A stretch of 34,993 bases of DNA from Candidatus Nomurabacteria bacterium (lineage in GTDB: Bacteria > Patescibacteriota > Minisyncoccia > Phycocordibacterales > UBA9973): the NCBI GenBank assembly GCA_020850295.1, contig JADZEV010000010.1, forward strand, positions 1 through 34,993. The letters are read 5' to 3'. Shown here piece by piece: positions 1 through 34,993 of the stretch; the stretch's first letter is position 1, and each line of letters begins with the position of its first letter. A program made the translations under genes and the position numbers. Below the pieces are notes generated by a model, which did not search any database, had not been told where the DNA came from, and was given only the letters and a program-made list of their open reading frames with translations.

Positions 1-40
1 AGAACTCGACGAAAAAAAGCATTCGTGTAATATATCTTTT

Positions 41-787
41 ATGGCCACAGAAAAAATCTATCTATATGGTAAACATGCTCTAACAGAGGCTCTTTTGTCT
101 CGCCCAGAAGTTATTTCTAAAGTTTTTTTAAGTAAAGAAATGGAAACAGATACTGAGCTAGCTTCACTTCTTAAGAAACACTCTATATCTATAAGTGGTA
201 TGAAAGGCGATGTTAAAAGAGGTATTGGCTCTGATGCCGTACACCAAGGTGTAATCGCGGTTCTAAATCCTGAGAAACTTTATTCTTCTTTTGAAGATGC
301 CTTAAAAAATTCTGAAAAAAAGAAAAATCCTTGCATTGTTTTACTTGATGAGCTCCATGACCCTCACAACGTTGGAGCTATTATTCGTAGTGCCGTGGCG
401 TTTGGTGCTAGTGCAATACTGCTTCCAAAGCACAATCAAGCTCCTATAACAGGCGTAGTTATCAAAACTTCAGCTGGTATGGTTTTTCGTATACCGATAG
501 TTCTGATAGGCAATGTCAATCAAACCATAAGGGATTTGAAGGATAAGGGTTACTGGTCTTATGGACTGGTTATGAACGGTAGTACCAATCTTCTTGATGC
601 CAAATTTGATAGCCCAACGCTCTTAATAGTGGGAAATGAATCTGTAGGTATAAGAGAAAAGACACTTGAGCTTTGTGATATACCACTTTCTATACCAATG
701 GATCCAAAATGTGAATCCTTAAATGCTGCCACTGCTACATCGATAGTTTTATACGAATATAGTAGGACAAATTTAGATCTGCAGTAA
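41..787 (+). CDS. SpoU/TrmH-family RNA 2'-O-methyltransferase (RlmB-like)
   Basis: 248-aa ORF with SpoU-type motifs HDPHNVGAIIRSAVAFGA, LIVGNESVGI and LNAATATSIVLYE. Confidence 0.85.
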   Translation: MATEKIYLYGKHALTEALLSRPEVISKVFLSKEMETDTELASLLKKHSISISGMKGDVKRGIGSDAVHQGVIAVLNPEKLYSSFEDALKNSEKKKNPCIVLLDELHDPHNVGAIIRSAVAFGASAILLPKHNQAPITGVVIKTSAGMVFRIPIVLIGNVNQTIRDLKDKGYWSYGLVMNGSTNLLDAKFDSPTLLIVGNESVGIREKTLELCDIPLSIPMDPKCESLNAATATSIVLYEYSRTNLDLQ

Positions 788-812
788 TAAAAATTCTGCT
801 ATAATATAGACA

Positions 813-2567
813 ATGCAAAACGATGGTGATCGAATAACTTATTTTGGAGAAACAAATTTTCGTAACCAACAAACTCGATTTGGTATAAAAAGTCGTGACC
901 GTACTCGACATATGTATGTCGTCGGTAAGTCAGGCGTAGGTAAGTCTACCTTGCTTGAGAATATGGCTATTCAAGATATTCAAAATGGTGAAGGCGTAGC
1001 TGTGCTTGATCCACACGGATCTTTTGCCGAAAAAATGCTCGACTATATTCCTGAAAATCGTATTAAGGATGTTATTTATTTTGCGCCTTTTGATATAGAA
1101 AATCCTATTTCTTTCAACATGCTTGAAGATATAGGGCAAGACAAGAGACACTTTGTTGCGTCAGGTTTGATGAGTACTTTTAAGAAGATTTGGGTAGATG
1201 CCTGGAGTGCTCGTATGGAATATATTTTAAATAATATTCTTTTGGCTCTACTTGAGTATCCAGACGCCACACTTCTCGGTGTAAACAGAATGCTCTCTGA
1301 TAAAGCTTTTCGAAAAAAAGTTGTGGCTAGTATTACTGATCCTTCAGTTAAGTCTTTTTGGACTGACGAATTTGAAAAATATGGTGAGCGATATATGCAA
1401 GAAGCTGGTGCTGCTATTCAGAACAAGATAGGTCAGTTTACAGCAAATCCTTTGATTAGAAATATTATTGGTCAACCAAAGTCTAGTTTTGATGTTCGAG
1501 AAATAATGGACAACAAAAAGATTTTGATTGTAAACCTTTCAAAGGGAAGAATCGGTGAACAAAATACAAGTCTTTTGGGTTCAATGATAATTACTAAGAT
1601 TTATATCGCAGCTATGAGTCGCGCAGATGTTTCTCCTTCTCGTATGGCAGGACTTCCTGCTTTCTATTTTTATGTGGACGAGTTTCAATCTTTTGCCAAC
1701 GAATCTTTTGCTAATATTTTGTCTGAAGCTCGTAAATATAAGCTAGCTCTTATCATTGCCCACCAATACATTGCTCAAATGGAGGAATCAGTTCGAGATG
1801 CTGTTTTTGGAAACGTTGGAACTAGTATTTCTTTCCGGGTAGGACCTCTGGATGCTGAGCTTCTAGAAAAAGTTTATGCTCCACAATTTACATCTACAGA
1901 CCTTATAAACTTAGGTATGGCGCAGATATACCTTTCTTTAATGATAAATGATATTGGATCTCAACCTTTTTCAGCTAAGACGCTTTTTCCTATAGCTAGA
2001 CCTCAAATAACATATAGAAATGATGTTATCGAATGGAGTCGATCAGAATTTGCTAAACCAAAAGATGTCGTTGAGCAAAATATAAATGATTGGTTTAAGG
2101 TAGAAGAATCTGAGAACCAAACCCCAAAAAAACCTTATGTTCCAACCAATAAGGATGCTTATGAGAAAAAATTAAGTTCCAATATTAAAAAAGATAGTGA
2201 GAACAATGTTAAACAAAATACACCTCAAAATAAAACACACAATCCATTTAAGAAAGTATTTGAACAAAATGATTTTAAGCCAAAGAAAGAAGATTCATTT
2301 ATAAAACCTAGTCCAGAGTTGTCTAAGCTTTTAGATTCTATAGATAGCACAAAGAACAATATTGAGAAAAACAATTTTAAAGAAGAAAAGTCTTTATCTG
2401 AAACAATACCTCCCGTTAAGCATGCTGAAAGAGGCCCAACAGAACAAAACAGAAATCTTTTAAAAGAAGCTCTAATGAAAGCAACTTCTTCTGAAAAACC
2501 TTCAAAACAAGAAGATATTGCATCTCAAGAAATTTCTCATAAAGATTTAAAAAAGATTTTGGAGTAG
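813..2567 (+). CDS. Soluble TraD/VirD4-like (type IV coupling protein-like) P-loop ATPase with a long K/E/N-rich disordered tail
   Basis: Walker A GKSGVGKST followed by VLDPHG. Walker B-like FYFYVDEFQSF. No N-terminal TM segment. The last ~170 aa are low complexity. An extended -10 (TGcTATAAT, 797-805) lies 7 nt before the ATG. Confidence 0.65.
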   Translation: MQNDGDRITYFGETNFRNQQTRFGIKSRDRTRHMYVVGKSGVGKSTLLENMAIQDIQNGEGVAVLDPHGSFAEKMLDYIPENRIKDVIYFAPFDIENPISFNMLEDIGQDKRHFVASGLMSTFKKIWVDAWSARMEYILNNILLALLEYPDATLLGVNRMLSDKAFRKKVVASITDPSVKSFWTDEFEKYGERYMQEAGAAIQNKIGQFTANPLIRNIIGQPKSSFDVREIMDNKKILIVNLSKGRIGEQNTSLLGSMIITKIYIAAMSRADVSPSRMAGLPAFYFYVDEFQSFANESFANILSEARKYKLALIIAHQYIAQMEESVRDAVFGNVGTSISFRVGPLDAELLEKVYAPQFTSTDLINLGMAQIYLSLMINDIGSQPFSAKTLFPIARPQITYRNDVIEWSRSEFAKPKDVVEQNINDWFKVEESENQTPKKPYVPTNKDAYEKKLSSNIKKDSENNVKQNTPQNKTHNPFKKVFEQNDFKPKKEDSFIKPSPELSKLLDSIDSTKNNIEKNNFKEEKSLSETIPPVKHAERGPTEQNRNLLKEALMKATSSEKPSKQEDIASQEISHKDLKKILE

Positions 2568-2575
2568 TTTTTATT

Positions 2576-3907
2576 ATGTTTAAATTTGCGACATTGTTCA
2601 TATGTACGATGTTATTATTCTGCAAGCCAGTTTTTGCCAGTGTCAGTATTACAGAAATTGCTTGGATGGGTACAGCGGAGAGTCAGTTTGGAGAATGGAT
2701 AGAGTTATATAACGATAGTTCAGAAAGTATTTCTTTGGCAGGCTGGAAACTTTATGAAGCAGGAGGGGAGCAACTGATATTTACTTTGACAAAGACTATT
2801 CCATCAGAAAGCTATTTACTAATAGAGAGGACCACTGCAAGCTCTCCGGACCCTGTACCTGGTGTTAATGATGAGTCAGGATCATTTGGCGGTAGTGGTC
2901 TTTCTAATACAGGAGAATATTTAGTTTTAAAAAATTCAGGAGGCACTATAGAACAATCTTTAAATTTTTTATCAGGTTGGCCAGCCGGAGATGCTACAAC
3001 CAAACAAACTATGCAATGGGATGGTTCAAAATGGATTACTTCAAGCCCGACACCAAAAGCTAGTGTACAAAAAGGCGCAGACGAAAACCCCGAAGAAACT
3101 AAAAAAGATTTGAGCACAGCCTGGTCTGCCCCAAGGTCTGAACCACACATAGAAATATCAATACCAAAAAATATTTATACTAAAGTTAGTGCCGAGTTTA
3201 GCGCCAAAACATTTTTAGAATTTGGGCAAGCTTATAACGGTTTGTTTTTATGGAATATGGGAGATGGTACTGTTTACAAATCAAGTTCTCCTAAAAATAT
3301 TTATCACACTTATGAATATCCAGGGCTATACACTATTTCTTTTGCTTATTATAGAGCTCCTTATGAAAACAAACCTTTCTTATCAAGCTCAATTGAAAAA
3401 ACAGTAGTAAATAGTGGTCTTGGTTTTAGGGTGGTAAAAAACCAAGGTTTTGAATTTACAAATGCAGATGTTGTCCCGGTAGATATTTCTGGATGGTTTA
3501 TTGAGTTACCAGATTACCAACTAGTAGAACTTCCACCTTTTAGTATTGTAGCTTCTAAAAAAACGGTTTTAATGCCTTTTAAAGTTTTCGGCTTACCAAG
3601 TAGCAAATACATTGATGCAAAACTTCAAACGCCCGAAAGGACATATACTCTAGAGCAACCAAAAATCCAAGAAAAAGAAACTATAAGTATCAAAACTTCC
3701 TTACCAGCAAGTGCTTCTGGTTCATTTACTAACACAAAAGATGATATCGATGTTAAATCAGATTCTATTTTAGAAGATATAAGCAAGACAAAACAAGAAA
3801 CAAAACCCGATGAAAATAACAATAAAAAGAAATTATTATTTTTCGGTATCCTTGTCTTAGTAGTTAGTCTCTTTATCTTGTCTGAGAAGAAGATGAAGTC
3901 GGATTAG
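2576..3907 (+). CDS. Secreted lamin-tail-domain (LTD) plus PKD-like domain protein with a C-terminal membrane anchor
   Basis: N-terminal signal-like hydrophobic segment. LTD signature ITEIAWMG...EWIELYN...ISLAGWKL. PKD-like NMGDGTVY...HTYEYPGLYTISF. C-terminal hydrophobic LLFFGILVLVVSLFIL followed by basic residues. Confidence 0.7.
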   Translation: MFKFATLFICTMLLFCKPVFASVSITEIAWMGTAESQFGEWIELYNDSSESISLAGWKLYEAGGEQLIFTLTKTIPSESYLLIERTTASSPDPVPGVNDESGSFGGSGLSNTGEYLVLKNSGGTIEQSLNFLSGWPAGDATTKQTMQWDGSKWITSSPTPKASVQKGADENPEETKKDLSTAWSAPRSEPHIEISIPKNIYTKVSAEFSAKTFLEFGQAYNGLFLWNMGDGTVYKSSSPKNIYHTYEYPGLYTISFAYYRAPYENKPFLSSSIEKTVVNSGLGFRVVKNQGFEFTNADVVPVDISGWFIELPDYQLVELPPFSIVASKKTVLMPFKVFGLPSSKYIDAKLQTPERTYTLEQPKIQEKETISIKTSLPASASGSFTNTKDDIDVKSDSILEDISKTKQETKPDENNNKKKLLFFGILVLVVSLFILSEKKMKSD

Positions 3908-4634
3908 AAGTTGAGTCCTTATCTTCTTTGTCTGATTTAGTCTCCGGTACATTTTTTATATCAATAACTAATTGATCAATTTCTTTTGAAATAATCTTTA
4001 CTTCTTGATCTGACACTTTTTTCAAGGTTTCGTCTACTGCCTTTAGAGCGTCAGTTGAACTTCCGTTTTCTTCTTTAACAACAATCTTTTCTAAATCTTC
4101 TTTTTGTGCCTTCAGGCTCTCTTCAAGGCTGGCTGTGACTTTCAAGGCTTCTTTTGGTTTTTCATCAGAGAGTGTGCCTAACTGTTTTGAAAGAGATTCT
4201 ATATGAGAATCTAGCGCTTTTTGAGCTGTTTCTTGCTTTGCTTTTGTTAGTGTTTTTGAAGCTGCTAATGTCTTGATCTCAGTCAATCGGTTATCTATAA
4301 GTGTTGTTTGATATGAAATTTTTGCTTCTGGGTTTTTTATTAGGGCACCTTTTATTTGCTCGTTAACACTTATCTTTATAGGGTAAAGAGCATCTCCTGG
4401 TAAAGAGTTGTCTGCAACAACAGAAACACTTCCGCCAACAAAAACTATAAACAAAAATGTAGAAAGGCTTATTCGAAGTCCGTGTTGTATTCCACTATAA
4501 AAATATGAAACTTTTGGCTTAGATTCAAGGGTTTGGATGCTTTTTGCTATTTTTGCACGCAAAACAAACCTTTCTTGGTCAGAAAGATTAACATTTTTGA
4601 AAATCTTTAATTGTTCAATTTTTTTATCAATCAT
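3873..4634 (-). CDS. Membrane protein, DUF5667-like putative anti-sigma factor
   Basis: Its ATG overlaps the upstream sigma-factor stop by 8 bp (operon). One TM segment (LSTFLFIVFVGGSVSVVA) followed by LPGDALYPIKISVNE and a long coiled-coil. The 3' end overlaps the convergent LTD gene by 35 bp. Confidence 0.5.
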   Translation of the reverse strand: MIDKKIEQLKIFKNVNLSDQERFVLRAKIAKSIQTLESKPKVSYFYSGIQHGLRISLSTFLFIVFVGGSVSVVADNSLPGDALYPIKISVNEQIKGALIKNPEAKISYQTTLIDNRLTEIKTLAASKTLTKAKQETAQKALDSHIESLSKQLGTLSDEKPKEALKVTASLEESLKAQKEDLEKIVVKEENGSSTDALKAVDETLKKVSDQEVKIISKEIDQLVIDIKNVPETKSDKEDKDSTSNPTSSSSQTR

Positions 4635-5157
4635 AATATGTTTCGTTGTACCGACCTTTTAATTTTTGGATTATTCTATGTATCCGAACTGTCATAGCAT
4701 TCGTACTTTTTCCAAATAGATTTGCTATTTCTTCTATAGGTTTTTCTTCTGTATATCTTAGAAAAATTATTTGCTTACTCTCCTCATCCAAATCCTCCAT
4801 AATATTTTGAAGCATTTTTATATCATCATTTTTGAATATCTCATCGACATCAGTATTTGTCTGTGGGTCAAACCCATTGTCAATCATACTATCCAAAGAG
4901 AAACTTTTAGATTTCTTGTAATAATCAATAACTGCATTCTTAGCAATTCGATAAACAAAAGCGCTTTCGTGTTCTATAGGTTTATCTCTTGAGATATGAC
5001 TCCAAAGCCTGACAAAAGTGTCCTGAGTTATGTCTAAGGCTACATTTCTACTACCAACTCTAAATAAGCTAAAGCGAAATATGGCATCTTGGTATTCATC
5101 AAAAAGCTTGGAAAATAAGGCTTGTTTTTTGTTTTCGGAATTCATAGAACCTTTCAT
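4627..5157 (-). CDS. ECF-type sigma-70 family RNA polymerase sigma factor
   Basis: 176 aa. Region 2-like DAIFRFSLFRVG...DITQDTFVRLW and region 4 helix-turn-helix EEIANLFGKSTNAMTVRIHR. Confidence 0.85.
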   Translation of the reverse strand: MKGSMNSENKKQALFSKLFDEYQDAIFRFSLFRVGSRNVALDITQDTFVRLWSHISRDKPIEHESAFVYRIAKNAVIDYYKKSKSFSLDSMIDNGFDPQTNTDVDEIFKNDDIKMLQNIMEDLDEESKQIIFLRYTEEKPIEEIANLFGKSTNAMTVRIHRIIQKLKGRYNETYYD

Positions 5158-5242
5158 TTATCTTGACGAGTCAAATCGCCTTATATTACACAGTATACAT
5201 TAAAAATAAGCCTTATTCTATATAGGTGTTATAATACTTTTT

Positions 5243-6439
5243 ATGCAAACAAAACAACAGGCAAAAGTGGTCATTATCGGGGGCGGTTTTGCCGGTATAG
5301 AAGCAGCAAAAAAGCTATCTAAAAATAAAAATATTAATCTAACCTTAATAACAAAAAATCCCTTTTTTGAATATTATCCAGCACTGTACAAGCTGGTGAC
5401 AGGAGCTTTGGCTATAGAAGTATGTGTTCCTTACAAAAAAATCTTTCGCAATAAAAGCGTCTCTGTCATACAAGGCCAGTATCATTCGTATGACAATAAT
5501 AAAAAAGAGGTTTCTCTTTATGATGGGCAAACATTTCAATATGATTATTTAGTTTTAGCCATGGGTAGTGAGACAAATTATTTTAATATTCCAGGAATAA
5601 AAGAGTTTGCTTTTTCTTTCAAATCAGCAAAAGAAGCGCTAGCTTTAAAGCAACATTTTTTAGAACTTTTACAAAAATCTAAAGATGTACCAAGGGATGA
5701 ATTAGTAAATCGTTTCCATGTCACCGTTGTCGGAGGAGGAGCTTCAGGTGTAGAACTTGCTGGAGATATAACAACTTATCTAAGAAAAATGACAAAAAGA
5801 TATCATATAGATCCGAGGCTTGTAACCGTTGATCTTTTTGAATCAAACAGTAGAGTTTTAGCAATGATGCCTGAAAAAGTTTCTAACATGGCTGAGTCTA
5901 GATTAAGAAAATTAAAAGTAAATTTATATACAAATAGAACTCTTAAAGCGCAAGATTTAAACAACATTACCGCTAGCGGCATGACTCTTAGTTCTGGGAC
6001 TGTCATTTGGACCGCAGGTACAAAAATAAGTGAATCATTTGAGCCTTTAATACTTGATGCCAAAAAGAGAGTTTTAGTTAACAGCGATTTTAGTTTACCA
6101 GAAGACAAAAATGTTTTTGTTATTGGAGATGGTGCTGGTATCCAAGGATCTGGTCTTGCCCAAGGGGCTATTGCTCATGGAAAACATGTAGCACAAAATA
6201 TATCTAATTTAGTAAATGATATAGAGGCAAAGCCTTTTAAAGCTAAAACATTAGGATATGTTGTACCGATAGGTCATAACTGGGCAGTCTTTACTTATAA
6301 AAATATAACAATCTCAGGTTTTATTCCTTGGTTGATGCGTAGCTTTGTGGATTTTAGGTACTTTACTACCATAGTTTCTTTCCGGTATGTATTAGAAGTA
6401 TTTAGACAGGGTGCAAAATACCGAAGAGGTGAGTGTTAA
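5243..6439 (+). CDS. ndh: Type II NADH dehydrogenase / FAD-dependent pyridine nucleotide-disulfide oxidoreductase
   Basis: Two Rossmann dinucleotide motifs (VVIIGGGFAGIEAA and VTVVGGGASGVELAG) and a C-terminal GD motif (VFVIGDGA). Confidence 0.8.
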   Translation: MQTKQQAKVVIIGGGFAGIEAAKKLSKNKNINLTLITKNPFFEYYPALYKLVTGALAIEVCVPYKKIFRNKSVSVIQGQYHSYDNNKKEVSLYDGQTFQYDYLVLAMGSETNYFNIPGIKEFAFSFKSAKEALALKQHFLELLQKSKDVPRDELVNRFHVTVVGGGASGVELAGDITTYLRKMTKRYHIDPRLVTVDLFESNSRVLAMMPEKVSNMAESRLRKLKVNLYTNRTLKAQDLNNITASGMTLSSGTVIWTAGTKISESFEPLILDAKKRVLVNSDFSLPEDKNVFVIGDGAGIQGSGLAQGAIAHGKHVAQNISNLVNDIEAKPFKAKTLGYVVPIGHNWAVFTYKNITISGFIPWLMRSFVDFRYFTTIVSFRYVLEVFRQGAKYRRGEC

Positions 6440-6440
6440 T

Positions 6441-7184
6441 ATGAAAACACATTGGGATAATGTAGCAGCTTGGTATGATAATCATCTAGAAAATTCTAAT
6501 GATTCATATCAAGAAAAGGTTATAGCTCCAAATTTAACTCGAATACTTGAAATTAAAAAAGGGCAAAATATTTTAGATCTTGCTTGTGGTCAAGGTTACT
6601 TCTCGCGTTTAGTCAAAGAAAAAGGTGCTATTGTTAGCGGTGTTGATTTGTCAAAAGATCTTATAGACTTAGCAAAACAAAGAAGTACAAACATTGAATA
6701 TGTTGTCGCACCAGCTCATCAAACAAAATTAAAAAAAGATTATTTTGATACTATTTTTACAGTCTTAGCTTTTGAAAATATAAAAAATATTGATGAAGTA
6801 ATGCTAGAAATTAAAAGAATTTTAAAAAAAGATGGAAAATTTGTTTTAGTAATGCTTCACCCCGCCTTTCGAATACCACAGCACAGCGATTGGGGTTTTG
6901 ATGAAAATAAATCAGTTCAATATCGTCGTATTGATAGATATCTTTCAGAAACAAAGATAGATATAGAGCAAAATCCTTTTAAATCAAAAGGTAAATCAAC
7001 GGTTACATTTCACAGATCACTTCAGTGGTATATGAAGATTTTTAAGAAAAATGGTTTTGTTATTTCTTCTATAGAAGAATGGATTTCTCACAAGAAAAGT
7101 CAAAAAGGTAAGAGGCAAATAGCAGAAGATATAGCCCGCAAAGAGTTTCCAATGTTTCTTGTGTTAGAACTTAAGAAATTTTAA
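6441..7184 (+). CDS. Class I SAM-dependent methyltransferase
   Basis: SAM-binding motif ILDLACGQGYF. I prefer the ATG at 6441 (GAGGTGA 8 nt upstream) over the GTG at 6411, which overlaps ndh. Confidence 0.8.
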   Translation: MKTHWDNVAAWYDNHLENSNDSYQEKVIAPNLTRILEIKKGQNILDLACGQGYFSRLVKEKGAIVSGVDLSKDLIDLAKQRSTNIEYVVAPAHQTKLKKDYFDTIFTVLAFENIKNIDEVMLEIKRILKKDGKFVLVMLHPAFRIPQHSDWGFDENKSVQYRRIDRYLSETKIDIEQNPFKSKGKSTVTFHRSLQWYMKIFKKNGFVISSIEEWISHKKSQKGKRQIAEDIARKEFPMFLVLELKKF

Positions 7185-7770
7185 TTTTTTCTTCTATCTT
7201 CTTTAAGGCTATTGGGATTTTTTTAAAATCATTCATTAGTTCTTCTCGTAAGCCACCGTTATATAGCGCGGCTGCTGGGTGGTAAAGTGGTAAAAAATAT
7301 TTTGTATTTATTCCAGGTATATTTTTTATAACTAATTTCCCATGAGCATTTGATATTTTAAGATCAGGAAAAAAATGGTTCATAGAGTGTCGCCCTAGAA
7401 AAACTATAAGTTTCGGAGATATTAAATTTAACTCTTGATGAAGCCATTCTTTACAAGCCTCCTTTTCTTTGGGCTCAGGATCGCGGTTGTTCCGTGGGCG
7501 ATACTTAACTATATTTGTTATGTATATATTAGGGCGTGTCATTTTGATGCTTTCAAGCATCTCATCTAGAAATTTACCAGCTGCCCCAACAAAAGGTATA
7601 CCAGTTTCATCTTCTTTTTTACCAGGAGCTTCACCTATAAATACAATCTCGGCTTTATTATTTCCATTACCAAAAACTGCACGAGTCGCAGTATTTTTAA
7701 GTTCACAGGTACAATTTTCTTGCCAATACTTGTTCAAATCTTCTAAGTTATTTAGAGTAGATTCTGACAT
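7171..7770 (-). CDS. Uracil-DNA glycosylase, family 4
   Basis: GEAPGKKEDETGIPFVGAAGKFL and the C-terminal HPAAALYN motif typical of family-4 UDG. Start trimmed to the ATG at 7770 (MSESTL...). Confidence 0.85.
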   Translation of the reverse strand: MSESTLNNLEDLNKYWQENCTCELKNTATRAVFGNGNNKAEIVFIGEAPGKKEDETGIPFVGAAGKFLDEMLESIKMTRPNIYITNIVKYRPRNNRDPEPKEKEACKEWLHQELNLISPKLIVFLGRHSMNHFFPDLKISNAHGKLVIKNIPGINTKYFLPLYHPAAALYNGGLREELMNDFKKIPIALKKIEEKIKIS

Positions 7771-7792
7771 ATTTTTATGATAACATGAGCTC

Positions 7793-8029
7793 ATGTTTGG
7801 ACTAAAAAAGATGTTAACAAATAAGCTTATGGAAAAGCAGCTCAAAAATCTGCCTCCAGCTCAACGCGACGCCATAATGAGTGCTGTTGAAAAAAACCCT
7901 GAGTTTTTCAAAATGCTTTCAAAAGAAATAGAAGATGCAAAAAAGAGTGGCAAAAGTGAAATGGCTGCTTCTATGGAGATAATGCGTAAGCATCAAGGCG
8001 AACTTCAAAAAATAATGATGGGGAAATAG
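7793..8029 (+). CDS. Hypothetical small helical protein (78 aa)
   Basis: ORF only. It lies 3 nt upstream of ychF. No recognisable family. Confidence 0.4.
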   Translation: MFGLKKMLTNKLMEKQLKNLPPAQRDAIMSAVEKNPEFFKMLSKEIEDAKKSGKSEMAASMEIMRKHQGELQKIMMGK

Positions 8030-8032
8030 TAT

Positions 8033-9034
8033 ATGGGACTAAGTATCGGAATCGTAGGACTGCCAAATGTCGGAAAATCGACGCTCTTTAATGCGCTTAC
8101 TAAGAAAGGGGTTCCAGCTGAAAACTATCCATTTTGTACTATCGATCCATCGGTAGGTATTGTGCCTGTGCCAGACGAAAGACTTGGTAAGCTTTCTGAA
8201 TTTTCGCGTTCTGAGAAAACTATTCCTGCGGCTATAGAGTTTGTAGACATTGCTGGACTTGTTGCTGGTGCTAGTAAAGGTGAAGGTTTAGGAAATAAGT
8301 TCTTAGCAAATATTCGTGAGACTGACGCCATACTTCATATGGTTCGAACTTTCGAGGATAAAGATGTTATTCATGTCGCTAACAAAGTAGATCCTATTTT
8401 TGATATCGGGGTTATAAACTTAGAGCTTATAATGGCTGATCTTGAAACAGTAAACAAAAGACTTGAGACAAATAGTAAAGATCAAAAACGAGGTGTTAAG
8501 GAAGCAGTTATCCTGCACACAGCGCTCGAAAAAATAAAAACTGCTCTTGAAGATGAGGTTATGGCTAGTACCGTAATCCTTGAGGACAATGAAAAGCCAT
8601 TGGTTGCTCAACTTAACTTACTAACAATTAAGCCTATGCTTTATGCGCTTAATACTTCGGCGGCTAATGAAAATAAGTTAAAAGAAGTTATTTCTATGTT
8701 ACCAGGGCCATATGTAGAGCTTGATCCAGTTTTTGAAACAGGTTTTGATGAAATGATAAGAGCGTGTTACAAGCTTTTAAGTCTCGAAACCTTTTTTACA
8801 ACAGGAGAATCAGAAACTCGTGCTTGGACTATCAAAATAGGAAGTACTGCTCCTATTGCCGGCACTGCAATACATACAGACTTTAAAGACAAGTTTATTC
8901 GTGCGCAAGTCATCTTTTGGCAAGATTTATTAAACTCAGGAAGCTACGCAGAGGCTAGAAACAAAGGCCTTGTCAGGACAGAAGGGAAGGAATACATAGT
9001 AAAAGATGGTGATGTCGTAGAGTTCTTAATATAA
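8033..9034 (+). CDS. ychF: Ribosome-binding ATPase YchF (Obg-like GTPase family)
   Basis: G1 motif GIVGLPNVGKSTLFNALT, FCTIDP, DIAGLVAGAS, and a C-terminal TGS-like end KEYIVKDGDVVEF. Confidence 0.9.
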   Translation: MGLSIGIVGLPNVGKSTLFNALTKKGVPAENYPFCTIDPSVGIVPVPDERLGKLSEFSRSEKTIPAAIEFVDIAGLVAGASKGEGLGNKFLANIRETDAILHMVRTFEDKDVIHVANKVDPIFDIGVINLELIMADLETVNKRLETNSKDQKRGVKEAVILHTALEKIKTALEDEVMASTVILEDNEKPLVAQLNLLTIKPMLYALNTSAANENKLKEVISMLPGPYVELDPVFETGFDEMIRACYKLLSLETFFTTGESETRAWTIKIGSTAPIAGTAIHTDFKDKFIRAQVIFWQDLLNSGSYAEARNKGLVRTEGKEYIVKDGDVVEFLI

Positions 9035-9061
9035 AAATCTATAGATTTTTATATTAAGAAC
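9022..9061. repeat. Perfect 40-bp palindrome spanning the ychF stop codon
   Basis: GTTCTTAATATAAAAATCTA|TAGATTTTTATATTAAGAAC. The two 20-nt arms are exact reverse complements. Confidence 0.9.
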
Positions 9062-9148
9062 TTGGAGATCCTGAGACGAACCATTCCAGTGAACCGTAGG
9101 GTAGCAGAATTCTTGATTTAGTTGACATTTATAGCTAATATTGTGCTA

Positions 9149-9177
9149 TTGACTTTATCATCAAAAGGTGCTATAAT
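9149..9177 (+). promoter_or_regulatory. Sigma-70-type promoter (TTGACT-17-TATAAT with an extended TG)
   Basis: TTGACT at 9149-9154, a 17-nt spacer ending in TGc, TATAAT at 9172-9177. It is 24 nt upstream of the 9202 ORF. Confidence 0.6.
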
Positions 9178-9201
9178 TTATTTAAACAAAATCAAAATAT
9201 T

Positions 9202-9432
9202 ATGAAAAAGCTCATAGTTTTTCTCGTGGTTATTGGTTTAATTTTCTTTGGATATTTCAAAACAGACGGATTTACATATTTAAATGGTGATCTTAGTCGT
9301 AATTTCACCGGTTTATTAATGGTTGTCGCTATAGTTACATCTATAATCGCTTTTTGTTATTTGGTTAGTGGTTTAAAATTTTTTAAAAAAGCGATTAATG
9401 ATATGCCAATTACTCCGTTTGAAAAAGAGTAA
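9202..9432 (+). CDS. Small two-TM membrane protein (76 aa), hypothetical
   Basis: Two hydrophobic helices. It has its own strong promoter and is followed by a terminator. Confidence 0.5.
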   Translation: MKKLIVFLVVIGLIFFGYFKTDGFTYLNGDLSRNFTGLLMVVAIVTSIIAFCYLVSGLKFFKKAINDMPITPFEKE

Positions 9433-9433
9433 C

Positions 9434-9467
9434 AAAAAAAGCCTGAGTGTTATACTCGGGCTTTTTC
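9434..9467. terminator. Bidirectional intrinsic terminator
   Basis: 9-bp stem AGCCTGAGT/ACTCGGGCT flanked by an A-run and a T-run, between convergent genes. Confidence 0.75.
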
Positions 9468-9919
9468 TATTTTTTTAACTGCTCTATTTCTTTTTGAAGT
9501 TGGGTTAGTATGGTTTGGATAGCTGTGATAGCTTGAGCTTCTTTTTGCTCTATTCGGTGATCCTCCTCGCTGTCTTCTTCTATGTCTTCAATATCTTCTT
9601 GGATTTCGTCCACATCTTTTTCAATCTCCTCAATATCTTCTTGGATCTCCTCCATGTCTTCCTGGATATCCTCAATATCTTCGGTATTCTTGTTTACTGA
9701 CATTTGAATAAAGATAGCTAAATATATTGCCTCCAAAGAAACTAGTGTTGTAAGCCCAAGTAACATTCTGTCAAAAGAAATAACACCAATGCTAGGCAAA
9801 ACAAAAGCCAATACAAACAGTATCGTATGAAAAATAAGTGAGGAAGTAGAGCCTATCCATCTAGTAGCCTTGTCAGCCCCTTTCTCAAGTTTTGCTTTTG
9901 TTCTATCGACTTTCATCAT
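9467..9919 (-). CDS. DUF1003-like membrane protein with a tandem acidic (E/D-I) repeat tail
   Basis: Two TM helices and SLEAIYLAIFIQMSVNKN, which resembles DUF1003. The C-terminal part is EDIEDIQEDMEEIQEDIEEIEKDVDEIQEDIEDIEEDSEE. ATG at 9919 or 9916 preferred over the GTG at 9937. Confidence 0.55.
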   Translation of the reverse strand: MMKVDRTKAKLEKGADKATRWIGSTSSLIFHTILFVLAFVLPSIGVISFDRMLLGLTTLVSLEAIYLAIFIQMSVNKNTEDIEDIQEDMEEIQEDIEEIEKDVDEIQEDIEDIEEDSEEDHRIEQKEAQAITAIQTILTQLQKEIEQLKK

Positions 9920-9958
9920 GATAAACAGTTGTAACACAAATTATAATATTTAGGCAAG

Positions 9959-9989
9959 AAAAAAGCCCCGAGTTTTTAATTCGGGACTT
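9959..9989 (-). terminator. Intrinsic terminator downstream of the 10003-10494 ORF
   Basis: On the minus strand, GTCCCGA..TCGGGGC followed by TTTTTT. Confidence 0.6.
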
Positions 9990-10002
9990 AACATTTTTGC
10001 TT

Positions 10003-10494
10003 TTAAGCAGTTTTCTTTTGGTACTTTTTTTGAAATTTATCAATTTGTGACCCTGGAGTAGGGCTTTCTATCTTTCTCTTGATTTCATCAAATTGATTTC
10101 CAAACTGTGTTTCTAGCCTTACTCCAGTAGCAACGTTGTTGTTATTGGAGTCAGAGCTATTTTTCCTGATCATTTCTTCGGTTGTAGGAATGTTCAGCTT
10201 TCTTCTCTGTTTGTAATTTAATCCAAGGTATGGATCAATCAACAACTTCTCTGCTATCTGTACAGCTTTTTCTGTTTGATAAACAAACAGTGATTTTTCT
10301 TCCAGTTTCCACTGTTGGCGCATTCTCCAGTACTCACGGTGATCAAGAATAATTCCTTTTTTGATCGTAAGCTTCCATGGAACATGGTTGAATTGTTTAT
10401 CAACAAAAAAACAGATATCACTTCCGTCAGAAAACATAATTTTTACGCAGTAACCATTATTGGTCACTAGCATAGAAGCAGATTTGATTTGCAT
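10003..10494 (-). CDS. Hypothetical protein (163 aa)
   Basis: ORF with a downstream terminator. No family recognised. Confidence 0.45.
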   Translation of the reverse strand: MQIKSASMLVTNNGYCVKIMFSDGSDICFFVDKQFNHVPWKLTIKKGIILDHREYWRMRQQWKLEEKSLFVYQTEKAVQIAEKLLIDPYLGLNYKQRRKLNIPTTEEMIRKNSSDSNNNNVATGVRLETQFGNQFDEIKRKIESPTPGSQIDKFQKKYQKKTA

Positions 10495-10616
10495 AATAAA
10501 GAACAGGTTTATGTAAGTTAAAAATTTATTTCTATAGTATTATACACTTTTTAATTAAAAAGTCAAGATAAAGGTATTTGCTCAAAATAGGGTTTTCTGA
10601 TATAGTTTTGCGACAT

Positions 10617-10775
10617 ATGCCACAACCAAATCTAGTAAAATTAGTAAATAAAGACACAGGAGAGACTTACTGGTCTACAAAAAACAAGAAAAAGCTTGCA
10701 GGTATTAAGCTTGAGCTTAAAAAGTATTCTAAAAAACTTCGAAAAGTTGTAACTTTTAAAGAATCAAAAAAGTAG
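10617..10775 (+). CDS. rpmG: 50S ribosomal protein L33 (Cys-less form)
   Basis: 52 aa. YWSTKNKKK...LELKKYSKKLRKVVTFKESK matches the L33 pattern (T.KNK...lelkKycp..rkh..hkE.K). Promoter TTGCTC-17-TATAGT (10578-10606) lies 10 nt before the ATG. Confidence 0.75.
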   Translation: MPQPNLVKLVNKDTGETYWSTKNKKKLAGIKLELKKYSKKLRKVVTFKESKK

Positions 10776-10793
10776 CCCAAGGGCTACTTTTTT
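10772..10793 (+). terminator. Intrinsic terminator after rpmG
   Basis: GTAGCC-caag-GGCTAC followed by TTTTTT. Confidence 0.7.
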
Positions 10794-10820
10794 GCTATAG
10801 TTTGCTGGTTAATTAAAAAA

Positions 10821-10891
10821 GGGCGATTAGTTTAGTGGTAGAACAGCGGTCTCCAAAACCGCTAGTGTGGGTTCGATTCCTACATCGCCCG
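10821..10891 (+). tRNA. tRNA-Trp (anticodon CCA)
   Basis: Hand-folded cloverleaf: acceptor GGGCGAT/ATCGCCC, anticodon arm GCGGT-CTCCAAA-ACCGC, T arm GTGGG-TTCGATT-CCTAC, discriminator G. CCA is not encoded. Confidence 0.9.
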
Positions 10892-10905
10892 CAAAATTGT
10901 TCATT

Positions 10906-11199
10906 ATGCCAACAAGTAAAATAGATAAAATGACAACCTATGTTCCTAATATTTTAGGAACAGTATTGATGAATCTTGTTCAAAAGAAGAACAAGAATAA
11001 AATAAAAAACTGGATTACCATCGCTTTATTTTTAAAAGGTAAACCTGACTCTAAATCTTCAAAATTAGTAAGATCGTTTATAGTTAGTTATCGTAAGGAT
11101 ATACCTATTCCTATTTTAAGAATTTTTGAAGAATCATTATTACCTGATGTACAAGAAGAACATCTTGTAATAGGACAGCTTTTTAAAAGACCTGTTTAG
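10906..11199 (+). CDS. Hypothetical protein (97 aa)
   Basis: ORF trimmed to the first ATG after tRNA-Trp. Basic and low complexity. Followed by a terminator. Confidence 0.3.
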   Translation: MPTSKIDKMTTYVPNILGTVLMNLVQKKNKNKIKNWITIALFLKGKPDSKSSKLVRSFIVSYRKDIPIPILRIFEESLLPDVQEEHLVIGQLFKRPV

Positions 11200-11208
11200 G
11201 GGTCTTTT
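11185..11208. terminator. Bidirectional terminator hairpin
   Basis: AAAAGACC-tgtttagg-GGTCTTTT between convergent ORFs. Confidence 0.6.
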
Positions 11209-12028
11209 ATTTTGCATATTTTTTGAACCAAGTTCTTTGGCGTTTTGCATATTGCCAGATAGATTTTTCAAGCTCAGATAACATTTCTTGTCTGGTTAAT
11301 TTTTCTTGTAAGTATAAAGCCAAATATCTGTACTCAAGCCCTAGGTCCTCAAGTCTTTTCCAAGACATTTTATTAGAGTGCAAATTTTCAACTTCTTTAA
11401 CCATACCTTTTCTCATTCTTTTAAAAAGTCTGTCGTGAATTCTTTGTTTCAAAACATCATCTGGAAAATCTAAATATATCCATTCTACATCGTATTTTTT
11501 TGTGCGCTTTATCTTTGGGACAGAGCCTAATTCTGTAGCTATTTCTATAGCTCTGATAATCCTGACTCTGTTTTTTATATCAACTGTTTCAAATCTTTCA
11601 GGATCTAGTTTTTGTAATTTTTTTGATAATTCTTCCACAGAAAATTTTTCTAATTGTTTTCTTAGTGTTTTGCTTGGTTTCACTTTTGGAAAATCTTGAT
11701 CGTATATAACTGCATCAATATAAAATCCTGTTCCACCACAAATTATAGGAGTTTTACCTTTTTTAAAAATATCTTTTATGACTTTTTCAGCAAGACGTTT
11801 GTACTGAGTTACAGAAAAAACTGTTTTAGGATTTGCGACATCTAGTAGGTGGTGAGGAACACCCTTCATTTCTTTTTTTGTAATCTTCCCACTACCTACA
11901 TCTAATCCTTTATAAACTTGTCTTGAATCAGCAGAAATAATTTCACCATTTATTTTTTTGGCTAACTCTACAGCATAGTCACTTTTACCTGTAGCTGTAG
12001 GTCCACAAACTACAATTATTTTTTCCAT
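11207..12028 (-). CDS. miaA: tRNA dimethylallyltransferase
   Basis: P-loop VVCGPTATGKS, then ISADSRQVYKGLDVGSGK and VPHHLLD, typical of MiaA. Confidence 0.9.
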   Translation of the reverse strand: MEKIIVVCGPTATGKSDYAVELAKKINGEIISADSRQVYKGLDVGSGKITKKEMKGVPHHLLDVANPKTVFSVTQYKRLAEKVIKDIFKKGKTPIICGGTGFYIDAVIYDQDFPKVKPSKTLRKQLEKFSVEELSKKLQKLDPERFETVDIKNRVRIIRAIEIATELGSVPKIKRTKKYDVEWIYLDFPDDVLKQRIHDRLFKRMRKGMVKEVENLHSNKMSWKRLEDLGLEYRYLALYLQEKLTRQEMLSELEKSIWQYAKRQRTWFKKYAK

Positions 12029-12031
12029 GTT

Positions 12032-12229
12032 GTGTCTCTATTGTACCAAGTTAGAACCTATTTTCAAAATAAATAAAGCGGACGAATTTTTGCGAAACAG
12101 TTTTCTGGGGAAAAGGATTCGCAAAAATTCGACTAGTGATTTTCTGAAATTCAGTCTCGCCCGCGCGGAGGAGGGGTCTGGGGAGGAATCCGCGCGGGCT
12201 TTGGCATTTCTTTTTTGGCGGGGCGGGTA
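12032..12229. repeat. IR-A left copy (198 bp), inverted repeat partner of 14270-14467
   Basis: By hand alignment, 197/198 identical to the reverse complement of 14270-14467 (single G/C difference near 12137). Contains the miaA promoter, a 13+5-bp AT hairpin (12084-12130), the palindrome CTGAAATTCAG, and an 11-bp GC hairpin GCCCGCGCGGA/TCCGCGCGGGC (12169-12209) followed by a T-rich tract. Confidence 0.95.
12040..12067 (-). promoter_or_regulatory. miaA promoter inside IR-A (TTGAAA-16-TACAAT, extended TG)
   Basis: Minus strand reads TTGAAAataggttctaacttggTACAATagagacacaacATG. The -10 ends 11 nt before the ATG, so the mRNA is near-leaderless. Confidence 0.6.
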
Positions 12230-12231
12230 AC

Positions 12232-12260
12232 TTGAAAAAATGCCCACAAAATGATAAAAT
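12232..12260 (+). promoter_or_regulatory. Cassette promoter (TTGAAA-17-TAAAAT, extended TG)
   Basis: TTGAAA at 12232-12237, TGa then TAAAAT at 12255-12260, 9 nt before the ATG at 12270. Confidence 0.55.
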
Positions 12261-12269
12261 GAAATTGTT

Positions 12270-13082
12270 ATGAAAATCGCACTTGCAAACCTATGTAAAA
12301 CAGAAGACTTTGCAAAACTCTCATCGCTAGATGAGTCAATTTCATTTTTGAATGAGAACAAAATCGAGTACCTCGATTTTGCCTCTGGTACAGAAAAGAT
12401 TGATGGCATGGTTGAAAAATTTAATCAATCAATACTTTCTGATGCAAAAATTGTTTGGGTAATTCGCGGAGGTAATAAATGTATTCAAACACTTGATAAA
12501 TTAGACTGGGATAATATTGTAAAATTAGGCAAACGATTTTATGGATTAAGTGATTTTACTCATTTTTCAACCATGGCAGTCTCAAAAGGAATTACCTGTT
12601 TTTATGGACAAGGACTTACTCGCATTAAACAATTTTTTCCCGCTGAAAATGATAGAAAATTTATTGCTGATTTTTTAAAAACAGGAATCCCTGTTTCAGA
12701 AAATGCAAAAGCTCTCGCTTTTGCAAATAGTGATTTAGATATTTCCAAGGAAAAAATAATTGGTGGACATCTCCTGATTTTTACACTCATGCAAAGTCTT
12801 TTAAATATAGATTTGAAAAATCGCCATTTGTTTATTGAATACCATACAGGAGCGATTGGTGAAGATTTAGATGATTTTGGATATTACCTCGACCAACTTT
12901 TGTATGTTGTAAAAAATAATATGCCAAAGGGATTTATTTTTGGTAGAACAGAAATGAAGAATTTTGATAATTCTCAAATACCGATTGATGAAATAAATAA
13001 ATACTCTGTTGAAAAGTTATCAAAATATAATCTACCAATTTATTATATTGACCATTTTAAAAACACAATTACTTTTTCATAA
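12270..13082 (+). CDS. S66 peptidase family, LD-carboxypeptidase / MccF-like
   Basis: VWVIRGGNKCIQTLDKLDW and the nucleophile motif GLSDFTH, typical of LdcA/MccF. Confidence 0.65.
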   Translation: MKIALANLCKTEDFAKLSSLDESISFLNENKIEYLDFASGTEKIDGMVEKFNQSILSDAKIVWVIRGGNKCIQTLDKLDWDNIVKLGKRFYGLSDFTHFSTMAVSKGITCFYGQGLTRIKQFFPAENDRKFIADFLKTGIPVSENAKALAFANSDLDISKEKIIGGHLLIFTLMQSLLNIDLKNRHLFIEYHTGAIGEDLDDFGYYLDQLLYVVKNNMPKGFIFGRTEMKNFDNSQIPIDEINKYSVEKLSKYNLPIYYIDHFKNTITFS

Positions 13083-13084
13083 TT

Positions 13085-13588
13085 ATGGCAATCTACGATG
13101 CAAAGACAAAGGACAACAAATGTATTTTTTGCGAAATAGTTTCTGGTAATATTCCAGTGGCAGGAAAATTTTGGGAAAATGATGAATTTATGGCTTTTCT
13201 TTCGATTGACCCAAACACAGAGGGTTTTACTTGTGTCATACCAAAGCAACATTATGGAAGCGATGTTTTGAAAATGCCTGACGATGTATTGCAGAGATTT
13301 ATCATCGCTTCAAAAGAAGTTGCTTTGGTATTAGAAAAATACTTTTCTGATGTTGGGCGTGTTGGTGTAATGATGGAAGGAACAGAAATCGATCATGCCC
13401 ATATTAAACTCGCTCCGCTTCATGGCACAGAAAATCTAAAGAAAGGAATTTGGGAACAATTCTTAAGTGGAAAAGAATTTTGGTTTGATAAATATGAGGG
13501 TTGGATTTGTTCTGGTGGAGGACCAAAAGCAAAAGAGGAAGATTTGAAAAAACTCGCCGAAGAGCTATTTAAAATACAAAAAGTTTAA
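13085..13588 (+). CDS. HIT (histidine triad) family nucleotide hydrolase
   Basis: N-terminal CIFCEIVSG and the histidine triad DHAHIKL. Confidence 0.8.
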   Translation: MAIYDAKTKDNKCIFCEIVSGNIPVAGKFWENDEFMAFLSIDPNTEGFTCVIPKQHYGSDVLKMPDDVLQRFIIASKEVALVLEKYFSDVGRVGVMMEGTEIDHAHIKLAPLHGTENLKKGIWEQFLSGKEFWFDKYEGWICSGGGPKAKEEDLKKLAEELFKIQKV

Positions 13589-13590
13589 CT

Positions 13591-14169
13591 ATGAAAACTA
13601 TTTTACTTTTTCCCGGCGCATTTAATCCTCCACACTATGGACACGCAGAAACTATTAAAATAGCTCTTGAAAAGTCATCTTTTGATGAACTATGGGTTGT
13701 ACCGTCTGGAAAGCGAGATGATAAAAATATTACAACAAACTATGAAGATCGTCGTGCCTTGGGTGAATTTTTTGTAGAATATTTAGAATCAGAAGTCGAT
13801 ATTCCAGTGAAATTGATTACAGCGGAACTGGATAATATAGACGGAAAATTTACTCGCGAAATATTAAAGGAAATAAAATTACAACCAGATGTAGAAATAA
13901 CACAATTGATTGGATTGGATGGTTTTTTACATCTTCAACGCAAATTAACTGATACCGAAGAAAAATTTATTGTTATGAATAGACAAGGATATGAATTTCC
14001 TAAAAATTTTTCTCATAATGATAATGTAGTAATTTTTGAGGGAACCAAAAAATCTATATCCTCAACTCAAATTCGGAATATGGTTAAAAACCATGATGAT
14101 AGTTATAAAAAACTTGTTCCCGAAAAAATCGCTTCATATATAGAAAGTAAAAAGTTGTATCTTTTTTAG
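13591..14169 (+). CDS. nadD: Nicotinate/nicotinamide-nucleotide adenylyltransferase-like (NadD family)
   Basis: GAFNPPHYGHAE ((H/T)xGH nucleotidyltransferase motif) and the C-terminal ISSTQIR motif. Confidence 0.75.
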   Translation: MKTILLFPGAFNPPHYGHAETIKIALEKSSFDELWVVPSGKRDDKNITTNYEDRRALGEFFVEYLESEVDIPVKLITAELDNIDGKFTREILKEIKLQPDVEITQLIGLDGFLHLQRKLTDTEEKFIVMNRQGYEFPKNFSHNDNVVIFEGTKKSISSTQIRNMVKNHDDSYKKLVPEKIASYIESKKLYLF

Positions 14170-14224
14170 GGAGCAAAAATTGTGCGCGAATGGGTGGGTG
14201 GGTCAAGCACAAACTAATTTTTAT

Positions 14225-14250
14225 ATTTCGGCGTTGCCGAAATTTCATTG
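14225..14250 (+). terminator. Terminator of the 3-gene cassette
   Basis: ATTTCGGC-gtt-GCCGAAAT followed by a T-rich sequence. Confidence 0.6.
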
Positions 14251-14269
14251 TTATATATTTTTTTCTTAA

Positions 14270-14467
14270 TACCCGCCCCGCCAAAAAAGAAATGCCAAAG
14301 CCCGCGCGGATTCCTCCCCAGACCCCTCCTCCGCGCGGGCGAGACTGAATTTCAGAAAATCAGTAGTCGAATTTTTGCGAATCCTTTTCCCCAGAAAACT
14401 GTTTCGCAAAAATTCGTCCGCTTTATTTATTTTGAAAATAGGTTCTAACTTGGTACAATAGAGACAC
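14270..14467. repeat. IR-A right copy (198 bp)
   Basis: Reverse complement of 12032-12229 (197/198). Its promoter copy points rightward into IR-B. Confidence 0.95.
14432..14459 (+). promoter_or_regulatory. Duplicate of the miaA promoter, firing into the IR-B structured sequence
   Basis: TTGAAA at 14432-14437, 16-nt spacer, TGg then TACAAT at 14454-14459. The predicted start near 14466 coincides with the first base of the IR-B homology. Confidence 0.55.
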
Positions 14468-14611
14468 CAGAACAGAACTAAGAGGCTCTGAACGAGCCAA
14501 TGCGTGGGCGTGCCGAAGGCACGCCCACTCTGTTTGCCCTGATTTTGCGGGGGAATTCAGAAATGCGGGCGCGCTTGCGCGCACTGTTTTTCCGCCAAGG
14601 AGGAGGTTCGA
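14465..14611. repeat. IR-B left copy (147 bp), inverted repeat partner of 16186-16332
   Basis: By hand alignment, 141/147 identical to the reverse complement of 16186-16332. Begins with CACCA, identical to the last 5 nt of tRNA-Leu. Confidence 0.9.
14466..14591 (+). ncRNA. Candidate structured RNA (B RNA, promoter-driven copy), ~126 nt
   Basis: A promoter lies directly upstream. Predicted helices: GAACAGA/TCTGTTT enclosing GGCTC-tgaac-GAGCC and the 11-bp GTGGGCGTGCC-gaa-GGCACGCCCAC, then CTGATTT/AATTCAG, then GCGCG-cttg-CGCGC plus TTTTT (terminator-like). GC-rich in an AT-rich genome. Confidence 0.45.
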
Positions 14612-14677
14612 AATCAGAAGCGAGGAATTTGCTTTGTCCGAAAATACAAAAAGAATTTTTGTTGTCGAAATATTTTT

Positions 14678-14785
14678 TGGTATACTGGTTATGCTCACAA
14701 TATTATTAATTAGTCAGTAGAAATGGTTATGCTAGAACAATTGTGACTAATGTTGTGATTGTGAGCCTAGCATAACCATTTCTAC
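14678..14785 (+). promoter_or_regulatory. LSR 5' region: extended -10 plus nested, mutually exclusive inverted repeats
   Basis: TGgTATACT at 14678-14686. Perfect 19-bp arms GTAGAAATGGTTATGCTAG (14717-14735) and CTAGCATAACCATTTCTAC (14767-14785). GGTTATGCTCACAAT (14687-14701) can pair instead with ATTGTGAGC..AGCATAACC (14758-14777). ATTGTGA occurs 3 times. The ATG lies 11 nt after the last arm and has no SD. Confidence 0.5.
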
Positions 14786-14796
14786 TTTATGTACAT

Positions 14797-16437
14797 ATGC
14801 AAAATCAAAAATTCTTTTTGTATGCTCGCAAGTCTACGGATGTCGAGGATAAACAAGTATTGTCTATCGAAGCACAGTTGGACGAATTGCGAGACTATGC
14901 CAAGCGAGAAGCAATAGAAATTTCCGCCGAATATGTGGAAAAACAATCTGCGAAAATTCCAGGTCGTCCGATATTTAACAAGATGTTAGATGATATTGAA
15001 AAACTCGGTGGAAGTATTCTCGCATGGCATCCTGACCGACTTGCCCGCAATTCAGTGGACGGCGGTCGAGTGATTTACCTCCTCGACACAGGGAAACTTG
15101 CGAGCCTGAAGTTTCCAACCTTTTGGTGTGATTCCACGTCACAAGGTAAGTTCATGCTCAACATGGCTTTCGGACAAAGCAAATACTATGTAGATTCTCT
15201 TTCCGAGAACACGAAGCGTGGACTTCGCCAAAAAGTCCGTAATGGAGATTACCCAAGCCAAGCGCCTGTTGGGTATATCAACGACTCTCGGACTAAAAGT
15301 ATTGTGGTGGACAAGAAAAAATCTCGTGTCATTCGCTTGGCTTTTGAACGATATGTCAAAGGTGGTCAAAGACTGGAAGACATCGCAAACTTTTTGGCGA
15401 AGAACGGAATATCCACGCGTTCCGGAAAGAGAATGTCCAAATCTCGTGCGACTTTCATTTTGTCCAATCCGTTTTACATTGGTTTATTCAAATACGGTGG
15501 TGAACGTCACGAAGGAAAGTACGAGCCAATCATTTCAAAGAAACTTTTTGATGAAGCACAGGAAATGTTGAAATTTCGTGGTCAACCTGAACGAAAACCA
15601 CAAAATCAACCTCAACCTTTTTGTGGACTCATTTCCTGTGCTTCCTGCGGAATGATGATAACTGGCGAACATAAATTCAAACGGCAGAAAAATGGTAATG
15701 TTCACGAATATACTTACTATCGTTGTACGAAAAAAAGAAAAGATTTTGTTTGTAAAGAATCTGCCGTTAGAGAAGAAGAATTGGATCGCCAGTTATCATC
15801 TCTCATTCAAAAAGTTTCTTTGCCCAAAGACTGGGCGGAGGAACTCAATCGTCTTGCTTTGCAAGACTACGGAAAATCCGCCAAGTCTTTGGCTGTTTGC
15901 GTGAAAGAAAAGCAAGACGCCATTTCTGCTATCAATATTCGATTGGAGCGACTTCTCAATGGATATTTGGAACAAGATATTGAACAGGAAATATATCGTG
16001 CTGAAAAATCAAAGTTATTACTTCGAAAGAAGTCGCTCGATGAAGAAATGTCATCTCTTTCACGCAAACAAAATACTTGGCTCGAACCTTTCCAAAATTG
16101 GCTAAAAGTCGCACAGAGCTTGGACAAAACCGCTTCTGATTCAGACCTTTTTGCTAAAAAGGTCTGTGCCAAAGAAATCTTTGGCTCGAACCTCCTCCTC
16201 GGCGAAAAATTAGTGCGCGCCAGCGCGCCCGCATTTCTGAATTCCCCCGCAAAATCAGGGCAAACAGAATGGGCGTGCCTTCGGCACGCCCACGCATTGG
16301 CTCGTTCAGAGCCTCTTAGTTCTGTTCTGGTGCCCGAGGAGAGACTTGAACTCTCACCCCTTACGAGACTCGATTTTGAGTCGAGCGCGTCTACCATTCC
16401 GCCACTCGGGCTAACACGCTTATTTTACATGGTTTAA
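14797..16437 (+). CDS. Large serine recombinase (resolvase domain + recombinase domain + zinc ribbon + coiled coil), with a 3' extension through IR-B and antisense tRNA-Leu
   Basis: N-terminal FLYARKSTD (catalytic Ser) and HPDRLARN. Recombinase domain SNPFYIGLFKYGG. Zinc ribbon CASCG...YYRCTKK. The paralog at 32630-33430 ends about 6 codons after the shared motif G(S/N)N.LL..EK, whereas this ORF continues ~75 more codons. About aa 464-546 in total are encoded by IR-B and the complement of tRNA-Leu. Confidence 0.85.
   Translation: MQNQKFFLYARKSTDVEDKQVLSIEAQLDELRDYAKREAIEISAEYVEKQSAKIPGRPIFNKMLDDIEKLGGSILAWHPDRLARNSVDGGRVIYLLDTGKLASLKFPTFWCDSTSQGKFMLNMAFGQSKYYVDSLSENTKRGLRQKVRNGDYPSQAPVGYINDSRTKSIVVDKKKSRVIRLAFERYVKGGQRLEDIANFLAKNGISTRSGKRMSKSRATFILSNPFYIGLFKYGGERHEGKYEPIISKKLFDEAQEMLKFRGQPERKPQNQPQPFCGLISCASCGMMITGEHKFKRQKNGNVHEYTYYRCTKKRKDFVCKESAVREEELDRQLSSLIQKVSLPKDWAEELNRLALQDYGKSAKSLAVCVKEKQDAISAINIRLERLLNGYLEQDIEQEIYRAEKSKLLLRKKSLDEEMSSLSRKQNTWLEPFQNWLKVAQSLDKTASDSDLFAKKVCAKEIFGSNLLLGEKLVRASAPAFLNSPAKSGQTEWACLRHAHALARSEPLSSVLVPEERLELSPLTRLDFESSASTIPPLGLTRLFYMV
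16186..16332. repeat. IR-B right copy (147 bp)
   Basis: Reverse complement of 14465-14611 with 6 mismatches. Its outer 5 nt are the ACCA end (plus the preceding C) of tRNA-Leu. Confidence 0.9.
16205..16327 (-). ncRNA. Candidate structured RNA (B RNA, tRNA-Leu trailer copy), ~123 nt
   Basis: Starts immediately after the encoded CCA of tRNA-Leu and ends at GCGCG-ctgg-CGCGC plus TTTTT. Same predicted helices as the 14466-14591 copy. Confidence 0.45.
16328..16411 (-). tRNA. tRNA-Leu (anticodon CAA), CCA encoded
   Basis: Hand fold: acceptor GCCCGAG/CTCGGGC, anticodon arm CTCGA-CTCAAAA-TCGAG, long variable arm, T arm GAGAG-TTCAAGT-CTCTC, discriminator A, CCA. Confidence 0.9.
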
Positions 16438-16449
16438 AAGGGAAGTAAA
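16422..16449 (-). promoter_or_regulatory. Putative tRNA-Leu promoter (TTTACT-16-TAAAAT)
   Basis: The -10 ends 10 nt before tRNA position 1. Confidence 0.4.
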
Positions 16450-16469
16450 TAGAGAGTACTTCTAAGTAC

Positions 16470-16498
16470 TTGACAGTTATTTTTATATATGCTATTAT
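16470..16498 (+). promoter_or_regulatory. Near-consensus sigma-70 promoter (TTGACA-17-TATTAT)
   Basis: TTGACA at 16470-16475, 17-nt spacer, TATTAT at 16493-16498. Confidence 0.65.
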
Positions 16499-16504
16499 GA
16501 AAAT

Positions 16505-16663
16505 AACCAAAAGTTCATTTTAGTTTATGAAAAAACTCTTTTGGCATCGCTGTTCTTTAAAAAAAGAACTATGATGCAATCATGCAGAATGCGCATGTAA
16601 ATTATGGGGTCAAGACAAGACCATAAAATAACTCCCACCATTTATATGGTGGAATATTTTTTT
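16505..16663 (+). ncRNA. Candidate small RNA (~160 nt) between a strong promoter and an intrinsic terminator
   Basis: Hairpins GCATC..GTTCTTtaaaaaaAGAAC..GATGC and TTAT(GG)GGTC-aagacaa-GACCATAA, then the terminator CCACCA-tttata-TGGTGG plus a T-run (16635-16663). parB has its own extended -10 downstream of this terminator. Confidence 0.4.
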
Positions 16664-16693
16664 ACTCAAAACTTTTTGTGTTATCATATAGCC

Positions 16694-17716
16694 ATGTCAA
16701 ACCTTTATTCAAACTCTATTTTCTTTATTGATACTGACAAGATTTTCCCAAACCCGTACCAACCTCGTCGTGAATTTGAAGAAGGTCCACTTAATGATTT
16801 AGCTGATTCTATTCGCCAATATGGAGTACTTCAGCCACTTACAGTTTCAAGAATAGAAAAAGAAACTCCAGATGGAGGACTTGTTACAGAGTACGAACTT
16901 ATTGCTGGAGAGCGAAGACTTCGCGCCTCAAAGCTTGCAGGTATAGCACAAGTGCCTGTGATTATCAGAGTTGGAGATGATCCAATGATGAAGCTAGAGC
17001 TCGCTATTATCGAAAATGTTCAAAGAGAGGATTTGAATGCTGTTGAAAGAGCTCGAGCCTATGCTAGGCTTGTTGAAGAATTTAAATTCACTCACGCACA
17101 AATAGGGCAAAAGGTAGGTAAAAGTCGTGAGCATGTTTCAAACTCCCTGAGACTTCTTTTAATGCCACAAGAATTCTTGGATGCACTATCTTCTGGGAAA
17201 ATAAACGAAGGTCATACTCGTCCACTCTTGATGCTCTCTAGTCGCAAAGAAGAGCAAATGACTCTATTTAAGGAAATAATGTATCGCAAGATCTCTGTTA
17301 GAGAAGCAGAACGCATTGCTCGAAGGATAGCTACAGACAAAGCTCGCAAAAAGGAACTTCTTCCTACACCTGAGCTTTTAGAAATAGAGAAACATTTACA
17401 AGACAAACTTGGTACTAGAGTACACATTCAACAAGCAGAAGTCGGCGGGAAAATCACTATTGATTATTTTTCAAACGAAGACTTGGATGTGATAGTTGAT
17501 GTTTTGGGTAAAGCAGAAGCTAGAGGAAGCACAGAAGAGAACTTCAAGGCCTTTATAGCTACCAAAGAAGGGGAACAGGTCAAAGAAGATACGCCAGAAG
17601 AACTTTCTTCAGAGAAAGAAGAAGTAGAAATGCTAGACGATAGAAGTAAAGAAGAAGTCAAAGAAGACGATAAAGAAATAGACGATCTTTATAATATCAA
17701 AAATTTTTCTCTTTAA
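16694..17716 (+). CDS. parB: ParB/Spo0J chromosome partitioning protein
   Basis: ParB box LIAGERRLRASKLAG, HTH QIGQKVGKSREHVSNSLRLL, acidic C-terminal tail. Start set to the ATG at 16694, 6 nt after TGtTATCAT. Confidence 0.85.
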   Translation: MSNLYSNSIFFIDTDKIFPNPYQPRREFEEGPLNDLADSIRQYGVLQPLTVSRIEKETPDGGLVTEYELIAGERRLRASKLAGIAQVPVIIRVGDDPMMKLELAIIENVQREDLNAVERARAYARLVEEFKFTHAQIGQKVGKSREHVSNSLRLLLMPQEFLDALSSGKINEGHTRPLLMLSSRKEEQMTLFKEIMYRKISVREAERIARRIATDKARKKELLPTPELLEIEKHLQDKLGTRVHIQQAEVGGKITIDYFSNEDLDVIVDVLGKAEARGSTEENFKAFIATKEGEQVKEDTPEELSSEKEEVEMLDDRSKEEVKEDDKEIDDLYNIKNFSL

Positions 17717-19185
17717 GCTCCAATATTTGTATCGTTATTACTCTCTAGATAATGTCTGATTTTCCTTTTGGCAAAACTGCTTTTTGCGTGTTCTAACCAC
17801 TTATGGGTTGGATGAGCGTTTTTGTTTGTAGCTATCTCAACAATGTCTCCATTTTTTAATATGGTATCAATACTTGCCATTTTTCTATTTATTTTTACAG
17901 AACCTATTTTCTCGCCGATATCAGAGTGTATAGCATAAGCAAAATCTATAGGACTAGAGTCTTCCGGAAGATCTACAACATCACCTTTGGGTGTAAATAC
18001 GAAAATACGATGGTTAAAAAAGTCTAGTTTTAATTCATTCATATCATCAATACTCTCTACTAAGCTAGAGAGTTCTTTAAGTTGAGTAAGCCAAGCTCTT
18101 TGTTGTTTTTGAGGAATTTTATCGGTTGTTGTTACTTCTTTGTAGACCAAATGAGAGGCAATACCAAGCTCTGCATCTAGGTGCATTTCTTGTGTTCTTA
18201 TTTGTATTTCTACAACACCACCAGGGGTTATAACTGTAGTGTGCAATGATTTATAACCGTTTGGCTTTGGTACTGCTATCCAGTCTTTTATTCTTCCTGG
18301 TACAGGTTTCCAGGCCATATGCATAAGGCCAAGTACTTGATAACAATCAGCTACAGTTTTAACTAGGATACGAAGAGCAACAATATCGTGAATCTTTTCT
18401 TTCTCCATGTTGTATTTAAGAAGCTTTCTGTACAGACTATAAGTGTGTTTTACTCGAGCCTCTACTGATGCCTCTATAGAAAAAGATTTTAAAATTTCTT
18501 CGACTTCATTTTTAATACTATCAACAAGTTTTAAAGACTCTGGTACGAGTTCGTCCATCAACCCTTTTGTTTCTTTGTACTCATTTGGATAAGCAAAAGG
18601 GAATGCTAAGTTCTCAAGTAGACCTTTGAGTTTTCCCATACCGAGTCTTCCTGCCAGGGGCGCATAAACTTCGATAGTTTCAACAGCGATTCTTTTTTGT
18701 TTGTCACTTCTGACATGTTCGAGTGTTTCTATGTTATGAAGTCTGTCAGCGAGTTTAATAATAAGAACTCTAACATCTTCAGCTAGTGCTATGAAAAACT
18801 TTCTCATACTCTCTACATGTCTTTCAACTCCTTGGTACTTTAGTTTTCCAAGTTTGGTAACACCAGAGACTAAAAATAAAACTTCTTCCCCAAAGTTTTC
18901 TAAGATTTGTTCTTCTGTTGCTTCGGTGTCTTCTAAAGTGTCGTGTAGTAGTGCTCCAGAAATAGTAATGGCATCAGCTCCTAGTGAAGCACAGTTCTTG
19001 GCGACTTCTACGGCGTGATTAAAATAAGGTTCACCATTGTTTCGTTTTTGATTTTCGTGTGCTTTTTGAGAAAAAGTGTATGCTTTTTCTATAAGAGTTT
19101 TTTCAGAGTCACTAAAGTCTTTTGAGCTACTTTCGAATATGTCATTTAGGTCTAATCCTTTACTTTTCATGGTATTGTTATACAC
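17713..19185 (-). CDS. Rel/SpoT-family (p)ppGpp synthetase/hydrolase (HD + synthetase + TGS, no ACT domain)
   Basis: HD motif LHDTLEDT, synthetase-region DIVALRILV...YKSLHT, TGS IFVFTPKGDVVDLPEDSSPIDFAY. The start may be the ATG at 19170 rather than the GTG at 19185. Confidence 0.85.
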   Translation of the reverse strand: MYNNTMKSKGLDLNDIFESSSKDFSDSEKTLIEKAYTFSQKAHENQKRNNGEPYFNHAVEVAKNCASLGADAITISGALLHDTLEDTEATEEQILENFGEEVLFLVSGVTKLGKLKYQGVERHVESMRKFFIALAEDVRVLIIKLADRLHNIETLEHVRSDKQKRIAVETIEVYAPLAGRLGMGKLKGLLENLAFPFAYPNEYKETKGLMDELVPESLKLVDSIKNEVEEILKSFSIEASVEARVKHTYSLYRKLLKYNMEKEKIHDIVALRILVKTVADCYQVLGLMHMAWKPVPGRIKDWIAVPKPNGYKSLHTTVITPGGVVEIQIRTQEMHLDAELGIASHLVYKEVTTTDKIPQKQQRAWLTQLKELSSLVESIDDMNELKLDFFNHRIFVFTPKGDVVDLPEDSSPIDFAYAIHSDIGEKIGSVKINRKMASIDTILKNGDIVEIATNKNAHPTHKWLEHAKSSFAKRKIRHYLESNNDTNIGA

Positions 19186-19260
19186 TTTTCTTTAGAAAAA
19201 TACCATACTATATAAGTAGCCATAACTAAGTGAAAAATTATATGTCCTGCACTTAGTTAA

Positions 19261-19287
19261 ACCCTCTGGTTCTCCAGGGGGTTTTGT
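19261..19287. terminator. Terminator hairpin downstream of topA
   Basis: ACCCTCTGG-ttct-CCAGGGGGT flanked by A and T runs. Confidence 0.6.
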
Positions 19288-21494
19288 TATTTCTGCTTCT
19301 TTTGAAAACCTCTAGGTTTTTTAGGTATTGCCAGCAATCCCAAAGCTTCCTCTAAGGTTATAGTATAAACATCAAGAGGTGATTTTATAGAACGGAAATC
19401 TCCATCGTGGGCAACATAAGGACCAAAGCGACCATTGTTAGCAGTAACTTCTTTTTGGCTTTCTGGATGAAGTCCTAGTGTTCTAGGAAGAGATAGATAA
19501 GTCAGAGCCATTTCTATTGTGACATTGCTAGGATCAACATCTTTTGGGATCGAAGCCATTTTGGGCTTTTCCTTCTTTTCGCCCTTCTTTGCCTTTCCTT
19601 TCTCTGGCATAAGACCTAGTTGTACATAAGGACCAAAACGACCAACTTTTATAAATACAGGTAAATTAGTTTCTGGGTCAACACCGATAGGCTCATCGTC
19701 TTTGATCTCTGTTCCGTCCAACATAAGAGCGCCATCACAATCCGGATATCGATCACAAGATAAGAATTTGCCACCTCGACCAAGTTTGACAACCATAGTG
19801 CTTCCACACTTTGGACATTTATACTTTGGATCTGCAGCTTCAAGAGTAGTAGCTTTATCTAATTTTTCTTTTTCTTTAATTTCTTTTTTAAATGGAGTGT
19901 AAAAGTCTTTTAAGGTTTTTACATATTCTCGATCACCTGAAGCAATGTCGTCGAGACGGTTTTCCATATCTGCAGTGAAAGTGTCAGATATATATTCCAT
20001 AAAGTTTTGTTCTAAAAATGTAGAAACTACTTCACCGGTATCTGTTGGCTTAAGAGAGCGGTTTATTTTTTCTATGTAACCTCTGGTCTCAAGAGTGCTA
20101 ATTGTAGCGGCATAAGTAGAAGGGCGACCAATACCTCTGGCTTCAAGCTCTTTAACAAGGCCAGCTTCTGAATATCTATTTGGTGGCTCTGTTTGTTTTT
20201 CTGTTTCTGATAAGTCTAAGAGCTTTAACGAATCACCCTCTGAAACTTTTGGTAAATTCACATCTTCACTACGAGCAGCTGTGTCTACTGATAACCATCC
20301 AGCAAAGAGCATTTGTGATCCTGTAGCAGAAAAATCAGGGATACTATCTCCTTTAACATTTGTCACAATACGAGTCTTCAAAAGTTTTGCATCAACCATT
20401 TGCGAAGAAACAGTTCTTTCCCAAATAAGGCTGTACAACTTTTTTTGCTCTTCATTATTTCCAGCATTTAATTTTTCTATATTTGTTGGCCTAATAGCCT
20501 CGTGAGCTTCTTGAGCATTTTTAGATTTAGTTTTGTATTGTCTAACTTCTGAATATTCTTTGCCGTATTTTTTTTCAACTAATTTTGAAATAGAAGCCAA
20601 AACCTGCTTTGAAATATTTGTAGAATCTGTACGCATATAAGATATGTGTCCAGCTTCATAAAGTTTTTGAGCAACTTGCATTGTTCTACTGGGAGAGAAT
20701 CCAAGTCTTGAAGAGGCAGTTTGTTGCAATGTAGAGGTAGTAAATGGCGCTCTCGGAGATCTTTTTTGTTCTGACTCTTTTACTTCTTTTACATACCAAG
20801 GTTTTGATTTTCCATCTTTTAATATTTGATCAACAACTTTTTTTTCTTTTGGTTCTTCTGTACAAGAAAATACTATTTCTTCTTTTTTATCGGTTTGACA
20901 TGTAGCAGAGAGGCTCCAGTATGTCTCTGGAACAAAGGCTTTTATTTCTCGTTCTCTTTCAACAAGTATTCGAAGAGCAGGAGATTGAACTCTTCCTGCC
21001 GAAAGGCCATATCTAACTTTTTGCCAAATTATTCCTGATAAGTCATAGCCAACAAGTCGGTCTAGTACTCGACGAGCTTCTTGAGCTTTGCGCAGATTTG
21101 TATCAATAGCGCGTGGATGCTTCAGGGCTTCCAAAATAGCATCTTTGGTGATTTCGTTAAAAGCCACTCTAGAAATATTTGCTTTCACTTTTTTGTCAGC
21201 TTTTAAAAGCTCTTCTATGTGCCAAGAAATAGCCTCTCCTTCTCGGTCAGGATCGGTTGCTAGGATAATATTTTTGGCTTTATGGGCAAGATCTTGGAGC
21301 TCAGAAACAACCTTGTCTTTTCCTTTACTGATCTCATAATGCGGAACAAACCCCGCTTCTATATCTATAGCTTTTTTGTTTGATTTTGGAAGGTCACGAA
21401 CATGCCCAACAGAAGCGCGCACTGTATATTGCCCATCCAAATACTTCTCTATAGTCTTCGCTTTTGAGGGCGACTCAACAATAAGTAAATTCAT
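19287..21494 (-). CDS. topA: DNA topoisomerase I
   Basis: TOPRIM start MNLLIVESPSKAKTIEKYL, the active-site region SYMRTDS, C-terminal zinc ribbons CPKCGS...CDRYPDC. Start trimmed to the ATG at 21494. Confidence 0.9.
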   Translation of the reverse strand: MNLLIVESPSKAKTIEKYLDGQYTVRASVGHVRDLPKSNKKAIDIEAGFVPHYEISKGKDKVVSELQDLAHKAKNIILATDPDREGEAISWHIEELLKADKKVKANISRVAFNEITKDAILEALKHPRAIDTNLRKAQEARRVLDRLVGYDLSGIIWQKVRYGLSAGRVQSPALRILVEREREIKAFVPETYWSLSATCQTDKKEEIVFSCTEEPKEKKVVDQILKDGKSKPWYVKEVKESEQKRSPRAPFTTSTLQQTASSRLGFSPSRTMQVAQKLYEAGHISYMRTDSTNISKQVLASISKLVEKKYGKEYSEVRQYKTKSKNAQEAHEAIRPTNIEKLNAGNNEEQKKLYSLIWERTVSSQMVDAKLLKTRIVTNVKGDSIPDFSATGSQMLFAGWLSVDTAARSEDVNLPKVSEGDSLKLLDLSETEKQTEPPNRYSEAGLVKELEARGIGRPSTYAATISTLETRGYIEKINRSLKPTDTGEVVSTFLEQNFMEYISDTFTADMENRLDDIASGDREYVKTLKDFYTPFKKEIKEKEKLDKATTLEAADPKYKCPKCGSTMVVKLGRGGKFLSCDRYPDCDGALMLDGTEIKDDEPIGVDPETNLPVFIKVGRFGPYVQLGLMPEKGKAKKGEKKEKPKMASIPKDVDPSNVTIEMALTYLSLPRTLGLHPESQKEVTANNGRFGPYVAHDGDFRSIKSPLDVYTITLEEALGLLAIPKKPRGFQKKQK

Positions 21495-21706
21495 AACTGT
21501 GCATGCAGTAGTACCATGATAAAAGAAAAATCGCAAATATTAGCACTAAAAAAGCCACCTCATCAGGCGACCTTTCTTTAAAATTTATTTACGCTGTTTT
21601 CTTTTTAAGAGATTCTTTATGTAAGCAGAACTCTTGGGTTTGGTAGTAAAGTTTTTGTTAATTACCATTCAATAAACTTTTACTTATACTACATTCTTAA
21701 AACAAA

Positions 21707-22570
21707 TTATGCAATTCTTTCTATTAGTCCGTATGTTTCTTTTATCAACCCCTTTATTTCAAGTGTTGAGAATATTACATTTGCTTCTGCACTAGTTAAC
21801 CCCAACTCTTCAATAACAGCATCTTTTGTTTTTGGCTCTGTTAAAGCTCCCAGAACCTTACCTTCTTGTTCGTTTAATAATAATGCTGTTACCGGGGTAT
21901 CTTTGGTCTGTAATCCGAGTTCTTGTAAAATATCTGCACTGCTTGTTATTGGTACAGCACCGAGCCGAAGTAACCAATTTGCACCCTTAGAAGAGTTATT
22001 AAAAACATTGCCTGGAACAGCGCCAACTATTTTGTTGTATTCTGTTCCGAGTCTAGCTGTAATAAGAGCACCAGACTTTTCTTGAGCTTCTATTATTATG
22101 ACTATATCAGCTATACCTGCGACCAATCTATTTCTCTGAGGAAATGTCCAAATAGCACCTTTGGTTTCTGGTTCGTATTCAGAAAAAATCGCACCGCCTG
22201 ATTTTAAAATTTCTTTGGCTAAGCTTTTATTGATAGCAGGATAAAGTGAACTCCAGGAAAGACCTGAGCCAGGAAAAGCTATAGTTGTAATACCTGCTTC
22301 TAATGCTGTTTTGTGAGCAATCGCATCAATGCCCATAGCCAACCCTGAGACAATCACAACATTGTAGCCACGAAGTCCTTCTATTAAATTTTTACAAACA
22401 TTTATTCCATAACTTGTACAAGCTCGAGAGCCGACTATGGCAACAATCTTTTTGTGTTTTATTTGTTCTAATGAACCACGAACATACATTCGTTTTGGTT
22501 TTTGAGGTATTTCAGACAAAGAAGGAAAAATCTCAAAAGGATCGATTTCTTTTATAGGAAAATCTTCCAT
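21707..22570 (-). CDS. dprA: DNA processing protein DprA (Smf)
   Basis: VAIVGSRACTSYG...VIVSGLAMGIDAIAHKTAL...TIAFPGSGL...FPQRNRLVAG. Confidence 0.9.
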   Translation of the reverse strand: MEDFPIKEIDPFEIFPSLSEIPQKPKRMYVRGSLEQIKHKKIVAIVGSRACTSYGINVCKNLIEGLRGYNVVIVSGLAMGIDAIAHKTALEAGITTIAFPGSGLSWSSLYPAINKSLAKEILKSGGAIFSEYEPETKGAIWTFPQRNRLVAGIADIVIIIEAQEKSGALITARLGTEYNKIVGAVPGNVFNNSSKGANWLLRLGAVPITSSADILQELGLQTKDTPVTALLLNEQEGKVLGALTEPKTKDAVIEELGLTSAEANVIFSTLEIKGLIKETYGLIERIA

Positions 22571-22606
22571 ATTGGAATAATTGTACCACTTTGGTAATAT
22601 TGAGGA

Positions 22607-23869
22607 ATGTTAGACATTAAATTCATTCGGGAAAATCCAGACCTTATAAAAGAAGCTGTTAAGAAAAAGCATCTGTCATTTAATGTCGATGAGCTCCTGG
22701 TAGCTGAAGATAGAAGAAAAGAAGCTCTTTCAGAGTTTGAAACTCTAAGGGCAAAGCAAAATGAGTTATCTGACGCAGTTGCTAAAGCTTCTCCTGAAGA
22801 AAGGTCTTCTATGATAGAAGCTTTGAAGCCTATAAAAGAGCAGGTACAAAATGCTGAAGAAAAGGTTCGTGAGGTTACAAAGACTTGGCAGACCTTGATG
22901 TTGGCTGTTCCAAATATACCCGATATGTCTGTTCCAGAAGGAGCAAGTGATGAAGAAAATGTTGAGCACCATGTCTTTGGAGAAAAGCCAAAATTTGATT
23001 TTGTTCCTAAGGATCACACAGAAATTATGGAAGCACTTGATATGGTGGATTTTGAAAGAGGTGCAAAGGTTTCAGGATTTCGCGGTTATTTTTTGAAAAA
23101 TGATGGTGTATTACTACAGTTTGCTCTTTGGCAATATTTTTTAAATGCCTTAATAAAAAAAGGTTATAGCCCTTTTTCTGTTCCGTCTCTGGTAAACAAG
23201 CAAACTCTTTTTGGTTCTGGTTATTTACCACAAGGAGAAGACGATCTTTATAAAACTCAAGACGATAGTTATCTTGCGGGTACAGGAGAAGTTGCCATGA
23301 TGAGTTATCATAGCGACGAAGTCTTATCAGAAGAAGATTTGCCTAAAAAATATATAGCTTTCTCGCCATGCTTTAGAAGGGAAGCAGGAAGTCACGGTAA
23401 AGATGTAAAAGGATTGATAAGAGTTCATGAATTTTTCAAACTAGAGCAGGTTGTACTTTGTGAGGCAAATCATGAGACATCAGTATCTTTGCATGAAGAA
23501 ATAACAAAAAATGTAGAAACTCTTCTTCAAGAACTTGGGCTTCACTATCATGTGGTTACAAACTGTGGAGGAGATTTAGGTTTAGGTCAGGTTAAAAAGT
23601 ATGACATAGAAGTCTGGGTTCCTTCACAAGAGAAATTTAGAGAAACACACTCATCTTCTTATTTTCACGACTTCCAGACTCGTCGTTTAAACATTCGCTA
23701 CAAAGACAAAGAGGGAAAGCTTCGATATGCTCACTCACTAAACAATACTCTTGTTGCCACACCAAGAATCTTGGCTTCTATTGTTGAGAACTATCAACAA
23801 GCCGACGGGACAATAATGGTACCTGAAGTTCTGCGACCCTATATCGGTAAAGACTTTTTAGGTAAATAA
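22607..23869 (+). CDS. serS: Seryl-tRNA synthetase
   Basis: N-terminal coiled-coil arm MLDIKFIREN, and class II motifs FRREAGSHGKDVKGLIRVHEF and GLGQ...YDIEVW...SS. Confidence 0.9.
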   Translation: MLDIKFIRENPDLIKEAVKKKHLSFNVDELLVAEDRRKEALSEFETLRAKQNELSDAVAKASPEERSSMIEALKPIKEQVQNAEEKVREVTKTWQTLMLAVPNIPDMSVPEGASDEENVEHHVFGEKPKFDFVPKDHTEIMEALDMVDFERGAKVSGFRGYFLKNDGVLLQFALWQYFLNALIKKGYSPFSVPSLVNKQTLFGSGYLPQGEDDLYKTQDDSYLAGTGEVAMMSYHSDEVLSEEDLPKKYIAFSPCFRREAGSHGKDVKGLIRVHEFFKLEQVVLCEANHETSVSLHEEITKNVETLLQELGLHYHVVTNCGGDLGLGQVKKYDIEVWVPSQEKFRETHSSSYFHDFQTRRLNIRYKDKEGKLRYAHSLNNTLVATPRILASIVENYQQADGTIMVPEVLRPYIGKDFLGK

Positions 23870-23874
23870 TTTTT

Positions 23875-24711
23875 ATGTATGAAAGAAACTACCAGGCATC
23901 TGTTTCAAAAGAAAAGTCTCTAAAGACTAAAAAAAAGTTTTCTTGGAGAAAGTTTTTAAGATTTATATCCATAATCTTTTTTTTGATTGGAGTCGGTTTT
24001 TTATTAAGGCATCCTAGATTTCAGATAACAAATATCGAGGTTTTAGGAACCGCAGTTATTAGTAAAACAGATATAGAAGATAATACAAAAGAACAGTTGG
24101 TAGGAAAGTATCTATGGATTTTCCCTAAAAGTAGTTTTTTTTTAATCAATGAAAAAAATATCAAAGATAAAATCAAGAGAGATTTTTCTAGAATTGAAAA
24201 TATAAATATAAAAAGAACAAATTTCCATTCAATAGAAATAGAAATAAAAGAATTTGATGCCGCCTTTCTTTGGTGTAGTAAAGGAGAAGAAGATTGTTAT
24301 TTTATGGACAATCAAGGCGTGGTTTACAGTAAAGCGCCAGTATTTTCTGGAACAGCTTATATTAAAATCATTACGGATTTAGAACCCAAAGAATTACCAT
24401 TTTCTGTTTTATCATTGGATGAAATATCTAAGATCACAGAAATATCTGAAAGACTTTTGGTTATAAACATAGTGCCTTCTACATTTAACTATGTATCAGA
24501 TCGCCAGTTAGATATTGATTTTCTTCACAACAAATCTATCTCTAAAATAATAATAGACCCACGAAATAATATAGAGACTTCTTTAGAATATGTTTTCTCC
24601 GGCATCAGAACGGAACCTCTTGCTTCAAAGTTTCATAACTCTAACAAAAAGCTTTTATATATAGATGTTAGATTTCCAAGTAAGATAGTTTATAAGTTTG
24701 AAGAAGAATAA
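23875..24711 (+). CDS. FtsQ/DivIB-like cell division protein (TM + POTRA)
   Basis: A single N-terminal TM helix followed by ITNIEVLGTAVISKTDI (POTRA-like). Confidence 0.55.
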   Translation: MYERNYQASVSKEKSLKTKKKFSWRKFLRFISIIFFLIGVGFLLRHPRFQITNIEVLGTAVISKTDIEDNTKEQLVGKYLWIFPKSSFFLINEKNIKDKIKRDFSRIENINIKRTNFHSIEIEIKEFDAAFLWCSKGEEDCYFMDNQGVVYSKAPVFSGTAYIKIITDLEPKELPFSVLSLDEISKITEISERLLVINIVPSTFNYVSDRQLDIDFLHNKSISKIIIDPRNNIETSLEYVFSGIRTEPLASKFHNSNKKLLYIDVRFPSKIVYKFEEE

Positions 24712-25790
24712 TGAATTTTTGGCAAGAATTAAACAATAAAAAGAAACCTTTTTTTGTCGTTGCTCCAATGGCAGATGTTACTGATCCTGCTTTTAGGCTT
24801 CTCATTTCAAAATACAGCAAACCAGATGTCATGTGGACAGAGTTTGTTTCGGCAAATGGTTTAAATAGCCCAGGCAGAGAGGCATTAAAAAGAGATTTGG
24901 CTTTTAGTGAAGTTGAACGGCCTATAGTAGCTCAACTCTTTGGTGCGAACCCTACAAACATGCAAGCTGCCGCCAAACTTTGTGCAGAACTTGGTTTTGA
25001 CGGTATAGATATCAACATGGGGTGCCCAGATAAAACCATAGAAAAACAAGGTGCTGGTGCTTGTATGATTAAGTCGCCAGAAGTCGCTGGTTCTGTTATA
25101 AATGCTGTTAAGTTAGGTATTAAGGACGCTGGAAAAGATATTCCTATCTCTGTTAAAACTAGACTAGGTTATAACAATGTTGATTTTGATTGGATAGGTT
25201 TTCTTTTAAAGCAAGATATCGCAACCCTAACAGTGCATGCTCGAACTAGAAAAGATTTATCAAAAGTTCCGGCAAACTGGGATTATATAAAAGAAATAGT
25301 AAAACTTCGTGACCAAATAGCACCAAATACTTTGATAATAGGTAATGGCGATGTTGTGTCTTTAGAAGAGGGAAAAGAAAAAGCTAAACAAAGTGGTGTC
25401 GATGGTGTTATGGTTGGTAGAGCATTGTTTGGAAACCCTTGGTTTTTTGATGAAAGTAGAGAAGTAGTAGCAACACTTCCAAGGCGCGCTCCGTGGATAC
25501 TACGAAAGATGCCATTTATCAAAAAGTTTTTTGAGACAAAAAGAAAAGCTTCAGTATCAAAAATTAAACCCATAACTATAGAAGAAAGACTCTCTGTAAT
25601 GGTAGAGCACTGTGAGCTTTATGAAAAAATGTTAGGAGATATAAAGAGTTTTAATATTATCAAGAAACATATGAATGCTTATGTTACAGGATTCTCTGGG
25701 GCTAAAGAACTTCGCATCGCTTTGATGGAAAGAGCCAACAATGCTTCTGAGGTAAAGGCAATAGTAGATAAATTTTTGACTTTAAGATAA
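24711..25790 (+). CDS. dus: tRNA-dihydrouridine synthase
   Basis: VVAPMADVTDPAFR, VAQLFG, GFDGIDINMGCP, HARTR. Confidence 0.85.
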   Translation: MNFWQELNNKKKPFFVVAPMADVTDPAFRLLISKYSKPDVMWTEFVSANGLNSPGREALKRDLAFSEVERPIVAQLFGANPTNMQAAAKLCAELGFDGIDINMGCPDKTIEKQGAGACMIKSPEVAGSVINAVKLGIKDAGKDIPISVKTRLGYNNVDFDWIGFLLKQDIATLTVHARTRKDLSKVPANWDYIKEIVKLRDQIAPNTLIIGNGDVVSLEEGKEKAKQSGVDGVMVGRALFGNPWFFDESREVVATLPRRAPWILRKMPFIKKFFETKRKASVSKIKPITIEERLSVMVEHCELYEKMLGDIKSFNIIKKHMNAYVTGFSGAKELRIALMERANNASEVKAIVDKFLTLR

Positions 25791-25821
25791 AAAAGGATAG
25801 ACTTAAGAAAAATTATTCTTT

Positions 25822-26271
25822 ATGGAAAAAATCAAGAAACTAGCTGTATTTCGCAATGGTCTTGCCGGTGAATTAGGTACATTAATTATTCACGAAAACG
25901 AATACGCAAAAAAGAAGGTAGAAGTCGCCTCGCAAAGAAGTAGTATAATTAATTCGGTTGTTAATAAAATATTAAGTCAAATTAAAAACACCGATGTTCT
26001 TAAAGCTCTCAAGGCTATTACAGGAGATAAAGCAAAAACACTACTTTATGAATTAGTTGAACAATCAATTGATTTTGATAAAGATGAACATAAAAGCGTC
26101 TCTCTCTGCAGATCCCCTTATTTACTTTTTGGTACCGGAGAAAAACATTCGAGTATGGAATTTTCAAAAAAAGTTAATGACTCCGCAAAAGATTTTCTCC
26201 CGATTGCCAAAATTACTTCTTACCCGCAAATAGGAGGTATTTGTTTTAAGTTTGAAATGATTGGATTATAA
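25822..26271 (+). CDS. Hypothetical protein (149 aa)
   Basis: ORF followed by a terminator. No family recognised. Confidence 0.45.
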   Translation: MEKIKKLAVFRNGLAGELGTLIIHENEYAKKKVEVASQRSSIINSVVNKILSQIKNTDVLKALKAITGDKAKTLLYELVEQSIDFDKDEHKSVSLCRSPYLLFGTGEKHSSMEFSKKVNDSAKDFLPIAKITSYPQIGGICFKFEMIGL

Positions 26272-26287
26272 TTTAAAAAATCTTGCT

Positions 26288-26320
26288 AACCCTGCTGCTT
26301 CAGCGGGGTTTTTATTTTTT
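26288..26320 (+). terminator. Intrinsic terminator
   Basis: AACCCTGCTG-ctt-CAGCGGGGTT followed by a T-run. Confidence 0.7.
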
Positions 26321-26337
26321 TGGTACAATAGAGCATC

Positions 26338-27393
26338 ATGAAAAGCGAGACTAGTAGCCAAGTTTTATACCGTAAATACCGACCAAGCGACTGGGCAGAA
26401 GTAGTAGGACAGGAACATATAGTCTCTGTATTAGCACAATCTATAGAAAACTCCTCTTTTGCTCAAGCTTATCTTTTCACAGGTAGCAGAGGAACAGGTA
26501 AGACTTCTGTGGCTCGTATCTTTGCCAAAGCTCTCGGCACAACAGATGAAGACACTATAGAGATAGATGCCGCTTCAAATAGAGGAATAGACGATATAAG
26601 GGCACTTAGAGAAGCGGTCAGGTCCTTTCCTTTTTCATCAAAGTTTAAAGTTTATATTATCGATGAGGTGCACATGCTCTCAAAGGATGCTTTTAATGCA
26701 CTTCTTAAGACCCTTGAAGAACCACCAGCTCATGTAGTTTTCATACTTGCTACTACTGAACTAGACAAAGTTCCAGAGACCATACTTTCTCGTTGCCAGG
26801 TATTTTCTTTCCGGAAACCAACAGAGAAAATTTTGACTTCTATAGTAGAAGATATAGCTAAGAGAGAGAAAATAAAAATAGACAACGAAGCTGCGTCACT
26901 TATTGGTTTTTTGGGGGATGGATCATTCCGAGATACTTATGGACTCCTTCAGAAAGTTATTTCAGCATCGTCAGACAGATCTATAAACAGAGAACTTGTG
27001 GAGTCTGTGACTGGTGCGCCCTCTCTGGTAGTTATCCACGACTTATATGATGCTTTAATAAATAAAGACATAGATAGTGCTTACACTGTTTTATCTAAGG
27101 CTAATGATCATCACACAGACATGATGTTGTTAGCACAGCTTATGCTCGACACTATGCGTATGAGTTTGATGTATCGCTATGCACCAAATCTAAGAGAAGA
27201 AATAGAATCTAAGCATAATGAAAAGTATATTGAGATTATTAAAAAGGGCGCTGTAGAAGGTGCGCAGGTTATTTCTTCAACAAGCATCATAGCTATGATA
27301 ACAGCGGTAGAGAGGATAGCTTATGCAGCTATACCAGCTTTGCCACTGGAGCTAGCATTTCTTGAAATGATAGAAGTAGAGAAGAAAGCTTAG
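26338..27393 (+). CDS. dnaX: DNA polymerase III subunit gamma/tau (short form)
   Basis: YRKYRPSDWAEVVGQEHIV, Walker A GSRGTGKTS, DEVHMLS, SRCQ. Confidence 0.85.
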   Translation: MKSETSSQVLYRKYRPSDWAEVVGQEHIVSVLAQSIENSSFAQAYLFTGSRGTGKTSVARIFAKALGTTDEDTIEIDAASNRGIDDIRALREAVRSFPFSSKFKVYIIDEVHMLSKDAFNALLKTLEEPPAHVVFILATTELDKVPETILSRCQVFSFRKPTEKILTSIVEDIAKREKIKIDNEAASLIGFLGDGSFRDTYGLLQKVISASSDRSINRELVESVTGAPSLVVIHDLYDALINKDIDSAYTVLSKANDHHTDMMLLAQLMLDTMRMSLMYRYAPNLREEIESKHNEKYIEIIKKGAVEGAQVISSTSIIAMITAVERIAYAAIPALPLELAFLEMIEVEKKA

Positions 27394-27399
27394 TTGAAA

Positions 27400-27432
27400 A
27401 CGCCCTGTTTTTATGTTATAAAAACAGGGCGT
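27400..27432. terminator. Perfect 15-bp hairpin after dnaX
   Basis: ACGCCCTGTTTTTAT-gtt-ATAAAAACAGGGCGT. There is no clean U-tract, so terminator function is uncertain. Confidence 0.45.
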
Positions 27433-27440
27433 AAATGCAT

Positions 27441-27462
27441 TGCCCGATCCCTAATGGTGGGA
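27441..27462 (+). pseudogene. 5' fragment (acceptor strand + D arm, positions ~1-26) of a second tRNA-Gln-like gene
   Basis: TGCCCGA-TC-CCTAATGGTGGG-A parallels the intact tRNA-Gln 5' part TGGGGTA-TC-GTCTAATGGTAGGAC. The acceptor strand is 7/7 complementary to TCGGGCA at 27669-27675. Confidence 0.6.
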
Positions 27463-27536
27463 ATAAAAATGAAACTGCTTTCATTTTTATCTGGTTCTAA
27501 GACTTTAGAAAACGCTTGTACTTTTATAAATAATGC

Positions 27537-27607
27537 TGGGGTATCGTCTAATGGTAGGACGCCGGGTTTTGGTCCCGTAAATTGAGGTTCGAGTCCTTGT
27601 ACCCCAG
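27537..27607 (+). tRNA. tRNA-Gln (anticodon TTG)
   Basis: Hand fold: U1-A72 acceptor TGGGGTA/TACCCCA, D loop AATGGTA, anticodon loop TTTTGGT, T arm TGAGG-TTCGAGT-CCTTG, discriminator G. Confidence 0.85.
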
Positions 27608-27630
27608 CATTGTTTAGAAGAGTAAGCGTT

Positions 27631-27679
27631 AAGGGTTTTGGTCCATGGTATTGAGGTTCGAGTCCTTGTCGGGCAGCCA
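27631..27679 (+). pseudogene. 3' fragment (anticodon arm to CCA, positions ~27-76) of the second tRNA-Gln-like gene
   Basis: 32/37 identical to tRNA-Gln over GGGTTTTGGTCC.....ATTGAGGTTCGAGTCCTTGT, then its own acceptor strand TCGGGCA, G, CCA. The anticodon stem has 2 mismatches. Confidence 0.6.
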
Positions 27680-27835
27680 ACTCGTGATAGGTTATCGCGC
27701 ACGAGACGCGTCGATAACTTCGCATTAGCTAAGAAAGATTATTTTAAGCAAAAAGTTCCTGTTCGGGCTTTTTTGCTTTCACATCTTCCTTTGTGTGGAA
27801 TTAAAAAGATACATGATCGACTAAAGAAACTGAGC

Positions 27836-27863
27836 TTGACCGTATACCCCACAGGGGTATACT
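27836..27863 (+). promoter_or_regulatory. Promoter with embedded CsoR-type operator
   Basis: TTGACC at 27836-27841, TATACT at 27858-27863. A perfect palindrome GTATACCCC-aca-GGGGTATAC (27842-27862) fills the spacer and -10. The ATG follows 6 nt later. Confidence 0.65.
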
Positions 27864-27869
27864 TAAAAT

Positions 27870-28139
27870 ATGAAGCAAGACATAAAAAAGCAGTTGCAAA
27901 ATCGTCTGCGGCGCATCGAGGGTCAGGTGCGTGGTTTACAGCAAATGGTGGAAAGTGAGAAATATTGTGTAGACATAATTACTCAATCCAATGCTATAAA
28001 AAAAGCATTGGGAAGCGTTGAGAATGTGATGCTGGAACATCATTTATCTACGCATGTTGTGCATCAAATGCGAGGCAAGGAGGAAGATAAGGCAATCAAT
28101 GAAATCCTAAAGGTGTATAAGTTAGCTCAAAATAAGTAA
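27870..28139 (+). CDS. CsoR/RcnR-family metal-sensing transcriptional repressor
   Basis: RLRRIEGQVRGLQQMVE, YCVDIITQ, LEHHLSTHV. The metal-ligand fingerprint reads x-C-H-H rather than the CsoR x-C-H-C. Confidence 0.8.
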   Translation: MKQDIKKQLQNRLRRIEGQVRGLQQMVESEKYCVDIITQSNAIKKALGSVENVMLEHHLSTHVVHQMRGKEEDKAINEILKVYKLAQNK

Positions 28140-28143
28140 CTAT

Positions 28144-30189
28144 ATGCACAATACTTCCCACCACAAACATTCTCCTGCTGATCGCTCTTGCTGTGATACA
28201 GACAACAGCCACCAAGAGAAACATTCGCACGACAACCATCAAGGTCATCACTCCCACATGGTTGATGATTTCAGAAAGAGGTTTTGGATTTCTCTCGTTC
28301 TCTCTATTCCTGTACTTGTTCTCTCGCCGATGATCCAGATGTTTTTTGGTATAGAGGGTATCGGTTTTTCAAGGGACGTATATGTTCGATTTATTCTCAC
28401 CTCAATCATTTTCTTTTATGGCGGCTATCCATTCCTCAAAGGTTTATATGATGAAGTAAAAGCAAGACAGCTAGGGATGATGACGCTCGTTGCCCTGGCT
28501 ATTTCTGCTGCTTATGGATATAGCATTGCTGTGTTTGCGGGGCTATCTGGAGAGGAACTTCTTTGGGAGCTGGTAACGCTCGCGGACATTATGCTTCTTG
28601 GGCATTGGATTGAGATGAGGTCGGTTATGGGTGCGTCAGGAGCTTTGGAAGAACTTGCAAAGCTAATGCCTTCAACAGCACACCGGCTTGGAAAAAACGG
28701 AGAGATAGAAGAGGTGCAGGTTGCTGATCTGTCTCTCGGAGATAGAGTTCTTGTAAAACCTGGTGAGAAGATCCCTGTTGACGGCATTGTTATTGAAGGA
28801 AGAACTTCAGTAAATGAAGCAATGCTTACAGGAGAAACGAAACTCATAGAAAAATATGCTGGACAATCTGTTATCGGAGGTTCAGTCAATAGCGATGGTT
28901 CAATCGTTGTAGAGATACAGAAAGTAGGAAAAGACACATATCTTTCCCAAATCATAGAGCTTGTATCTTCTGCACAGGCGGAGAAGTCAAAGACCCAGAA
29001 ACTCGCTGACCGTGCGGCGATGTGGCTAACATTTGTAGCAATCGGAGCGGGAATAATTACATTTTTCGGATGGTTTCTCTTTTCTACCCAAAACCTCGCT
29101 TATGCCCTTCAACGTACCATTGCGGTTATTGTCATAGCTTGTCCTCACGCCCTCGGCCTTGCTATACCGCTTGTGGTTTCAGTTTCGACCGCACTCTCTG
29201 CTCGCAAAGGTTTGCTTATACGCAACAGAACCGCTTTTGAAGAAGCGCGAAATATAACCGCTGTTGTCTTTGATAAGACGGGCACTCTTACTAAAGGAGA
29301 GTTCGGCATAACCGAAGTTGTGCCACTGGGAAATGAACAAGAGGATCGAATTCTTGCTTATGCCGCTGCAATAGAGGCACACTCAGAACATCCGATAGCA
29401 AAAGCCATAGCAGAACGTGTAGATAAAAAACTTGCTGTAAATAATTTCTCCGCAATACCCGGCAAAGGTGCAATGGGCACTGTAGAGGGGAAACAAATCA
29501 AAGTGGTAAGTCCAGGATATTTAAATGAAAAGAGGATAGCGGTAAACAACAAAAGCGTTGAACGTTTGATAGATGAGGGAAGGACTGTCGTATTTGTTTT
29601 AGTTGATGAATTACCTATAGGTGCTATTGCTCTTGATGATATGGTTCGCGATGAAGCAAAGGAAGTGGTCCAAAAACTTCAAGAAATGGGAATTGAACCT
29701 ATTATGCTTACCGGGGACGCTAAGCGTGTCGCAGAGCGTGTTTCAAAGGAGCTAGGAATCAAGACCTATTATGCAGAGGTGTTGTCACATCAGAAGACAG
29801 AGAAGATAAAAGAGTTACAAGCCCGAGGGTATAAGGTGGCGATGGTTGGAGACGGGGTTAATGATGCACCAGCACTTGCTCAAGCTAATGTCGGCATCGC
29901 TATCGGTGCTGGAACTGATGTAGCTATTGAAAGTGCCGATGTGGTCTTGGTAAAAAGTGATCCAAGAGATGTGGTTGCAATACTTTCTCTCGCCAAGGCT
30001 ACGTATCGAAAGATGATCCAAAATCTCTGGTGGGCAAGCGGCTATAACATTCTTGCTTTACCACTAGCAGCGGGAGTGCTCGCTGGTGTCGGAATTATTT
30101 TATCTCCTGCCGTAGGAGCCGTGCTGATGTCGGTAAGTACGGTGGTCGTGGCGATTAACGCAACCCTCCTGAAAAATTATAGAATGTAG
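28144..30189 (+). CDS. P1B-type heavy-metal (copper) translocating ATPase, CopB-like (CPH motif, His-rich N-terminus)
   Basis: His-rich N-terminus (HHKH...HQEKHSHDNHQGHHSH), TGE (MLTGET), CPH in ACPHALGLA, DKTGT, GDGVNDAP. Confidence 0.9.
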   Translation: MHNTSHHKHSPADRSCCDTDNSHQEKHSHDNHQGHHSHMVDDFRKRFWISLVLSIPVLVLSPMIQMFFGIEGIGFSRDVYVRFILTSIIFFYGGYPFLKGLYDEVKARQLGMMTLVALAISAAYGYSIAVFAGLSGEELLWELVTLADIMLLGHWIEMRSVMGASGALEELAKLMPSTAHRLGKNGEIEEVQVADLSLGDRVLVKPGEKIPVDGIVIEGRTSVNEAMLTGETKLIEKYAGQSVIGGSVNSDGSIVVEIQKVGKDTYLSQIIELVSSAQAEKSKTQKLADRAAMWLTFVAIGAGIITFFGWFLFSTQNLAYALQRTIAVIVIACPHALGLAIPLVVSVSTALSARKGLLIRNRTAFEEARNITAVVFDKTGTLTKGEFGITEVVPLGNEQEDRILAYAAAIEAHSEHPIAKAIAERVDKKLAVNNFSAIPGKGAMGTVEGKQIKVVSPGYLNEKRIAVNNKSVERLIDEGRTVVFVLVDELPIGAIALDDMVRDEAKEVVQKLQEMGIEPIMLTGDAKRVAERVSKELGIKTYYAEVLSHQKTEKIKELQARGYKVAMVGDGVNDAPALAQANVGIAIGAGTDVAIESADVVLVKSDPRDVVAILSLAKATYRKMIQNLWWASGYNILALPLAAGVLAGVGIILSPAVGAVLMSVSTVVVAINATLLKNYRM

Positions 30190-30191
30190 GT

Positions 30192-30599
30192 ATGTCATTT
30201 TTTACAAACAAAGCAAAATATCTCCTCCTCGGCATACTTTTAGTGGCATTTTTATGGGTAGGTGGGTTTGGCATTTTGTCAGCGGTTCAAATGTCTCACG
30301 GTGAACACCAAGCTGGTTGCACTGTAACGCTTGGTGAGCATGTCATTTGTGCAATGAACCCATTTGAATATCTTTCTGTATGGCAAAGCATATTCACTGT
30401 TCCTCTAACACTTATTTCTTCCTTCCTGCTTTTACTTATAGCTCTTGGACTAGCTCTCTTTGCCCGCATAAAAAAGGTCATACTGGATCCGCCTGAAATA
30501 ACCGGCTCTCAAGAAGTCCCTCGCAGATTTACGTTTTATATTCCTGATCTATATACAGAGCTATTCTCTCAAGGTATTTTGCATCCCAAAGCCCCGTAA
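30192..30599 (+). CDS. Hypothetical membrane protein (135 aa)
   Basis: Two TM helices flank a His/Cys-containing loop (MSHGEHQAGCTVTLGEHVIC). Tightly packed in the cop operon. Confidence 0.5.
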   Translation: MSFFTNKAKYLLLGILLVAFLWVGGFGILSAVQMSHGEHQAGCTVTLGEHVICAMNPFEYLSVWQSIFTVPLTLISSFLLLLIALGLALFARIKKVILDPPEITGSQEVPRRFTFYIPDLYTELFSQGILHPKAP

Positions 30600-30639
30600 T
30601 TTTTCCTACTTCTTTTATTAGCAACTATTAAACAAAATT

Positions 30640-31035
30640 ATGGAAACAAAAAATAACAACTTACTTATTATCGGCATCATTACCCTTATTCTGGGACTTG
30701 TTCTTGGATATTTCTTAGGAACAGGAAAAATGAATTGCCCCATGATGTCAGACACAACTGACACAAGTAGTCATATGATGGGTGGCTCACACGAAATGGG
30801 AGATACAATGACTAACATGACAGCAGGTCTAGAAGGTAAATCGGGAGAAGAGTTTGAGAAGGCATTTATTGACGAAATGATTGTTCATCACGAAGGGGCT
30901 GTAGATATGGCACGTATGCTTCTTCAGAAGACACAGCGTCCTGAACTCGTAAAACTCGGAAATGACATTATTAACGCCCAGACAAGTGAAATTGAAATGA
31001 TGAAAGAGTGGCGACAAACTTGGTTTACCAATTAA
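30640..31035 (+). CDS. DUF305 family protein
   Basis: N-terminal TM or signal segment, Met/His-rich linker, then FIDEMIVHHEGAVDMA...IINAQTSEIEMMKEW, typical of DUF305. Confidence 0.75.
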   Translation: METKNNNLLIIGIITLILGLVLGYFLGTGKMNCPMMSDTTDTSSHMMGGSHEMGDTMTNMTAGLEGKSGEEFEKAFIDEMIVHHEGAVDMARMLLQKTQRPELVKLGNDIINAQTSEIEMMKEWRQTWFTN

Positions 31036-31039
31036 GCCT

Positions 31040-32566
31040 ATGAAGAAAACATATGTATTAGGCGGGATAGTAATCCTTGCGCTTGCGGGCATTACTTTGC
31101 TTGCAAAGAATAACCCCATTTCCTCAACAGGAAATGCACTTACAGAGAAAATCTATGTGGCAGTCGAAGAAGAAGGCACTGTGAATGTCATTAACCCTGC
31201 CACAAACAAATCGATCAAAGTCATTGACCTCACTGAACATGAAACTGAAACGAAATATCTTCCGCACAATGTCCAAGCGTCCCCAGATGGAAAAAGCGTT
31301 TGGGTAACAGCTAATGCTGGAATGGAGGAGCATGACAGACATAGCTCGCTTTTCATTCCTACCGCATACGCCGATGAAGGACATGGTGAAATGAAGATGG
31401 ACACTGGAGATCAGGTTATCGTCATTGACCCTCAAGAGGACGCCATAATCAAACGAATACCGCTTGGAAGTGGTCAGCATCTTGCACACGTTGTGTTTAC
31501 CCCAGACGGATCTACGGCACTTATCGCGGCACAGGAAACAAATAAGCTCTACAAAGTTGATACGAGCAATTTCCTGCAAACAGAGATTAATCTACCCGAA
31601 GGAAGCGGTCCCCATGGTATGCGGCTCTCTCCTGACGGAAAGACTGCCTACGTTGCGTTCATGGATGGAAAGGGGCTTGGCGTCGTTAATCTAGAAAACG
31701 GAACGATAGAGGTAAAACCTCTGAACGGTTCAGCTGTTCAGACCGCAGTTACTCCCGATGGTAAATATGTAGCTGCGTCTGTGTATGAGACTCGCAGCGT
31801 TGCTTTGTACGATACTGCTTTCGAATCAGTATCGTATGTAGCCTTGCCAGAGGGTTCAGAGGGACCAGTGCAACTCTATCCGACTTCAGATTCTCGTTAC
31901 GTCTATATCGCAGATCAAGGTGTTCTACAGAACCGACCTCCAAACAACAAGCTGTATAAACTGGATCTTCAAACGAAAGAAATAGCTGAAAGTATTGCTG
32001 TCGGAAAAGCTCCTCATGGCGTGGTCATAAATGAAGATAACAGTAGGGCATATGTTACAAACCTTGAAGGAGGCACTGTCTCTGTAATTGATATGGAAAC
32101 AAGTAAGGAAATAACTCAAATATCGGTAGGCAGTAAGCCAAATGGTATAAGTATATGGAAAGGTCAAAACATTTCCGAAGAGAAGACTGCCCTTATGGGT
32201 GAGGAAATAATTGTCTACAAGACAGAGACGTGTGGTTGTTGCCATGTCTATGTAGAGTACCTTGAACGTGAAGATGTAAACGTAAAAGCGGTAGATGTTG
32301 CTGATCTTACTGCTATCAAAGACCGATACGGCGTTCCAACTAATCTACAGAGCTGCCACACTTCTATAGTTGGAGGCTATGTAATTGAGGGGCACATACC
32401 ACTTGAAGTAGTCGAGAAATTACTCGCTGAAAAACCAGCTATCAAAGGTATCGCCTTACCTGGAATGCCTTCAGGTTCTCCAGGAATGCCAGGACCAAAG
32501 ACAGAGAAATGGATCATCTATGCAATCGGTAATGATGGTGAAGTGACGGAGTTTATGAGTTACTAA
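31040..32566 (+). CDS. YVTN-type beta-propeller fused to a C-terminal DUF411/CopG-like metal-binding domain
   Basis: Repeated PHG..(S/T)PDGK..YV.. propeller blades including AYVTNLEGGTVSVID. The C-terminal ~130 aa carry CGCCH, LQSCHTSIVGGYVIEGHIP and GMPSGSPGM, as in DUF411/CopG. Confidence 0.75.
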   Translation: MKKTYVLGGIVILALAGITLLAKNNPISSTGNALTEKIYVAVEEEGTVNVINPATNKSIKVIDLTEHETETKYLPHNVQASPDGKSVWVTANAGMEEHDRHSSLFIPTAYADEGHGEMKMDTGDQVIVIDPQEDAIIKRIPLGSGQHLAHVVFTPDGSTALIAAQETNKLYKVDTSNFLQTEINLPEGSGPHGMRLSPDGKTAYVAFMDGKGLGVVNLENGTIEVKPLNGSAVQTAVTPDGKYVAASVYETRSVALYDTAFESVSYVALPEGSEGPVQLYPTSDSRYVYIADQGVLQNRPPNNKLYKLDLQTKEIAESIAVGKAPHGVVINEDNSRAYVTNLEGGTVSVIDMETSKEITQISVGSKPNGISIWKGQNISEEKTALMGEEIIVYKTETCGCCHVYVEYLEREDVNVKAVDVADLTAIKDRYGVPTNLQSCHTSIVGGYVIEGHIPLEVVEKLLAEKPAIKGIALPGMPSGSPGMPGPKTEKWIIYAIGNDGEVTEFMSY

Positions 32567-32605
32567 CATTAAGCTCGCGATATAAGCAACATAGGAACAT
32601 GAAAT

Positions 32606-32631
32606 AAAAACCACTCAGTCGAGTGGTTTTT
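32606..32631. terminator. Bidirectional terminator
   Basis: AAAAA-CCACTC-agtc-GAGTGG-TTTTT between convergent genes. Confidence 0.75.
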
Positions 32632-33430
32632 ATTTTGTTAATAGAATCTTCTTTTCAGATAACAAAATATTACCTTTCAAACATCCAAGTAATTCTCTTT
32701 TTTCTACATCAGCTCCTTCTTGTAGGAGGTATTTTGCGTAATTTCGTATATCTAAATCTGCCACTTCCACTTTGGTTTTGATGCCTAACATTGATTGCTG
32801 GAACTTCTTAAATCGCTCGACTTCTGACTTTATCTTTTCTTTAACCCCAATTTCGTCTATATCGATTTCGCTTATTAAATCCTCAAACTGTTTCAGGAGG
32901 TCTATTTCATTGATATATCCACATTTACAGTTCGGATCCCGTCGTTTGGTGCAACCATAATAGACATGACGGTGTACATTGCCGTTCTTTTGCTTTTTAA
33001 ACTTCTCATCGGCCGTAATACCTGAGCCACATAAACCACAGGTCATGAGTTTGGTAAAAGCGAATTCTTTGCCTTCGGATCTCACAAACTGGCTTTTTAC
33101 TTGCTCCTGCACCTGATCAAACAATTCTTTGGTAATTAATGGTTCGTGTGCACCTTTATACCAAAGCCCACTCTTTCTAGGATATTCAAATGATCCGTAA
33201 TAGAAATCATTTTGTAGAAGAAGATAAATATTACTCAAAGTCAGTCCTTTGTTACCATTTGGTGTTTTGAAGTTCATTTCAAATTTTAGCCAGTGATATA
33301 TTTTCTTACCACTCCATTTCTCATAAGCAACCTTCTCAAACATCTTCTTGATGATATGACCACGATCAGGGTCTATGTAGACATGACCTACTTCATAGAC
33401 ACAGAAGGAAATACTTTTGGTCTTCACCAA
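32630..33430 (-). pseudogene. 5'-truncated large serine recombinase (recombinase domain + zinc ribbon + coiled coil, no catalytic resolvase domain)
   Basis: Paralog of the 14797 LSR (FKKQKNGNVHRHVYYGCTKRR against FKRQKNGNVHEYTYYRCTKKR). The frame opens only with a TTG, the first ~160 aa including the catalytic Ser are absent, and the upstream DNA is AT-rich non-coding. Confidence 0.7.
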
Positions 33431-33615
33431 AGAATTTTAAAATAAAAAACTGCATAAACAGTTGACACTTACTTTATATTTTTTGTAAACCTTTATTTGT
33501 AATATAAAGAGGTGTAATTCGTCACTCTATATTGAATACCTTCACCTAATTTGTTCATCCTTAATAAGGTCGTTTTATTAGATTAATATAAATTATTAGT
33601 TTAATTCTTAGAAAT

Positions 33616-34119
33616 ATGAATAAAAAATTAATTTTCTTAACAATTTTTAGTTTTCTAGTGTTTGGTCTTTTTGGCCTTACTAATTTAAAAGTTGCTGAAG
33701 CTCAAACAGCAAGTTTTCCTGCGGGTTGTAGTTCTGCTTTAGGCTATAGCGTAACAACAGGATCTCCTTGTAATGGCACTTCTGTAGCTACTCCTATGTT
33801 TATGCCAGGTTGTGATTCTGCTTTAGGCTACAGCACTGTAAACGGTGCTCCGTGTAGTGGCGGACCTGTTGCTATATCATGGCTTGCTGGCTGTACATCA
33901 ATACTAGGTTATAGCGATATAACAGGTCTTCCTTGTAATGGAACATTTGTAGCTACAACTTCAACACCAGGCAACACCCCAACAACTCCAGGTCTTCCAA
34001 CAACAGGCTTTGGTGGTAATGCATTAATTAACGCAATGATACTTATATTTTCTGCTTCAATTGCTTCTTTAGGTTTCGTTTATATAAAGAGACAAAATTC
34101 TAGTGAGCAGGCAAAATAA
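33616..34119 (+). CDS. Secreted LPXTG-anchored protein with three Cys-pair repeats
   Basis: Signal peptide. Three copies of (A/P)GC.S.LGYS....G.PC.G..VA. Pro/Thr linker. LPTTG, then a hydrophobic helix and a KRQ tail (sortase sorting signal). Confidence 0.7.
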   Translation: MNKKLIFLTIFSFLVFGLFGLTNLKVAEAQTASFPAGCSSALGYSVTTGSPCNGTSVATPMFMPGCDSALGYSTVNGAPCSGGPVAISWLAGCTSILGYSDITGLPCNGTFVATTSTPGNTPTTPGLPTTGFGGNALINAMILIFSASIASLGFVYIKRQNSSEQAK

Positions 34120-34678
34120 AAAAAGTTACATTGCTAAAATAGTTTCTGTATTAGCGTTGGTAGTATTTGCCATTGTTATCATTAAATCCACAGTATATTC
34201 TCCAGAAATATCCGTTAAGTCTGCTACTACAGTTATTAATGCGCCTAGTCGTCTAGCTGTCCCTAGTCTTGATATAGATGCCAAGGTTCAGAAAGTAGGT
34301 ATTACTTTAAAAGGTAATATGGCAACACCAAATAACTTTGTTGATGTTGGTTGGTATGAATACGGACCTTTGCCAGGTCAGCTAGGAAGCGCTGTTATAG
34401 CTGGACATGTAAATAACGGACTAGCTTTTCCAGCAGTCTTTAGTAATCTAAAAAATATTGAGACAGGAGCTGATATTTATGTTGAAACACTTGGCAAAAA
34501 CACTTTACACTTTGTCGTTGTTGGTACCAAGGTCTACGACTTTGATGCAAAGGCTGATGAGGTGTTTAAACAAGATGACGGAAAGTTTCTCAAGCTTATA
34601 ACTTGCACAGGAACTTGGTCAGATCAATATAAAACTCATGACAAAAGATTGGTTGTAACAGCAATGCTAGTGGAATAA
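34103..34678 (+). CDS. Sortase family transpeptidase
   Basis: N-terminal TM anchor, catalytic His region AVIAGHVNN, catalytic Cys motif LKLITCTG, Arg near the C-terminus. GTG start overlapping the substrate gene by 17 nt. Confidence 0.75.
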   Translation: MSRQNKKSYIAKIVSVLALVVFAIVIIKSTVYSPEISVKSATTVINAPSRLAVPSLDIDAKVQKVGITLKGNMATPNNFVDVGWYEYGPLPGQLGSAVIAGHVNNGLAFPAVFSNLKNIETGADIYVETLGKNTLHFVVVGTKVYDFDAKADEVFKQDDGKFLKLITCTGTWSDQYKTHDKRLVVTAMLVE

Positions 34679-34682
34679 TAAA

Positions 34683-34713
34683 AATAAGACCTCGAGTTTG
34701 AGGTCTTATTTTT
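34683..34713. terminator. Bidirectional terminator
   Basis: AAGACCTC-gagttt-GAGGTCTT flanked by A and T runs. Confidence 0.7.
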
Positions 34714-34993
34714 ATTTGTCTTTTTTTATAATAGATTCATATTCAAATTTTATTTTATTAAAAATTTTTTCTGAATACTTATCTAAAACTCCGGGTGTAA
34801 AAAACTTTCTTTGGGTTATTAAGAAAATTACCAAAACAGCAGGTATCACAGCTAAACTAAAATTTAAGAAAAGTCCTATTAAAACTATCGCTCCATATAA
34901 CCACAATGACCATCTTTGATGTATATAGAGACCGTAAGCTACCGCTAAAAATGCTAGACCTGTAATAAGTCTATAAAAATGAAGTCCAAAGCC
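34712..34993 (-). CDS. Membrane protein, partial (continues past the window end)
   Basis: The reading frame stays open to position 34993 (GFGLHFYRLITGLAFLAVAYGLY...). Hydrophobic helices. A terminator lies immediately downstream. Confidence 0.5.
   Translation of the reverse strand, partial: GFGLHFYRLITGLAFLAVAYGLYIHQRWSLWLYGAIVLIGLFLNFSLAVIPAVLVIFLITQRKFFTPGVLDKYSEKIFNKIKFEYESIIKKDK

Follow-up and report, generated by a model that had tools for sequence, protein, structure and literature searches.

A probable large serine recombinase-moved element with long inverted arms at the 3' end of a tRNA-Leu gene in a Candidatus Nomurabacteria genome

Positions 12032-16332 of the window, i.e., the entire 34,993-nucleotide stretch of Candidatus Nomurabacteria DNA analysed here, very likely constitute a 4.3-kb mobile element that a large serine recombinase (LSR) integrated at the 3' terminus of a tRNA-Leu gene. 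The element occupies precisely the space that separates position 74 of tRNA-Leu(CAA) from the miaA start codon, and is composed, in order, of an arm designated a, a cargo module, the joined arms a'^b, the LSR gene and arm b', such that arms a/a' flank the cargo, arms b/b' flank the recombinase gene and b' adjoins the tRNA 3' end. It is probably a still functional member of a large Patescibacteria family of cargo-carrying, LSR-moved elements, of which no prior description was found; judged from the divergence of its arms (98% and 96% identity), this particular copy may no longer be mobile. The parts listed in the earlier note (repeats, cassette, LSR, tRNA and miaA) were all recovered when recomputed in the window, and its reading of the locus as an integrative LSR element that rebuilds the signals of its flanks proved correct, relatives possessing empty sites and the layout recurring with other cargo.

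The target gene, tRNA-Leu(CAA), occupies positions 16328-16411 on the minus strand, CCA included (ARAGORN; Rfam tRNA, 61 bits), and its terminal bases are derived from the element. The host gene miaA (11207-12028, minus strand; Pfam IPPT, E 2e-65) lies outside the element, its ATG at 12028 being 3 nt away from the left end. In relatives, tRNA-Leu(CAA) is followed 1-9 nt later by miaA on the same strand, and this tRNA-miaA site is uninterrupted in five loci (L085, L086, L087, L095 and L105). The empty site that had been predicted, ...CTCGGGCAC/AACATGG, is matched in form by these relatives, as exemplified by L086 (...ctcccgtggcac AAT ATGGAAAAAATAATTGT).

Comparison of the junctions placed the crossover within a 3-nt core that corresponds to C72-N73-C74 of the target tRNA and reads CAC, or CTC at tRNA-Thr. 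On the plus strand of the window, the left core (attL crossover) is the GTG at 12032-12034, which is a direct repeat of the right core (attR crossover) at 16330-16332, the latter representing C72-A73-C74 of tRNA-Leu on the opposite strand. The internal core, at the a'^b junction, is the CAC at 14465-14467 (plus strand); these are the three bases reported to be common to IR-A' and IR-B, and they can be read straight from the sequence. The core thus recurs in direct orientation at the two outer ends and in inverted orientation at a'^b, which bears out the earlier proposal of an internal, inverted copy of the joined ends; it also fits the discriminator base of the target tRNA. In 31 of 31 loci the element core and the tRNA triplet were identical, and in 16 of 16 loci the junctions read a'..CAC/flank (J1), a'..CAC/b (J2) and tRNA..CAC/b (J3), with CTC at tRNA-Thr targets. 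Furthermore, reverse-complementing a'^b yields precisely the joined ends b'^a, so that this internal junction represents a second, inverted attP. One point of the earlier reading needs correction, in that rebuilding of CCA is not a general rule, arm b of many members starting with CACCTT or CACTAG.

The IR-A arms (12032-12240 and 14259-14467) are 209 nt long and 98% complementary, with BLAST returning 198 nt at 99.5% identity (12032-12229 and 14270-14467), while the IR-B arms (14465-14611 and 16186-16332) span 147 nt at 96%; no further inverted repeats of at least 40 nt were found in the 35-kb window. Arm a (IR-A, 12032-12240), the left end of the element, contains an outward promoter of consensus type, a palindrome with a 14-bp stem (12083-12131), a GC-rich hairpin and, at its inner end, GGCGGGGCGGG; a homologue occupies the equivalent position in L002 and L004, and the layout was seen again in thirteen more loci. 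The promoter, TTGAAA-16-TACAAT with a TG preceding the second hexamer, is present in both IR-A copies (minus strand, 12067-12040; plus strand, 14432-14459), in agreement with the earlier suggestion that the second copy fires into IR-B. That of arm a would now serve miaA, and that of arm a' (IR-A', internal; 14259-14467, plus strand) points into b. Arm a' also carries a T-loop-like GTTC motif 19 nt ahead of the core, the corresponding distance in the tRNA gene being 15 nt.

Arm b (IR-B; 14465-14611, plus strand) would form the leader of the recombinase transcript, a'^b representing the promoter plus leader of this gene. Its three hairpins, which are conserved and exhibit compensatory changes (covariation), include two of terminator-like type (14504-14528 and 14569-14582) that are mirrored in IR-B', and the arm is GC-rich in an AT-rich genome. 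Based on position and consensus matches, an operator function and an attenuator function are proposed, and it is plausible that arm b acts as a regulatory leader or attenuator. The proximal leader that follows (14612-14796, plus strand) presents three features, namely a conserved CAAAAAGAATTTTTG box, a weak promoter-like site and a perfect 20-bp hairpin (14716-14735 with 14767-14786), both sides of which change in homologs. The LSR open reading frame (14797-16437, plus strand; 546 aa) encodes Resolvase, Recombinase and Zn_ribbon_recom domains; residues 1-463 (14797-16185) represent the core of the protein, while the C-terminal tail is encoded by b'. The gene has no stop codon within the element, this codon falling in the tRNA gene antisense. 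In arm b' (IR-B', right end; 16186-16332), the plus strand codes for the recombinase tail and the minus strand comprises the tRNA-Leu 3' end (CA of CCA), its trailer and two terminators. The best NCBIfam match of the recombinase was CcrB, at 131 bits against a family cut-off of 900, and no relatives of the LSR were found among 2.9 million viral contigs.

The GC-richness of b and its covarying hairpins, in which wobble pairing is biased towards the b-sense strand (26 G-U versus 9 A-C), together with the nearly identical RNA that would arise by two routes, are also what would be expected if the recombinase were guided by, or required, a b RNA of ~125-146 nt made from the a' promoter and as tRNA trailer, in the manner of the IS110 bridge RNA. 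Such RNA dependence, one of the readings advanced in the earlier note, is nevertheless highly improbable: the recombinase possesses a complete LSR DNA-recognition apparatus, T-runs follow two of the three hairpins, which are thus read as terminators, the hairpin loops of 3-5 nt are too small for guide segments, this DNA is also constrained as coding sequence for the recombinase tail, and an Rfam search returned no family matching b.

The cargo module (12232-14243, plus strand) corresponds to the three-gene cassette that had been described as having its own promoter and terminator, and these parts were located: a promoter-like site (12232-12260), an LD-carboxypeptidase-like gene (12270-13082), a HIT gene (13085-13588), a NadD-like nucleotidyltransferase gene (13591-14169) and a terminator-like hairpin (14225-14243). 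The cargo of other family members is wholly different.

At least 7989 proteins homologous to the recombinase were detected, the top 120 of which share 62-94% identity, and 244 loci were found in GTDB species representatives, of which 80 were kept, mostly from MAGs labelled as Patescibacteria-type with a few carrying other bin labels; the element family is very common in Patescibacteria. The complete layout at a tRNA 3' end was observed in at least 16 independent assemblies, with different cargo each time. An opposite-strand tRNA gene, located 122-176 nt past LSR residue 463, adjoins b' in 64 of the 69 homologous loci that were informative, and the targets comprise 22 isoacceptor genes. In L001-L004, the b arms bound the LSR gene and a tRNA adjoins. 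The possibility that the repeats are artefacts of metagenome assembly, which the earlier note had named as grounds for refutation, has a next to negligible probability: assemblers do break at repeats, and 51 of the 80 contigs terminate in the 900 nt that precede the LSR gene, yet the arms are imperfect (98% and 96%), the layout recurs across these assemblies from different studies and assemblers, and the junctions are precise to the nucleotide.

Assembly breaks at repeats also account for the many contigs of 1.7-2.1 kb that hold b-LSR-b' alone. These contigs, together with three loci (L013, L054 and L032) in which b-LSR-b' lies without a/a' between two convergent tRNA genes, could otherwise indicate two adjacent foldback elements, i.e., an autonomous, IS-like b-LSR-b' and a non-autonomous a-cargo-a', each moving alone. 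This explanation is distinctly unlikely, as 35 of the 37 listed loci in which the region left of b is visible have a' there, with an identical 3-nt overlap (a strict motif search gave 31 of the 48 loci whose upstream sequence was long enough), the direct core repeat at the outer ends holds for the whole unit and for neither module alone, and divergence of the arms is greatest in the solo modules (83-88%), which would befit dead-end products.

The long inverted repeats bounding both segments are likewise compatible with an invertible switch, in which the recombinase or homologous recombination would flip the LSR segment (via b/b') or the cargo (via a/a') and thereby toggle expression as the main purpose of the repeats. 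Locus L025 lends this some weight, since its LSR segment is reversed relative to the tRNA (tRNA, b-LSR-b'^a-cargo-a', flank) and would lose its promoter and meet an antisense one; L034 may be a second case. However, 64 of 65 scorable loci display a single orientation. Moreover, flipping would require a'^b, of attP type, to pair with b'^tRNA, of attR type, a combination that characterised LSRs are not known to recombine, and insertion, with proven empty sites, accounts fully for the layout. A switch is therefore unlikely, and the inversion envisaged in the earlier note would be a side reaction at most.

For the integrative element, the following cycle is proposed. The excised form would be a circle in which the unique cargo and LSR segments are separated by two inverted, attP-bearing repeats of ~350 bp. 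Integration via one attP copy would split that copy, leaving a promoter half (a) that faces outward and would drive the gene formerly co-transcribed with the tRNA (here miaA, which would be nearly leaderless) and a half b' from which the tRNA would obtain its trailer and a pair of terminators. The internal copy, still intact, would stay behind and provide the recombinase gene with its promoter, a probable operator and an attenuating leader, and, as a live attP, could yield the alternative isomer or undergo recombination with another tRNA gene. As judged from their sequences, the L025 isomer and the three split modules demonstrate natural recombination at the internal site, and LSR modules that are 92-94% identical were found at different tRNA genes. 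Equivalent attP copies would make both isomers common, and the finding of just one alternative isomer in 65 therefore points to selection or asymmetry. A live internal attP looks costly. No directionality factor was found in the element, and, by analogy, the recombinase probably excises without a separate one, because no element gene other than that of the LSR is conserved across the family.

In many intact elements the arms are 99-100% identical, even though these sequences differ by up to ~30% across the family, and identity falls to 83-88% in the immobile split modules, indicating that homogenisation is tied to the mobile cycle. This pattern would suit a single-stranded life cycle, e.g., uptake through natural transformation, in which pairing of a/a' and b/b' would yield a dumbbell whose attP and promoter are double-stranded again, and from geometry the two stems of such a folded strand would stack into the exact a'^b duplex. 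Serine recombinases, however, cut both strands, so that integration of a dumbbell would leave hairpin-capped chromosome ends, and gene conversion between the attP repeats of a double-stranded circle explains the identity equally well; the single-stranded route is thus very unlikely.

The integrated element represents a variant of LSR integrative elements for which no earlier description was found. The clostridial transposons Tn4451/Tn4453 (TnpX) and Tn5397 (TndX) are LSR-moved and, like the window element, are small cargo elements with a lone LSR gene at one terminus. Further points of likeness to the proposed cycle are movement via a circle, with a 2-nt crossover and without target duplication, promoter signals linked to the joined ends and no known separate directionality factor. 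In contrast to the window family, which uses an N73-containing CAC/CTC core at tRNA 3' ends, they employ a GA dinucleotide and varied targets, and they are not known to have long inverted arms or an internal joint copy. SCCmec-type elements (CcrAB, CcrC) are similar in that an LSR places variable cargo at the 3' end of a conserved housekeeping gene, with one recombinase for integration and excision, although their target is rlmH rather than tRNA genes and they are not known to contain boxed modules or an internal attP.

Phage serine integrases (A118/LI, Bxb1, phiC31, TP901-1) share the three-domain architecture of the window LSR, the attP x attB logic with identity limited to a short core, and a recognition motif located farther from the core in attP than in attB (here GTTC at 19 versus 15 nt), which resembles the shift of ~5 bp seen with LI integrase. 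Unlike the window family, in which none was found, they require a phage-encoded directionality factor, and they use one attP and usually one specific attB instead of an internal second attP and many tRNA targets. Genomic islands and prophages with tyrosine integrases also target tRNA 3' ends and replace the terminal bases and trailer, although the enzyme family is different and tens of bases, as opposed to 3 nt, are common with the target. The proposed circle, with two unique segments between long inverted repeats that bear recombinase sites, would resemble the yeast 2-micron plasmid (FLP/FRT); the latter, however, is a replicating plasmid whose tyrosine recombinase performs inversion for copy-number amplification, whereas the window element has no replication gene and its sites would serve integration. 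Finally, in the mycobacteriophages BPs and Brujita, which have integration-dependent immunity, the attachment core lies in the 3' end of an element gene and integration alters the C-terminus of the encoded protein, and the LSR reading frame of the window family similarly crosses the core in 65 of 65 loci. In these phages the integrase is of the tyrosine type and it is the repressor gene that is altered, whereas in the window family it would be the LSR itself whose tail is changed, as predicted from the reading frame.

The window contains a 4.3 kb element (12032-16332, plus-strand coordinates) located between miaA (11207-12028, minus strand) and a tRNA-Leu(CAA) gene (16328-16411, minus strand, CCA included). 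Its organization can be written as [a | cargo | a'^b | LSR | b'], where a and a' represent the two copies of inverted repeat IR-A, b and b' those of inverted repeat IR-B, ^ joined ends, and LSR the gene for a large serine recombinase. This layout, proposed in the earlier note, was borne out: IR-A possesses arms of 209 nt (12032-12240 and 14259-14467, 98% complementary), IR-B possesses arms of 147 nt (14465-14611 and 16186-16332, 96%), and no further long inverted repeat of this kind was detected in the 35-kb window. The cassette boxed by IR-A indeed consists of three genes (LD-carboxypeptidase-like, HIT and NadD-like nucleotidyltransferase), while the promoter assigned to IR-A, TTGAAA-16-TACAAT with an extended -10 TG, was found in both copies, one facing miaA and the other IR-B. 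Likewise, each IR-B copy carries a pair of terminator-like hairpins oriented with the tRNA and with the IR-A' promoter. The LSR gene is a 546-aa ORF (14797-16437) with three Pfam domains of large serine recombinases, and the G+C content of the LSR segment is 40-50% compared to about 30-35% around it. A search of the whole window against Rfam at gathering thresholds returned three tRNAs only, with no RNA family over b or a.

The window recombinase belongs to the large serine recombinases. Its N-terminal, resolvase-type catalytic domain with the serine nucleophile corresponds to PF00239 (E 1e-21, residues 7-151), with a YARKSTD motif near the N-terminus, and is followed by PF07508 (residues 174-259) and a PF13408 zinc ribbon (residues 274-334), residues 169-331 matching C-terminal domain structures of the A118 integrase. 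Several other recombinase classes were considered and rejected. Assignment to the cassette chromosome recombinases fails at the NCBIfam equivalog level, the scores being 130.8 bits for CcrB (cut-off 900), 73 for CcrC (cut-off 900) and 71 for CcrA (cut-off 700), and a small serine invertase of the Hin/Gin/Pin type, with its C-terminal helix-turn-helix, does not match a 546-aa protein with recombinase and zinc-ribbon domains. A bridge-RNA recombinase of the IS110/IS1111 type, which would accord with the earlier suggestion of an RNA-using enzyme, is of the DEDD/RuvC-like class, works with an adjacent guide RNA that possesses target and donor loops, and has nothing in common with the present serine recombinase; furthermore, the loops of b measure only 3-5 nt and Rfam offers no match. 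No relative of the LSR was found among 2.9 million viral contigs, which makes a phage origin unlikely.

The exact 26-mer predicted for the empty site was absent from metagenome contigs, but the empty site itself was found at the loci of MiaA relatives. An exact-sequence look-up with the MiaA and ParB proteins of the window gave no match. At five such loci (L085, L086, L087, L095 and L105), the two closest with 81% and 77% MiaA protein identity and the other three more distant, tRNA-Leu(CAA) precedes the miaA start by 1-9 nt on the same strand. The empty site of L086 reads ...gagagttcaagtctctcccgtggcac AAT ATGGAAAAAATAATTGT, as compared to ...gagagttcaagtctctcctcgggCAC|AAC ATGGAAAAAATAATTGT for the joined flanks of the window. 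The uninterrupted tRNA-miaA arrangement in these relatives identifies the 4.3 kb in the window as an insertion, and since the gap ahead of the ancestral miaA is too short for a separate promoter, this gene must be co-transcribed with the tRNA. The outward promoter of arm a has its -10 hexamer five bases from the junction core, so that the predicted transcription start would lie 4-5 nt before the miaA AUG. In other loci, a typical tRNA trailer, complete with terminator hairpin, forms the flank at the left outer junction.

The three junctions of the element, i.e., the left outer (J1), internal (J2) and tRNA-side (J3) junctions, obey a common rule. In the reading direction of the tRNA, each of the 16 complete loci of the comparison shows a'...CAC|flank at J1, a'...CAC|b at J2 and tRNA...CAC|b at J3, the core triplet being C72-N73-C74 of the tRNA; on the plus strand of the window this corresponds to GTG at 12032-12034 and 16330-16332, as a direct repeat, and to CAC internally at 14465-14467. 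Because the core is directly repeated at the outer ends, the unit a...b' bears the signature of serine-recombinase integration, namely an identity of 2-3 nt and no target duplication, and because J2 is the exact reverse complement of the joined ends, it represents an inverted attP. Conservative recombination with a 2-nt staggered cut would be consistent with the 3-nt shared junctions and the absent duplication. At tRNA-Thr targets, which have T as discriminator, CTC takes the place of CAC in J1, J2 and J3 alike, and the J2 triplet equals that of the tRNA in 31/31 loci of the survey, on which basis the discriminator base is taken to lie within the crossover dinucleotide. A tyrosine-integrase tRNA island was rejected, since the LSR is the sole recombinase and identity with the tRNA amounts to 3 nt, or 5 where b starts with CA; a Tn4451/Tn5397-type LSR transposon, which has a GA dinucleotide at its ends and target, does not fit a core of CAC or CTC. 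The reading of b-LSR-b' alone as the element, with a palindromic attP formed by two b ends, suffers from the fact that the sole direct dinucleotide repeat at its ends is off-centre, and it was dropped because a' is conserved to the left of b.

Arm a' contains a conserved GTTC 19 nt before the core, within the promoter spacer, a position that is not demanded by promoter function, and the T-loop GTTC of the tRNA lies 15 nt before the core. For the LI integrase, the recognition motif is known to be set a few base pairs farther from the core in attP than it is in attB, and the offset between the GTTC of a' and that of the tRNA may parallel this shift, which we regard as a lead. The GTTC could also mark a' as a degenerate tRNA, being T-loop-like, but T-stem pairing is lacking and the spacing is wrong; a' is better interpreted as a promoter in which a recognition motif is embedded.

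Homologs of the LSR are abundant, with at least 7989 in the protein collection (a lower bound), of which the best 120 share 62-94% identity, and many are located on contigs of 1.7-2.1 kb. Scanning one genome per species yielded 244 loci, of which 80 were kept; these derive mostly from metagenome-assembled genomes labelled as Patescibacteria types (Paceibacterota, Nomurabacteria, Moraniibacteriota, Taylorbacteria and others), a few carrying other bin labels. The question raised by the earlier note, whether the repeats co-occur with LSR homologs, is answered in the affirmative: in 4/4 contexts, representing three proteins, the LSR is flanked by 146-nt b arms, the right b arm lies directly against a tRNA (Leu-GAG, Lys-CTT or Val-TAC) on the opposite strand, at its 3' end, and IR-A'-homologous sequence lies to the left of b. 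Two of the loci (L002 and L004) possess a second, inverted a copy 3.1-3.3 kb further left, boxing unrelated genes. Across the survey, 64 of the 69 loci with sufficient downstream sequence have an opposite-strand tRNA 3' end 122-176 nt (mostly 143) past LSR residue 463; the targets comprise 22 isoacceptor genes of 11 amino-acid families, and LSR modules with 92-94% identity were found at different tRNA genes. The complete double-repeat layout was observed in 16 loci whose contigs extend far enough to the left. The comparison thereby establishes insertion at the tRNA 3' end, a core that covaries with the discriminator, a conserved double-repeat layout, and signals borne by the arms.

The cargo, 1.4-6.8 kb in the 16 complete loci, is heterogeneous between loci and includes genes for a PEP/pyruvate dikinase-type enzyme, an aminotransferase, class I and class II aminoacyl-tRNA synthetases, NUDIX, glycosyltransferase, methyltransferase, ABC transporter and VanY-type peptidase proteins, pilin, NYN nuclease, reverse transcriptases with Lcl_C domains, and a DDE transposase. 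For example, the cargo of L025 (11966-17614) holds two class II aminoacyl-tRNA synthetase genes, and that of L041 (4327-9513) a nested DDE transposase as well as a split Trp/Tyr-tRNA synthetase, while that of L083 (2781-9610), with two reverse transcriptases and Lcl_C-domain proteins, looks like a diversity-generating retroelement. In L032 a second element (7992-11793) is located 6 kb from the first; 2.5 kb of cargo is enclosed by a separate pair of 250-nt inverted arms, and the LSR gene that comes after them is more divergent, indicating that the double-repeat layout reaches a more distant clade. Locus L059 (1140-3780) shows a nested or tandem arrangement of a-type arms, with an extra 48-nt a-type arm pair around a 232-nt non-coding GC-rich segment beside a'^b and a further a copy 2.3 kb to the left.

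Deviations from the common arrangement were also observed. Locus L025, tRNA-Leu(+) | b-LSR-b'^a-cargo-a' | flank, represents the other isomer; each of its three junctions has the correct core, and it is the one clear alternative isomer among 65 loci. In three further loci, L013 (9680-9775), L054 (9587-9663) and L032 (about 1-40), b-LSR-b' is bordered on either side by a tRNA gene, the two tRNA genes converging and each being joined to the unit exactly at its own 3' end, and a' is absent; this would be the expected product of recombination between J2 and a second tRNA gene, and would imply a chromosomal inversion or deletion. From L025 and these split modules we infer that the internal attP is active in nature. 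The most diverged arms belong to split copies (87.6% identity in L013 and 83% in L054), with many intact elements at 99-100%, and arm identity seems to be renewed in the mobile cycle and eroded once a copy is stranded; the window copy (98% and 96%) is intact, not freshly arrived. The b (9343-9720) and b' (11381-11527) copies of L014 belong to different sequence subtypes, for which reason the inverted repeat went undetected, and this mixture suggests an exchange between two elements. Loci L035 and L080 are truncated relics.

According to the mechanism proposed here, the excised form would be circular, its cargo and LSR segments being separated by two inverted copies of a repeat of approximately 350 bp (b' plus a). 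Each copy would carry an attP centrally, together with a promoter that fires across this site; the circle junction would be identical to a'^b, so that contigs cannot reveal the circle. Integration via the copy downstream of the LSR gene would generate the common isomer, in which the split copy would give the orphaned downstream gene an outward promoter and the tRNA a trailer with terminators, and the intact copy would stay as promoter and leader of the LSR gene and, as the presumed binding site of the LSR itself, is probably its operator too. Integration via the other copy would generate the rare form seen in L025, where the LSR gene would lose its promoter and face an antisense one. Our best guess is that the strong bias towards one isomer stems from selection for elements that keep an expressed recombinase. 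Given that no second conserved gene is present in the element, the LSR is assumed to excise alone, as TnpX and the Ccr recombinases are reported to do, and a directionality factor appears not to be needed.

The b-sense RNA, which is predicted to serve as tRNA trailer at the right end and, internally, as leader of the transcript from the a' promoter, has three hairpins, two of which are followed by T-runs. RNAalifold applied to the full b alignment gave the central hairpin only, owing to a poor MAFFT alignment of the other hairpins, and two hairpins were scored on a hand-written structure. The central hairpin has 9 base pairs, with 96.6% of cells paired, five pairs changed on both sides in 14-17 of 43 sequences and none broken, and its covariation score was 0.466 versus 0.155 in shuffles. 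Wobble pairs favour the b-sense strand (26 G-U versus 9 A-C); a UUCG tetraloop as strand marker for hairpin 2 was considered and discarded, the loop being a symmetric triloop devoid of strand information.

The opposite strand of b' is coding: in 65/65 loci the LSR frame traverses b' without a stop inside the element, crosses the crossover core and ends at a stop in the antisense of the tRNA gene. The encoded tail contains the conserved blocks SNLLLGEK.VRAS, W.ALR..H and KP.SS.LV, and its length variants are all multiples of three (+12, +24, +33, -9 and -21). Taking the hairpin and terminator signals together with the tail coding, one DNA stretch acts as attP arm, tRNA trailer/terminator, leader and coding sequence. 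A terminator-like hairpin in the LSR sense (16299-16313) precedes the LSR stop, and some LSR transcripts might therefore be without a stop codon. It also follows from the uninterrupted frame that the integrated-form protein ends in residues encoded by the tRNA antisense; in the circular form or the alternative isomer, it would end in arm-a-encoded residues (...VSLLYQVRTYFQNK). That the recombinase rewrites its own C-terminus at each reaction as a built-in sensor of integration state is a speculation we consider improbable; if the tails did differ in stability or in how they affect site pairing, the element would set the direction between integration and excision with no directionality factor besides.

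The stretch from b to the LSR start codon contains a conserved CAAAAAGAATTTTTG box and a weak promoter-like site. The LSR leader furthermore contains a 20-bp perfect hairpin (14716-14735 with 14767-14786) with changes on both sides in homologs, and a 23-nt stretch (14639-14661) that is 91% complementary to the first LSR codons (14806-14828). These leader elements suggest tight control of recombinase synthesis, and the hairpin and the 23-nt pairing may exert translational control.

In its mode of action the element resembles LSR transposons and cassette chromosomes, and in its choice of target tyrosine-integrase islands, yet among these it alone possesses an internal inverted attP, two boxed modules and multi-purpose arms; no description of this layout was found in a literature search of limited coverage. 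With thousands of copies, it appears to rank among the main mobile elements of the Patescibacteria, previously unrecognised, in a phylum whose gene exchange is poorly understood, and it moves ordinary metabolic, cell-wall and translation genes between lineages. It is a compact serine-recombinase system aimed at a nearly universal sequence, the tRNA acceptor end, with specificity partly set by one base, the discriminator. Recombinases of this type are relevant to genome engineering, and a live internal attP would offer a concrete route to chromosomal inversions or deletions between tRNA genes. The elements are, in addition, a systematic cause of fragmented Patescibacteria assemblies: 51 of the 80 contigs stop within the a'/b repeats, at most 900 nt ahead of the LSR gene, and such breakage of metagenome assemblies by long inverted arms affects estimates of completeness and gene content.

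Elsewhere in the window, a 266-aa ORF (32630-33430, minus strand) encodes an N-terminally truncated LSR with recombinase and zinc-ribbon parts, without the catalytic domain and without flanking inverted repeats, and is probably a relic of another element. Two coding tandem repeats are unrelated to the element, one at 9573-9698 with a 21-nt period and 6 overlapping 42-nt copies, the other at 33720-33956 in a protein that is rich in Cys and Gly and looks secreted, where three 72-nt copies are spaced 81-84 nt apart.

Follow-up and report, generated by a model that had tools for sequence, protein, structure and literature searches.

We find that IR-B, a pair of 147-nt arms at 14465-14611 and 16186-16332 of the window (the whole stretch of 34,993 nt that we analysed), is the terminal inverted repeat of the large serine recombinase (LSR) module of an inserted 4.3-kb element. 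The reading that we favour, at a probability of about 70%, is that these arms are dual-coded end-repeats, with transcripts that would stop short of the recombinase gene and be antisense to the 3' end of that gene. The element and its neighbours are laid out as follows.

11207..12028, minus strand: miaA, with its ATG 4 nt past the IR-A repeat and its tip promoter
12032..16332: the whole inserted element, ~4.3 kb, with the layout [rc(a)-X-a][b-LSR-rc(b)]
12032..12240, minus strand: left arm of IR-A; the element begins on the left with the GTG (12032-12034) of this arm's tip
12067-12040, minus strand: identical second copy of the sigma-70-type promoter of 14432..14459, directed into miaA
12241..14258, plus strand: cargo segment X, three genes between the IR-A arms
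12270-13082: LD-carboxypeptidase-like cargo gene in segment X
13085-13588: HIT cargo gene in segment X
13591-14169: nucleotidyltransferase cargo gene in segment X
14259..14467, plus strand: right arm of IR-A ('a'), abutting IR-B; the CAC core at 14465-14467 is common to both
14432..14459, plus strand: sigma-70-type promoter TTGAAA-16-TGgTACAAT in the IR-A tip, directed into IR-B
14465..14611, plus strand: left arm of IR-B ('b'), beginning at the CAC core and here non-coding
14484..14498, plus strand: hairpin H1, GGCTC-tgaac-GAGCC; right-arm copy at 16299-16313, minus strand
14504..14528, plus strand: hairpin H2, 11 bp with the loop GAA; right-arm copy at 16269-16293, minus strand
14569..14592, plus strand: hairpin H4, GCGCG-CTTG-CGCGC, and a T-run; right-arm copy at 16205-16228, minus strand
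14797..16437, plus strand: LSR open reading frame (Resolvase, Recombinase and Zn-ribbon), made up of a core (14797-16185), an IR-B-encoded tail (16186-16332) and a read-out into antisense tRNA-Leu (16333-16437)
16186..16332, minus strand in the b sense: right arm of IR-B ('b'), directly 3' of tRNA-Leu; its plus strand is LSR codons 464-512
16328..16411, minus strand: tRNA-Leu(CAA), at which the element integrated; C72-A73-CCA at its 3' end are also the first 5 nt of IR-B

The gene order along the window is thus miaA (minus strand), IR-A, the three cargo genes, IR-A, IR-B, the LSR, IR-B, tRNA-Leu(CAA) (minus strand) and ParB. The two inverted-repeat pairs abut, with CAC common to both: the IR-A pair, 12032-12240 and 14259-14467, has one mismatch in ~200 nt and stops where IR-B starts, and the arms of IR-B are 96% complementary. 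An earlier, sequence-only reading of this DNA had taken the two IR-B copies for a structured RNA gene and had counted six differences between them. Both the copies and the differences, which align at 14528, 14576, 14585, 14586, 14592 and 14597, are real and lie exactly where it had placed them. The CAC/GTG core is found at both ends of the element and, inverted, at the internal junction between a and b (12032-34, 14465-67 and 16330-32).

We compared the locus with relatives obtained from a search anchored on ParB. The ancestral order in these relatives is tRNA-Trp, miaA, tRNA-Leu(caa), ParB, RelA, with the start of miaA 0-11 nt past tRNA-Leu(caa) in L085, L127, L088, L092, L102, L104 and L120. 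In the window 4.3 kb separate tRNA-Leu(CAA) and miaA, with the same CAC at the boundaries. The empty site in L085 reads ...GGGCACCAT/ATGGAAAAAATAATTG (a slash marks the junction), and the junctions of the window read ...GGGCAC/CAGAAC... on the tRNA side and ...GAGACAC/AACATGGAAAAAATAATTG on the miaA side. Since relatives have empty sites and the 3-nt core is identical at both ends, 12032-16332 is one inserted element; with occupied and empty sites and a short identical core, it belongs to the site-specific integrative elements. The empty site of the window is regained only if the IR-A-X part and the LSR part are removed together. The recombination core CAC is C72-A73-C74 of tRNA-Leu and, because each arm begins at this core, the arm tip very probably carries a recombinase half-site. 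The tips of IR-A and IR-B showed no half-site dyad symmetry with each other. In three further relatives (L081, L093 and L108) different DNA, with ordinary-looking open reading frames in L093, lies between tRNA-Leu and miaA; these insertions have no comparable inverted repeats and no match to a, b or the LSR. All empty sites came from the ParB-anchored search: an exact-pattern search of metagenomes, from the tRNA-Leu end to the miaA start, found none, and exact-protein look-ups of miaA and ParB gave no record.

The domains of the recombinase (PF00239, 1.3e-21; PF07508, 3.9e-18; PF13408, 2.2e-8) are those of a large serine recombinase. Among solved structures, that of the A118 integrase comes nearest (4KIS, E = 1.4e-6). 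Identity to phage LSRs is at most 28%, and no relative was found among the IMG/VR viral contigs. The clade to which the protein belongs is very large, with ~8000 database proteins at an E of 1e-10 or better; the top 120 homologues are 62-94% identical, many of them on contigs of ~1.7-2.1 kb.

To see what recurs around the recombinase, we used a comparison set of 80 LSR loci from Patescibacteria MAGs. As in the window, b-like arms lie around the LSR in 75 of the 80 loci. Where the flank is long enough, the arms form inverted pairs, modally of 147 nt, that are 95-100% identical within a locus, whereas arms of different loci are only ~70-90% identical. The identity of the two arms within a locus is thus the outcome of concerted evolution or exchange between the element ends rather than of constraint on an RNA. 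The arms always begin at a CAC/CTC core and abut either a tRNA 3' end or the conserved promoter; in elements beside tRNA-Thr, which has U as discriminator, both arms have CTC, not CAC. LSR residue 463 and the convergent tRNA's 3' end lie 143 nt apart in most loci, and 122, 134, 135, 144, 145, 155, 156, 167, 169 or 176 nt apart in the others. The target tRNAs at the arm cover at least 11 amino-acid identities: Leu (with five anticodons), Arg, Val, Gly, Lys, Thr, Ile, Tyr, Met, Ala and Glu. Ahead of the other arm lies either the conserved IR-A tip, with the consensus TTTTGaAAAtAGGTtCgAacTTGGTAcAATAaAga/CAC, or a second tRNA (in L009, L017, L021, L030, L044 and L050). In L021 and L048 the LSR is reversed relative to the tRNA and the promoter, and the module is thus known in both orientations.

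IR-A pairs were found in at least ten loci. They are 170-400 nt long and 95-100% identical, adjoin IR-B and enclose 1.4-3 kb of unrelated cargo that differs between loci; in all of these loci IR-A ends in CAC before diverging. We considered two further identities for IR-A and rejected both. Several loci have open reading frames of ~120 aa across IR-A, but these give no protein alignment (31% column identity, gappy). The IR-A tip has GGTTCGAA in common with the T-loop, but no T-stem or acceptor pairing, which leaves a resemblance of motif and not a tRNA remnant.

We then analysed the coding capacity of the arm. The sequence-only reading had assigned the inner ~30 bp of the repeat to the conserved end of the recombinase; this part does code, but so does the rest, as the right copy falls within the LSR frame 14797-16437 over its full 147 nt. 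There is no stop codon for the LSR inside the element, and in every locus its frame crosses the entire right arm and runs into the antisense tRNA or the IR-A tip. In the LSR frame all 62 distinct arms of 147 nt are free of stops, whereas in the other five frames 26-55 of the 62 have one. Arm lengths (126, 138, 147, 159, 171 and 180 nt) change in steps of multiples of 3, and the few arms that depart from this are cases where the local alignment stopped one base early. The right arm makes up the last 48 in-element codons of the LSR, with the pattern FGSNLLLGEK.VRASAP...W.AL..A...KP.SS.LV, and changes in its innermost 20 nt are mostly synonymous. Over the arm, third codon positions vary just a little more than the other two (0.90 versus 0.76 and 0.68 bits), which points to weak protein constraint over most of the tail.

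The same sequence folds. The left copy gives -68.7 kcal/mol (z = -4.8 against shuffles) and the right copy -61.7 kcal/mol (z = -3.3); the opposite strand also folds better than shuffles (z = -3.3). All five helices of the sequence-only reading can be drawn in the window's own sequence. In a gap-free alignment of the 62 distinct homologous arms, three of them hold: H1 (columns 20-24/30-34; 85% of cells paired), H2 (columns 40-50/54-64; 92%) and H4 (columns 105-109/114-118; 84%), the last with a second sequence class in which the hairpin is shifted by 4 nt. The closing helix, GAACAGA with TCTGTTT (columns 6-12/65-71; 49%), and the pairing of CTGATTT with AATTCAG (columns 75-81/90-96; 56%) fail. 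RNAalifold alone retains just H2 and a piece of H4, and no fold is conserved in the stretch that links these two hairpins. Five pairs of H2 switch between Watson-Crick types with zero mismatch in the 62 arms, that is, they covary perfectly; the H2 stem occurs as at least 30 haplotypes. Since the residues encoded by H2 vary freely (WACLRHAH, WDALRASH, WAALCAAH) while these pairs covary, what is maintained at H2 is base pairing, not protein. H1 and H4 occur as several unrelated sequences at the same place. Taken as a general test for structured RNA, the alignment thus gives covarying pairs in H2, retention of H1 and H4, failure of two of the five helices, and a like fold on both strands for H2 and H4, all from only 3.85 effective sequences of an arm that is itself coding.

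The differences between the two arms of a locus carry less weight. In the window all six had been said to spare the helices, and this is within chance: the probability of at least 5 of 6 being unpaired is 0.13 with the fold originally drawn and 0.45 with the surviving helices. Pooled over 21 loci, 10 of 80 arm-to-arm differences break a stem versus 34% expected (P = 1e-5), but this test is confounded, as the differences concentrate at positions 111-138 and the two arms keep their outer 110 nt identical, paired or not. The pooled sparing of stems mostly reflects uneven homogenisation along the arm.

We also asked on which strand the hairpins are maintained. H1, in 54 distinct variants, has 56 G·U pairs on the b-sense strand versus 20 on the other, and many variants can form it on the b-sense strand alone. 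The stems of H2 and H4 are equally stable on both strands; the core of H2 has zero G·U in the 62 arms, and its few non-Watson-Crick cells are C·A at the base of the stem, equivalent to G·U on the opposite strand. For these two hairpins the G·U test was uninformative. As H2 and H4 are alike on both strands with almost no G·U, RNA-level selection shows only weakly, and their symmetry is as compatible with a palindrome at the DNA level, or with a requirement that both strands fold, as with RNA. Past H4, T124 and T126 of the T-run are invariant in the 62 arms, on the b-sense strand only, and many H4 variants have a cUUCGg loop on that strand. Judged by sequence, H4 (14569-14582) followed by TGTTTTT, and its twin at 16228-16215, have the make-up of a Rho-independent terminator. 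These features, with the wobble pairs of H1, support the view that H4 with its T-run is an inward-facing intrinsic-terminator-like site, and that some selection on the b-sense strand probably acts at the RNA level. A terminator role alone leaves the retention of H1 and H2 unaccounted for.

How might the arms work? Because the tRNA-Leu end overlaps the right arm of IR-B and the IR-A promoter faces the left one, both arms, read inward, lie directly behind a source of transcription. The right arm would be fed by the tRNA-Leu transcript, as a trailer, and the left arm by the promoter of the IR-A tip. On its recombinase strand the right arm serves as the LSR tail, and its opposite strand, read inward, specifies H1, H2 and H4 with the U-tract. 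With both arms fed from outside, a structured RNA of ~125 nt that stops at H4 would be expected from each. One likely role would be insulation of the LSR gene from tRNA or promoter read-through, in either orientation of the module. The other likely role would be antisense control, in which the arm RNA, antisense to the last ~125 nt of the in-element LSR coding sequence, may lower expression of the recombinase. At the other end of the element, the outward IR-A promoter may replace the tRNA promoter for the displaced gene, here miaA.

It is possible that IR-B is instead a genuine gene for a structured non-coding RNA that acts in trans, as a cofactor, scaffold or guide for the recombinase. In favour of this are a sigma-70-type promoter, a structured body and a terminator-like end; H1, H2 and H4 are kept with covariation, the wobble pairs of H1 are strand-specific, and the pooled arm differences avoid stems, with the confounding by clustering noted above. 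To our knowledge, however, large serine recombinases are protein-only recombinases, and the arm never occurs away from recombinase ends. Indeed, a covariance model of the arm matched only the two copies in the window and nothing in 387 kb of related LSR-less loci, and its 148 matches in LSR loci are all arms beside the recombinase. IR-B is thus not an independent RNA gene, being confined to the two inverted ends of a recombinase module. Nor does it resemble a guide. The longest complementarity between arm and flanking tRNA averages 5.25 nt for a locus's own pairs versus 5.26 nt for cross pairs, the same arm tip adjoins many different acceptor stems, and there is no complementary segment that varies with the target, as in bridge or seek RNAs. 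Rfam has nothing for IR-B or IR-A at the gathering threshold, where only tRNAs pass; up to an E of 10, IR-B gives a single chance match of 16 nt and 15 bits. Together with a linker that has no conserved fold, these results make an RNA gene acting in trans unlikely. What stands of the claim of a structured RNA gene is the conserved hairpins, the strand-specific wobble pairs of H1, an upstream source of transcription, H4 with its T-run and the lack of an Rfam match; its independence does not, as the arms are bound to the recombinase and the right copy is translated sequence. The hairpins may, alternatively, act as DNA palindromes, as cruciforms or sites for an accessory protein or the recombinase, in synapsis or directionality, with any RNA incidental. 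At each end they fall in the 64 bp nearest the recombination site, the H2 core pairs by Watson-Crick rules alone and is as stable on one strand as on the other, and in the left arm of L039 the H2 loop is flipped from GAA to TTC, as DNA template switching would give. Freely varying H2 stems argue against binding of a sequence-specific protein, though, and a palindrome does not account for an H1 that often forms on one strand only or for a T-run conserved on one strand only. Known LSR sites, moreover, are duplexes of ~40-50 bp (PMC12286644) and are not known to need a hairpin. We thus regard a purely DNA-level role as quite unlikely. That the arm has no structural function at all, being a recent duplication of the recombinase 3' end in which the fold is a by-product of GC-rich coding, would agree with the coding of the entire arm on the other strand and with six differences of no statistical weight. 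This reading is already contradicted by the conservation and covariation of the helices, and we consider it highly improbable: five H2 pairs covary without a mismatch while their residues vary freely, H1 and H4 are built from unrelated sequences at the same place, and the architecture is kept where arms are only ~70% alike.

A different question is whether b-LSR-rc(b), a unit of 1.87 kb, moves autonomously as an IS-like transposon whose circle would have a palindromic junction, and for which IR-A-X-IR-A would be a separate element or a preferred target. As in insertion sequences, terminal inverted repeats bound a recombinase-only unit, and there are several copies per genome, with two LSR copies in each of four MAGs (L007/L013, L002/L062, L036/L054 and L066/L080). 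Units between two convergent tRNAs without IR-A (L009, L028 and L050) and many contigs of ~1.8 kb bounded by arms point the same way, although such short contigs are the usual outcome of assembly at repeats. In no case, however, was the unit alone found in an unrelated target, with its other side bordered by sequence of the kind that normally follows a tRNA: what lies there is always an IR-A tip or another tRNA. That the two parts have to be removed together to regain the window's empty site also speaks against independence, and an autonomous transposon is, in our view, rather unlikely.

For a single integrated element of this kind, the attachment site of the free element would be a/CAC/b and the target tRNA-3'-end/CAC/downstream. 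The integrated element would retain a second, inverted junction of a with b, to which the end-to-end junction would be identical. In this model, recombination of the internal junction with another tRNA would give modules between convergent tRNAs, such as those of L009, L028 and L050.

The element recurs behind tRNA genes in Patescibacteria, and it fragments metagenome assemblies, because contigs end in its repeats. Its anatomy explains such contig breaks, corrects gene calls, in that the recombinase frame extends into the antisense tRNA, and flags small cargo islands in reduced genomes. A recombinase that accepts many tRNA 3' ends could serve as a tool in organisms without genetics. If the RNA is functional, this would be an unusual, RNA-controlled serine recombinase, in which one stretch of DNA is recombination end, protein tail and structured RNA. 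It is tempting to go further and see here a new CPR family of tRNA-3'-end elements, in which the LSR is controlled by, or works with, a tRNA-driven RNA of the terminal repeat and the second, inverted junction, by recombining with further tRNA genes, flips or reshuffles the chromosome; this broader idea is tentative and, on balance, doubtful.

Several known systems share parts of this arrangement. The invertible segments P1 C/Cin, Mu G/Gin and Salmonella Hin and the yeast 2-micron FLP system have inverted repeats with outer crossover sites; Cin, Gin and Hin are small serine recombinases that act with an enhancer and Fis, and FLP is a tyrosine recombinase. The present element is like them in having a recombinase gene together with segments bounded by inverted repeats, and its module is found in both orientations across genomes. 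It is, however, not an invertase switch of the Hin/Gin type: the enzyme is an LSR and, with promoter and terminator inside the repeats, flipping alters no promoter-gene junction. The ends of IS elements can hold the 3' end of the transposase, inward terminators and antisense RNAs (for example IS10 RNA-OUT). Here, too, the recombinase frame enters the terminal repeat, the ends would block outside transcription, and a structured RNA derived from the end would be complementary to the recombinase mRNA. In contrast to RNA-OUT, the complementarity is to the 3' end and not to the translation start, and the enzyme is an LSR, not a DDE transposase. With the large serine integrases and transposases of phages, ICEs and SCC (A118/LI, Bxb1, phiC31, TnpX/TndX and CcrAB) the recombinase shares its domains, and the insertion shares precision, a short common core and the lack of long direct repeats. 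Unlike them, the present element has near-perfect terminal inverted repeats of 147 bp, a recombinase frame that meets no stop before the element's end and continues across the repeat into the antisense tRNA, insertion sites at the very 3' end of tRNAs for at least 11 amino acids, and, in its interior, the end-to-end junction a second time in inverted form.

We found no description of the present element in the literature, an absence that is in itself no proof of novelty. The nearest in general plan are the tycheposons of Prochlorococcus, small cargo elements that sit beside the tRNA genes of streamlined genomes and have a site-specific integrase at one of their ends; they mostly use tyrosine recombinases, a few use an LSR, and they have been linked to chromosomal inversions (bioRxiv 10.1101/2020.12.28.424599). 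The element described here is likewise a small, tRNA-adjacent cargo element with its integrase at one end. Each tycheposon integrase, however, uses one tRNA and leaves partial tRNA direct repeats (bioRxiv 10.1101/2020.12.28.424599), whereas here one LSR clade is found at many tRNAs, with no partial tRNA repeat, with long inverted repeats and with no replication module seen. Structured RNAs at an element end, by the recombinase gene, are known as the bridge and seek RNAs of IS110/IS1111 and the omega RNAs of IS607/TnpB (PMC13604230, PMC10097598). Compared with these systems, the arm has no target or donor complementarity, its recombinase is of another family and there is no TnpB. Four features thus set the element apart from tycheposons and ordinary LSR elements: long repeats that are dual-coded, a recombinase frame without a stop, a broad range of target tRNAs and an inverted internal junction.

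The recombinase ORF (14797-16437, + strand) has no stop codon within the element; it continues for 35 codons antisense to tRNA-Leu before it ends (window 16333-16437). At other loci, too, the recombinase carries an extra tail that is encoded by whatever DNA adjoins the element on the outside, and a recurring G(I/L/F)EP in these tails comes from antisense T-arms. Two further features lie inside the element:

12032-12240 and 14259-14467: IR-A, the second inverted-repeat pair in the window, 209 nt with one mismatch
14716-14735 and 14767-14786: palindrome of two perfectly matching 20-bp halves separated by 31 nt, between the left arm of IR-B and the recombinase start codon

The tips of IR-A carry an outward-pointing sigma-70-type promoter, which overlaps a tRNA T-loop-like GGTTCGAA motif. 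This motif lies 3 nt farther from the CAC recombination core than the true T-loop of the flanking tRNAs, and may be a recombinase half-site. After insertion, 4 nt separate the miaA start codon from the repeat tip, and the -10 box is ~10 nt away from that codon (window 12026-12067), a spacing which implies that the predicted miaA mRNA would be leaderless or nearly so. The closest empty-site relative (L085:40-2352) has two inverted tRNA-Leu plus miaA pairs, tRNA-Leu(cag)-miaA on the + strand and tRNA-Leu(caa)-miaA on the - strand, with tRNA-Trp in between.

Copies of the IR-A-tip promoter were also seen apart from the recombinase arm, at two loci (L061:102-140 and 4972-5013; L066:3074-3122). In L066 one copy would drive tRNA-Val, and in L061 one copy lies 3 kb past the target tRNA. 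These stray copies may be secondary recombination products.

Across loci, the gap between the IR-B arm and the recombinase gene falls into two clusters, of ~70 nt and ~190 nt, with few intermediate values; the 20-bp palindrome may therefore represent an insert that only some loci carry, or else an operator.

The two IR-B arms of locus L039 (144-290 vs 1753-1899) have identical stems, and the loop of hairpin H2 reads GAA in one and TTC in the other, a flip that suggests template switching at the H2 palindrome. In three further units (L009, L013 and L037) the two arms are different sequence variants with different tips, and in the first two hairpin H1 also differs between the arms. Such chimeric units suggest that copies of the element undergo exchange, perhaps along with inversion of the chromosome between copies sited at different tRNAs.

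A great number of contigs from MAGs and metagenomes (L001-L080, L082-L086) begin or break off within one of the repeats, IR-B or IR-A, or a short way upstream of ParB. The element is a systematic source of assembly breaks in Patescibacteria.
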